DNA of 64,000 nt from Eledone cirrhosa (Eukaryota). The stretch's first letter is position 1, and the number at the start of each line of letters is the position of its first letter. Where the stretch lies: positions 96,658,001 to 96,722,000 of the forward strand of contig OZ024740.1 in NCBI GenBank assembly GCA_964016885.1, given 5' to 3'. Made by a program: the position numbers and the translations under genes. Below, piece after piece: positions 1-64,000 of the stretch. A model generated the notes under the pieces. The model saw nothing but the letters and a program-made list of their open reading frames with translations. It was not told where the DNA came from and searched no databases.

Positions 1-3000
1 GCAAGCCCGAGATACAGCAAAATTAACAAGTGTCTTCTTAACCTATTCTCTAACATTTGACCATCCATATTTCTTCAATTTACAGTTAGAGAATACAAGA
101 TTTATTGCGAAGCGTGTAAATGAGTTTTAAGATTATTGATGCTGTACAATACAATGCCTGAGCCTATTACGTTCTAGTGTCTTACTACAACTCATGTTAC
201 ATGACGTACTACAAATCTGTTAATGATATTGATGTATGTATTCTATGTAAATGAAGTTGTTGATCTATATTCTAAGAAAAGATCAATCTACTATCCCCCT
301 TCATAATCTATTCACGCGTAATTTTACTTTTATGTATAAACCTATATACCCAAGATACGATCTTATCCAGACACTGCATTATTCCTGTTATGTGGAGAGC
401 TTCAACAGCTGTTCAGGCTTCATCCTACCTTCGTATATTTACATCTTTTCGAGTTTTTATTCAGCTAATAACATTTGAACACTTTGCAATTCTGGAGATA
501 CCCTGTCGATACCTTCTATAAAAATAACAATGTCGATGTTAGGAACAGGCCTTTCCTTCTTCATATAGTACTCCATAATTAGCTTTTAATATTAGCCAAT
601 TGAAAATCCATAAGGACAAAACAACTTTATGTCTGTGGCGTCAGGGCAGATGGTGGTGTTAATGGTAGTATTTTGATTGTATTAGTTTAAGATAGTAATA
701 TCAATTTCAATGATATACTGTTGTTGTGGCTTGTAATGATGTTATTCGTTGTTGTGAGGTGATGATGCTGCTAATGATGCAATATGCTGGAGCTGGTACT
801 TGTATTGGTGGGGGTGTTGGAGGTGATACAGAACAATGCGTACACTCACACATCCAAACAGAGAAACACTCGTGTGTACTCGTATTCTTATTAATACTCT
901 TATGTATTTACGACTAATGCTAATAGCGTTTCACCTAAGGTCTGCTTTACTTTACATTCAATTGGATTGAAAAATATCTTCTTTATCATATTTTTTTAAG
1001 GGACAGAAAACCTTGATGAATATGTAAAGTGGGTAAAACTATTCTCTATAAAGTTGGTGTTGACATAATCTTTCCTACTTTCAGGAATGGAACACAAAGT
1101 CGACCGCCACAGAAATTGAAACATATATTTGTTTCTTTACAGAATAGGCCAAACTAGGAGAGTAATAGATCATACAGTTTATTCAATTTATTTTCTAAGG
1201 ACCTTTGTGAACGATGTATATGTTAGACAGATACAAGATGTTATTATATTCTATACAAAGACAATTTTGATACGCCTTTGACAAATGTTTTGGTATTTTG
1301 CTTCGAAATCCTAATGTCCTGTTTTTCATTCCACTACATGTAATCTTCAACAAATGTCATATACACTAGCCTAGAAATGACCCAAGAGTTGTGCGTATTA
1401 AATGCTAAACGAAAAGTGCGTGGAGGCATCTGGAGCGACTGTATTTGTCATTCAATACGTCAACATTGTTGCACATTATGTAGCGCTTAATCTACCGGTG
1501 ATATACGCTAGGCTAATATATGCTTGTGGAACGCTCAATCACATTCAAATTGATTTTCCCAGCAGGTTGCTATGTTAAATGAACAAATAGAAGACATCTT
1601 AGAAACTGATGGAAATCTGTTCATGCTGGAATCCGTCTAGATTTCTTGTGTTCTCACTCCTTTCACTGCAGATTTCCTCCACAAAGTCGGAAAGGTAATA
1701 GCCTCCACTAATGAATGAGCCCTATAAAGCGGGTTGGATCTTACAGCGGGTTTAACAGGCTATTCCCTGTGGCAATGCCTCCACGCCTTCGTTTGCTAGA
1801 CAGCCGAATCATCGCTCGGACTGGGGTGTAGCGTCTACCCCTACCCCTCGCCTGTTCTTTTGTTGCTTCTTCTCTTCGTTTTTCCCGTTTTCCTTTCTTT
1901 TAGGGATTCCATTGATGGTTTGTTTAATCTCTGATTTATTCTCATTATTCGTTGAGGATGAACATATTCCCTTCAATAAAATACTCAGAAATAGCTTGGT
2001 ACTCTCAGTGACTCTGGGCATAAAATGCCTTACAGTGTTTATACAGTGGTTATGACTTAATTAATCAAAGGCCTTCGAAGATGTTTCTTATTTTACATTT
2101 CGTCGTTACAAATGTCAGTATTAATCAATATGTAAATGCCAATATAATCAATTGTACACTAACCAATGTATATTGCTTCATTCCAGTATTATAAGATATT
2201 ACTGTAGACATGTGGCAGCCGCAATAAAATTGTGTTCGAGGCTCACCGAATTTTGATAATTTATTTTAATTCAAACGTAATATTTGTCTCTATGCATTTC
2301 ATTTTATTTCATTCTATTTCTATTCAGAAGATTCGAATGCAATTTCATGAATCTATTACTTATATTATGCAAACTTCAATATATTTTTTCAATTCAATAT
2401 AAATAATTCATTAATTGAAATAATATGATTAAAATAATTCTATTTGAAAAAGACGCTGGGATAAAAGGAAAGGCTCAGTCTAATAAACCAAACCACTTGC
2501 ACATTCCAGCATGCCACACCTACTTATACATCCCATTAATATAATCAGCTGTATAAGTGTATAATCGTGGATTGCTTTATTAACGGGTAATCTGAATTCA
2601 ACAGCTAGTGTTAGTAATCGATTCATGTGCGATGGGTTCTATTAAATTATCAATATGCAATGAAAGTGTTCAGTGGTATGTGTATTTGATATGGAGGTTG
2701 CCTCCACGTATGTTTACTAAAGTAAGGAACAGAGAATGGGGATGCTTCAGAGTGGTACATCTTATAACGAGTTAAAGAGAAATGTCAATCAAAGTAAACC
2801 CTACCATTTTAAATTTATAATATTTTCATATATTCACCATTGGTTGAGGAAATATGACAGAACAGAAGCGAACGGAATTGCTCCCACGAAATGTCTGACG
2901 CGGATAAATAATCAAATATTCGGTATATAAGTGATAAATATACACGAATAGTACTATCCAGCCGTTCTTTTACAATCCTGTACTGTATGAAGCTACAGAA

Positions 3001-6000
3001 GCTATGTTGGTTTTAGATCTGCCTGCCCATATGTACCAAAGGCAGGTTGGCTAGGTTACTCTCATTGTCGTCTTAGACTGGCAATTTCGTTTTCCACACA
3101 GAGGGTATGACTGACAAATGTTGGTTCTGATGTATCGATCACGTTGTTGAACAAGAATGTTCATTGCAAAGTATTCTATCTACCAATAATTATCCTCCTA
3201 ATTCGTCGTTAATGCCACCCACTAAATTATATAATAAAGAATACCCCAAAATATTTCGATTCACCTCACTCATGTTGTTAGTATTGACAAACTGTATCAT
3301 CTTGAGTCGAAAAATATATTGAAATCAAGTCCAAGAAAGATGTGTTCGAACATCCTCTAAGTTGATGTTTAACACAAGGTTAGCTTCACTAATAAATAAT
3401 ATATTTACTTCACAATATCTCAATATATTATGTGTTTATATCAAGCGGTATGACCGTTCTATTTAGCCGGTTGTTAATGATTTTTTCTTAAAGACGTGTT
3501 TACAGCAGGAATGATAAACAAGAGTGATTATTTTTTGACGATTATCTGATTCCTCAATAATTATACCCTACAGCAACATAATATATCTATTTTAAGATTT
3601 TACCAAGAATTCTCCACTGTATTCGAAACGTGCTTCTTGTACCAACCATTGCTCGAAGATATTTTCTTATAATTATTTCAGTTTTTTTCCTGAAATATCT
3701 ATTTTTGTTTTTTTGATTTAATTTCCTTTAGTTTTATTCCTTACATTATTTTTTTTTTTCATTAGAATCTATAAAATATATATTAATTCCTTTCGATTGA
3801 GACATGATCCTACGACTAAAATGTTGCCTTGGATCATTGAGAAAATTGTATTTATTTAAAGTGTTTGTTACCTAATTATACAAATAATTTCTAACGTAAA
3901 TATTTTGAGTACGATCAAAACAATTTTGTAGATCTAATTAATTGGCTAATAGATTATTTTGTCAAGCACAGAAGCCTGAAAAGTGGAATTAAACATGAAA
4001 ACATTTGTTTATGGCACATAAGATTAAAATATATAACTGGAGACAGGTGATTATGGTTACACATTATGCCATATAACGATACTAATACAATGTTATATTA
4101 AATGAAAAATAATAATCCAGATTTAAAAACAAAATATAAAACCAAATACTCTGTATGCAAACAGGGCATACCAAGATTATGTCACTCGTTCAATAACGTT
4201 ATCGGCAGAACCAGCAAGAACTAAAGTTTCGGACCCAACTTCGTTTGGGTGTATCATAAAAGGAAAAGAGGAAATTTCCTAATTATAATGATATGGAAAT
4301 ACGTACGATCAAAATGCAAGAATAGAAAACTGAAATATTAACTATAATAACTATTGTTACCCGGGAATGATAAACACATGTGCATATAAATACATAAACA
4401 AAATCTCAGAACGTACAGTACATAAGGCATAAGAAAAACAATACTCCTGAATACAGCACACAGTTTAGAGTCCCATATCTGAATCCAAAAGCGTCTAAAT
4501 GTGTAATTATTCCAAGATGTATGCTTCCCTCAAATTGTTCATTCTGAAATCATAGGAATGATGAATCTTCTCTAAAGTTGTTTTCTTTTTTGAACATTTC
4601 TAAAATTAAACGAATATATTCATGCTTTCTGCTCTTTTTACTATTCTTTTTTCGAAGTTCTTCGTGATATAATGTTCGCCATTCATTGCTCATGTTATTT
4701 TCTCACACTTGTCTCTCGATATAAAACATTCACTTTCCATCATCATATATATTTATTTTCTCTATTATAAACAGGTATCCTGCACGTTATTACTCAGTCA
4801 TGTAGGCTCTTCTTTTGAGTTTGTTCTCTCTAAATTTTTTTCTTTTTTCCCTGTCTTTCGTTTTCTGTTATCTGTTGCCTCTATTGTTTAGATTACTTTT
4901 TTCTTTTATTATTTCAACTCTTCCATTTCGATCCATAGTGAATTTTATTGAAATGTGAAGTGAAAATAGAATTTGCAGACGTATAGATTGACTCTAACAA
5001 AAATGAAGCTGAATGTGTTTTGCTTGGCAAAAAAAAATATTTAATTGTTAAGGAATGAGTGTTGTAATAGAAAAGGAAATTGCGAAGGAACGAAAGTATT
5101 CAATACCAATTGTAATATATATAGTGAACAGAGGAATGGCGGTGACTTTGTGAAAAATCATGTAGTGTCACGAAAATATGTTTCATCACTTTATAATTAT
5201 GCCAAAATAAAGAAACACAGCAACCTTATTACTAATAACTCTATTATTCAATTGAATTTATACCTGTAATAATTTAAAATGTCTACAATGAGTGAGGCTA
5301 TTAGATTCGATTATGATTAAATAATAATGTGCGCAATTATACAAAAATATATATATATTACATGTATGTAAAGTTTTACTACAAAAAGGTAAACATAACT
5401 TGCAGTTTTTACCCGCACGTTTACCCTTTTGACAGGGCAAATATTTTCACTTATTGAAGAGGAAAGGAAAATACATTTCTTTTAATTTTTTATTCACTTT
5501 GAAAGACAACCTTACAAACAACTATTATAGATATTAATGATTATGATTAAGACTACCTGTAGCTATATAGAAGCAGGTTAAATATGTATAACTCTCAATA
5601 TAAACGATGGAAGTGTTGGGAAATATGACATTGTTGATTGCAATCGACTGTTGTTGAAATATCTCCTTCGTGTAAGTTTCCTGCATTTTCTAAATATATA
5701 TTCATAAGAATAGGTATCAGTAGCTAAATCAACGGTAATGACGGTAGCAACAACACTGTATCAGCAAACACAGAGTCAACACCTACAAAAGTGTCAGAAC
5801 CACTTGCATGCCCTCCGTTAGTAAGAAAGCAACAGAAGAAATAAATCACACTCAAACATCATAGGGAGTCTTCTCAATCAACTCTCCTTCCTATTTCAAA
5901 TTCTGAGACAGACATGGACACTCAGCCACATACACTTCTACCCGCATCAGAGAGGGATTTCAAGGATGCGTCAAACTCATCATCTTACAATGGTGAGCAT

Positions 6001-6060
6001 TAAAGTTAACAAAACCAAAATTTCAAGCACTAACTAATGTGAATTGATGGTAATCAACTA

Positions 6061-6590
6061 GATAGTCTTTTCGGGAGGACCTTTGGTCCAGACACCAATT
6101 ATAACTTCCAGAATTCAGAGATTTGGAAGTGCTACCAGGGAGCATTGCCTATTCGAGATAAACTTTACAGCCGGGCCTGTCCGATTTTTGCGCAGTGCAT
6201 CAGTACCAATCTGCATGCTCTCATCGATTGGCCGAGTATTACTGACTTGTCGATTTATGTCGAACAGCTGCTTTCACGTGTATGACAGGTTCACATAACA
6301 TGAGACCATCGTATCGTGAAGATCGCTCTGCCACCTTCATTTAGCCAGAAAAGACAAACAGCTTCTATCTGCCTTGTGGACATGATGTAAGATGTTTTGA
6401 GACGGACGTGTTTGAAATTGATGAAGAAAAGCTTTTTTCCTCTTCCCGGAACAGCTGATTAACCATTTCATGTTTCACTTGAAGTAGAAAATCAGGATTG
6501 AGAATGAAATGCTACGTACAAGCATGATTGTTGGAAGGTGTGTTAGAGTGTCGATCATTATCTGGGTGAGTGTACCTGCTCTGGGCACGC
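6061..6590 (+). pseudogene. Old diverged 3' fragment of Tx1-clade ORF2
   Basis: Translates DSLFGRTFGPDTNYNFQNSEIWKCYQGALPIRDKLY, matching ASLFGRTFSPGPMDNFQKSLAWQCYRGALPVRERLY of the copies at 11.9 and 16.4 kb; frameshifted downstream. Confidence 0.8.
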
Positions 6591-6821
6591 ATTGGAGAAA
6601 GCTTACTTGGTGGAATCACTTAAATCAGCAGTCAGAAGTTGCCTTCACGCACCTATATGGAAAATTTGATATTTTCTGAATTATTAAACGTTTCTTTGTT
6701 TTTGTTATATTTTGTAATGCAAGGTTCGACACTATATCGTCTCTTGCCGCTCTTAATGTTTTCTTGGTGTGAGCTGTGTGGATGAGAAATAAATCATTAT
6801 TATTATTGGCATTATTATGAA

Positions 6822-7010
6822 TTAGCAGTATCGGTAGAGGGTAGGACGTCATGCTTTGATGCTTAGAGTTACGGCCCTTTCCATACTGAGTTAAAATCAC
6901 GCCGAGGTCAACTTTGCTTTTCATCCTTACGGGGTCAATAAAATAAAGTACCATTAATGTACTGGGTAATTGATGGCCTTGGGCCACAAGTAGAAACAAT
7001 TATTATTATT
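6822..7010 (+). mobile_element. tRNA-derived SINE
   Basis: Degenerate A/B boxes, core TTTCATCCTTACGGGGTCAATAAAATAAAGTACC, tail AGTAGAAAC(AAT/TAT)n; same family as 8868 and 25787. Confidence 0.85.
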
Positions 7011-7029
7011 TGAAACCACCTTTGAATTC

Positions 7030-8850
7030 TTCTTCTTTTCCAAATCAGGCAGAGCGTCAACGTGGCACCGGAGGCAAAAAGTGACATACAAATGATTCCA
7101 CAGGAGCACAGTCAATATAATGCGCTTCTCAGGATATGGACAGTATCAGCACTTTCAGATGGTTTTCAAGATATACTGTCAAAATATTTTTCAGTACCAT
7201 ATTTTATCATTCCAAGGGCGGCAACTATCCCTGGTTTTGAACAGGCCTTAATATACTTTAATTTTCTCCATTTCAATAAATCGATCTGTATACTTGCTGA
7301 GCTTTCCCGACACTTTCGAGTAGATTTTGCGATTTGAAGGAATACTTATGTCAATTAAGAAACATTTTCTCTTTATGGTCCTTCACCATTATATCAGGTA
7401 TGTTGGCTTGACTGTTCTGTCAGTTTTCACAGGGAATTCCAAGAGGATTATTATGTTCTCCCCTCCTGTGATTCCATTTGGGTGATGTTGTATAATTTTC
7501 CCACCGTTTTCAGACCATAAAACATTACACAATGTAAGTATTACCACACTTTATCAGGCCTAGTTTTATAATCCTGACCAGAAAATACCTCACAGCCTGA
7601 AGCCAGGTGGTCAATGGTTCAACATGATCATCGACACTTCTGTTCAATTCCATTTCTGATCACATTTGCCTGAAAGTTGTGCGTTGGGTGACACTGGTCT
7701 TGTCTAGCCCAGACTTCCTCAGCCATTGATGAGTGAGTGCTTGATCTACATCCGGTCTTTGCTACGGAAACATACTCTCCATGCAGTGTTATTTGCTCCT
7801 ATTTAGTGCACAGTCTCGGTTGACTTTCATGATTTGCAAACACTTTGATATACTTTGAGGCTTCAATTGCAAAATCTGCATAATCTTCAAACTGTATACC
7901 CAGTCCTTCCGCAAACTTCCTACTCTACTTTCATGAACTGTAAATATTTTCTTCATTCAGACATGGGTGGTTTTAAAATACTGATTGAGTCCAATTGTCG
8001 ATAATCTGTATGTAATTTCTAGTTGGATCATTTCACTACCTTCATTTTGTCTAGGAAGACAGACGCAATCCTTATCCGCTTTCGGATGATAAATTCTGTT
8101 ACAGGTGAAACCTTTCCTGATTTCGGTGTCCATTGTCAACATCTTGTGCAACTCTGAATATATTCAGGCATTCTAAAATTCATGAGCTTTGCATTAAATC
8201 TTATTCCTCCCGGCAGTCAATCCTTGATATTGCCAGATTAGTCTTCCTTCTTTTGGAGTCTATTGCATTGTCTGATCAATTAACAACTGATCTTTAGTAC
8301 CTTGGATCATGTGTCATAAGCAGCTTCATTTACTCTTCCTTCTTTTGACATATTTCCTCTTCCCCGTTTTCAGCTTCCTTTACACATTTCGCTATAAATG
8401 TGAAAACCACTTCTAGTGATAAACTCAAGTTCTACAGCTCAAGTTTTGTCGTGAATTGTTTGTTCAGTAGTTTCAAACCAATCATTTTCCTTTCATTGTC
8501 GATGCAATTTTTGTTTGTATCCACGGATTCGTCTCTATTAAATATTAAAAAGGTCACTCTTATCGTAGCACTCCATGACTACAACATTCTCTTGATTGCT
8601 CCAGTTCAGACATACTTGCGGATTAGCAATTGATGGTTGGTGACCGGGTATACCGTGCTGCACAGCAGGACGTCAGCAGGGCGTCACACCTTCACAATTG
8701 ATGGTTCTTCTCACGATTAAGACTTCCGCCAACCGGTATTTCTTCTCGGCATGCCTATGCTAACTTGAGCTCCATCCAAGTATAAAGTACTCTTGTAAGG
8801 TTCGATATTGGAGTTTCATATTCAAATCTAGAGAGCCCATTCCGCCCATT
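7030..8850 (-). mobile_element. Degraded non-LTR retrotransposon with C-terminal restriction-like endonuclease (R4/NeSL-type), internally deleted
   Basis: Minus-strand remnants: LPRQNEG (cf. LPRKEGG), DQ..TIDHLASGC zinc-knuckle region, PDI..IDI..KYTDL RLE-like motifs; many stops; left and right limits approximate. Confidence 0.6.
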
Positions 8851-8867
8851 ATTATTATCACATTTAG

Positions 8868-9062
8868 GGGCGGTGAATTGGCAGTATCAGTAGAGGGTCG
8901 GACACTATGCTTTCCAGCATAGAGTTACGCCCCTTTATGGTCTGAGTTCAAATCTCGCCAAGGTTAACTTTGCCTTTCATCCTTACGGGGTCGATAAAAT
9001 AAAGTACCAGTAATGCACTGGGATAATTGCTGGCCTTGTGCCAATAGTAGAAACAATTATTA
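8868..9062 (+). mobile_element. tRNA-derived SINE, full length
   Basis: A box TGGCAGTATCAG, B box GAGTTCAAATC, core GCCTTTCATCCTTACGGGGTCGATAAAAT, (ATT)n tail; ATTATCA-CATTTA / ATTATCA-TATTTA flanks resemble a TSD. Confidence 0.9.
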
Positions 9063-10737
9063 TCATATTTATGACGAAGATCGCTAAACGGAACTGTCCA
9101 ACAGCCAACCTTACCTCAAAATCCACCGAGAGTACCATCCCTTACCCACACTTCTCAGGGACTTTTGAAACTATTTATACTTTATCGTAGCATCAACTAT
9201 ATAACCTACAAGTAACACAAACGAGTTGCTACCTTTGATTATATTTCAACTCACTAACTATGATGATATATATGTCAAATTTAGGATAGGTGCCTAAGCC
9301 TTGGTAGTATTAAAAAGGTAGGTGTTACATGAAACGAATTAAACTTATGAACAACCACATTGCAACCGCATTGATTTGGTGGTAATGTCACAAAAGTATT
9401 CACGTCATTCGTATCAGCTCTGCCAAGTCAATGATAGACGACAATTGTTAACTTGACTCTGCGAACCACATTCATATATATGAATATAACTCTCATTATC
9501 CGCATTGAATAAACTGAGTGTTCTGACTTCCGTGTTTGAGTCTGCGTGCACACCTGCATATAACCATAACCTTTATAATTATAGGTATGCATACATCAAC
9601 AGAAACATAAGTACTTATGTTTATATGTCTAAATGTGTATTTTTGTCAGCCAGGATGTAAAATAAATGCTTTCTGATTTTGTTACAAAGGTAGCAATTGA
9701 TTAGTATTATATTTCATCGGCCTGGAAAGAAGGAATGGTGACATTGATTTGCCAGGATTTGATTTCAGAATGTAAAACTTGAGAAAAAATACAAGAGTTG
9801 GCTCCTTCTTATCATCTACAAATTTTGCAAATCCTATATATATTACCTTCTCTCCTCAGTTATTAAATCATGAAGTTTGACAAAATTATTTTTTTTAGAG
9901 TTTTTTGATAAGTTAAAGGTTTCTATGTTTATTTTTTCCTTTTTTTTTTCAAGTATTTCCTTCTATTTGGTTTTCACTGATTATCTGTAGTTCTCTGCCT
10001 GCTTCAACTTTCGTAGTCCGTTTTGATCGTTATCAGACGTTTTAAACTATTTACAGTATATGCACCTATTTCCACTCACTTTCAATTCAACATCACCATT
10101 CTCGTTATAATAACTTAAAACCGTTATCATTATCATCGTTAAGCTCGGTATTAACATCTTTATATTCTCTTTAATGACTGTAATCGCATTATCACAAATG
10201 CAATCTATATGTTAATTTCAACAATGTCAGTATTCCGTGTGTCATAATTCTCGATTATCATTGGTTCATAGGTTTCAAACGACTCCGCCCACCTCAACGA
10301 CGCCAACCTTAAATTAATGTGCAAAATGCCAATGAGGGCGTGAGAGGGGAGAGTAATAAACAGAGAGGCAAAGTGAACGCTGTAACTATTACCATGTGTA
10401 TTTGTGTATGTAGGTGCGCGTATGTTTATGTGTGTTTGTGCGTGCAGCGTTCCACAGAAAGTAAAAACTATCAACATGTGTGAGTGTGTGCGTGTTTGTA
10501 AGTGCACGGGTGCGTGTGTAAGTTTGCGTGCGATTTTACGTTTCCATGCGTGTATGTGTGTGTACGTGGAGCATTAAACAATCGCCACAGGGTTTATCTG
10601 TCTGTGTGCCTGTCGGTCAGTCTAACATACACAGATTCGTGAAGGGAGTAAATAGGGACCCTATTTTTACATTGACGAACATCTTTTATATTTATTATTG
10701 TGTCATTTTTTGACAATTGCTCTAAATGAATGCTAAT

Positions 10738-10842
10738 AATTGTTTCTATTTGTAGGCACAAGGCCAGCAATTACCCAGTACATTACTGGCACTTTATTTT
10801 ATCGACCCCGAAAGGATGAAAGGCAAAGTTAATCTCGGCGAG
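10738..10842 (-). mobile_element. SINE, 3' half
   Basis: Reverse complement of the same SINE core and tail. Confidence 0.85.
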
Positions 10843-10876
10843 ATGAAAGCAATTCGACTTTATCAAACAGTGAGAG

Positions 10877-11023
10877 CGGCGACGGCGTGCAGCCAGGAAT
10901 GAAGAAAAACGGTCCGAACAGCGCCATCGGAACGCCGAAATTCAGAGGCGAAGACGTGCCGCCATGAATGAAGAGAAGCTGGCTGAACAACGCCAATGAA
11001 ACACTGGAGCCAAGCAGCGACGG
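10877..11023 (+). pseudogene. STPR-like 23-aa repeat fragment, probably Helitron-derived
   Basis: RRRRAARNEEKRSEQRHRNAEIQ / RRRRAAMNEEKLAEQRQ*NTGAK with exact 23-aa period; lies beside a Helitron. Confidence 0.55.
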
Positions 11024-11084
11024 GGGTGCTGCGATGGTTGGAGACGAACTGGCTGAGCCTCATCTTTTATATTAATTAGCTGTA

Positions 11085-11439
11085 TCTATATCTACATATA
11101 ATATAAAAGATTGGAACTTCCATCATCCTTTTGAGAAACGTGGAACAACCATGTATATGCAATGATACACGTTTTACACTCAGGCAGAAGATGAACCATC
11201 TCCTATAGGTCACTATTCTTGGTGGCAGCACCTAGAATTGTTCATATACTATGCACAGACGGTACAACGAAGAATCTGGTATATATCTAGAAGAATTTTT
11301 GTTTACTATTTTCTCTATCACACAGACACCAAGGACTCGCATCATACTGTAACCAGACACATCCAATACAGTCATTTTCTCTTTTACCTGTCTTCTCTTA
11401 TCATCTGTTTACCCAGGCGAAGCTGGGTACGTCAGCTAG
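11085..11439 (+). mobile_element. Non-autonomous Helitron
   Basis: A|TC start; 3' hairpin ACCCAG-GCGAAG-CTGGGT followed by CTAG|T at 11436-11440. Confidence 0.7.
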
Positions 11440-11776
11440 TAATCAATAATTCTCACATATTCATTATCATCGTGACTATCATTATCCTCATTGTAATCAT
11501 CATTAGTATCATCATCATGATAATCATCATGAACAACATCCTCCTTATCGTGTGTTGTTTTCTTTGATAGCTTACATTATGTTCAGTTGTGTACACTACA
11601 TATTACCATTCGTTTGCTAAATTTCAAAATATTTTTATTGTCTCTTGCGCAACATATAACTTAATAGGGCTGAACATATTGTCATTCTAGATGCATTGAA
11701 TTGAACTGAAATGCTGTCATTGCATGAAATTTACCGCTTGGATGAACCATCATGTGTTAGTATCATAACACCTGTT

Positions 11777-11809
11777 TATCTATCTAACTATCTATCTATC
11801 TATCTATCT
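11777..11809 (+). repeat. (TATC)n microsatellite at 5' junction of Tx1 copy A
   Basis: Read directly. Confidence 0.95.
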
Positions 11810-12775
11810 GTGCCCAGGCGCTCACCGCCCTCTGGCAGGCGGATCCGGTTATCAGTGGAGACTCCACCGCAACATTCTATAGAGGGCTGGTGCGCAGCAG
11901 GTGCGACGACGCCCTCGGAGAAGCCCTAGACATGGAGGAGGACGAACTGGCCAGCCTGTTCGGTAGGACATTCAGCCCGGGACCTATGGACAACTTCCAG
12001 AAGTCCCTGGCCTGGCAGTGCTACCGAGGGGCTTTACCCGTTCGAGAAAGGCTCTACAGACACGGGCGCCCGGGTAGGGACCCCGCCAAAAAGATCTGTC
12101 CCAGATGCGTGTGCGACGAGGAAACCGTTGCACACGCATTAGTACACTGCTCGGGCGTAGCCGATCTGTGGGGCTATGTCGAACAACTGCTGTCAAGGGT
12201 GGGACCGATCCGGTTGACCACCGAGTCTATTGTAATGATCAAGCCGCCTCCCCCCTTCAAAGATGAAGCAGAGGTGGTGTTTCTGTGCGTAATAGCCATG
12301 GCGAAAGAGGTTGTATGGTGGACGCGTCTGAAAGGACTGAGGTCGGGCACCTTTCTCTCTGGCCAACAACTGGTCCATTTCTTCCGATATCATTTCGGAA
12401 GAAGGATCAGGATGGAGAGAGAGGTGCTGCACCCCAGCCGTTTCTATGAAAGATGGGTGAAAGTGGCGAGAATGGCCCGTGTGAATGGGCCTTCACTCTA
12501 CATCAGACTATAGGTGAGGAAGATGAAAGACCAAGGGAGCACCCCTTCTCTGTGCTCCTGAGGAGAAGGGTTGCACACTTTTTTCGGGGGTGTGTGCGAC
12601 CCCCCAAGGCGCCTCCTCTCTATTGAGGATTTTGTTAAAAATTTTATTTTTTGTTATATCTTATTTTATTTTTTTATTTTGTTATTGCCTCCTCCTTATT
12701 GAGGACGCCTTTTTGTGTAAACTCCCCCCTTTGTACTTGTCCCACTTTTGATGCCCTAGTGGCAAATAAAAGAAA
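11810..12775 (+). mobile_element. Tx1-clade retrotransposon copy A, 5'-truncated
   Basis: ORF 11890-12513 has C-terminal CPRC..H..C zinc motif; near-identical to 16252-17219; AATAAA at 12765 then (TATC)n. Confidence 0.92.
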
Positions 12776-13001
12776 TATATCTATCTATCTATCTATCTCT
12801 GGGATGGACACACGCGTATAACTTGCTGAGTAAGTTCTGTTTAAATTTCTATAGAAATTCTTGTCTGATAACTTTAATTTTTGTACCTGCCAGGTCAAAC
12901 TTTGATTTGGTCAGTCTCTCAAAATATTCTACGCCTTTAGGCGAAATAGTTAAACAAAAAAAACGTTTTTTTCTTGTTGAAAAGTCAATATTTTTTTTTA
13001 A

Positions 13002-13495
13002 ATGGCCGAAGCTTCTTCACCAAAATTCGAAGGAGGAAAGGGGAAGATAAACTTACAGCTTCCCCCTGCCACTGTCACAGTAGCAGAGGTCAAGGAGAAA
13101 GGTCAGCCAGAGGAAGAATTCTCTCCACCTGTTAACCGACAACTTGACGTTGCCATGGCAACAACCCAAAGAACCAGCAGCAACAGCAACAACAACAGCA
13201 ATGCGACGGACGAAAACAACACCAATAACAATAACAACAACAACAAGACCAATAACGGTGACAACAACAACAATGATAACAACAGCACCACCAACGACAA
13301 CAACACAAACAAAAAACATTTCTCCTTCGCCGAGACGACAAGGAAAACCCTCGACTATCTGACACAACTCCAAGCTCCCCAACCACACAACACACTGATG
13401 CCCCTACACTTCCACAAACCACCACCCCACCCAACAACCCATCCCCCACCCTAATGGAAATTGTGCAGCCCGATACCCGGGACGCAGAGAGGTAA
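13002..13495 (+). pseudogene. ORF1 remnant of copy B (Asn-rich N-terminus joined to C-terminus)
   Basis: ORF 13002-13454, then MEIVQPDTRDAER* in another frame that matches IEIEQPD..KR* of copy D; no zinc knuckle. Confidence 0.65.
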
Positions 13496-13519
13496 GTGCC
13501 TTTTCTCTTCACCACCAAC

Positions 13520-16500
13520 ATGGCTATGCTAAGAGTAGGCTGTTTAAATGCGCGTGGCCTGGGCTCAACTTGGAAGCAAGCAATGCTTCTAAATGACCTC
13601 AGGTCACAACGTATAGATGTGATGGTTATTTGCGAGGCCCGGATCAGCAACGTGCGACAGCTGGCCCCCACCTTTGATGACTTTGAGATGCACGCATCTC
13701 TCTGTCAGCCCGGAGGTGGGGGTGGAGTTGTCGTTCTGCTGCAAAAACATCTGGGTCTCGCAACACAGATGGTACATTTGGACCCGGAGGGTCGACTAGT
13801 GGTTATGGACCTTGGCAGTGGTAAAGGCGGTGCGTTTAGGTTGGTAGCCGCCTACGGCCCTTTCGGGTCAATGCGGCCGGACTTCTTCCATCGTCTGGAG
13901 ACTTTTCTAGGGACGTCCCGCTCCTTGCTATTAGTGGGGGACTGGAATGGTATCCTAGATGCACGCTGGGACTACGTAGGGGCCTGTCCCGATAGAGAGG
14001 GGTGTAGTAGCCTCAAAGGGTTAATCGGTCGATTTGACCTGGCCGATAGATATCGACTAGATTTTCCGACTGCGCCAGCCTGGACTTGGGCAAATCGTAG
14101 CGGAACATCTAGGTCGTACCTAGATAGGTTCTTAGTTAGAATTAAGGATAAGGACTTTTTAAGTTGTCCAAAAATGCGCATGGTTGGCTATTCAGACCAC
14201 AAATTAGTGAACTGCATGGTCAACCTTGACAGAACTCATAGACAGGGACCCGGTTACTGGAAGCTCAACTTGTCCTTTCCGGCAAGTAAGGCTTACAGGA
14301 ATCGGATTAGCACTTTAGTTAAGGAGCGGTTGACGGGCGCCATCGTCAACAGCAGGTGGTGGGGATCTCTCAAAAGAGAGATTAGAGTAGTCTCTATAGA
14401 ATTTAGTAAGGAGTTAGCCTCCAATAGAAATAGGAAGGAAAGGGAGTTGGTAGATAGTGTAGAAGAGGCAATTAGAAGCGGCGACGTGGCCAGAGTGCTA
14501 GCGTCGAGAACGGCCCTGGGCCAGTTCCTCGACGCGAAACACAAAGGCTGCATCGTCCGAAGCAAAATACGTGCTCTGGGAAACGAGGGGACCACAGCTG
14601 TTAGCTGGGCTCGCGTCACAGAAGCCAAAAGAGGGAGCAGATCCACTATCCGGTCTTTGCGAGACCAGGATGGACGGGTGATCCTTGAACCTAAGCAGAT
14701 GTGCGAGGCTTTTCAAAAGCACTTTGCCGAATTGTTCGGAAGGGGCGGGGGGCTGGTTGGGGACGTGGACTTCGGTCCATACCTCGACGGCCTGCCGCGT
14801 CTCTCGGACAGGGAGGCGAAGTCCTGCGAGGAGCCGATTTCAGCCGCTGAGATAGAGGACGTGCTGAGCCAATGCGGCAAACGCAAATCCCCGGGTCTCG
14901 ATGGTCTTCCATACGAACTATATCTAGCTATGCCGGACTTGTTCCCCGAACTCCTCCAGGCGGTCTACTGCAACTGGCGACAGAACGGGAGAATTCCCTG
15001 TGCTGTGACCAAGGGCGTAGTCACGCTAGTGAGGAAGGACGAGAACAAGGGGGACGATATAAATAATTTCAGGCCCATAACTCTGCTAAATACAGAGTTA
15101 CAGATTTTGGCCAAGGTGCTAGCAAAGAGGTTGGCGCTTGTCGTGGGCAACCTGGTGGGAGATGTGCAGACATGTGCTATCCCGTCCAGGTCCATCCACG
15201 ATAACCTCCACCTCATGCAATACATCATAGAGAGGGTTGGGAACGAACCCGGCTTTGGTGGGGCCCTGATCAACTTGGATCAATCTAAGGCATTCGATAG
15301 GGTCGACCATAGTTACCTGGATGCAGTGCTAGCGGCGGCAGGCTTCGGACCCGTTTTCAGGGGCTGGATCAATGCCATGCACAGCAGCCGCATCTGCTCT
15401 AGGGTCAAGGTGAACGGCTACCTCTCGGAGCCGTTCGAAATCGCGCGGTCCATCCGACAGGGGTGCCCTCTCTCCTCCCTTCTGTATGTAGTGACTCTAG
15501 AGCCACTGCTGCGGAAGTTGGAGTTGTTGCAGGGCATCCCGTTGGAACCGGGATTGCGGAAAGCGGTGCCAACCTACGCCGATGACGTAACAGTAATGGT
15601 GTCGACCGCCTCGGAAATCGGGGCGATCGGCACCTTACTGGAGGAGTACGAAAGGTTTACAGGGTCTAAGCTGAACCGGGACAAGTCGATCGGTCTGCAA
15701 CTCGGCACGTGGAGGGGCAGATCGATGCCCTCCGATGGCGTCGTCGGGCGCTAGACGGAGGGCCCGGTGAAATTGCTCGGGGTCTGGTTCGGACCAGACC
15801 TCCAGGTGGAGAAGAACTGGGGTGAGGTGACGAGCAGGGTGTTTGCACTGACCCAGAAGTGGGCCGAGTGCAAACTGTCATGAAAGGTCGGACGGAGGTG
15901 GCGAACACTTATATAGCGTCCGTCATCTACTACCGCCTGACCGTGGTGCCTTGCCCAAGGGAAACGCTCGCCAAAATGGAGCGCGCACTCTTCCAATTCC
16001 TTTGGCAGAAGCGGGCTCCTATGGTGAGGAGATCCATCTGCTGTCAACACCCTACGAAAGGAAGGCTGGGGATGCCGTGGCTGATGATACGTAAACACGC
16101 ATTAAGGCTACGGCACCTTCAGGTATTCCTCTCCGGTCAACCGGTGTGGGCCCCGTTTGTGAGGCGAGCCTTTCCGAGACTCGTCTCACTCACCGAGCTG
16201 CAATCCTGGGTCAAGCAAAGACCGAGAAAACTGGGCGCCTGGCACACCGAGTGTGCCCAGGCGCTCACGGCTCTCTGGCAGGCGGACCCGGCTGTCAGTG
16301 GAGAATCCACCTCGTCATTCTATAGAGGGCTGGTGGTTAGCAGGTGCGACGACGCCCTCGGAGAAGCCCTAGGCATGGAGGAAGACGAACTGGCCAACCT
16401 GTTCGGTAGGACATTCAGCTCGGGACCCATGGATAACTTCCAGAGGTTCCTGGCCTGGCAATGCTACAGAAGGGCTCTGCCCGTTCGAGAAAGGCTCTAC

Positions 16501-16956
16501 AGACACGGGCGCCCGGGTAGGGACCCATCGAAAAAGGTCTGTCCCAGATGCGTGTGCGACGAGGAAACCGTTGCACACGCATTGGTACACTGCTCGGGCA
16601 TTGCCGATCTGTGGGGCTATGTCGAACAACTGCTGTCAAGGGTGGGACCGATCCGGTTGACCACCGAGTCTATTGTAACGATCAAGCCGCCTCCCCTCTT
16701 CAAAAACGAAGGAGAGGCGGTGTTTCTGTGCGTAATAGCCATGGCGAAAGAGGTCGTATGGTGGACGCGTCTGAAAGGACTGAGGTCAGAGACCTTTCTC
16801 TCTGGCCAACAACTGGTCCGTTTCTTCCGATATCATTTCGGAAGAAGGATCAGGATGGAGAGAGAGGTGCTGCACCCCAGCCGTTTCTATGAAAGATGGG
16901 TGAAAGTGGCGAGAATGGCCCGTGTGAATGGGCCTTCACTCTACATCAGACTATAG
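13520..16956 (+). pseudogene. ORF2 endonuclease/reverse transcriptase with two lesions
   Basis: Motifs GCLNARGL, GDWN, YLDRF, SDH, PGYWKLN, SPGLDG, FRPITLLN, KAFDRVDH, RQGCPLS, YADD, LLGVWF; stop at 15752-15754 and 1-nt frameshift near 15880 (compare CTCTCGTTGAAAGGT in copy D). Confidence 0.93.
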
Positions 16957-17220
16957 GTGAGGAAGATGAAAGACCAAGGGGGCACCCCTTCTCTGTGCTC
17001 CTGAGGAGAAGGGTTGCACACTTTTTTCGGGGGTGTGTGCGACCCCCCAAGGCGCCTCCTCTCTATTGAGGACTTTGTTATAAATTTTATTTTTTGTTAT
17101 ATTTTATTTTATTTTTATATATTGTTATTGCCTCCTCCTTATTGAGGACGCCTTGTTTTGTAAACTCCCCCCATTGTACTTGTACCACTTTTGATGCCCT
17201 GGTGGCAAATAAAAGAAACA

Positions 17221-17327
17221 TATCTATCTATCTATCTATTTATTTATCTATCTATCTATCCATCCATCCATCCATCCATCTATCTATCTATCTATCTATC
17301 TATCTATAATATATATCTATCTATCTA
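17221..17327 (+). repeat. (TATC)n/(CATC)n microsatellite between copies B and C
   Basis: Read directly. Confidence 0.95.
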
Positions 17328-18340
17328 GCCTTCCCACGACTCGTCTCGCTGACTGAGCTGCAGACCTGGGTCAAGCAAAGACCGAGGAAAATGGGCGACT
17401 GGCATATCGAATGTGCTCAGGCGCTCACAGTCCTCTTGCAAACGGACCCGGCGATCAGTGGAGACTCCACTTCGACATTCTCTAGAGGGTTGGTCCGCTG
17501 CAAGTGCGACGACACGCTCAGAGAACTCTGGGCGTAGAGGAGGACGAACTGGCCAGTCTGTTCGGTCGGACCTTCCGCCCGGGACCATTGGACAACTTCC
17601 AAAAGTCACTGTCCTGGCAGTGCTACCGAGGAGCTATACCAGTTCGAGACAAGCTCTACAGACACGGGCGCCCGGGTAGGGACCCTTCGAAAAAGATCTG
17701 TCCGAGATGCGTGCGCGACGAGAAACCGTCGCACACGCATTTGTACACTCCCCGGGCGTTACCGACCTGTGGGGCTATGTAGAACGACTATTGTCGCGGG
17801 TGGGACCAATCCAGTTGACCACCGATTCCATTGTCACGATCAAACCGCCACCCTCCTTCAAAAACGAGGGAGAGGCGGTTTTCTTATGTGTTATGGCTAT
17901 GGTGAAAGAGGTTATATAGTGGACCAGGTTAAAAGGGCTGAGGTCAGACAACTTTCTCTCCGGCGAGCAACTCATTCGTTTTTTCAAGAATCATTTTGAA
18001 AGAAGAATCAGGATGGAGAGAGAGGTGCTGTACCCCAGAAAATTTTATAAAAGTTGGGTGAATGTGGCAAAGATGGCCCGAGTGGTTGGGCCTTCTCTCT
18101 ATATAAGCCTGTAGGTTGAGGAAAAAGAGGAAGAGAGGAAGGGAGTACTCACTCTTGGTGCTCCTGGAGATGAGGGTTGTACATTTTTTCAGGGTGTGTA
18201 CAACCCTGTGTAACACCTCCCCCCTATCGGGGATTTCAATTGTTATTTGTTATTGTATTAATAGTTTTATTTTCATATGCCTGTATGTAAACTCCCCATT
18301 TGTATTTGTCCCCTTCTTTTGTGCCCTTGTGGCTAATAAA
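17328..18340 (+). mobile_element. Tx1-clade copy C, 5'-truncated, diverged subfamily
   Basis: Aligns to 16168-17213; frameshifted; AATAAA at 18335 then (TATC)n 18347-18400. Confidence 0.92.
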
Positions 18341-18400
18341 TAATTGTATCTATATATCTATCTATCTAGCTATCTATATATCTTACCTATCTATCTATCT

Positions 18401-21400
18401 ACTCGGTTCACCCAATAAAAACGGATCAACACATCTTCTTCCCCCATATATGGGAAGAAGATGCTACAAAATAAAAATAACCAGGATCCCAGCAAAGGAC
18501 AAAATATGGTGGATCCAAAGCTGCATCCCGAAGAAGGATGAGGACACCCTCCTAGCTGTAGACAGGTCAGACCGGAATAACTGGTTTGGAACCTGCATCG
18601 AGGTTCTGGTACAAATGAGGCCAGAGAGACTTGAGAAAATACCGGACAGGATCGTCCTTGAGGAAGAAGTCATCTCCACTTTAGTGGAGGAGAAAAGATC
18701 CCAGTGCCATAAGTGTGGGAAAACCACACACTTAAAGGCCTTTTGCCCTCTCTTAAACAAACCGAGGACAAACAAGGTGTGATTACCAACACCAAAACCC
18801 CAACATCAACAGCCCAAATCAAACACAACACAAACACCTGCAACATCCACTCCCTCACCACCACGGACCAGAGACAACCACACACACAACATCCCACTGA
18901 AAAACCCTCCATTGCCTCCTCCCACCTGTAAAATACTTCCACAAGCACCTGCACAAACACTCCACTACACAACATACCCCTCCCATCCAACCCTGATTCA
19001 GAAGTCTCAGACACGGGAACCTCTCATCTCCCAGTCAGAATGAAGTCGAAACCCAACAATCCAAAAAACAAAAAAGAGACAAAAAAAACACAAGAACAAA
19101 AACATCTACAGAAAACATGCACACACCCAACCCCATCATAAACACACCGCCACAAACGACAAACACCTCAACAACACAATCACCACTAACACAACCAAAC
19201 ACTTCACAAACAAAACAAACACCCACCCCACCACAATCAGAAACCCCAACCACAAAAGGAAAACTACAAACAGAAACAGCACATATAAAAAACAAAACAT
19301 ATTACACATACATAAGAACAACAAACAAAGAATTGGTAGAAACTGTCCGAAAGGACCCTACTATCCAAACGGAGGAAAAAACTCCCGCACCAATGACCCA
19401 CCCCAAACCTCAAACTGATCAGGGTAACAACCCTACAACATGAAACATTGAAAGGGACCTTCCAACATGATGTGCAACCCCCCACCCTTTGCCAAAAAAG
19501 CCTTAACCGTGTCCTCCTAAAATAATTCCCTCCCTCACCAAACACCCCTAATCTAGACATAGAGATCGAACAACCCGACCTCCACTAAACGAAAAGGTAA
19601 GTGTTCTTGCCTTTTCTCTCCCTAACTCTTCTTCACCAACATGGCGACTATACAAGTTGGATGTTTGAATGTACGTGGCCTGGGTATACCCTGGAAACAG
19701 GGCCAGCTTCTAAATGATCTCAGCTCACAATGTATAGATGTGATAGCCATCACCGAGTCCAGCATTCACGACAAGCAGCAGCTAACCCCCATGTTCGATG
19801 ACTTTGAGATCTACGCATCTCCTTCTCAGCCAGGAGGTGGAAGGAGAGTTGCTGTTCTATTTCGAAAACTCTTGGATCTCAAAGCATAAACGATTCACTT
19901 GGACCCGGAGGGCAGCTTGGTGGTTCTGGACGTGAATGGTAGTGAAGGTGAAGCTTTCAGACTGCTGGCAGTATATGCCCCGACAGGTACATTGCGACCA
20001 GAGTTTTTCAAGCGTCTGGAGCCATTCCTGGGCTCGTCTCCCTCCTTGGTGTTAGCGGAGGACTGGAATGGCATCTTAGATGCACGTTGGAACTATGTAG
20101 GAGCTTGTGATGATAGAGGAGTGTGTAATAGCCTCAAACTTCTCATCAGCCAATTCCATCTGGCTGATAGATATCGACTAGACTTCCTAAGTGTACCACT
20201 GTGAACGTGGAGCAACCGTATTGGGTCTTCTAGATCGTATTTAGATATATTTTTAATTAGACAGAAAGATAAGGAAACATTAAGCTGTCCACAAGTGCAC
20301 ATGGTTGCCTATTGAGACCACTAATTAGTCACCTGCATAGTCAACCTTGATAGAACAAATAGACAGGGACCCGGATACTGGAAGCTAAGCATGTCGCTTC
20401 CGACGGGTAAGACCTACAGTAAACGGATTCGCACCTTAGTTAAGTGCCAGTTGACGGGGGCGATCATTAACAACAGGTGATGGAGCTCTCTCAAAAGAGC
20501 AATTACAATAGAATCGATAGTATTTAGCAATTAAAACCGTAAAGGAACTGGTAGCTAAAGTAGAAGAGGCACTTAGGAATGGCAGTACAGCTGACGTGCT
20601 AGCGGCGAGAACGGCACTAGACAAGTTCTTCAACGACAAACACGAAGGTTGTATTGTCAGAAGTAGAACACCTGCTCTAAGAAACGAGGGAGCCAAAGCT
20701 GTGAGCTGGGTCCGAGTGGCAGAGGTGAAAAGTGGCAACAAATCCACAATTCGTTCTTTGCAAGACAAAGGTGGACGCGTTCTACTTGAAACCAAGCAGA
20801 TGTGCAAAGTCTTCCAGCAGCATGTTTCACAACTGTTCGGGCAACGTGGTACGTCAAGGGGGATGATGGACTTCAGCAGCTACCTCGACGGCGTACCACG
20901 ACTCTCGAGCACGGATGCGGAGAGCTGCGAAAGACCCAACACGGCGAGCGAAATAGAAGATGCCCTAGGCCGCTGTGGGAAACGCAAGTCTCCCGGTTTA
21001 GATGGTCTACCCTATGAATGTTACATAGGCATGCCGGACTTGTTCTCTGGCGTCCTCGAAGCTGTCAACAGCAACTGGCAGCAGAACCGGAGGATTCCGA
21101 GTTCTGTAGGTAGAGGCGTAGTAACGCTGATCAGGAAAGATGAGAACAAGGGGGATGAAATAAGTAATTTCAGCCCCATAACTCTGCTCAAAACAGAGTT
21201 AAAGATTTTGGCCAATGTGTTAGCAGCGAGGCTGGCCCTTGTCGTCGAAAACCTGGTAGGGGAACCGCAAACGTGTACAATCCCGCCCAGGTCCATACAC
21301 GATAACCTCCACGTCATGCGATACATCATAGAGAGGGTGGGATGTAAACCTGGCTTGTGTAGGTCTCTTCTCAATTTAGATAATTCTAAGGTATTTGATA

Positions 21401-22520
21401 TGATCGACCATCAATACTTGGAAGCGGTTCTCAAGGCAGCGGGCTTCGGTCCCGTCTTCAGAGGCTGGATCGCTGTCACGCACACCAGCATCTGCTCGGC
21501 AGTCAAGGTGAATGGATACCTATCGGAGCCATTCCAAATCATGCGTTCCATCAGTAAGGGTGCCCTCTCTCGAGACATTACTGCGGAAGTTGGAGCTGTT
21601 GCAGGGTATCCGGAATGAACCAAGACTGTGGAAAGCACCGTAGGCCTATGCCGACGATATAACCATAATAGTGTCGACAACATCGGACATTGGGGTAATC
21701 AGGGATACGAACCGTTGACAGGAGGAAGCCTAAACCCAAACAAGCCTGTCGGTTTGCAACTCGGCACATAGAGAGGCAAACCCATGCCTTCTGACAGTGT
21801 CGTTTGATGCGGGACGGAAGGACCGGCGAAATTGCTCGGGGTCTGGTTTGGTCCAGACCTCCAGGTGGACAAGAACTGGAACGAGATCACTGCGAAGGTG
21901 TTTGCACTCACCCAGAAGTGGGCTGAGTGCAAACTCTCGTTGAAAGGTCGAGCAGAGTTTCGGACACTTACTTAGCGTCCGTCATCTACTACCGCTTGAC
22001 AGTCGTGCCTTGTCCCCGCGAATACCTGACCAAAATGGTCGCCTACTCTTCAAGTTCCTCTGGAAGAAACTGGCTCCATTGGTGAGGTAATATGGTGGAC
22101 GTGGTTAAAAGGACTGAGGGCAAGCAGCTTTCTCTCCGGACAACAACTTATCCCCTTCTTTAAGTACCACTTCACAAGAAAGGTGAGAGTGGAGAGAGAC
22201 GTACTACACCCCAGCAAATTCGCTAAAAGGTGGGTGAATGTGGCGAAAATGGCCAGGGTGAATGGGCCATCTCTGTATATAAAGCTGTAGGTTGAGGAAG
22301 ATAAACAGAGGGAATACAGGAACACCTACAAAACGTGTTCCTCATTTGATGGTTGTTCTATCCACGGTTGTTCTATCCCCCTCCCCTAATGCAGATTTCA
22401 ATTGTTTTATTTTATATAGTTTATTGTTATTTATCATTAGAAAATATTTTATGTAAAACCCCCGCCGTCACGTATTGTAATATCCCATGTGTGTACGCCC
22501 CTATGGCAAATAAAGAAAGA
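18401..22520 (+). mobile_element. Tx1-clade copy D, truncated within ORF1, degraded ORF2
   Basis: ORF1 knuckle CHKCGKTTHLKAFC (CX2CX4HX4C); ORF2 starts at 19641 MATIQVGCLNVRGL; YADD near 21647; deletion near 22085; AATAAA at 22509 then TATC. Confidence 0.92.
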
Positions 22521-22538
22521 TATATATCTATCTATCTA

Positions 22539-22591
<53 letters not shown>

Positions 22592-22596
<5 letters not shown>

Positions 22597-22880
22597 TATT
22601 TGATGAACATTTACATGTTATAGTTGCAATTGACTAATAAGATCGCTAGAGTGAAAAATCTTAATTCAACAACATAAGGTCTGCCTGTACGATCTAGAAA
22701 ATAATAAATCAATACTCACAGACTCATATGGGCAAAAAGCCCATATGAGTCTGTGAGTATTGATTTATTATTTTCTAGATCGTACAGGCAGACCTTATGT
22801 TGTTGAATTAAGATTTTTCACTCTAGCGATCTTATTAGTCAATTGCAACTATAACATGTAAATGTTCATCAAATATTAAT
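22592..22880. repeat. Palindrome with 142-bp arms and 5-nt AAAAA loop
   Basis: 22592-22733 is the reverse complement of 22739-22880; no mismatch seen. Confidence 0.95.
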
Positions 22881-22954
22881 TTATACTGCTCAGAAGCAAT
22901 TCCTAGAGCTGAAGTGATTGTAAATGACCTCTCTGAGTCTAAACTCTAAGCTAT

Positions 22955-23010
<56 letters not shown>

Positions 23011-23102
23011 TTATTAAAATAACAGATTAAATTTAAGCAAAGAATCGCTGCTTTCACCCTTATCGAGCCCTCTTTGGATTTTAGTCTTTAAATTTATTAT
23101 TA

Positions 23103-23140
<38 letters not shown>

Positions 23141-23206
23141 TAAGTGATTCTGAAGGAAAAGCAGAGGAAAAAATCATCTATGTATAGAACAGAGCTATTT
23201 AAATAT

Positions 23207-23331
23207 AAAGTGAACAATACAAAATATAACTACTCAGCTCGGTCTGATGACCGATCCAGTTGTATATTAATATTGTATGGGATCCAGAGATCTTTGGTAA
23301 TGGAGTAGTTATATTTTGTGTTGTTCACTTT
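23207..23331. mobile_element. MITE-like element with 29-bp inverted repeats
   Basis: AAAGTGAACAATACAAAATATAACTACTC vs GAGTAGTTATATTTTGTGTTGTTCACTTT, one mismatch. Confidence 0.65.
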
Positions 23332-23343
23332 CTAAATAAATAA

Positions 23344-23424
<81 letters not shown>

Positions 23425-23452
23425 GCTATATCTATCTACCTATCTATCTATG

Positions 23453-23811
23453 TTGAGAGTGGAGTGAGAGGTGCTACACCCCTGTAAATTCGCTGAAAGG
23501 TGGGTGAATGTGGCAAAAGTGCCCCGAGTGAATGGGCCTACTCTATATATAAACCTGCAGGTTGAGGAAGATAAACAGAGGGAAGACAAGAACACCTACA
23601 AAACTTGTTCCTGGTGTTGAGGGCTGTTCTATCACGGGGTGTAAAACAACCCTGCAGTAACGTTCCACCCTACTTGGGATTTCAATTGTTATTTTATTAT
23701 ATATAGTTTATTGTTATTTCTAAATGTTAAAGTTATTTTTATGTAAAACCTCCGCCGTCACGTCATGTAATGTCCCATTTTCGGTACGCCCCTGTGGCAA
23801 ATAAAGAAAGA
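23453..23811 (+). mobile_element. Tx1-clade copy E, short 3' fragment of the copy-D subfamily
   Basis: Aligns to 22184-22520; TATC repeats on both sides. Confidence 0.9.
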
Positions 23812-23959
23812 TATCTATCTATCTATCCATCGATTTATTTATTTATCTATCTATCTCTCGATCTGTCTATTGATATATATATATATACTGTATACTATAT
23901 ACAATGTACTACCTTGATTAAATCTTAACCATTTAACATCTCATGGTATGTCATGTATC

Positions 23960-24012
23960 ATTATATTGTGTCTGATGAGGACGTAATGTTGTACATCCGA
24001 AATATGTATAAT
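23960..24012 (+). ncRNA. Atypical or degenerate minimal hammerhead-like motif
   Basis: CTGATGA 23972-23978, stem II GGACGTA/TACATCC, GAAATATGTA; stem I not in canonical register. Confidence 0.5.
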
Positions 24013-24509
24013 AAAATGTAATTGATCAAAAGAACATCTATTTTATTAATACGTATATTTTAATATATATATATAGAGAGAGAGAGAGAGGGAGAGAGAT
24101 AAAAAAAGAGAGATGGGGAGAGAGAGAGAAAGAGAGTGGGACAGAGAGGGATACAGGCAGAGATAGAGGAATCGTGATAGATAAGAACATGTATATAAAT
24201 ATGCATACATTTCTGTGTGTATGTATGTGTGTGTATGTGTGTGTATGTGTCCGTGTGTGTATGTGTGCATGTGAGTGGTAGGTGTTTGTGTGAGTGTGTA
24301 CTTCGATATAAACTACCGAGATGTTGCATAATATGAAATACTTTTAAAAATATGTTTGAACAACAAACACTGATAGGACAGTAAAAACAGTTGATTGCTT
24401 AAATAATAGGAAAATGAATTAAATTATTCTAGTGCCCGAAGAAGGTAGCTGAAAGCCGCTACGAAAAATCAAACACCTACCTTGTGCTGTGATATAGAAT
24501 GCTGTTACA

Positions 24510-24780
24510 GTGAATTGGCAGAATCATTAGAACCTCGTATAGAATGATTTGTGTTATTCATTTCGGTTTTCTACTCTCTGAGTTCAAGAGGTCATCGCTG
24601 CCCTTCATCGATTCAAGGTCGATAACAAAATGCCAGATCATTACTAGAGTCGCTTTTTAATCTAACTCCCTTCTTTACTTCTATTCTCTCACTCTCTATA
24701 CTTTTCTGGAAGAAATTTTTTCAATCAGACTATGGAGAGGGCTGGACTCCGCCAGGTTTTGAAATGATGCACAAGTAACA
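24510..24780 (+). mobile_element. Diverged SINE plus tail shared with 52390-52625
   Basis: GAATTGGCAGAATC..CTGAGTTCAA..CTTCATC followed by TTCTATTCTCTCACTCT..CTGGAAGAAA..GCCAGGTTTTGAA. Confidence 0.6.
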
Positions 24781-25786
24781 GCCTATTAGAATACGCCGAT
24801 CCTACGACTCCTTCAGGATTTACGGGAAAATAAATAAAAGAGCGCTATTACATCCAAGCTTTTCTTATAGATTCTTTTTCGGTGGGAATCTGTTGGTAGT
24901 GGTTATAGTTAATAATAACTGAGGAAAATCTGTTAAATTACACTAATGATCAGAAAGAAAATTGCCAACAGCTGTTGCAGAAAATCTAGTTTCCACTACG
25001 CCAAATGGTGACTGATCTGAAATGTAACTTCAGGCATTCAAATGTGGCAAGGCCTTTTGGGAGGATCTTGGAAAGCACCAAGGAATTGGTAATAGGGAGT
25101 AAGAATTCAAATTTGCAATTCGTATTTGTGTTTTTCTTTTTTAAGAAATTGTTTTTCTTCTTCAATATATTCGCTTTTCCTACACAATGCATCATTAAGC
25201 TTCAAAGTCACATCGTTCACCTTTCTGACGTCAATCGTGCCCAAGATCATTAATTTCTATAGACTGTGTACTAATCGTCCACTGTAAATTGTGTATGATT
25301 CGGTCAGGATTTCAGTCATTTTATGGGAGGTTTGAGAATCATTTGATATATTATCACAGTAATTGGAATACTGCTGTTCCTCAGATTGTGTGAACCAACA
25401 AAGAGAATAATTGCATTTGCATGTTCATGCATATTTTCCAGTTTTGTTCTCTTTGGGGTATTTTGGATTTGGGATATTTGAAGCCTTAACAAAAGCCACT
25501 TTTATATGGTTCACATGATAATTTTGTCATTCAAGAAACACGTTCATATCTCGTAAAATGTTTGCATATGATCTGGTGTCCCTTAATCTGGTGTAAACTC
25601 ATTTTACCATGTTCAACGGAAGGTTCCTTTTCACATGTGAGGGGTGGGAATATCGAAAGTCTAAATATTGGTGTTTATATATATGTATGTTTATATATAT
25701 ATATATGTATGTTTATATATATATATATATTATTAGCTGAATTACCCGGCGTTGCCCAGGTTACTGCTGTTCTTATTCAGATTAAT

Positions 25787-25967
25787 TGTTTCTACTTTAG
25801 GCACAAGGCCAGCAATTACCCAGTGTATTACTGGTACTTTATTTTATCGACCCCGTAAGGATGAAAGGCAAAGTCAACCTCGGCGGGATTTGAACTCAGA
25901 TCGTAAAGAGACGTAACTATGCTGGAAAGCATGGCGTCCGACCCTCCACCGATACTGCCAATCCACC
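25787..25967 (-). mobile_element. tRNA-derived SINE, full length, with 12-bp TSD
   Basis: TSD ATTCAGATTAAT at 25775-25786 and 25968-25979; A and B boxes intact. Confidence 0.93.
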
Positions 25968-26094
25968 ATTCAGATTAATAAACAATAAATATGAAGATAT
26001 ATTTGTTTCTCATAATTCTATCAAAATATCTACATTTTATTAATAAAATATCTAAATTGTAATGATAATAGAATTTATAATGTCAAATATATCA

Positions 26095-26161
26095 ATATTG
26101 CAGCACCTTAGGGTAAACAATATTCATTGTGAATATTGTTTACCCTAAGGTGCTTCAATAT
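26095..26161. repeat. Hairpin with 32-bp arms and 3-nt loop
   Basis: 26095-26126 vs 26130-26161, one mismatch. Confidence 0.9.
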
Positions 26162-26645
26162 ATTGTTGTTGGTGCCCAAATGAATAAATTGTTGCTACAC
26201 ACTCACACACATACGCTCTCACATACCTATACTAAGACAGACATACAGAGACATATTTTGACACACACCTTTCTGTAATCACATTTGTATCTGTATATGT
26301 AGATGCGTGTGTATCTTTAATTGTGGGCTTGTGAAGATAAGTATGTGTACATATGTGTTTGTTTTTAATTCTCTGAGGCCTAACGTACGTAACTGACTTG
26401 CAAACATACACACTCACAGACAAAACTCATATACAAAGAGTGACGTCGTTGTCATCGTAACATCATGGTTTATTATAGTTCACTATAGAAAGGTTATTTT
26501 ACATAAAATGTTATATTGTTTTAATCCGAATGAAAATAAAAATTACATATTGACTTTCCCGGGGTCTAATAATTGCAATAGGTGATGTGATTTGGTCCAG
26601 CCGTTTGAGAATGTACAGGAACAGACAGCCAGACAGACATACAAA

Positions 26646-26734
<89 letters not shown>

Positions 26735-26797
26735 CTATACTTGGGGAGGGTCATATTTGAGTAATATTGCCAGAATTAATAACAAAACACACACACT

Positions 26798-26831
<34 letters not shown>

Positions 26832-27064
26832 CATACTTCATGTTTTATTTGTTTTGCAAATTTCGTATCTGAAAATATGTGTTGAAACAGATATTGTAAT
26901 ACTTTGACAGGGTCATGCTGCCAATAAGGATGTCGCAGAATGTGTGACGAAAGATATTTGACAATATGTAAACAACCTTCCGTCTATCGAACCAACTACC
27001 AACCACAAATTTATAATAAATTGAAGTGAAAGCCAACAGGTGCGCCTCTCTTTATTGACATCCC

Positions 27065-27197
<133 letters not shown>

Positions 27198-27955
27198 CTA
27201 GGATAACCTCCATACGGCTTCAGTCATTATGATATGTACAGGGCATACTCTAAAAATTGATTTGTGTGAGAAAATATGGCAGGCAAAATATTCCAAGTGT
27301 TCTTCAGGTGCCAGACAGGTACATGAATCTCTCTATGATTTGTGAGACGACAAATCGCACCTGTGAAACAGTTGATGTTAGGAAGGGTATGCATCCATAG
27401 AATATATTCCAAAGAAAAGAACGAGAAGAATCTTCATTAATTTTAGAATCGAGATACCTTCATAATACTGGAGTCATATTAAAATACAATGGATACACTA
27501 TCTATATGAAAAAGTACGTACGTAAATGTAATTCCTGGAATGCGGAACATTTCTAATCTGAAAGGTTAGTAGATATGAGTAAGTACTGACCCGGTCCATC
27601 TTCGCTTCCATAAAATGTGGACGTTAAAGGATTATATATAATGGCAGACAAACCACCCTTCAGTAAGACTGTGTTTCACTCTCTTCTGTAATAACTAAAG
27701 TATTTGATGCCATATATAAAAAGGATGATTTTATATATAAACTGCATCACGGTGAAATGTATTGCAATAGAAAAACGAGAAGATTAATGAAGGAAATATA
27801 GACGTTATGATATAAAGATGCAAATATATGAATGTCTATATAACTGGAAGTATTGACATTTGAAAATGTTAAAATAAGTGAATCTAAAAATAAGCAATCA
27901 TTATATATAAGAATATTTATGTTTAATCAAGTGCTACGAAATTTAGTACATGTAT

Positions 27956-28028
27956 TACGGGGTCGATAAAATAAAGTGCCAGTGATGCACTGGGTAATTG
28001 CTGGCCTTGTGGCTAAAGTAGAAACACT
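27956..28028 (+). mobile_element. SINE 3' fragment
   Basis: TACGGGGTCGATAAAATAAAGTGCC..AAAGTAGAAACA. Confidence 0.85.
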
Positions 28029-29956
28029 TATTTATTCAAATTAATCCAACTTATTTTACTAACGGGATAAAAAATATATATTCAGGACATAGCCCAGCAC
28101 TACTCCATCAATTCTATTATGCTAATATTCTGTCATTACAACAACATAGGTCCGACGAGCTTTTGATTCCGGTGTCGGGTCAAATCGATACAGAACGACC
28201 CTTGAGCTGATCAATAGCGAAACGCGTGACACCAATCTATAAACGTAATAAAGGCTTAACAAGTCATCTTTGTATTATATTATTTACACTCTGTTTAGCA
28301 CTACACCTCGCTACAGACGTTGACCTAAACATTTCTTTATTTATATTTCGAGGTGTTTGAATGAATTCGAGATGTTCGAATAAGTTGAGATGTTCGAGAA
28401 ATATTTAGCACTATATGACAATAAGGGCTTTCAATATTCGTATGCATGTTCAAATTGTAACAAAGTTATATATCTCTGTAAAATAACACTTGCACACTTT
28501 ATATTCCTTTTTTTTTCATGCTAACACATGTTTCACTTTTACATCAACAGTTTTCCACGCTTAATTTCATCTAGGGAACTGAACTATTCATCTTGTTTGA
28601 TCGCCATTTCAAATGTATATGAACACGAACCCGATGGATTGAATGCAACAATCTTTAGTACTCGATAATCGATTGGTTAAATGATACTAGATAATGACCT
28701 TATATGTGTGTCTGTGTGTGAGTGCGTTGTGTGTTCGTAAGCGTGTTTACTTCTGCGTCATTGTTTATGTGGTCGCATTTCAATTATTGAATTCAGTAAA
28801 TGGATATATGTGTTCGTATTTGCGCTTGATATAAATATGTGTGATCGTTGAGATAAAATAATTGATGTTTCACGTTGCTTAAAATACATATTTGCAACAT
28901 AAAAGTTTAAGACATACCAGAAATTGTGAATAGAAAGTGTATATACATTATATAAGACAACGATCTCAGTTTGCATAATTTTCTAACATTGTTAGAAGAT
29001 TAAAGAAAGTCATTTACTAATTAAAAACATAACAAATGTGAACTATAGATGAAATGTACATAGCAGCAAAGGGAAGTGAAAAACCGCTCATATAACGTAG
29101 CAATAACTGCATCTTATACATATCACAACAGTAAAGTAAACTTTAGATAGTCTCACCGAGAGTGAAACCACTATTAAATAAACCAAAGTATATAATGATA
29201 TATTTTTTTCATATTTTTCTCTCAATGAAAGCAAAACAGTGACTGTGATATTTAACATCAAACGGTGCGTTATCAAATCTGACAATATATAAACACACTT
29301 TGAAATATTTCAACATTGGTGTAGAGTCAAAAGCTGGCATATAGTATGAAATACATTACAAACTTATTAAGGCGTACAACAAACAGGACACTTTTTATTC
29401 TGTTATGTATATTCTGTCACCTAACGATTGCTTAAAGAGGAAATAGTAAACAAGCACGAATAGTATTATATTGCTTGAGGCATTATACATATTCCAAATA
29501 TTTCCGTATGGAATTACTTCGCTTTTTAATGTTTATATATAACGTTTCCTAGATAAATTGAATCATACGTTGAAACGGCGTCAGCCCAATTAACTGTACC
29601 AGAAACATAACAGGAAAGCTTATCTTTTACATACGCTCAATACATTAAATATTACACATACATACAAATGTACATACATTTGGAAATAGATACATATGTA
29701 CATGCATACAAGCAGACGGGCACATGGATATATTCAAACATATTAAATGGTGACTGCTGTTGTATACAGTCCGATATCCGGACTGCATGTCATGTACGAA
29801 GGCTACGTAACACACTATAGAAATGTTCTACAAAATCCAATAAGAATACATAAGATTACATACGAACAATTTTACATATTAATGTAAACCCTGTCCCTTT
29901 CTCTCACTCAGTCACACTTTCTCATTACCTGTCTCTCTCACTCTGCATATATATAC

Positions 29957-30054
<98 letters not shown>

Positions 30055-30077
30055 TTGTCTGTGTGTGTGTGTGTGTG

Positions 30078-30245
30078 TGTAATCTTAGTTTTTCGAATAT
30101 TAATAATAATATTCGATTCGTTTGCAAAGCCATGTCAGTATAATGAGGGGCTCATTCTACTGACATGGCTTTAAAAATGAGGCTTGTTTGCATAATTGCA
30201 AACAAATCGAACATTTGTATTAATATTTGAAAAACTCAAGTTACA
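30078..30245. mobile_element. Fold-back/MITE-like element with nested hairpin
   Basis: Outer imperfect inverted repeat of about 48 bp; inner 22-bp hairpin 30126-30147 / 30151-30172. Confidence 0.7.
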
Positions 30246-30300
30246 TTTATTGTATACAGCCAGGTAGAGCGAAGTTTGTTTTTTTAATTATATATATATA

Positions 30301-31640
30301 CTAGCAGATGTACCCGGCGTAGCTCGGGGTTTGAAATAATGCTAAGAATATACAGCTAGGAAGTAAAAGAAGAACATCATTTGTCCCCAACCTGTCAAAA
30401 TAAGCAGACGTCTTCAATAATTAATGCAAACGAATATTTAATGCAATCTGTGTATACATAAACTATGTTGATAAAGAAGGAAAACACTGAGCAGGATGTA
30501 GTTATACAGATGATTAAAGGCAATACACGTTGCACATCTGTAAAAAGACAGGCAGTTTTGCTAAATACAAAACGTTGTAATGAAAGCAGAATTGTATACA
30601 AACACAAAAACAATGAGAGTAGAATAAGAGAACATATATTCTTTGAGAGCATCCTTTGCTGTGTATGTTTAAATTTTGAACTTATAATCCGAAATATCCT
30701 GCATGACCTATTCATTGGTATGTTTTGTAATGAGTAAGGAGAAGTCAAGGCAGAGCTGTAATAAGTTTTTTTGTTAACACTAAAGCACTTCAGGATAGAC
30801 TATATTCTTTGTTTTTCTTTTCGGAACAAACGCAAAGAGATTATCTCTACTGTCAACTGGTGAGCAGGCAACGTAGAATTGTCCGTGCGAAAAGCAAGGT
30901 TCATCCAAGTGAATTCCAGTGACGGACAGAGTTTGACCTTGCGACTTGTTTATAGACATCTTAAAAGCAACACGAGGGGGAAATTGGGTTCGGAAAAAGG
31001 AGTAGGGAGTATCCACGTCTGATGTAGTCAGGCTAATTTTTGTTAATATAACATCCTCGCCTTTTCCACATCCGGATAGATTGGTAGCGTCAATACTAAG
31101 TGGAGACAGTTTTTTAACCACAAGTCGTGTACCATTGCATAGTTTTGGAGGAGTGATATTTCTCAGCAAAATAACTGGCGTTCCCTCTTTCAGAACAAAT
31201 GTATTTGGAGGTAAACCAGAAGGATTTAAAGAATTTAGAAATGTAACTGGATAATTGACCGCATCCTGTGGATCACATACAGTATCAATATATTCATATA
31301 TCCGTGGACATCCAGCAACATCATGTTTGCAACCCTTGCTGTAAATCCACCATCTTCGCGTCTTCTCCGGCGATATAGTGGCTCCCTGTCATGACCAGTC
31401 TGAGTGTCAACATGGCTTATGAAAGTTTAAAAAATGTAAAAGTTGTAGGTCCTAATGGTTTGAATGGAAAGTCCCATAACGATTGTTTTAAACATAAACC
31501 AACCATCATCAAAATCTCGTCAATTCGAGACGGCTGCGAGATTAGGCTCTTAACGCGAAAATTAACACTTAATATCGTGAAACTTTTCTGGTGGTAGGAG
31601 AGGGTGGTGATAGGGATATGTGGCGATCATTTGTTGATGG
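30301..31640 (-). mobile_element. Helitron, internally deleted
   Basis: Minus-strand 3' hairpin CCCGAGCTACGCCGGG then CTAG|T; helicase fragment inside; 5' limit approximate. Confidence 0.85.
30780..31318 (-). pseudogene. PIF1-like RepHel helicase C-terminal fragment
   Basis: FLNSLNPSGLPP, LLRNITPPKLCNGTRL, QFP..AFKMSINKSQGQTL, FSHGQFYVACS, TKNIVYPEVL. Confidence 0.92.
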
Positions 31641-32469
31641 ATTTAAAGAAGAGGAAATTCTTTAAAAGTTATATTTAGAGTAACAAAGGTAGAAAACAAA
31701 TTCAAGCTAAATATTTTCTGGAGTTAAAGCTATGGGTTTGCCCATAGAATAATTATAATAATAATAACAACAACCGTAATGATGAAAATGGTTTCTATTT
31801 ATGGGGGGAGTGAAATTTGATTATATCGACAGCAAGTGCGATACTAAACATTGTGTCCGATGTTCTACCGATACTGCCAATCCACCGACCCAGGAGTTGC
31901 AATAATGTTTATAATGATAATATGATACCTGATCCATCTTCCTGCATTATATTTCTTAAACACACAAAGTGATGCAATAACATGTCATTTATTCTATCGA
32001 CAAACATAGCTTTAACTCCACAAAACATTATCTTGCTGAGCTTGTAGGTTATGTTGAATAAACATATAGAGATAACACATTGAATATAAAACTGTGGATA
32101 AATATAGAGGGTCACCATTTGTCTACAAATCTCGGCTAAATCAGTTTTTTTTTTTTTTATAGCCCCATGTTTAATATAATATAAATATAATTTAAGCCAA
32201 TATATGTGACTAGAGCTGCTATCCCTGGAGCCAATGTACGACAGCAATAAGATTTTCCAATTAAAGAACAAGGAAAATATTTTTTTCAGTTGAAGGGGAG
32301 TGGGGGTATTTGTTGATATGAACATCAGTAAGTGAATGATATTTTCAAAGGAATGCAAAGTCGACCGCAAATGTAGTTGACAGCAAAATATAAAGTGTCG
32401 TGACTAAGTTCCGCTAAGTAGTATTTCTGATGCTTTAAAAATTCTACCAGCCAATACACAACTACGCGC

Positions 32470-32555
<86 letters not shown>

Positions 32556-33058
32556 GTATTAGAATTTTATTTCTCACCCTGTTTACAAACGAATCGAATA
32601 TTATTAGTGTTTGAAATAATACATACGTACACATGTGTGTAGGTATGCAGTGGCGGACTGGGTTGTCAGGAGATAGAGGGAGCCCACCCATATAGAACAT
32701 GCTATCGTTTAATTTTTATAATGAATAACTAACATTCTCAAAAGAATACATGAGTGAAAACTAAACAGTGCAATCAAATTTTTGCAGAAAAAAATGTGTA
32801 TTTTTTTACTAATTATACTGTATATATACAGTAGATATTACTGGCAGTATACTAAAGTAATACTAAATGTTAATACAGAATGTTATAATTGAGTTTTTAA
32901 ATAATAGTATAATGTATTGTATACTGTCTTACCTTCTCCAATAAAAAAGTATATACGTCCAGTGAATTTCAATAACGACCTTTAGTCTCTCCCAATCAAT
33001 GCATATATATGGAAGTGTGTGTATGTGTATACATGTACATGAGTATATAGAGATTTAC

Positions 33059-33163
<105 letters not shown>

Positions 33164-33250
33164 CACATGCTTTCAACTGAACACAAATGTGTAGGAAATA
33201 ATTAGATGAATTTATATGTCTAAACAGTCTCATTAACTGCTTTTGTACAG

Positions 33251-33359
33251 ACTTACACTGAAGAACTGACCACTAATTGATTATACATATGTCTTTAACC
33301 CATTGATATCAAAAACTATTTGGTCAGAAGCTCATGGAAGCTTGCGTGAATATGTAAGT
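33251..33359 (+). ncRNA. Degenerate type I hammerhead ribozyme in the PLE leader
   Basis: Stem I ACTTACA/TGTAAGT, CTGAAGA, stem II CTGACCA/TGGTCAG, damaged GAAA, stem III TCATG/CGTGA, TA just before stem I 3' strand. Confidence 0.6.
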
Positions 33360-33404
33360 ATACTCCCAATAGTTTGAGCAATAACCTTAACGCACGGCAC
33401 TAAC

Positions 33405-35780
33405 ATGGAAAAGCACCACATAGGCACGTCACTGAAAAAATACCTATACCTACAAAGAAGGACAATACACTCGGCATGATACAGCGTACTAATGATTTCA
33501 TCCGTCGAATCCTATGGAAGGCCTACCATTACGACAAAGGACACGCTAACAACACGGAGGAATTTACTAGGGAAAAATACGGATTCAAACCCTGCAAACA
33601 TCCACCAAATAACCCCAGCTCGATGCCCTCGAACTCGACCACATGAAGATGATAATTGGAACTAAATTCAAAAAACGGAAACACCACAACAATTTGCAAA
33701 ACGACATCAATGCACTGCTAAAAAAACTACGCAACACCAACGGTATAATAGTAAAAGCAGACAAAACATCAAACGTATACACCATGAGCCTCAATACATA
33801 CAATAACTTTATACGCCTTGAATTCCACAAAAAATACAAAAAAACAACAGAATCTGCACTCACATTAATAAGGAAGGACTTAGCATATTAAAAAAAATGA
33901 AAATATCTGATAGAACCGAGCTTCTAACCCCTGTAACCCCATATTTAACCTAAAGGATCACAAAAATAATTTCGAAATAGACTCCACAATTAGATTAATA
34001 TGCCCATCTAAGTCGGATATCGGTAGAATTAGCAAGTATGTACTAGATAGAGTAATCGCACACATTAAAGACAAACTAGTCATTAAGCTATGGGGAAACA
34101 CTAACGAACCAATAGACTGGTTCAGCAAAATAAACACTAGAGAACCATCTAACGTCGAACAGTTCGACTTTAATGTCTACTACTGATCCATATCCCCAGT
34201 CACCCTGGGTAAAGCGCTAAATCTTTGCACAGAATAATTCGGACCTTACCTCGGACGAAATTAAAATAAAACTAGCTGCTAGAAGGACTATAATTAGATA
34301 CGAAAATAGTTACTGGGAACGGAAAAACAGACAGAATAGCTTCGATATCACAATGGGATCTAACGATTCAGCGCAGGTAACGGACTTGGTGGGAATATAT
34401 CCAGCGCACAACTTACATAAGGAATTCAATAACATCCAAGGAGGAATTTACAGAGACGATACACTCTTTTAGCCAGAAACTTAAATAATCAAAACATGGA
34501 AAAATTACGAAAAAAACAGAGTATTCTTCAAATAACTCGGCCTAGGTATTACTTTCGAACTTAACTCTAAAAAAGAAAATTTCTTAGATGTAAGACTCAA
34601 CCTAAGCACAGGATTAATAGAGCCATTCCATAAGAATAACGAGAATCTAGCCTACATTAGTTATAACTCAAACCACCCCCGATCCATAATTAACTCCATA
34701 GCACATAGTATATCGTTCAGAATATCCCACCTATCTTCGAACCTAGAAATGTTTAACGAACACGCAAACTATTATAACATAGCTTTACATAAGGCTGGAT
34801 ATAAGGAGATCCTGGAATACATACTAGATAGAGTCAACAGCAACAAAACCTAACGACAACTACACTACCCGCAGCATATAGAAATAACAAGCAAAGGACT
34901 AAGCATAGGATTAGACAACGAGTACCAACAATAACTGAACCGAACAAAAAAACTACAGAAAATCCAGAGATAGAAAATACCTATGGTTCAATCCAATATT
35001 CAACTCCTCTATAAAAACCAAACTACCTTCTACACTCTTTAAACTAATAGATAAGCACTTCCCTACACTACACAAATACCATAAAATCTGTAATAGAACA
35101 ACTATAAAACTATCCTACTCTACTGCAGCCGACATAGAATAACACATACGTAAAATCAACCACAAAAATATATCTAAAGAAATTAACCTACCAACATACA
35201 CCATAGCACCAAATACAACACGCAAACACATAACAACATCACAACCACAAACTCATCAGAACACATCACAAAAAAAACACTAATAGGCCTAAATCACAAC
35301 CCAGGCACAACAACTTACAAAACCGCAACAGTGAACCTGCACACAGAAAACCCTCAAATTGTAATTGTCACCTACCGGATAAGTGCCCACTACAGAATAG
35401 ATGCCTGGATTCGAGTATGGTATACCTGTGTACTGTAAATTCAGGCAACTCTACTTGGCACTACATAGGGTCCCCGGCTGGGGAGTTCAATAAAAGGCGG
35501 TACGTCCACAGATACTCCATGAAGAACCGTAGACTGGAGAACTATACAACGCTCGCCAATCAAATCTGGCAGCTTAAAAACAAAAACCTATAATATAATA
35601 TTAGCTGGTCGAAATTATCGGTAGCAAGAGCCTACACCAACGGAATGTCCCACTGCAGACTTTGTAATTTAGAACTACTACATATTTTAAGGTACGATGT
35701 GCTTAACAGCAAAATAGAAAAATCAATTTTCTGTAGGCATAAAATAGCTACTAGATTCACAAACTTCAAACCACCATGAT
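33405..35780 (+). mobile_element. Penelope-like element P1 (RT + C-terminal GIY-YIG), decayed
   Basis: IRRILWKAY, VKADKT, LKDHKNNF..IRLICPSKSDIG, FDITMGSND, YRDD, NFLDV, SNHP, WFNP, CNC..CPL, YIG, CRLCNLE..CRH. Confidence 0.92.
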
Positions 35781-36771
35781 TTGAACCAGCAATCCCAAAA
35801 TTAGAACTGAACCACCTAGATTTTAGAATAATAATATATACCATCTCACTGCTATTAGCTGTCAAACCGCCAATTGGTCACTGGATTATAAATCTCTTAA
35901 CATCTCTTTCACCCTATCTCCCTGAAACAGCATCTACCCCATTAAGATAGAACAATCAGCAATACATTTTCAACAAACATCTGTCAAACGCCCTTCACCA
36001 CTAGCCCGTAAATATCATACATGTATCCCCCAATTAATCTCTAATTTATTGTTTTTTATTGTTTTTTTTCTTTTATCTGTCACCACATCAGTCCTTCTAC
36101 ACGTATCTATGTACATCTCAAATTTGGTTGTTCATGTTAGCACTAAACCCACCAAGGAATCCTTATAAGAACACTTACTCACGACTTACTACTAATATAC
36201 TCTGTACTTACATGCTCTCACTTATCCTTATTTATTATTTATATTTCCATTCTCTCATTTTCTTACTTTTTTAATGTAACCTATCTTATCTTTTACTTTT
36301 TACTTTTTACATCTGTAACTTCTCTACCTATTTACCATATGTGTTTTATTATTGATGTTATTGTTTTGATTATACACTATGTTTCTCTATAAGTCTTGCC
36401 GAGAGTGAATTATTGTTATATATTCGTACTGTGGCGTTTTGACAAGAGGTAAATAATGTATTGGAGTTCGAGTGACACAACTTGAAGCGATTAGCGAACT
36501 CTAGGCTCACCTGATCAACAACATAATTGTCAGTACTTTAAATAAAGCCCCTTGTTGTACAACCAACCATGTTACTCTTCATTATTTCACTATAGAAACA
36601 AATATTTCACTATTATTACTCCAAGTATAACCTGCAGAGATATTACTACGAACTCGCAGCATAATTATGGAAACATCTTGTTGAGACAAACAAAGCCGTA
36701 CGTTAAAACTATCCACGACGCAAAGTACTCACAACCTCTAACTGGATTTCCTATAACGATGACTTGTTATC

Positions 36772-36834
<63 letters not shown>

Positions 36835-36868
36835 TGTTATAAACAACATAAGATAATTAATTCATTTA

Positions 36869-37047
36869 CCCCCTGAAAGTCTAAGCAGATGCTTGAATTC
36901 ATAGAAACAGCAGTTAAATATTCCATAAATCTCACCATATAGTGTGAATAAACAGGAACTACAGTTGGAAACGTATAAACACTAAATGATGGTGGGCTTA
37001 CAATGTATTTGACAATATATCACTACCATAATTGGTGGCTTTACTAA
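36869..37047 (-). repeat. Left arm of an ~180-bp inverted repeat
   Basis: Reverse complement of 39880-40058 with scattered mismatches. Confidence 0.9.
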
Positions 37048-37416
37048 TATATATATATATATATATATATATGATACATTATATAAAATGGAAGATGAAT
37101 AAATATACATATATATATATATAAAAACAAATAACGAAACGAAATTAAATTTCGTTTCGTTTGTAACTCACTTTTGTATGACTGACGCTTAAACAATTAA
37201 GTTAAAGATGTACATCCATATATGTATACTGAAATACTAGTATGTATATGAATACACACACGTATACATATGTAGATGTACCAAGTTTTTTCACTGGTCA
37301 CTTTACTGTGAGTGGCCAGCTATTCTGTATGTAAACACACAGACAAACCGGTTTTTAGAGTCATACTGGTTTTTGAGGAAACACCTTTCCTCTATTCTCC
37401 AGAAAGCCAGACAAGG

Positions 37417-37461
37417 AATATTGAACTAGTTTCGTTGTTGTTACAACTCATCAGCAATATT
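37417..37461 (-). ncRNA. Minimal type I hammerhead ribozyme, copy 1
   Basis: Reverse complement of 38155-38199. Confidence 0.88.
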
Positions 37462-37883
37462 TACCTATCTTCCGGCCTCTCTAGAGAATCGTAAAAGCAC
37501 ATATCGTTATATGCTTTTTCTATGAAAATTAGTAGTGGGCAGACTAATTTGCATAGAGTGTGAGTAAGTACCGGTTCAACGGAGACGATAAAAACAAATA
37601 ACGAAACGAAATTAAATTTCGTTTCGTTTGTAACTCACTTTTGTATGACTGACGCTTAAACAATTAAGTTAAAGATGTACATCCATATATGTATACTGAA
37701 ATACTAGTATGTATATGAATACACACACGTATACATATGTAGATGTACCAAGTTTTTTCACTGGTCACTTTACTGTGAGTGGCCAGCTATTCTGTATGTA
37801 AACACACAGACAAACCGGTTTTTAGAGTCATACTGGTTTTTGAGGAAACACCTTTCCTCTATTCTCCAGAAAGCCAGACAAGG

Positions 37884-37928
37884 AATATTGAACTAGTTTC
37901 GTTGTTGTTACAACTCATCAGCAATATT
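37884..37928 (-). ncRNA. Minimal type I hammerhead ribozyme, copy 2
   Basis: Identical to copy 1, 467 bp downstream. Confidence 0.88.
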
Positions 37929-38154
37929 TACCTATCTTCCGGCCTCTCTAGAGAATCGTAAAAGCACATATCGTTATATGCTTTTTCTATGAAAATTAGT
38001 AGTGGGCAGACTAATTTGCATAGAGTGTGAGTAAGTAACGGTTCAACGGAGACGATAAAAACAAATAACGAAACGAAATTAAATTTCGTTTCATAGAAAA
38101 AGCATATAACGATATGTGCTTTTACGATTCTCTAGAGAGGCCGGAAGATAGGTA

Positions 38155-38199
38155 AATATTGCTGATGAGTTGTAACAACAACGAAACTAGTTCAATATT
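38155..38199 (+). ncRNA. Minimal type I hammerhead ribozyme, copy 3
   Basis: AATATTG-CTGATGA-GTTGT(AACA)ACAAC-GAA-ACTAGT-T-CAATATT; palindromic stem III; predicted cut after 38192. Confidence 0.9.
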
Positions 38200-38621
38200 C
38201 CTTGTCTGGCTTTCTGGAGAATAGAGGAAAGGTGTTTCCTCAAAAACCAGTATGACTCTAAAAACCGGTTTGTCTGTGTGTTTACATACAGAATAGCTGG
38301 CCACTCACAGTAAAGTGACCAGTGAAAAAACTTGGTACATCTACATATGTATACGTGTGTGTATTCATATACATACTAGTATTTCAGTATACATATATGG
38401 ATGTACATCTTTAACTTAATTGTTTAAGCGTCAGTCATACAAAAGTGAGTTACAAACGAAACGAAATTTAATTTCGTTTCGTTATTTGTTTTTATCGTCT
38501 CCGTTGAACCGGTACTTACTCACACTCTATGCAAATTAGTCTGCCCACTACTAATTTTCATAGAAAAAGCATATAACGATATGTGCTTTTACGATTCTCT
38601 AGAGAGGCCGGAAGATAGGTA

Positions 38622-38666
38622 AATATTGATGATGAGTTGTAACAACAACGAAACTAGTTCAATATT
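38622..38666 (+). ncRNA. Hammerhead copy 4 with C3>A core mutation
   Basis: ATGATGA instead of CTGATGA at 38629; otherwise identical. Confidence 0.85.
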
Positions 38667-38888
38667 CCTTGTCTGGCTTTCTGGAGAATAGAGGAAAGGT
38701 GTTTCCTCAAAAACCAGTATGACTCTAAAAACCGGTTTGTCTGTGTGTTTACATACAGAATAGCTGGCCACTCACAGTAAAGTGACCAGTGAAAAAACTT
38801 GGTACATCTACATATGTATACGTGTGTGTATTCATATACATACTAGTATTTCAGTATACATATATGGATGTACATCTTTAACTTAATT

Positions 38889-38959
<71 letters not shown>

Positions 38960-38962
<3 letters not shown>

Positions 38963-39623
38963 TAAAACAATCTCTATACCTCTCATTTATATTTATACTC
39001 GGATTCTTTTCCTAGAGTGCTTAAACTATCTGTGACTAATCCCGGTTTTTTTTTCATAAAAACTGTGATAATTATTGCTATTTTGCTGAACTCCTTCGTA
39101 GAGTTTTTTTCAGAATGTATTTGACTGCTATTTCTTGTAAATAAACATTTCACTTCCATCCTGACGTCACTAGCCCCGTTTTTTCCTCATGTGCTTTTTC
39201 ATAAATACACATGAAGACGAACTAGCCAGTTTAAGAACTCCCTTTTTCGGATTATATTACTGTGAGAGCCCTGGTTTCTGTTGAGCTCTGCTGATGAATG
39301 AAATCCAACCGTGACCATCTCCACTGAAAGTTTTCATGAAATAGTTTTTTAAGACTATACAGAGCATTTGATGTTATTCCAAATTGAAGGATAAGTGTTT
39401 CAAACTTTATTTTATCATGAGTTAAAGGTCTATAGATTTTTCCCTGGATTTTACTAAATTCTGTGGATGAATTTATATCCTGATTCTCTTTTGAGATGAG
39501 TTTGAGTTATTTTTCCTAAATCTTTCGTTAACTACTTTTCCCATCTTGACGTTATAGTCGCATATATGTTATAGAATGCCGTTAGCTTCTTGCTAAAACA
39601 ATCTCTATACCTCTCATTTATAT
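38960..39623 (+). mobile_element. 631-bp-period non-coding element with 33-bp terminal direct repeat and HHR
   Basis: TGCTAAAACAATCTCTATACCTCTCATTTATAT at 38960 and 39591; embedded in (TA)n. Confidence 0.8.
39285..39365 (+). ncRNA. Complete type I hammerhead ribozyme
   Basis: Stem I GCTCTG/CAGAGC, CTGATGA, stem II ATGAAA/TTTCAT, GAA, stem III ATAGTTT/AGACTAT, AUA cleavage triplet (cut after 39359). Confidence 0.92.
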
Positions 39624-39727
39624 ATATATATGTATATATATATATTGATAGGTTGGAAAATCACTGAGGAAGGACTATTCTTTTCATATGTAAAGCATGT
39701 GCAACCACGCAGCACTCAATTCTTGTC

Positions 39728-39785
<58 letters not shown>

Positions 39786-39803
39786 TTCCATTTTCTATAA
39801 TGT

Positions 39804-39879
<76 letters not shown>

Positions 39880-39883
<4 letters not shown>

Positions 39884-40058
39884 GAAAGCCACCAATTATG
39901 GTACTGATCTATTGTCAAATACATTTTAAGCCCACCATCATTTAGTTTTTATACGTTTCCAATAGTAGTTCCTGTTTATTCAAACTATATTGTGAGATTT
40001 ATGGAACATCTAACTGCTATTTCTATGAATTCAAGCATCTGCTTAGACCGTCAGGGGG
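39880..40058 (+). repeat. Right arm of the ~180-bp inverted repeat
   Basis: Reverse complement of 36869-37047. Confidence 0.9.
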
Positions 40059-42568
40059 CCAACTCGATTCCAATAGTACTTCTAAGATATGTTTGTTTTT
40101 CCTTTTACTAAGATTACGAGAGAACTATATTAGTTGTTGTTATTGAATTTAGTTATATCTTATTTAAATGTGTAAAGGTATGATCGAAAGCTTTTTAGTA
40201 TTAACCGTTCGTAATATGTTTTAGTCCCTCCTTTAGAAAGAAATCATCATATTAAACGAGATCCATTTAGTGGCAGATTCTAGCAGCTCAAACGTCTAGG
40301 TTCAGGTTTATATCAGTCATATGCAGAATGTTAGATAAGTAAAATATATCAAGTGAACCAATGACATGAATTTCGATATCAGTAAATCCTCCCAAGAATT
40401 GATCAATTGACAAATTCAAATGTGTAATACGAAAATAGCTACAAGCGTTTTCACAGTTTCAATTTTCATAATTACAAATAATTAGCTAAGAAAAGTAACG
40501 CATGTCGATTAATAGTATGGAAGTGCATGTTCTATATAGTGCTCTGGGCAGCTTTTAGCATTTTTATACTTCATCGAATGTCATTGTGTTTGTTTTCGGC
40601 TTTTTAGGTTCTGGATTTTGGCTATCTGAGTTTAAATCCGGCTGAGTTCAGCTTTGCCTTTCATTCTTTCAGGGTTGATACATTCGAGTCCCAGTTAAGT
40701 ACTTGCGTCTATATAATCAACTTTATCTTTCGAACAATTTACTATCCTTAGAATGAAATATTACTATTCATTCTGGTACAATAGATTTCTGAAACCGTAT
40801 TAGATCAGTAGAGAGATTTTTTACAAATAGAAAAATAAATGTCACGAATACTTTTCACTAGTATAGCTTCAATATTTCAAAAACGTGAACGAAGGTTAAT
40901 AATATCTCTATGTAATAAAATAAATAATATATATTTCTAGTACTATAAAAAGCATGTGAATTTCCAATATTTGTAAATTTTGTTTACAATAAAATCCATA
41001 AATATAGTTTTAACATCTTTTCTCGCAAACATTTGTGCGAATGTTTTGTAAATTCTCAAACGTTTGGAGATATATTTATATATTTTCTGATATTTAAAAT
41101 TAGTTATGGAAATACTGTTACATAAAATATCGAATGTTTATTTATCTTCTTGATATTTTTCATTATTTCCCTTGCTGTTTCTGTTTTAGGTAATATAATG
41201 TTGTGAAATGAAGGCACATTCATACGAAGGACTTTGATGTATTATCTTCTTTTTTGTTTTGATTTTTTCATGAATAATTTTATATTCTTAATTCCTATTT
41301 AATCAAATTTTGTTGTTATCCCAACAAAATATTATTCAATGTAGCGTTTACTATCACCGGTGATTACAATAGAGTTAAATGGTAATATTTTCAGTTTTGA
41401 AGTTTATCTTCAATTTGGTTATTTAAGGAAATAATTGCAATGATTGTGGCCTTTAATATTACATTATTGTCTAGACATAGAGGCAACTTCATAATAAATT
41501 GGTTTTTCCTGTATACCTTTGAGAACCTCTATCGTATTCATATTAATGTCAATACAAATGACCACATCATAGTAAATTTTAATTCAATATCACAGAGAAA
41601 TTGAATTATTTTACAATAAACTACACAATATCAAACCTGCATATCTGCATATTCCAGTTACACTATGCCTTAACTTGTATTGTTGAACGCAGCAGTTAGT
41701 TTGATGTCATATTTCATTCAGGCAAATCCATTTACAATATCATATAAACTACCATTATAAAATATAGTAAACAACGATGATCCTCACCATTCAAATTATA
41801 TAGAATGCAGCAAAAATCCCCATCCATTTATCACAGCTTTCATTGTAAATGATGGCACATTCGTCGTTTAATTAGCTTGCCATCGTGAAATCTCCATCCT
41901 GGTCTGTAACGTTGGCTTCTCCAAGATTTGTACTCAGAGCACAAATATCAACAATAGAAACACCGTGAGTTCATACAACACCTTAAATTTCTGACAATTT
42001 GCTTGATGCACTATTCCCAATTTGACTAATTCTGTGGTTTATGCCTCAGCTGGAAATTTATAAGAGTTTACTTCTTATTTAGAGTGTGTTTCATGGAAAT
42101 TGTTTCATAAACAAATCACATTAATGGATATTATTTTCCATATGCTCCGGCTTTTGTCTCATGTTAATATCCTTATATTCTTCAAAGGGTAGTAATACAC
42201 CAAATGCTTATTAGATGGCATATCAATAATATTAACAAAACTTAATGATTTCAAAATAGGGTATATTGATGATGAAACACAACATATATTTGAACAATTA
42301 AGGTAAATTTAATGTTGATATATCTAGAGTCCTGCTTTTAAAGAGTTTATGTGAAAAGAATGAAGCGTAAACATGGCCAGCTTATCCTGTTCTCTGTGTA
42401 CAGAGAGTCGGTTGAATGTGTTCACATGTCATTTGTTTCCCAAAGAAGGCTTCTTGTTCGAAACTATACATATATGGTCATTGAATTGAACTTAAATATG
42501 TTCCGTTCCATTTTTCAGGTAGACCGTTCAATAGCTATGATTAATTTAGTTGATTTGAAATCTAATAC

Positions 42569-43181
42569 AGTATATTTGTGATGAAATAATCATCGTATTT
42601 AAGATGGATAAGGTGTTCATAAGAGTAGGTGGAATTGTCTTTATATATCTATTCATTTGGGTAAGGGCTTCACAATCTATGTAACGTGTATATCTGTCGT
42701 TAAATGATTGTTATGCCAGAGGAAAGAATAATACTGATGTTTAGTTAGGTCATGGGTGGTTTTAATATAGATTACGGATTTCATGTTTGTATCTACGGCA
42801 AGATTTAGTATGCGAAGAAGCGTAGAGGTCTATTTTAATGTTATCGGCAGGCTAGTAATGCAGTTTTTAAATATCAAGATACCATCATTCCTTTTTAAAT
42901 ACCTCCTATTGAATCGGGAAATTAAATATACGATTTTAAAAAGTGATCTGGAACAACCAGAGCTCCTATCAAATTCAATACATGTATGATCTCACATTTT
43001 CACTTGACGAAATTATAACTATAACAGCCACTGTCATTTTATAGCGAATATAAACATCCAATATTTTAAACGGCCGTAGTATATTTGTGATGAAACAATC
43101 ATCGTTTTTTTAGATTGATAAGGGGTTCATAAGAGTAGCTTCAATTGTCTTTATATATCTATTCGTTAGGATAAAGGCTTC
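42569..43181. repeat. Diverged ~100-bp direct duplication (42569-42671 / 43078-43181)
   Basis: AGTATATTTGTGATGAAA..AATCATCGT..GTTCATAAGAGTAG..AATTGTCTTTATATATCTATTC occurs twice. Confidence 0.8.
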
Positions 43182-45586
43182 GGCAAGCTCATTATAGATT
43201 AGGATTTTACTGCGGCTCCGTATTTATTCCAGCCGTGCTATGCCTTCCGCTCTTTCTGGGTTGATAACATAGAGAAACATTCCACGATTGTGAATTAGCA
43301 AACTTGCTGCAGCGTTGGAAATGGCGCCTAATTGTATAACTCTCGGTCCGTTACGTTCTGAGTTCACCTACGATGTCATTGAGGTAAACTTATATCAGTC
43401 TTCGCCATTTTAAAGGACAGTATTAATAGCGTGGAGAAGGGAAACTAAATGTGCATGTGTGGGTAGCTTTTAATTTCCCATTAAACAAAACCATCATTGT
43501 GCTCTGCCGATGATATTTCTAGGAGGCGAAATTTTATATCAAGTGAATTACACAAGTTATAAAATGTAAATTCCTGCATGCTAGATATAACCCACTACGA
43601 GAGCGAATAAAATACATAGAGCTAAATTGCAAATCTTTGTATGATTACTGGAGTTTCACTGATAGATGTGGTTGGGATTTCCTTTGGTAGAGACGTTCCA
43701 TAGTCAAATACACTTTTACGTTTGTAACCTATCCCATTTTAATCTGCTTGGCAGAGCCTATTAATTTTGATTCTCTGCCTCAAGACGTGAGACTATTCTG
43801 CATTAGAAATTATGAAACAGCATGTCAATATTGTACTGCTACAACAGTGGACTTGCTAATTGGTGGGGCTAATTGCTTCACCCAATATGTTATGAGCCAT
43901 GCTCTTGTAAAATTTTGCTTATCATTCGTTTGAATTCGATGAAATAAGTGGAAGTTAAATGATAGTCCCTAAATAGTGAAATCACCAACGAATTGTGTGA
44001 AATTGTATCTAACATGGAATGACATGTTAAATTATGTGATTACAGTGGTTATTCCGACTTTGCTTGAAGTACATAATTATAGCTACTTTCCCTGAACCAT
44101 CCTAGAATTTAATTTTTCCGTGTAAACTACAGGACACATATATGACGATTGGATATGAACTACAAAATCCGTTCCCCATTATCCAGCTCATTGTTGATTT
44201 ATACATTCTTTATCATTCTTGTTCTTCTATATACATATGTTTACGAATATATCTACGTTCAGATATGTATTACGTAATCAAATTTGGTATATGATATTTA
44301 CAATTTCAGTTATATAAGAGGGAGGTTTCAAAATCAAATTCAAATATGAGGCAGTTTTAATTAATTATTTATTTAGTGTTTAGGCACTGTTCAGCGATAG
44401 CATTTTTTGCTGCTATGTTCCATTCATTCTTTTCGGGAGAATGTTTAATACGACCCAATTGTGTGACTGGTACTTTATTTTATCGCAAAATGGTAATTAG
44501 CTAGCTCATCATATTTTTTGAATAACATATATGGCAAAATGATAAAAGCGTTAGGGTGTCATATTAAATACCTCAGAATACTATTCATCTCTGTGTCTTC
44601 TGATTTCAAACCTCTTTCAGGTGAAGTTGGACATTCCTCCTTTCCATAAATAACCTATTTATACTGGCACAGTCGGTTGATGACATTGATAAAAGTCGGA
44701 GGTGAGTTTGAGGTATATTCTCTCGTACTAGCCTCTATGAGTTCAATTACGACCTCATATCACAAATAAATCAGTGGTCACGGTGCATGTTGTTCCAGAT
44801 GTCAGCTAATATGAGCAATGGAAAAATCCATGCAAATTTGCTCTTCTTTTTACGATCTGATGATCAGCTTCTCTAATATGTTCCCATCATTGTTTAAATA
44901 ACAATATAACAATATGTATTTGGATGAATTTTAAATTGGATATAATTTGATGGGAACCTGCAGGTGTACAAGTGTAGCGAGTGTATGGTTATATCTACTT
45001 TAATGAAAAGGGCATTGTTGTAGAAATATTTGATGAAACAGAAATAGTAACCAGCTAGCCTCTAATTTGGAAGTCGAAGTTTCTTTCTAAGCGAATGCCA
45101 GCTAATCGCTGTATGACCTATATTTTGTTTGATACAAGATGTTTTGAAAAAAGTTACATGCGAATGTGATGTAGATAGATATGAGTCGATTACTTGTTTC
45201 CAGCAAGGTAATCACAGCTTAAGCTTGTGATGTCTCTGGTTGTTATTATTCAAACAATGTGTATTGCCAACTCTAGACAACAGGAGTAAGAGCGGAACAT
45301 GGATGTTAAAATAATGCAATATGGCATAGAAAGAGGGATGTTAAATTTCGTGTTGAAATATAGAATTAAGTAGGAAGAAATAAGACACAAGAAATGAAAT
45401 AGAGATAAACTTCAAGAAAGAGCAGAACAAATTATAGTGAGTATGAAAATTAACCAGAAGTTTATACAAAATAAAGAGGTTTCTATGACAGAGACAAAAA
45501 AGGAAAGACACACAGGGGATGCTATACTGGAGTGACAACGTATGATACGTGGAAGTAATAAAAAAGAAAAAAAATAACAGTTTCAA

Positions 45587-45672
45587 CAAGAAGAAGAAGA
45601 AGAAGAAGAAGAAGAAGAAGAAGAAGAAGAAGAAGAAGAAGAAGAAGAAGAAGAAGAAGAAGAAGAAGAAGA
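45587..45672 (+). repeat. (AAG)n microsatellite
   Basis: Read directly. Confidence 0.97.
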
Positions 45673-46771
45673 ATTAGTATGGCTATTGTATTTGTTGTTT
45701 TTTTTGCTGCTGTTTCTATATTAGTTATTCTAAATTTCAATAATTAACAATGTATAATATTTGAAATGGTATAATTTTTTATATGAACAATGACATCAAA
45801 TATGATACGCTTTGGTCAGACAAGGTCAACAGACAGAAATTAGTAGCCTGAAACACTGTTTATAAGTTTGCACAATATATTTTTTATAGTATTTAATCTA
45901 ATAACAATTCAATGGAATAATACACTGAATAAATATGAATAATTAAAATAATAGTTATTCATTTTTAATTATCTTCCATTAAAGAAGTTTAAATATCAAT
46001 ATTACTCAAATTGTTCGGGTTAATGTTAAGCATATTTATGAAACATTTTTGCGTATTAGCATGTATATAATGACAATATTGATACATTTTGTGTTACGTG
46101 TTTCTAATTAATTGAACAACTTTTCTGTCGTCAGCTGTCATATTTATTTGAATGTAAATATACATAACGAATATATTGTAATACACATCATATTCTCAAA
46201 TTTCAGTTGGTTTTAGAATAATTATATAATATTGTTATAAAATAGAAGAATCATTCTGACGATAAATATATGCACACTGGTGTGTGTACACATTTTTATT
46301 ATTAACAATTACATAATTAGTTCAGTAATTGATTAATTAAATAAATAATTAAGTAATGGATAATACAAACAATTAGATACAACAGGTGTTTGTGAGATTC
46401 TCGTCAAGGACATAGCAGAATTCCGAAGATATTGGTTTCGAAACATTATTCCACCTACACTGTGCAAACACACACACACACACAAACACACACAGGCAAA
46501 CACATATATATATAATGTCTTTTCACAACTCCCCCACACACACTCGGAACTCTCTTCCTACCCACTTTTCTCCTGATGAAGAGCTTATGCCCTAAACGTT
46601 GTTCCCCACCCACTCTCAAAAGCGTGAACCTAATGTGTACTGCGTCTCTGTTTTTGTTCCCGTCTAAGTTTTAACTATATATATATAGATGTGTTTGTGT
46701 GTGTATTTGTGTGAGTGTGTTTGTGTGTGTGTGTGTGTGTAAGCGTGTGTGTGCGTGTGTGTGTATGTATG

Positions 46772-46806
<35 letters not shown>

Positions 46807-46899
46807 GCTTATACGCCTTTTACTCTCATGTTTATTGTTTTACACTTTTGTATCTAATATATTTGAATATTTCAATATTTTGTATAATTCTTCTTCTCC

Positions 46900-48260
46900 C
46901 AGCTACACCTACTTTCTTCTGAAGACTAAATGCATGCTGAAAGTGGTGCATAATTTCACCAGCGCCGGTCGGTGTGTCTTGCACTAATACAGCAACGTGA
47001 CTTCTATAACTATGAACACGATCTCTAGGTATTTGATCTTCTCCACTTCTGCAGTGGAATTCCAGGCAAATGTAAAATGTGCTGTGTGGGCGTCTTTAAG
47101 TGCCTCCGACATCGCACCATTGCTTTTCCTTCTTGTAATGCAACATTCGGCAGCAAAACTATTACTTGTATTTCAGAAATCCCCTTCACTCAAATGAAGT
47201 TATACACCCACCGATCTGGAAAATAATTCCAAATTGACTGCACAATACAATCCTCTTTTTGAATATCAAGAACATGAGAGGTGATAGTACGCAGCCTTGG
47301 TGGAATGGTTTCAACTTAGCACCATTTATCGAAACACAGGGGTAACAATAAGCTGTACATCGATCTCATGATCTATAGAACCTTCCACAAAATAACCCAC
47401 AGAACACAGTCATATGCCGTTTAGAGGTCTACGAAACAAATATACACCTCTTGCAATACTACGTTTATTTATCAAATACTTACTACTGTGTGAATATTTT
47501 GCGGTTGTGCTGTATCTGTGATGATAACCACATTGTTTATGGGCTTGGATTAGACAATTTTCCCGACATACCTTTCCAGTACTATCCTTTCCACTTCTCG
47601 AGTTCAGGATTCACGTCAATGAAGAAAGTAAAAACGCAGTCACGTTCTTGATAGTAGAGATGGAGCGGGTTCTTTTCATTATGAAGTCGGTATCAGTCTG
47701 CAAAAATAGTTCATTTCCAGATCTTAAGACTGTTTCCAGATTAAATACAAAGTCTCCTTGTGTCTTAACATGGGCGTTTCTGCTGTAACATTTCGTACAT
47801 GTTTTTGACGCAATGGCAAGGGTGGGGGCATTTCCAAACCATGTATTGCAGGACTCATTCGTTGATCGAATTGATCGCTGTCTTCTTGGTTAAACTAAGA
47901 GATCTTCCTGCCGTCCGGCACTAGATAAAACTACTTTAATCCCAGTATCATTACATTTCTCCATCTCCCGTATTAGTTTAGCACTGTTGATCCGATGTTG
48001 CTTATTCGTCCGGCAGGTGACCGCTTACATATTAATTTGCCATCACACCTAGTGGAATAATCGCCATTATCCACACGCGACACGCTCTCTAGAGGAATAT
48101 CTCATCAGAGGACACACACACATGTAGCCCTTTAGAATATGTTTAGTAATTGCACCAACTGCACATGAGTTCACTGTTCTCACCTGGTCGTGGTTTAAAT
48201 CGTTCATCTACCCGCTTTATATTTTAATGGTGGACCTTTTGACAACAGCGTGATTATAGA
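46900..48260 (-). mobile_element. Possible highly decayed Tc1-like transposon
   Basis: GC-richer ~1.3-kb block with faint Tc1-like peptide remnants; no clean DDE motif or TIR found. Confidence 0.3.
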
Positions 48261-48435
48261 ATGTCTAACTCTTACATTTCTATTTGGGCACGCACACACA
48301 GACATATAGGAGTGTGTGTGTGTCTGTATATACATACTTGTCAATCTATACTGATATAGATATATATTAAAAAAAAAAAAAAAAAAAGTATATATATATA
48401 TATATATATATAAATGTGTGTGTGTGTGTGTGTGT

Positions 48436-48471
<36 letters not shown>

Positions 48472-49060
48472 CATATATAGAGTTATAAATTCAAAATACT
48501 CTTTTACAATTAAAATTGTACACGGCTCGGAAATATTCCTTTCTTTGAGCTATTTAATTGTAAAATACTATTTTGAGTTTATAACTCACTATATGATATT
48601 CTTGGCTCTATACGTAGAGTCCCATAAAATCGGCTACTAATTTTAGCGGCACGAGTATGAGACGCGTGAGGCGCTGTGACATGTGCGTTCAACAACACAT
48701 ATTTCTTAGTCTTCTTAAATCTTTAAAGTGAAAGGTACGAATTTGCTGGATACCCCCAAAAGAGCATAGTGATAGTGGCTTTCACTTAATAATTGTTGCG
48801 AAACAGATTTAGAATCTGTCCGGGTATGAAGCGCGATTGCCGGTTATAGGTTCGTTATGTTTATTGATTTATTACTTTAAATCCTGAGAGGCAAACCATA
48901 TTTACTTAAATTAGTATTTTTCAACCTAGCTAACTTGGTCATTTACAATTCGAACACATGTATACTTGTATCGGAGTTCATCCCTCTTATATATTCATTT
49001 GTATATATATATATATGGGGGGGGGGGGGTATTTATATATATATATGCATATATATATGT

Positions 49061-49152
<92 letters not shown>

Positions 49153-49178
49153 GGGGGATATTTATATTTATATATATA

Positions 49179-49241
<63 letters not shown>

Positions 49242-49243
<2 letters not shown>

Positions 49244-49848
49244 TGGCTGCCAACTCGTTTTCGAGTACGGCCACTACTGTATATCCATGTAGGAGAGCCC
49301 CTACCGATGCGCTGACGAGTGTGACATTTTAGTCAAGCCAGCGACTTGAAAACTCTGGTACAACTACTACACTTATGACAATTATTGACAAATAGTGCTG
49401 GGCCCATGGTACCAGGTGACGACAAGTGCAGAGAGATCTCCAGATATAAAGCAATGTCTGTACCGTGAAGCTTTTATAGTGAGCAAAGGCACTGCACAAA
49501 GCCAGTCCCACTCTCTTAACCAAGATTATATTTACCAAAAAGAAGAAAAAGTCAGCATCATTGGATACCATCAGGGTTGCATGTGTTATATCAGAGTTTT
49601 CCTTCTCCTAGAATTCTGCTTTTAAAAAGGCTAAGGGGTCATCTCTCCTGGTGATTTTGGATGGCCATTGACTCTTAAGAGCTCCTTTGCCCTTTGACAG
49701 GTTTTGTTTTTAGTCCTGCAGGATGTCCAAAGTCACCCTCCTCACCAAGAAACCTCGGTGGGGTTGCCAGTTTAGTCGCCAACGACCCGACCATGAGACA
49801 GGTTGTAATGGGATAATGTTACCAGTAGCACCAAGTGGTGACCTGACA
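49242..49848 (-). mobile_element. Probable non-autonomous RTE-related repeat within (TA)n
   Basis: GC-rich structured block resembling RTE 5' leaders as recalled, not verified; TA flanks. Confidence 0.35.
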
Positions 49849-51012
49849 TAAATATATATATATACATATATATACATGTGTGTGTGTTTGTGTGATTATA
49901 TATGTATATATTCTACAAAAGTCTATGATCATGTATATATGTGCTTTTTTAAAATATATTTTGATTTTGTAGGGAACACTTCACCCCTACCAATGCAAAT
50001 CGTCTGACATCCTAAATCAGTCTTCTTTAAACTATCTTTGAAAGAGGCTGAAAGTTAGTATGAAGGCTTCACTTAATGTCAATATAAAGGTTATTTGTAA
50101 GGCCAAAATGTTTCAAAGAAATTCTATTACTAGTGGAAAAAAGAAAACAAGAAGAACTCTTCAAAAGGTCTCTAATGGTTTATGGAATTTACCATGAATA
50201 CATAAAATTAATGATGTCAAATCAACACACACAACATAACATTCTGTTGTCAAAACTATAATGTTCTATTGATTACTAGTCAATAGGTTGAACTTGTTTT
50301 GATGAACCGCAGTCAGGAAAGGGACGTTATGTTACTAAAGGGGTCAGCTAACCAAGACAATGACATGCCAAATGATCTTTGTCTCGTAAAAATAATTGAA
50401 GTATTTCAGTTCTGATTTGAATAGAGAATGAGAGTAATAAATACATTTGTGCTGAGACAAATTCCCTTTCAATTTGTATGACATTTATAAGACAAAGTTC
50501 ATAGAATATAACAGACATTCTTTACCTTTTCCTTATCATGTTCCTAAAGGAAAACATTGCCTGTTATGTTCAAGTAATTGTGAATGGCGAAGGTGTTATA
50601 ATATAATTATTTGTTGCTATTATCTGCTATTTTGAGTATTGCTTTTCAAAGACACTTATATACAATTATTATAAGAATTATTTAAACTGATATAAACACT
50701 TTAAAATAAACTTATTTCTATATAGTTTTAAGGATGGTTTCCGGATATTTCATATCAATCTTAAAATGCAATTTGATCTGTAGTTATATTTGTTCATATG
50801 AATGATACATATATTTAATGATAGACATATTTAATGCATATTTTGTTATATTGTGAGTAATTCTCTAAGTTATCAACATATTTCATAATTAAGGTTCCAT
50901 ATTTGAAAATATATGACCCTTAATAACGAAAGAAGATGATAATTTAGAGAACTACAAACCCTATAACACATATGTATTAAATATGTATTTATTGAGGATA
51001 CTTATTTAACAT

Positions 51013-51163
51013 TCGGTAGAGGGTCAGACAACATACTTTGCAGCACAGAGTTATGGTCCTTTACTTTATGAGTTCAAATGGCGCCGAGGTTGACTTTGCC
51101 TTCCATCCTTACGAGCTCGATAAAATAAAGTGCCACAAATGTACTGGGGAAATTGCTGGCCTT
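51013..51163 (+). mobile_element. SINE copy
   Basis: GAGTTCAAAT..GCCTTCCATCCTTACG..GATAAAATAAAGTGCC. Confidence 0.85.
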
Positions 51164-51744
51164 TATACAATTATATAAAAATATAGATATGTAACAGGAG
51201 AGAATCCAGCCAAATCAAAAGAAGATAATTGCTTTTGACATAGCCGCCGTAAGCAATGTCTCAACACTCGGCCACCACAGCTCTCCCAGGCATACGAAGA
51301 AGAAGAAGAAGAAGAAAATATGTTTGATGTGGTTGTGTTGCTGCTCTTTGTATATTAGTTATTGTAAATTTAAACAATTAAAAAGGTATCATATTTGTTG
51401 AAATACCGAGAAGGTTTCAATAAATTGTAGTCCATTTGTTTCGTTAAATTTCATAAAACATATTTCGTATTTGTGACTTTCGAAATTGAAAAATTTTATT
51501 TTTATGAATATAAGAATATATTTTTATGTAAATAACACCGGTGTATCATATTACTAAACCCAGCTCTGTTTCAATACTGTTTAATTAAAAGTATTAAATT
51601 TTAACGAGCGACTCACTGGACTCAGAATATATGACACCTTCCTAATCGGGGAATTGAAACGTTGCAGCTCAGATTTATAATATCTTTGCCAGATCAAACG
51701 AAAATCTAGCCCAAACTGTGTCGTTCATAACGTATACGATTTGA

Positions 51745-51905
51745 TCGGACGCCATGCTTTGAAGCATAGAGTTACCTCCCTTTATGATCTGAGTTCAAAT
51801 CCCGCTGAGGTTGACTTTGCCTTTCATCCTTACGGGGTCAATAAAATAAAGTACCAGTAATGCACTGCGTATTTTTTGGCCTTGTGCCAAAAGTAGAAAC
51901 AATTA
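51745..51905 (+). mobile_element. SINE copy
   Basis: B box, core and AGTAGAAACAATT tail. Confidence 0.9.
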
Positions 51906-52626
51906 TAGTACAATTTCAGCTCAATTGACTGGAGGAGCATGAGATAAATGTATTTTCCAAGTTCGCAGCGCGCTACTTGGTTCAGAATTCGAACCATTGA
52001 TTGTATGATAATGAAACCAACAAACAAATAACTAGGCCCTTCGCCTACACAGTTAATTGTAGGCTGTTTTGTAAATGTATATGTCTAACGTAAGTTAGAC
52101 CTATTATTACCTGCTAGAAGTGTTACTTTTTAGATCACACACTGTATTTAAGTAGTGTATATCTTATCTACCACATATTTCTAAGAATAAAAACGACAGT
52201 CGAGGATGGACGTATATTCTTTCACATAGTGTAGGTGTGTAATTAATCTTCTTGCTGTTTGACAACACTACAACATATACAAACATATTCGTTAATACAA
52301 TAACTGCATCTCAATGTACATTATAGAAGGAAATAAATTTTAACCGATTGTTTAACAAATAAATGACAGATAATTGACAGAGATGTTGCAACATCGGAGA
52401 GAATGTTTTGTGGTATTCCTTTTGACTTTCTGCTCTCTGAGTTCAAATCCCGCTGAGGTCAACTTTTACCTTTCATCCATGCCTGGTTGAGGAAAATCTA
52501 TTGGAGTCGATTCACCCTCAATATTTCTTATCGCTTCTATTTCTCTCACTCTATCCTAATCTGGAAGAAAACTGCAATATTCAAACCTTGAAATTCCATG
52601 GGCTCTGCCAGGTTTTGAAGATATCC

Positions 52627-54520
52627 TAGAAACGTTGTACATCAATATGGCACGCCTATGTCATTCTCAGGAATTATGGGTAAAGTTAAAAATTAACAAC
52701 CAATTCTTACAACAACTCCGTAACAGAATAAAGGAGTATGTAAGCACCAACGACATCCTGGTGCATTCGGGCAACATTGGAAACCTCTATTTCGTCAATC
52801 CTGACAGATACTATACACTGATCAGGAGCAGTCTGATCTCCGCCTACAAAAAGGCTAACCATTAAATAATCCATGACATAAATCTAGATGGACAACAAAT
52901 TACCTCCAACCTCAGGGTCGCGAACTGCACTGAACCCCTACGGACTACCTACTTCCCTCTGAAGGACCACAAATCCGACATCGACCGCAAATCATCCATC
53001 AGGCTTATAAAACCGACGAAGTCGGACATACGGAATATCAATAAGAACATCCTAGACCGCGTTATACCAAAAGTTAAGCCAAACGCGAGACTTAGCATTT
53101 GGGTCAGCACCCAGGAAGTCAACTCGTGGTTCAGGAATATTGAGCACAAACAGGACAACAAATTCATCCAGTTCGACATAGAGAGCTATTACACCTCTAT
53201 TACCTTACCGCTTTTTACGGCCGCTTTGGACTTTGCCCAAACACTCACACACATCACCGACCAGGAAAGAAACATAATCCTCCACGCCAGGAAGACAGTC
53301 CTCCTTTTCAACAATTCTAAGAGGATGAAGAGAGCTCCCGACTACCGCTTCGACATCAGTATGGGCGCGACAGACTAGGCCGAGGTGACAGATCTTATAG
53401 GATTATTCCTCCTATATAAACTCACCGAAATGTTTCCTCCATTCGGCGGTGGATTGTACCGAGACGATGGGTTCCTTACCCTCAAAGGTTACAACCCTAG
53501 TACTACAGACCGGGCCCGTAAACAACTAATGAACTTCTTACGGGACTGGGGTTTTTAAATCACCCTACAAACGTCCCTAACCCGAGTCAATTTTCTGGAC
53601 GTTACCTTCAACCTCGAAAATGAACTGTACTACCCATACAGGAAACGAAACACAACCTTCACTACATCCACCGCCGCTCTAACCATCCTAGGAACATTAC
53701 CAATAACCTGGTTAAAAACATCTCCCTCCGTATATCTCGTTTGTCCGCTAATGAGCAGATATTCGATGAACATGCGTCTCATTATTACAAGGGCCTTAAG
53801 CGAAGCGGCTTTCGGGAGGTAATCTCCTTTTACCCAACTTCCCTTAGCGGAACCAGCAAACGACGCCGCTGCTCACGCCACATAACGTGGTTCAACGCTC
53901 CCCACAATGCTGAGGTGGTAACACCAATCGGGAAAATCTTCTTTAGGCTCCTCGAATAACACTTCCCACCACAACAATGCTACCACAACATAATCAACAA
54001 AAACACTATCAATCACTCCTACACCCAACTTCGCACAAAACATCGCCTCCTCAAACAACAAGAAACTCAACCCCTATGGAAGAAACAACCTAGACATTAG
54101 TGGCGAGCCGACCAGGAGGTGTAACTGCCCTGATAGATCTAAGTGCCGCCCTCAACAACAGATGCCAAGAACGTAACTTGATCTACCAATTGAACGTGAG
54201 TACGGAAACCTCCAACAAAGCCTAAAAAGGATTAACCGCTTGTGACTTTAAGACCCGGCTCTACTAACACCGACACACGCTCCGAAACCCGTCCAGGTGA
54301 CATGCCACTAAACTTTCGGGCCACATCTGGGACCTCCAACATAATAACATAACCTAAAATCTTACTTGGAGTTTACTGACCAGGGCGCTGTCCGTGTAAC
54401 TTATGCTCGGAGGAAACATCCAACGGATGTTTACGAAGGACCAAATCCTAAACAAAAAATACAAACTTGTAACTGCATGTAATCACCGATTGCGTAATAC
54501 TTACCTCGCCCTCAAACCTC
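52627..54520 (+). mobile_element. Penelope-like element P2, 5'-truncated, decayed
   Basis: LKDHK..IRLIKPTKSDI, FIQFDIESYY, FDISMG, GLYRDDG, NFLDVTFNL, SNHP, ITWFNAP, CNCPDRSKC. Confidence 0.92.
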
Positions 54521-55235
54521 CTCATGACCCGGGTGGGTAAACAATGGCTGCAACATCCTTCCTTTCACCACTTGCAGAACAAGATAGGGGAAACCCCAGC
54601 ATACATAGGTGGATGTAATTCATTCTTTTTCTTTTTCTTTTCTTTTTCCCTCTATCTCTTCTTATCAATTTCTTCCAGTCCCTCTCCTCTTCCTTTTCTT
54701 TTTCCTCTTTCGCCTTCCCCGAGGCATTCCATTGGGTTTTTAAAGCCTCAGTACCCACATCCCAGTGAACTATATATAGCATTGGCTGAAAACGAAATAC
54801 CTACTAAAACTATAGCAGCTGCTTTAAACTCTAGAGAATGTTTTATTACCTTTTACTATTTAATTTTATTATTGTTAATTTTTTATTTATTATTATAACG
54901 TCCCACTCTCAAATTCCTCCTGAATCCCTTTTCGCCTTTTTCCTAACGAGCCTAACTTCATACACACTTCTTAGAATTTGCTGTATAGAATTCAATTTCA
55001 ACGCTTGACCGGCTCTACCCACTCCCTCATTGTTCTACAGGCATGTTCAGCCACCAAACTGCCATGAAAGATGTAATTGTGTTTACCAATCGTTTTGACA
55101 ACTACAATCTTCCCATATAAGGAATTACACCTTGAAAAGAAAAGTTTTGCTATTTATTACCACGCTGAAAATACAAATTTAGTCCAGAAATGGCCGTAAA
55201 AACGGCTTGAGCTCTGCCGTCGGGGTTATACTTTT

Positions 55236-55267
<32 letters not shown>

Positions 55268-55273
<6 letters not shown>

Positions 55274-57198
55274 TGCAAACTCTGCCAAGAGTATTGCAAT
55301 CGATTGTAAGATTCAGATGTGGGACGCTCGGATATGGCTTTTCAAGCCCGCTAGAATGATGCACTCCTTCACACGGTGACGACAACCACGGATCTCCCTC
55401 GCTTGAGGTCCTGCATCAGGTTGCCAGTGAACCCTCACAACACCGTGGAGATCATAGCCCACTGGTTCTCTTTGAATATGGCTGCGACTGTGGCTACTGA
55501 AACCAGATTTGCTCAAACAAATCTTTCCACACTCAGGGCACTTCAAATCAATGGAGACACCGATTGTTTCGAGAGATGCACCAGGGTATTGCTTACGCAC
55601 GTCCCGTTTGATCTTCTCGTGCTCTATGCGTCTTTCCTCAAAATTATGGACCCTATCATTCACCATTCCACGCCAAGTTTTTCTTTCAAGAGTTTCTATC
55701 TCCCACAAAGCCATCATCAAACCATTGTTTTGTTCAATGAGTCCTTTACACAATCATTGAATCGGAGCTTTGGTTTTTGAGGTGGTCTCTTACCCTCAAA
55801 AAGCTCGCCATACAAGAGTTGTTTTGGGATTCGATCATCCTCCATTCTGCAGAGGTGTCCGGTCCATCGCAAACGCCGTTGGTGGATGATACTCTCAATG
55901 CTCCGACACTCACTTCTCTGAAGGACCTCAACATCACTCACATACATCTGCCACTTCTAACCGACCATCTTTCTGAGACACTGCTGGTGAAACCGTTCCA
56001 CTTTGTGGATATGCCATTTGTAGGCAACCCATGTCTCACATGCATACAGCAAAGCTGACAGTACACATGCAGCATACACTCTCACCTTGGTCCTCATTTT
56101 TATTCCTCGCCTGCACGAAAGACGGTTGTTGTGCCTTCCGAATGACTCACTTGCCTTACTAACACGAAGACCAACTTATGCATCCAGACAGCAGGTCACA
56201 CTCAGAGTACTCCCCGAATACACAAATGTGTCAGTAGCCTTCAGCCTTTGGCCGTATACGTATATGGAGGGTTCATTGAAAACTTTATCTGGAACAGGTT
56301 GGTACATGACGACAGTCTTCTTCAGACTTATTGTCAGTCCCAAAGCACTTCACGCATTGGAAACATAATCCATAAGTTGTTGCATGTCACCCTGGGACTG
56401 TGCAAAGAGATCACAATCATCTGCATATAAAAATTTCTGATTAAGGTACTCTGTGTTGGCAGTGAGACGCCTAAGGTTAAACAGCCTGCCGGAAGTGCGA
56501 TATGTGAGAGAGATACAGTGTTGACAATCCTAGAAGGCCATGAAGAACACCATCGCGAAATACTAGGCAAACAAAGTCGGTGCAGGTATATCACCCTGCT
56601 TGACACTATTTTCAACCGAGATAAGCTCGGACAGTTTACCTCCAACATTCACCATGCCTTCATGTCATCGTGGAAGATTTTCAGAATGTTCACATACTTT
56701 TCAGGACAGTACAATCTCTCCAAAATAACCCACAAAGCCTTCCGATTAACGGTGTCAAATGCCTTGGTCAGATTTGCAAAAAACTTGGTATAAGTCCATG
56801 CGCTGCTCAATGCATTTCTGTTGAAGTTGTTTGGCCTAGAAGATCATGTCAACAGTGCCTCTGCCATTCCTGAAGCCACATTGGACTCAGGAAGTACCTG
56901 AACAGCAATATGCTGTATGAATCTGTCCAACAATATCTTGCACAAAATCCTCCCAGCCACAGATAGCAGTGAAATACCTCAGTAGTTGCCACAGTCATCT
57001 TTGGCTCCCTTTCCTTTGTAAAGAACCACGATCAATGCATCTTTCCAATCCTCTGGCACATCTTCATTCCAAACATTCACAAAGAGATCAGGGAGGCGGT
57101 TTAAGTTGTTATCACCAGCACACTTGAAAATCTCGTCACTCAGTCCATCCATTCCAGGTGAATTGGCGCTGTTTAATTTGGCAATGGCCTTCGCCACC
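55268..57198 (-). mobile_element. RTE-clade LINE, 5'-truncated
   Basis: SPGMDG, WKDALIVVLYKGKG, LPESQCGFR, KAFDTVNR, VKQGDIPAPTLF, YADD, RRLRWTGHLCRM..IPKQLLYGEL, C2H2 CPECGK..H..SH; TA flanks. Confidence 0.93.
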
Positions 57199-58866
57199 TA
57201 TATATATATATACGTAACTACAGTGATTGTTATTTAAAGACTCAGTGTGAAATAATTAAAATCTGCATATACGTTCGATGTTTCTGTTTGTACATAAGAG
57301 ATTACCTACAGCCCTTTCAATGTTATCTCCATCTTCACAAGGATATGACTATGAGCCTGCCAATTGAGTGTTCTTATAGCGGTTTCCATTTATGACAAGC
57401 ACGATATAGAATGGAAATGAAATTGTCAATCTGATTTGCATGACCTGTATAGTGTTAGCAATATCATTATTTAGATATTCAATGTTTATGTACAATACAG
57501 CACGGGATTATTTCGGTATAATTTCCAGAATGTAGCTAAACACTTATACAATATGAGAACTAAACTGACTCTCTTTAGAACCAGCTTCTGTTGAAAATTC
57601 CTCCCATCAATAAACATACCTACAACAATAACTAACGCAAGTTAATAACCAATACGTGATATTCAGCTTGCGGGAATTTGAAGCCGAATCTACATCAAAT
57701 CATACCTTGCGTTATATAAAAACAAGGACATATTTGCCAATTAGGTTTTAGATACATTTTCAACGGTTCTACTTAAGGGTTGCAGACGTTGGTTAAATAC
57801 AACAAATATTCCCTAACCCCAGACTTGCGTAATATAGATCTCGTTTTTCTATCCCCTTATGAGCTCCGTTAGTGAAGAAATTTCATAAGAGACACCCTTT
57901 CTCATTTAGAAAGCATGCCGAAAACGAAACGCTATAATTAAGCACGATAGTTTTTAATAGGTGTTAAATATAGTACTGTGCCTTGTAAGAAGAGATTTTT
58001 GTCTCGATCCAATTTCAATATTATTCTGTCAGCGTAATTGAGTTACTGTAGATCACGTTGTGTGTAAGAGATAAGAAACTTTCGGAACAATATTTCCATG
58101 TCAAATTTTGAGAGGATCAAACACACCTCGATGTCTGACTTAGTGAGTAGAGAGAAAATAAAATCGAGGGGAAAATGCTGAAAATCATCTCTTCAGACCT
58201 AATGATTCAGCTCTTCCACCACTCTCATGTCAGTCCTAATAATGTCAACTGGAATATAATAGGGAATAGTTTGGTAAATTCATTTTGAAACTGATAGATA
58301 CTAAATACAAATGTCATCCATGCAAAATTTAGGCAAAATTAAGAAATCTATGTCATCTCAAATCACATTATAAAGTTAGTATATGAAAAAAAAATGTATA
58401 TATTGAAATTTCAGTGAGCCAACGAATTGATAATTATGTGTGCTCCCCAAGAAAATCAAACACTGGAGGTGTGCCCATGAACATATCCTCAGTTTCAAAA
58501 CACGTTGTAACCATATGTAATTATCAGTATAAAGGAGGATATATTTCAATTTTGTTTTGATAACACGTTCAATCCAGCGCACCAATGAAATAGAGGTGGA
58601 AAAACAGATTTTCGTGCATTTCTTTATTTTTCCTTAACCCGACAAAACATTAAAGAGATAGAGCCAATTTACTGACATAAATCATAAAAAGTCTGGATAC
58701 CATTTTTGCTTAGACAGAGTGATGATATGATGTTCCCTACAATTATGAGTTAGATCGACAAATATGGAAATAAGAGTAAATTAATACATAAAGAAAAGGA
58801 ATAACTTCGTGGAACAAATTGGTATTAGTTTGCAATTTCTTCCTAAGTGCATTTATATATATATAT

Positions 58867-58991
58867 ATAGGAACGAGTAGGACCCCGTCGGCTGAGCTGA
58901 AGCCGTTTCAACGGCTAATTCTGAACTAAATGTCCAGAATTGGCCGACGAAACGGCTTGAGCTCAGCCGTCGGGGTCCTACCTGTTCCTAT
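58867..58991. mobile_element. 125-bp GC-rich fold-back element; half copies at 55181-55240 and 59165-59215
   Basis: ATAGGAAC..GACCCCG.CGGCTGAGCT.AAGCCGTTT mirrored across the centre; all copies abut (TA)n. Confidence 0.85.
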
Positions 58992-59068
58992 TACCCACTC
59001 TACTACCCTAAGTATTGAGTACTTTGGTGCGTTATGGTCCACCTGGTTCCTTAGCACATTTCCTTCGT

Positions 59069-59152
<84 letters not shown>

Positions 59153-59211
59153 CATATATATATATTAGCCGTCAAAACGGCTTGAGCTCAGCCGTCGGGG
59201 TCTTACTGGTT

Positions 59212-59269
<58 letters not shown>

Positions 59270-59285
59270 TACAGTCAAGCACACT

Positions 59286-59444
<159 letters not shown>

Positions 59445-59526
59445 ATGCAAAAGTTCTATTTAAATTGTTGGGATACAACAAGCAAATATTTTTTATAACT
59501 GATATAAAGCACTCGACAAGTATTAT

Positions 59527-59880
59527 ATATTAACAAATGGAAACTATATGTATAAAACCATATTTATTTCATTATACATAGTTCAAGGTTACCAAGTTAA
59601 ATTATGGTATGCCTTCATCAGACAAAATACAATATATACCAGTTTTATAAATAAACATTGACGTACCCTTTCAAAATGTAACCGTTACTTTTGGAAGACA
59701 TCAGGATGTCTTCCAAAAGTAACGGTTGCATTTTGAAAGGGTACGTCAATGTTTATTTATAAAACTGGTATATATTGTATTTTGTCTGATGAAGGCATAC
59801 CATAATTTAACTTGGTAACCTTGAACTATGTATAATGAAATAAATATGGTTTTATACATATAGTTTACATTTGTTAATAT
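59527..59880. repeat. Palindrome with 176-bp arms, 2-nt loop, HHR-like motif in each arm
   Basis: 59527-59702 vs 59705-59880, two mismatches seen; CTGATGA at 59786-59792. Confidence 0.95.
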
Positions 59881-59881
59881 C

Positions 59882-59925
<44 letters not shown>

Positions 59926-60260
59926 TGGATGTGGCATACGTAACTGGACAGTCAATGAATTGGGAAACCGGATTTTAGTAAATATCCTCATTTTGATTCA
60001 TAAATTGTGCCGACCCTGGATACATATAACTTACTCTGAGTTTGTATGCCAGCATTTGTCTGTGTGTTTTTGTGTCAATGAGGTCTTCAAAGAGCAATCG
60101 GTGAAGAGCTGTTGTTTGGCTGGTAGATTTAATTTAAATCTAATTTAAATTATTTCAATGTGTTTGGCACATTTAATCATGTATGCATTGTAGGGCTTTT
60201 AAGATTACTGAAATACGCATTTCCTATTCCACGATTTTTCAAGCAAAGTACGACACTCTG

Positions 60261-60324
<64 letters not shown>

Positions 60325-60373
60325 CAATGTGGTATTTTTAATGAAAGAAACATGTCCTAAACGAGTGAGAGTA

Positions 60374-60659
60374 TAAGGAAAAGAAATCGAAAATGCAACT
60401 GGAGTCTTTTTAAATATATTTATTTGCATCCTTTACCGGTTTTACAGTTCTTATGCTTTTCATAAGTAGAATAGCGATGGAAGGTTTGTGGATTTTTTCG
60501 CATCTGATGTGAGAAAAACCATAAACGCTGCATTTCAATTGCATCTCAATCTTTTGAAAAGGATAGGTTCTGGGAAACTGCTTTTTCTAAAAATTATTAA
60601 ATAAAACAAATAAATATTCTTAAAAGGATTCCAGATGCATTTTCTATTTATTTTGCTTA
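60374..60659. mobile_element. MITE-like element with ~53-bp imperfect TIRs
   Basis: 60374-60426 vs 60607-60659. Confidence 0.65.
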
Positions 60660-60816
60660 AATATATATATATATATATATATATATGACTGCTCTTGCTT
60701 TCAATGTCAACTGATAACGGGAACTTTATGTATTACTTTCTATGAACATTTTGCAGTGATCGTTAGTGATAGCTTCTGCCTTGAATAGTTTTTGCAATGT
60801 TCTGAGCCAAGACACA

Positions 60817-60847
<31 letters not shown>

Positions 60848-62368
60848 CCACACATGCGCGCACATAGACACAGACACACACACACATACCGGTATATATA
60901 TATATTTATATATAAATAAATAAATTATACAATTATCAAAGTTGTGTTCAAATTATTTAATAGCTCACAATCGTTTCTTCCAAACTCTCATTTGGAATCA
61001 TCGGTGCATTATCAATGTTTGTACACGTAATTAACCTCCTATTCAACTGAACAATAATATAGATACATATATATTGATGCTGTGAGCAACAGTTTCGTAT
61101 TTACAGGGTGGAATGGATGTGACATATATTTTACGATAATTGTACAAAAGTTAAAATTAAAATTAAAATTAAAATTAAAATTAAAAATTAAAAGCACAGA
61201 GTGGAATACAAGCAACAGATAATACAAGAGAATAGTCCAATAATTAAAGAGGCATTGTGAACTAGCTTTGAGAAAGAAAGAGTTCATTAGCAATACATAT
61301 GCAGGTTTGTAGAAAGTGCACATTCGTTAGACATATATATGAGAAGGAAATAAGCAAAGTTATCTTGCATATATAGATAATAAATACTGTATTTTAAGCA
61401 AAAATGTAGTGTATTAAAATGGACGTAGTTTGTTGATAGTGTCCGAATTTGTGTTTTTTGAGGCGAATACATTTATTGCAGTCTCTTCCATTACATATGT
61501 TAAATTATATTTTAGTTAATGTTTATATTGAAGGTTTAAGTTAGTTAAATCAATGGATTGTAAACTTGTCTTATTGTATTCATATGCATGGGCTACATTA
61601 GGTCAACAGTTAGGTTTTCTAACGATTAAAATATCCGGAAGTGAGTAAGCGGAGCTAATGTGTAAGGGGGGGGGGGGTAACTAGCTAATTAAATTCAGTC
61701 ATACAAAATCTTTTCTCTAATAAATATTATAATGTGATACAATAGAAACTCTATTATATAATGCTATACATGTATACTTGAATTTAAACACAGTGTGCTT
61801 TATTATAATACATTAAAGGTCCCTTAAAATTGTTATCCATTCATTAGTGGACAAGATATATGTTATGGAAAAATAGCTGTGTCTATGCTTAACTAGATAT
61901 ATCACATGTGCAGCAATATACATTATTGTTTAAAAATTAATCCCATCCATACAATGTATACATTATATATTTAAATATAAATGTATATATACTTTATTAT
62001 TACTACATTGTGTTAAAGGTATATACATGTTATTAATTTAAGTATTTAATTACACAAATGTCTATATAGTTTATTATTACACATTACATTAAATGTCTCT
62101 ATATATTAAATATCCATTACTTTATATAATATAATTCAGCTATACTAGTTATACCAAAAGGTGGTAACTTTATATTTAAATCTAACAGTTATTGCAGAGA
62201 ACAAAACTAGAGGTGCATAGGAGTTGTGTAGAGGGAAGAGCTGATGAAAGAGTGTGTAGTTGTGGGTGCTGATAAATCTTATATGTGAAGTGTTAAAGGT
62301 GGTGGAGAATTCATATCTGACATTAATATATACTAACAGCTAGGTTTAAAGTTATGGAAAGAGTGACG

Positions 62369-62612
62369 CTATCGGTGTTTGCACGAGGAAAATGCCTCTG
62401 ACTTTTTATTAAGGAGGTCTATTTTCGAAAAGATTATAGTATGGGTCTCTAGAAGACAGAGATTACACAATTTATTCGGTGGTTTATAAGATGAGGCCTT
62501 ACCTACTACTTCCCATTGCAGTGTAAATGGTCTATTCCTAGTTTTCAGAGAGTGTACGTAGCTAGATAAAGAAGTGGAGTTGGCTAGATTGTGTTTCTTG
62601 AAAGAGAGGAGG
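62369..62612 (-). mobile_element. Penelope-like element P3, 3' fragment (GIY-YIG tail)
   Basis: LSSYVHSLK..WEVVGKASSY..CNLCLLE..LLNKKSE..CKHR, homologous to the end of P1. Confidence 0.85.
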
Positions 62613-64000
62613 TTAATTACATGTACAAACATTGATAATGCTCCGATGACTCCAATGAGAGTTTGGAAGAAAAGATTGTCACCAATTAAATGATTTGAAC
62701 ACAGCTTTGATAATTGTATAATTTATTTATTTTCCTGCTCTGTAAAACAACTGATGTTCATTCATTGAGCTATTTCTCTTACTGGTAATAAGGTAATTGG
62801 AAATGATTTACCTTCCTGTTTATTGTTGTTTATACTATATACATAGCTATAAATAGTATTATTATTATCTTTATATATATGTATCTATATATATATAGAT
62901 ACATATATATGTGCGTGTGCGTATGTGCATATACGCGTGTGTGAGCGTGTGTGTGTGCGTTTATGTATGTGTGTGTCAAAACCATTCAAGGTAGAAGTTA
63001 TCAGTAACGACCGCTGCAGAATTTCTATTTAAATTTTCTCGTGAGCAGCTGAAATTCGGCGTGATTTAGTAACGTACGTTTTATTGGGTTACTGATTTAG
63101 ATATAGGTGTGGCAGTTTTAATACCAGTATTCATCCACGAATTTAATTTCTGATGTGATATTTGTTATGTAGTTTTTTGTAGTTTTATTTTTTACGTAGA
63201 TTTAGTCGAGCCTGATAAATGATCTACATATGTCGGAATCGATATCACATTTGTAATTGTTGTACGATGGCCTATGAAGTCTCGATGTATGATACTAGTA
63301 GTTTACAACATCTTTAGAGCTTTAAATTATCAATATTATTAAGATATACTTCACGAAAACCAACTACACTTCAGTTATGTTTTACTAGTTCGTGTTAGAG
63401 TATGATGACGTTTGTTTAGTTTAGATGTTCAATGAACTGAACATATTTCATGTTACATAATGCGTACGAGGTTGACTATTCCGCAGCTATGTGTACGCTT
63501 AGTGTAATCCCCCCGCTGAATTCCAATGGCACAAGATCCTACAATTATTTACCTTCCAATTATAGATATAATCCTTCCGATAGACTTCCCACCAATTTCA
63601 CTCAGGTGGTGAGGTTCGACCTGAAACTATATTAAAGACGCTTTTCGCAAAAGTCATCACAAAGGGTGATCGTACCCAGAATCAGATGATAAGTATTCGA
63701 ATTGGCGAGCATACCTATATATGACCTGCACGGTCGCTTACGTTCTACGACGGTCATATGATCAATATTAAATCTAAATACTAGTAGATTGACGTTTACT
63801 GCACTGGAAATGGATCCATTTCATTTCTGGCAATGTTCGTTTCAAGTCATTGTATACTTGTAAAGTAATTACTACTAACTACAATATATCTGCTGAATTG
63901 ATCTGGTAACAATTTATTTTCTTCAAGCGTGTATAAAACAAATATTAGGTAAGTAGGGAAGAAAATTGTCAGTCGTTAAGTGTACACATTCAAATTTCGA

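Follow-up and report, generated by a model that had tools for sequence, protein, structure and literature searches.

The insertion analysed here, which lies in a window of 64,000 nucleotides of Eledone cirrhosa DNA, very probably belongs to a family of non-autonomous hammerhead retroelements with a 631-nt unit that are moved by PLE-type copying into (TA)n. We regard this 631 family as a new member of the non-LTR (animal) retrozymes, a known class. For the window copy itself, we lean, cautiously, towards an origin in which a Penelope-type RT went round an RNA circle that had been made by the ribozyme. In this model, arrays with at least two ribozymes would be transcribed, and the transcripts would be cut to 628-631-nt monomers and ligated into circles. 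The PLE endonuclease would nick (TA)n, and the RT would start at an internal UA-like site, possibly by pairing there with the nicked strand, and then run round the circle until drop-off, at about 0.25% per nt. Rejoining of the 5' end to the target would frequently use TA microhomology. The window copy would have halted 33 nt into the second turn. As it carries one ribozyme, it cannot by itself release a unit-length circle and would be a product, not a source, of circles.

The first-pass annotation of the window had described 33 nt recurring exactly 631 bp apart, a non-coding unit, no evident likeness to a neighbouring 467-bp unit and (TA)n on both outer flanks, and all of these were borne out (Table 1). 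The direct repeat is exact over 33 nt with a period of 631, and its first T and last five letters are equally assignable to the (TA)n flank. In the 631 unit, the longest stop-to-stop frame has 84 aa and the GC content is 33%; thus, the unit is non-coding with a GC content under 50%. No similarity to the 467-bp unit was found beyond that of shuffles. The upstream flank is (TA)34.5, and the downstream flank is a short and imperfect TA run of about 27 nt. No target-site duplication (TSD) was found around the window copy, where (TA)n would hide one. Positions within the unit are given below as q, obtained by subtracting 38960 from the window coordinate. No 10-nt stretch of the unit matches (TA)5 better than q28-37, with 9/10 letters. 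The long hairpin on the 3' side of the ribozyme has similar stem folds in a sister subfamily and is a possible candidate for a protein-binding element.

Table 1. Features of the 631-unit insertion in the window and intact candidate helper elements in the genome
Feature	Position	Strand	Remarks
Complete insertion: 5'-truncated copy (1.05 units) of a non-coding repeat with a 628-631-nt unit	38960..39623	+	
5' partial unit (33-nt redundancy), copying halted just past one full unit	38960..38992	+	read through in arrays
Internal TA-like site where family 3' ends fall; putative reverse-transcription start	38988..38997	+	9/10 match to (TA)5
33-mer at the 3' terminus; its end is the fixed 3' junction of the family	39591..39623	+	
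(TA)n target, 5' side; doubles as 3' tail of the neighbouring 467-bp hammerhead element	38892..38960	.	
Imperfect (TA)n target, 3' side	39619..39645	.	
Type I hammerhead, 7-bp stem III, 28-nt loop II	39285..39365	+	predicted cut after 39359
Stem I, 6 bp	39285-39290/39360-39365		
Core CUGAUGA	39291-39297		
Stem II, 6 bp, 28-nt loop	39298-39303/39332-39337		
Core GAAA	39338-39341		
Stem III, 7 bp including one U-G	39341-39347/39352-39358		
Long hairpin between ribozyme and 3' end	39401..39520	+	z -4.1 (40 shuffles per window), strongest among 16 windows
Neptune-like PLE (L220)	G000:C1:147238000-147247900		intact, 4202-nt unit
Hydra-type PLE (L171)	G000:C1:91471500-91481400		intact, high-copy, head-to-tail tandems of ~3.5 kb

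A search of the 3.0-Gb genome with the unit returned 2536 candidates, and among the 39 scored there were 94 matches. Full-length matches are 98-99% identical, and many are in tandem with a spacing of 628-631 nt. Because such identity marks a young family, its ends and haplotypes can record the mechanism of copying. The 3' end is fixed: it falls at the internal TA-like site, 263 nt beyond where the ribozyme is predicted to cut, and runs into (TA)n. Exact junctions from unit q31 into (TA)n number 771 genome-wide, and exact read-through from q31 into the next unit occurs at 254 sites; the common 26-mer has 1278 genome sites, 253 of which are neither junction nor read-through by exact pattern. All of the distinct arrays in the first 30 loci (21/21) end at q31-37 in (TA)n, the query for these loci having contained the 3' end itself. 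In the sister subfamily (~82% identical), the same 3' end was recognised in 26/30 loci by eye and in 22/30 by regex, in a sample chosen by an internal probe in which five loci represent a single insertion that was duplicated and two belong to the same array. On these counts, the 33-mer is the element's own 3' end. Four sequencing runs of unrecorded kind contained the 631 family and its variants, and no empty allele was seen in them.

The 5' ends, by contrast, are scattered and favour TA microhomologies (q593, q602). Thus, the permuted start points that the first-pass annotation had envisaged apply to the 5' ends and not to the fixed 3' end. The sample comprised 80 of the 86 junction sites on contig 1, leaving out the window, two arrays and the last three sites, and became 77 loci when duplicates of neighbouring insertions (L073, L095 and L102) were dropped. 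In these loci, which were picked by their 3' junction, copy length ranges from 26 to 2955 nt (median 229), and the stopping rate is flat at 0.19-0.32 per 100 nt throughout. Copies longer than one unit make up 13/77, versus 13.6 predicted from the stopping rate over 100-631 nt, and 7/77 are long enough for two ribozymes; the window copy with its 1.05 units is one draw from this spread. (TA)n with n of at least 4 is present at the 5' junction in 52/77 loci. There is a mild excess of 5' ends 26-35 nt from the start site (8/77, short copies), and such ends were counted by hand in 4/41 other long arrays, versus about 1.5 expected. A PLE "tail" as the source of the 33 nt was considered and rejected, this excess being too weak for a rule and lying on the opposite side from the published tail. 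Other observations on the flanks are inverted flank duplications at three loci (L002, L070 and L101) and a 5' junction (L045) at which a 73-nt copy of the 631 unit joins near-terminal Hydra pseudo-LTR (pLTR) sequence via a 6-nt microhomology, either by a template switch or by insertion with loss of the Hydra end.

The type I hammerhead that had been recognised in the window was confirmed as complete, with every core nucleotide and three stems in place. The standard hammerhead numbering is used, and the core nucleotides are taken in their general role; from the cleavage triplet AUA the cut is predicted after A39359. Stem III is counted as 7 bp because an eighth pair leaves a 2-nt loop in the window copy, and its U-G pair is a C-G pair altered by a C-to-T change in this copy. 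Between the young family and the 82%-identical sister, the commonest letters differ at 6/81 ribozyme positions and at 87/550 positions elsewhere, and there is no difference at the 12 core positions or in stems I and III, with a chance of 0.001-0.016 by the background taken. This retention of the core and of stems I and III across subfamilies supports the predicted ribozyme beyond chance. Stem II contains one two-sided change between the subfamilies (U-A to C-G), a single inherited change that is the whole basis of its covariation. The first pair of stem II is standard in 5/23 aligned variants (window copy included) and non-standard in 18/23. Within the young family, no selection on the ribozyme was detected (inherited variants 1/25 versus private variants 12/180, P=1) in a test that had little power and in which four core positions were indexed one base off. 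In Rfam searches, nothing in the window matched at the gathering score, and the 631-unit ribozyme had no match at E<=5 either; at E<=5 HH9 was matched in the window only by the ribozymes of the 467-bp unit.

Fragments of 93 and 121 nt adopt the hammerhead fold at minimum energy, with a stability that does not exceed that of shuffled sequences (z -1.3 and +0.4); a 150-nt fragment takes a different fold. When three natural units were folded as circles, stem III formed at 0.83-0.98 but stem I at only 0.14-0.25, which suggests that the whole unit may weaken the ribozyme. As for the earlier statement that stem III is long enough for monomeric cleavage, stem III is real, but stem I forms at only 14-25% in the whole unit. 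Loop II (39304-39331) is nearly unchanged between the subfamilies, and part of it is complementary to 39279-39283, just 5' of stem I; this complementarity may reflect a pseudoknot or else the inhibitory interaction of the full-unit folds.

Copying proceeds through the predicted cut. No stop lies within 10 nt of it in the 36 copies reaching that point (upper bound 8%). Genome-wide, with subfamilies pooled and only TA-joined ends counted, there are 13 such 5' ends at the cut, all of them in family members, versus 2271 read-throughs, and a control site with similar microhomology has 12 versus 1786 (P=0.69). The absence of any indel across the cut in 130 monomers, together with unit junctions that are exact and without an extra base in 87/87 cases, speaks against template jumps from one linear RNA to another. 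Were the template a linear monomer left by cleavage, a copy primed at q31 would end after 263 nt, and none of the 36 copies does so. Thus, the template is continuous, i.e. a circle or an uncut multimer.

The haplotypes of the arrays bear on the choice between these two templates. In 40 multi-monomer loci, variants common to at least two other loci are fixed through the array in 69/82 cases, variants common to one other locus in 7/40 cases and private variants in 11/101 cases, these counts not being independent and nine loci having been picked for being long arrays. Among 20 arrays with at least two full units, the mean distance is 3.3 substitutions within arrays versus 8.1 between arrays; L185, which has an inverted structure, and overlapping loci were left out of the array counts. 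Such near-pure array haplotypes fit the copying of one monomer several times. At the same time, variant patterns alternate in L070, L179 and L182, and L072 and L073 have equal flanks with 1.88 versus 0.88 units, and therefore exchange at the DNA level also builds and homogenises arrays.

This visible exchange is also one of the points in favour of the principal alternative, in which the family and the PLE helper are the same but the template is a linear, uncleaved array transcript with internal initiation, the ribozyme is a passenger or acts at another step, and unequal exchange keeps the arrays uniform. We consider this alternative plausible, although we do not expect it to hold. It accounts no less well for a 3' end that is fixed, for copying through the cut and for junctions without a seam, and Poseidon from the anole behaves in this way in vitro (PMC11167929, in the passages cited). 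It also sits well with a ribozyme for which misfolding is mostly predicted in the whole unit. However, repeated 5' truncation would shorten the arrays in every round of such copying, and the pure haplotypes, about a dozen by hand count, imply a repeated bottleneck of one monomer. Moreover, at some loci, such as L017, L036, L080 and L186, the 5' partial unit and the terminal unit both carry variants that the other sampled loci lack, and among the 101 loci examined no pair was seen to share the position-specific pattern of an aged array. On balance, we lean towards copying of a circle. Of the earlier proposal of slightly more than one turn of a 631-nt circle, the geometry agrees with the copy lengths and the flat stopping rate; the circularity of the template is what we infer.

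Two PLE ORFs, each present in the genome in many intact copies, are by their sequences candidate helpers for the 631 family. The first ORF has 775 aa with RT and GIY-YIG, and is Neptune-like because it has the DKG and CX4CxxC linker motifs (clade motifs in PMC8557442), an assignment by motifs only. The 3' end of this element lies ~205 nt after the start of the hammerhead core, at an internal TA run continuing into genomic (TA)n. The copy listed in Table 1 also has a second, overlapping upstream frame of 476 aa, a minimal hammerhead and frequent inverted 5' copies. The second ORF has 784 aa without a Pfam match and contains DKT, RW-basic and CxCX5C, which are given as motifs of the Hydra clade. 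This Hydra-type element ends in (TA)n ~100 nt beyond a hammerhead-like motif whose stem III is long, whose loop II is large and whose core is atypical; in L171 the 5' core reads UUGAGAAGA where CUGANGA is expected.

The (TA)n target is common to the 631 unit and to both types of element, and the likeness extends to the layout of the Neptune and Hydra pLTRs, in which a hammerhead-like motif is followed after 100-260 nt by a fixed internal 3' end running into (TA)n, with short TA microhomology at the 3' end, 5' truncation and partial tandems. The Hydra-type motif additionally shares the long stem III and large loop II of the 631 ribozyme. This shared layout would be expected if the unit were the pLTR of an undiscovered autonomous PLE and the window copy a solo or truncated pLTR. 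In addition, Xenopus retrozymes are often homologous to pLTRs (bioRxiv 10.64898/2026.07.22.740005, in the passages cited), and our comparison took in two PLE families only. Nonetheless, we find this explanation, which the first-pass annotation had offered for the window copy as a solo pLTR, improbable. Upstream, copies run into more 631 unit and never into an ORF, no same-strand PLE ORF abuts the 5' end of a copy in the 80 + 30 + 30 + 9 loci screened, and arrays reach 8.4 units. Unlike the Neptune and Hydra elements, the 631 unit has no ORF, and it has no match above shuffles to either of them, the only two PLE families compared. Two specific resemblances were tried and rejected, one of 26 nt between the 3' end of the unit and the Neptune pLTR (equalled by 25/200 shuffles) and one between the unit and the Hydra pLTR (equalled by 193/200). 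Opposite-strand copies are common in 13 Neptune stretches, whereas inverted 5' pieces are rare in the 631 family (1/80). A Neptune fragment in L134-136, which are one duplicated locus, interrupts a 3' end. Finally, that the 33-mer is a host TSD around a 598-bp insert is virtually ruled out. In its favour, duplications of 40 nt or more flank a few copies (L036 and L082), and TSDs were flagged in 4/80 loci, two of them with clear non-TA duplications; against it, the 33-mer, which had already been thought not to be an ordinary TSD, is the family's own 3' end at the 771 junctions and is read through inside arrays at the 254 sites.

The window contains further mobile elements. The 467-bp hammerhead unit is present at 37121-38893 as a tandem plus an inverted copy; its minimal ribozyme resembles the Neptune one in having a stem III made of a 4-nt palindrome. 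The end of the 467-bp unit, too, is an internal site from which the sequence continues into (TA)n, and the 631 element lies within this TA tail. In one of the four 467-unit ribozymes (38611-38682), C3 is changed to A. Inverted arms of about 200-300 nt at 36869-37133 and 39746-40058, 91-93% complementary, enclose the hammerhead cluster. A Hydra-type PLE RT fragment at 52866-53378 is 76-81% identical to its best genomic matches (21851 candidates). Non-LTR retrotransposon ORFs with endonuclease and RT are present at 13002-16956 and 20521-21618, and a Pif1 helicase fragment at 30780-31388 is probably from a Helitron. Descriptor scans without a shuffled control gave more hammerhead-like motifs of other families, at position 23972 of the window and in L218, L221, L222, L227, L228, L022, L085 and L090; on these sequences, the E. 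cirrhosa genome appears rich in such motifs.

In the following comparisons, statements on published systems refer to the passages cited from each source. Non-LTR retrozymes were defined in PMC7229834, where coral, mussel and axolotl are shown to have both cleavage and circles and a PLE is proposed to copy primed circles. Published traits of the class also include the lack of a PBS and a PPT and, when TSDs are present, a TSD length above 4 bp. Like these metazoan elements, the 631 family forms non-coding tandems with one type I hammerhead per unit and a GC content under 50%, ranges from monomers to multimers and shares its genome with PLEs. Its 628-631-nt unit is above the 150-450 bp of that account and inside the 51-972 bp of a 2026 preprint (bioRxiv 10.64898/2026.07.22.740005), which links vertebrate retrozymes to pLTRs, observed cleavage in only one of nine tested and calls the mechanism unresolved. 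A stem III of 1-2 bp is usual in animal hammerheads (PMC4209133), in contrast to the 7-bp stem III and 28-nt loop II of the 631 family. In the cited passages of the non-LTR retrozyme accounts, we found neither the fixed internal 3' end nor the (TA)n targeting. In coral, mussel and axolotl, cleavage and circles have been demonstrated, whereas the 631 family is known from sequence alone.

For PLEs, (TA)n targeting, a 30-40-bp tail and tandem non-autonomous elements are described in PMC8557442. Among the latter, MRC1 of Chlamys resembles the 631 family in having no ORF, multicopy head-to-tail organisation, microsatellite targets and low divergence. However, the 3' end of MRC1-type elements is similar to that of their autonomous partner, whereas the 631 unit has no 3' homology to the two candidate helpers, and most Chlamys elements lack the canonical hammerhead that the 631 family has. 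Naiad PLEs form partial tandems without canonical hammerheads, as the same paper states. A purified PLE, Poseidon of Anolis carolinensis, inserts equally well with a dead ribozyme and initiates internally (PMC11167929), and the authors favour unprocessed multimeric RNA as its substrate. The internal RNA start site and the AT-rich target are shared with the 631 family. However, the Poseidon start site is not homologous to its target, whereas the 631 start site resembles (TA)5, and the 30-40-bp Poseidon tail lies between two start sites, whereas the 33-nt redundancy of the 631 copy would come from its 5' stop point. No description of the 631 family or of an analysis of its ends was found in the open-access literature searched.

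The copying of animal retrozymes back into DNA is still a hypothesis, and the 631 family bears on it as well as on what PLE hammerheads do. With two intact candidate helper ORFs in the genome, the questions of whether the template is a circle or an uncleaved multimer and of which PLE copies it are directly testable. We speculate, as an extension that we regard as unlikely on present grounds, that PLE RTs copy ribozyme circles from one UA-like start and in this way build retrozyme arrays as well as the Neptune (4.2-kb unit) and Hydra (3.5-kb unit) pLTRs, a pLTR then representing just over one turn. If this is true, one-start circle copying would give PLE hammerheads their missing function, and the same genome would supply the template and two intact enzymes with which to test it.
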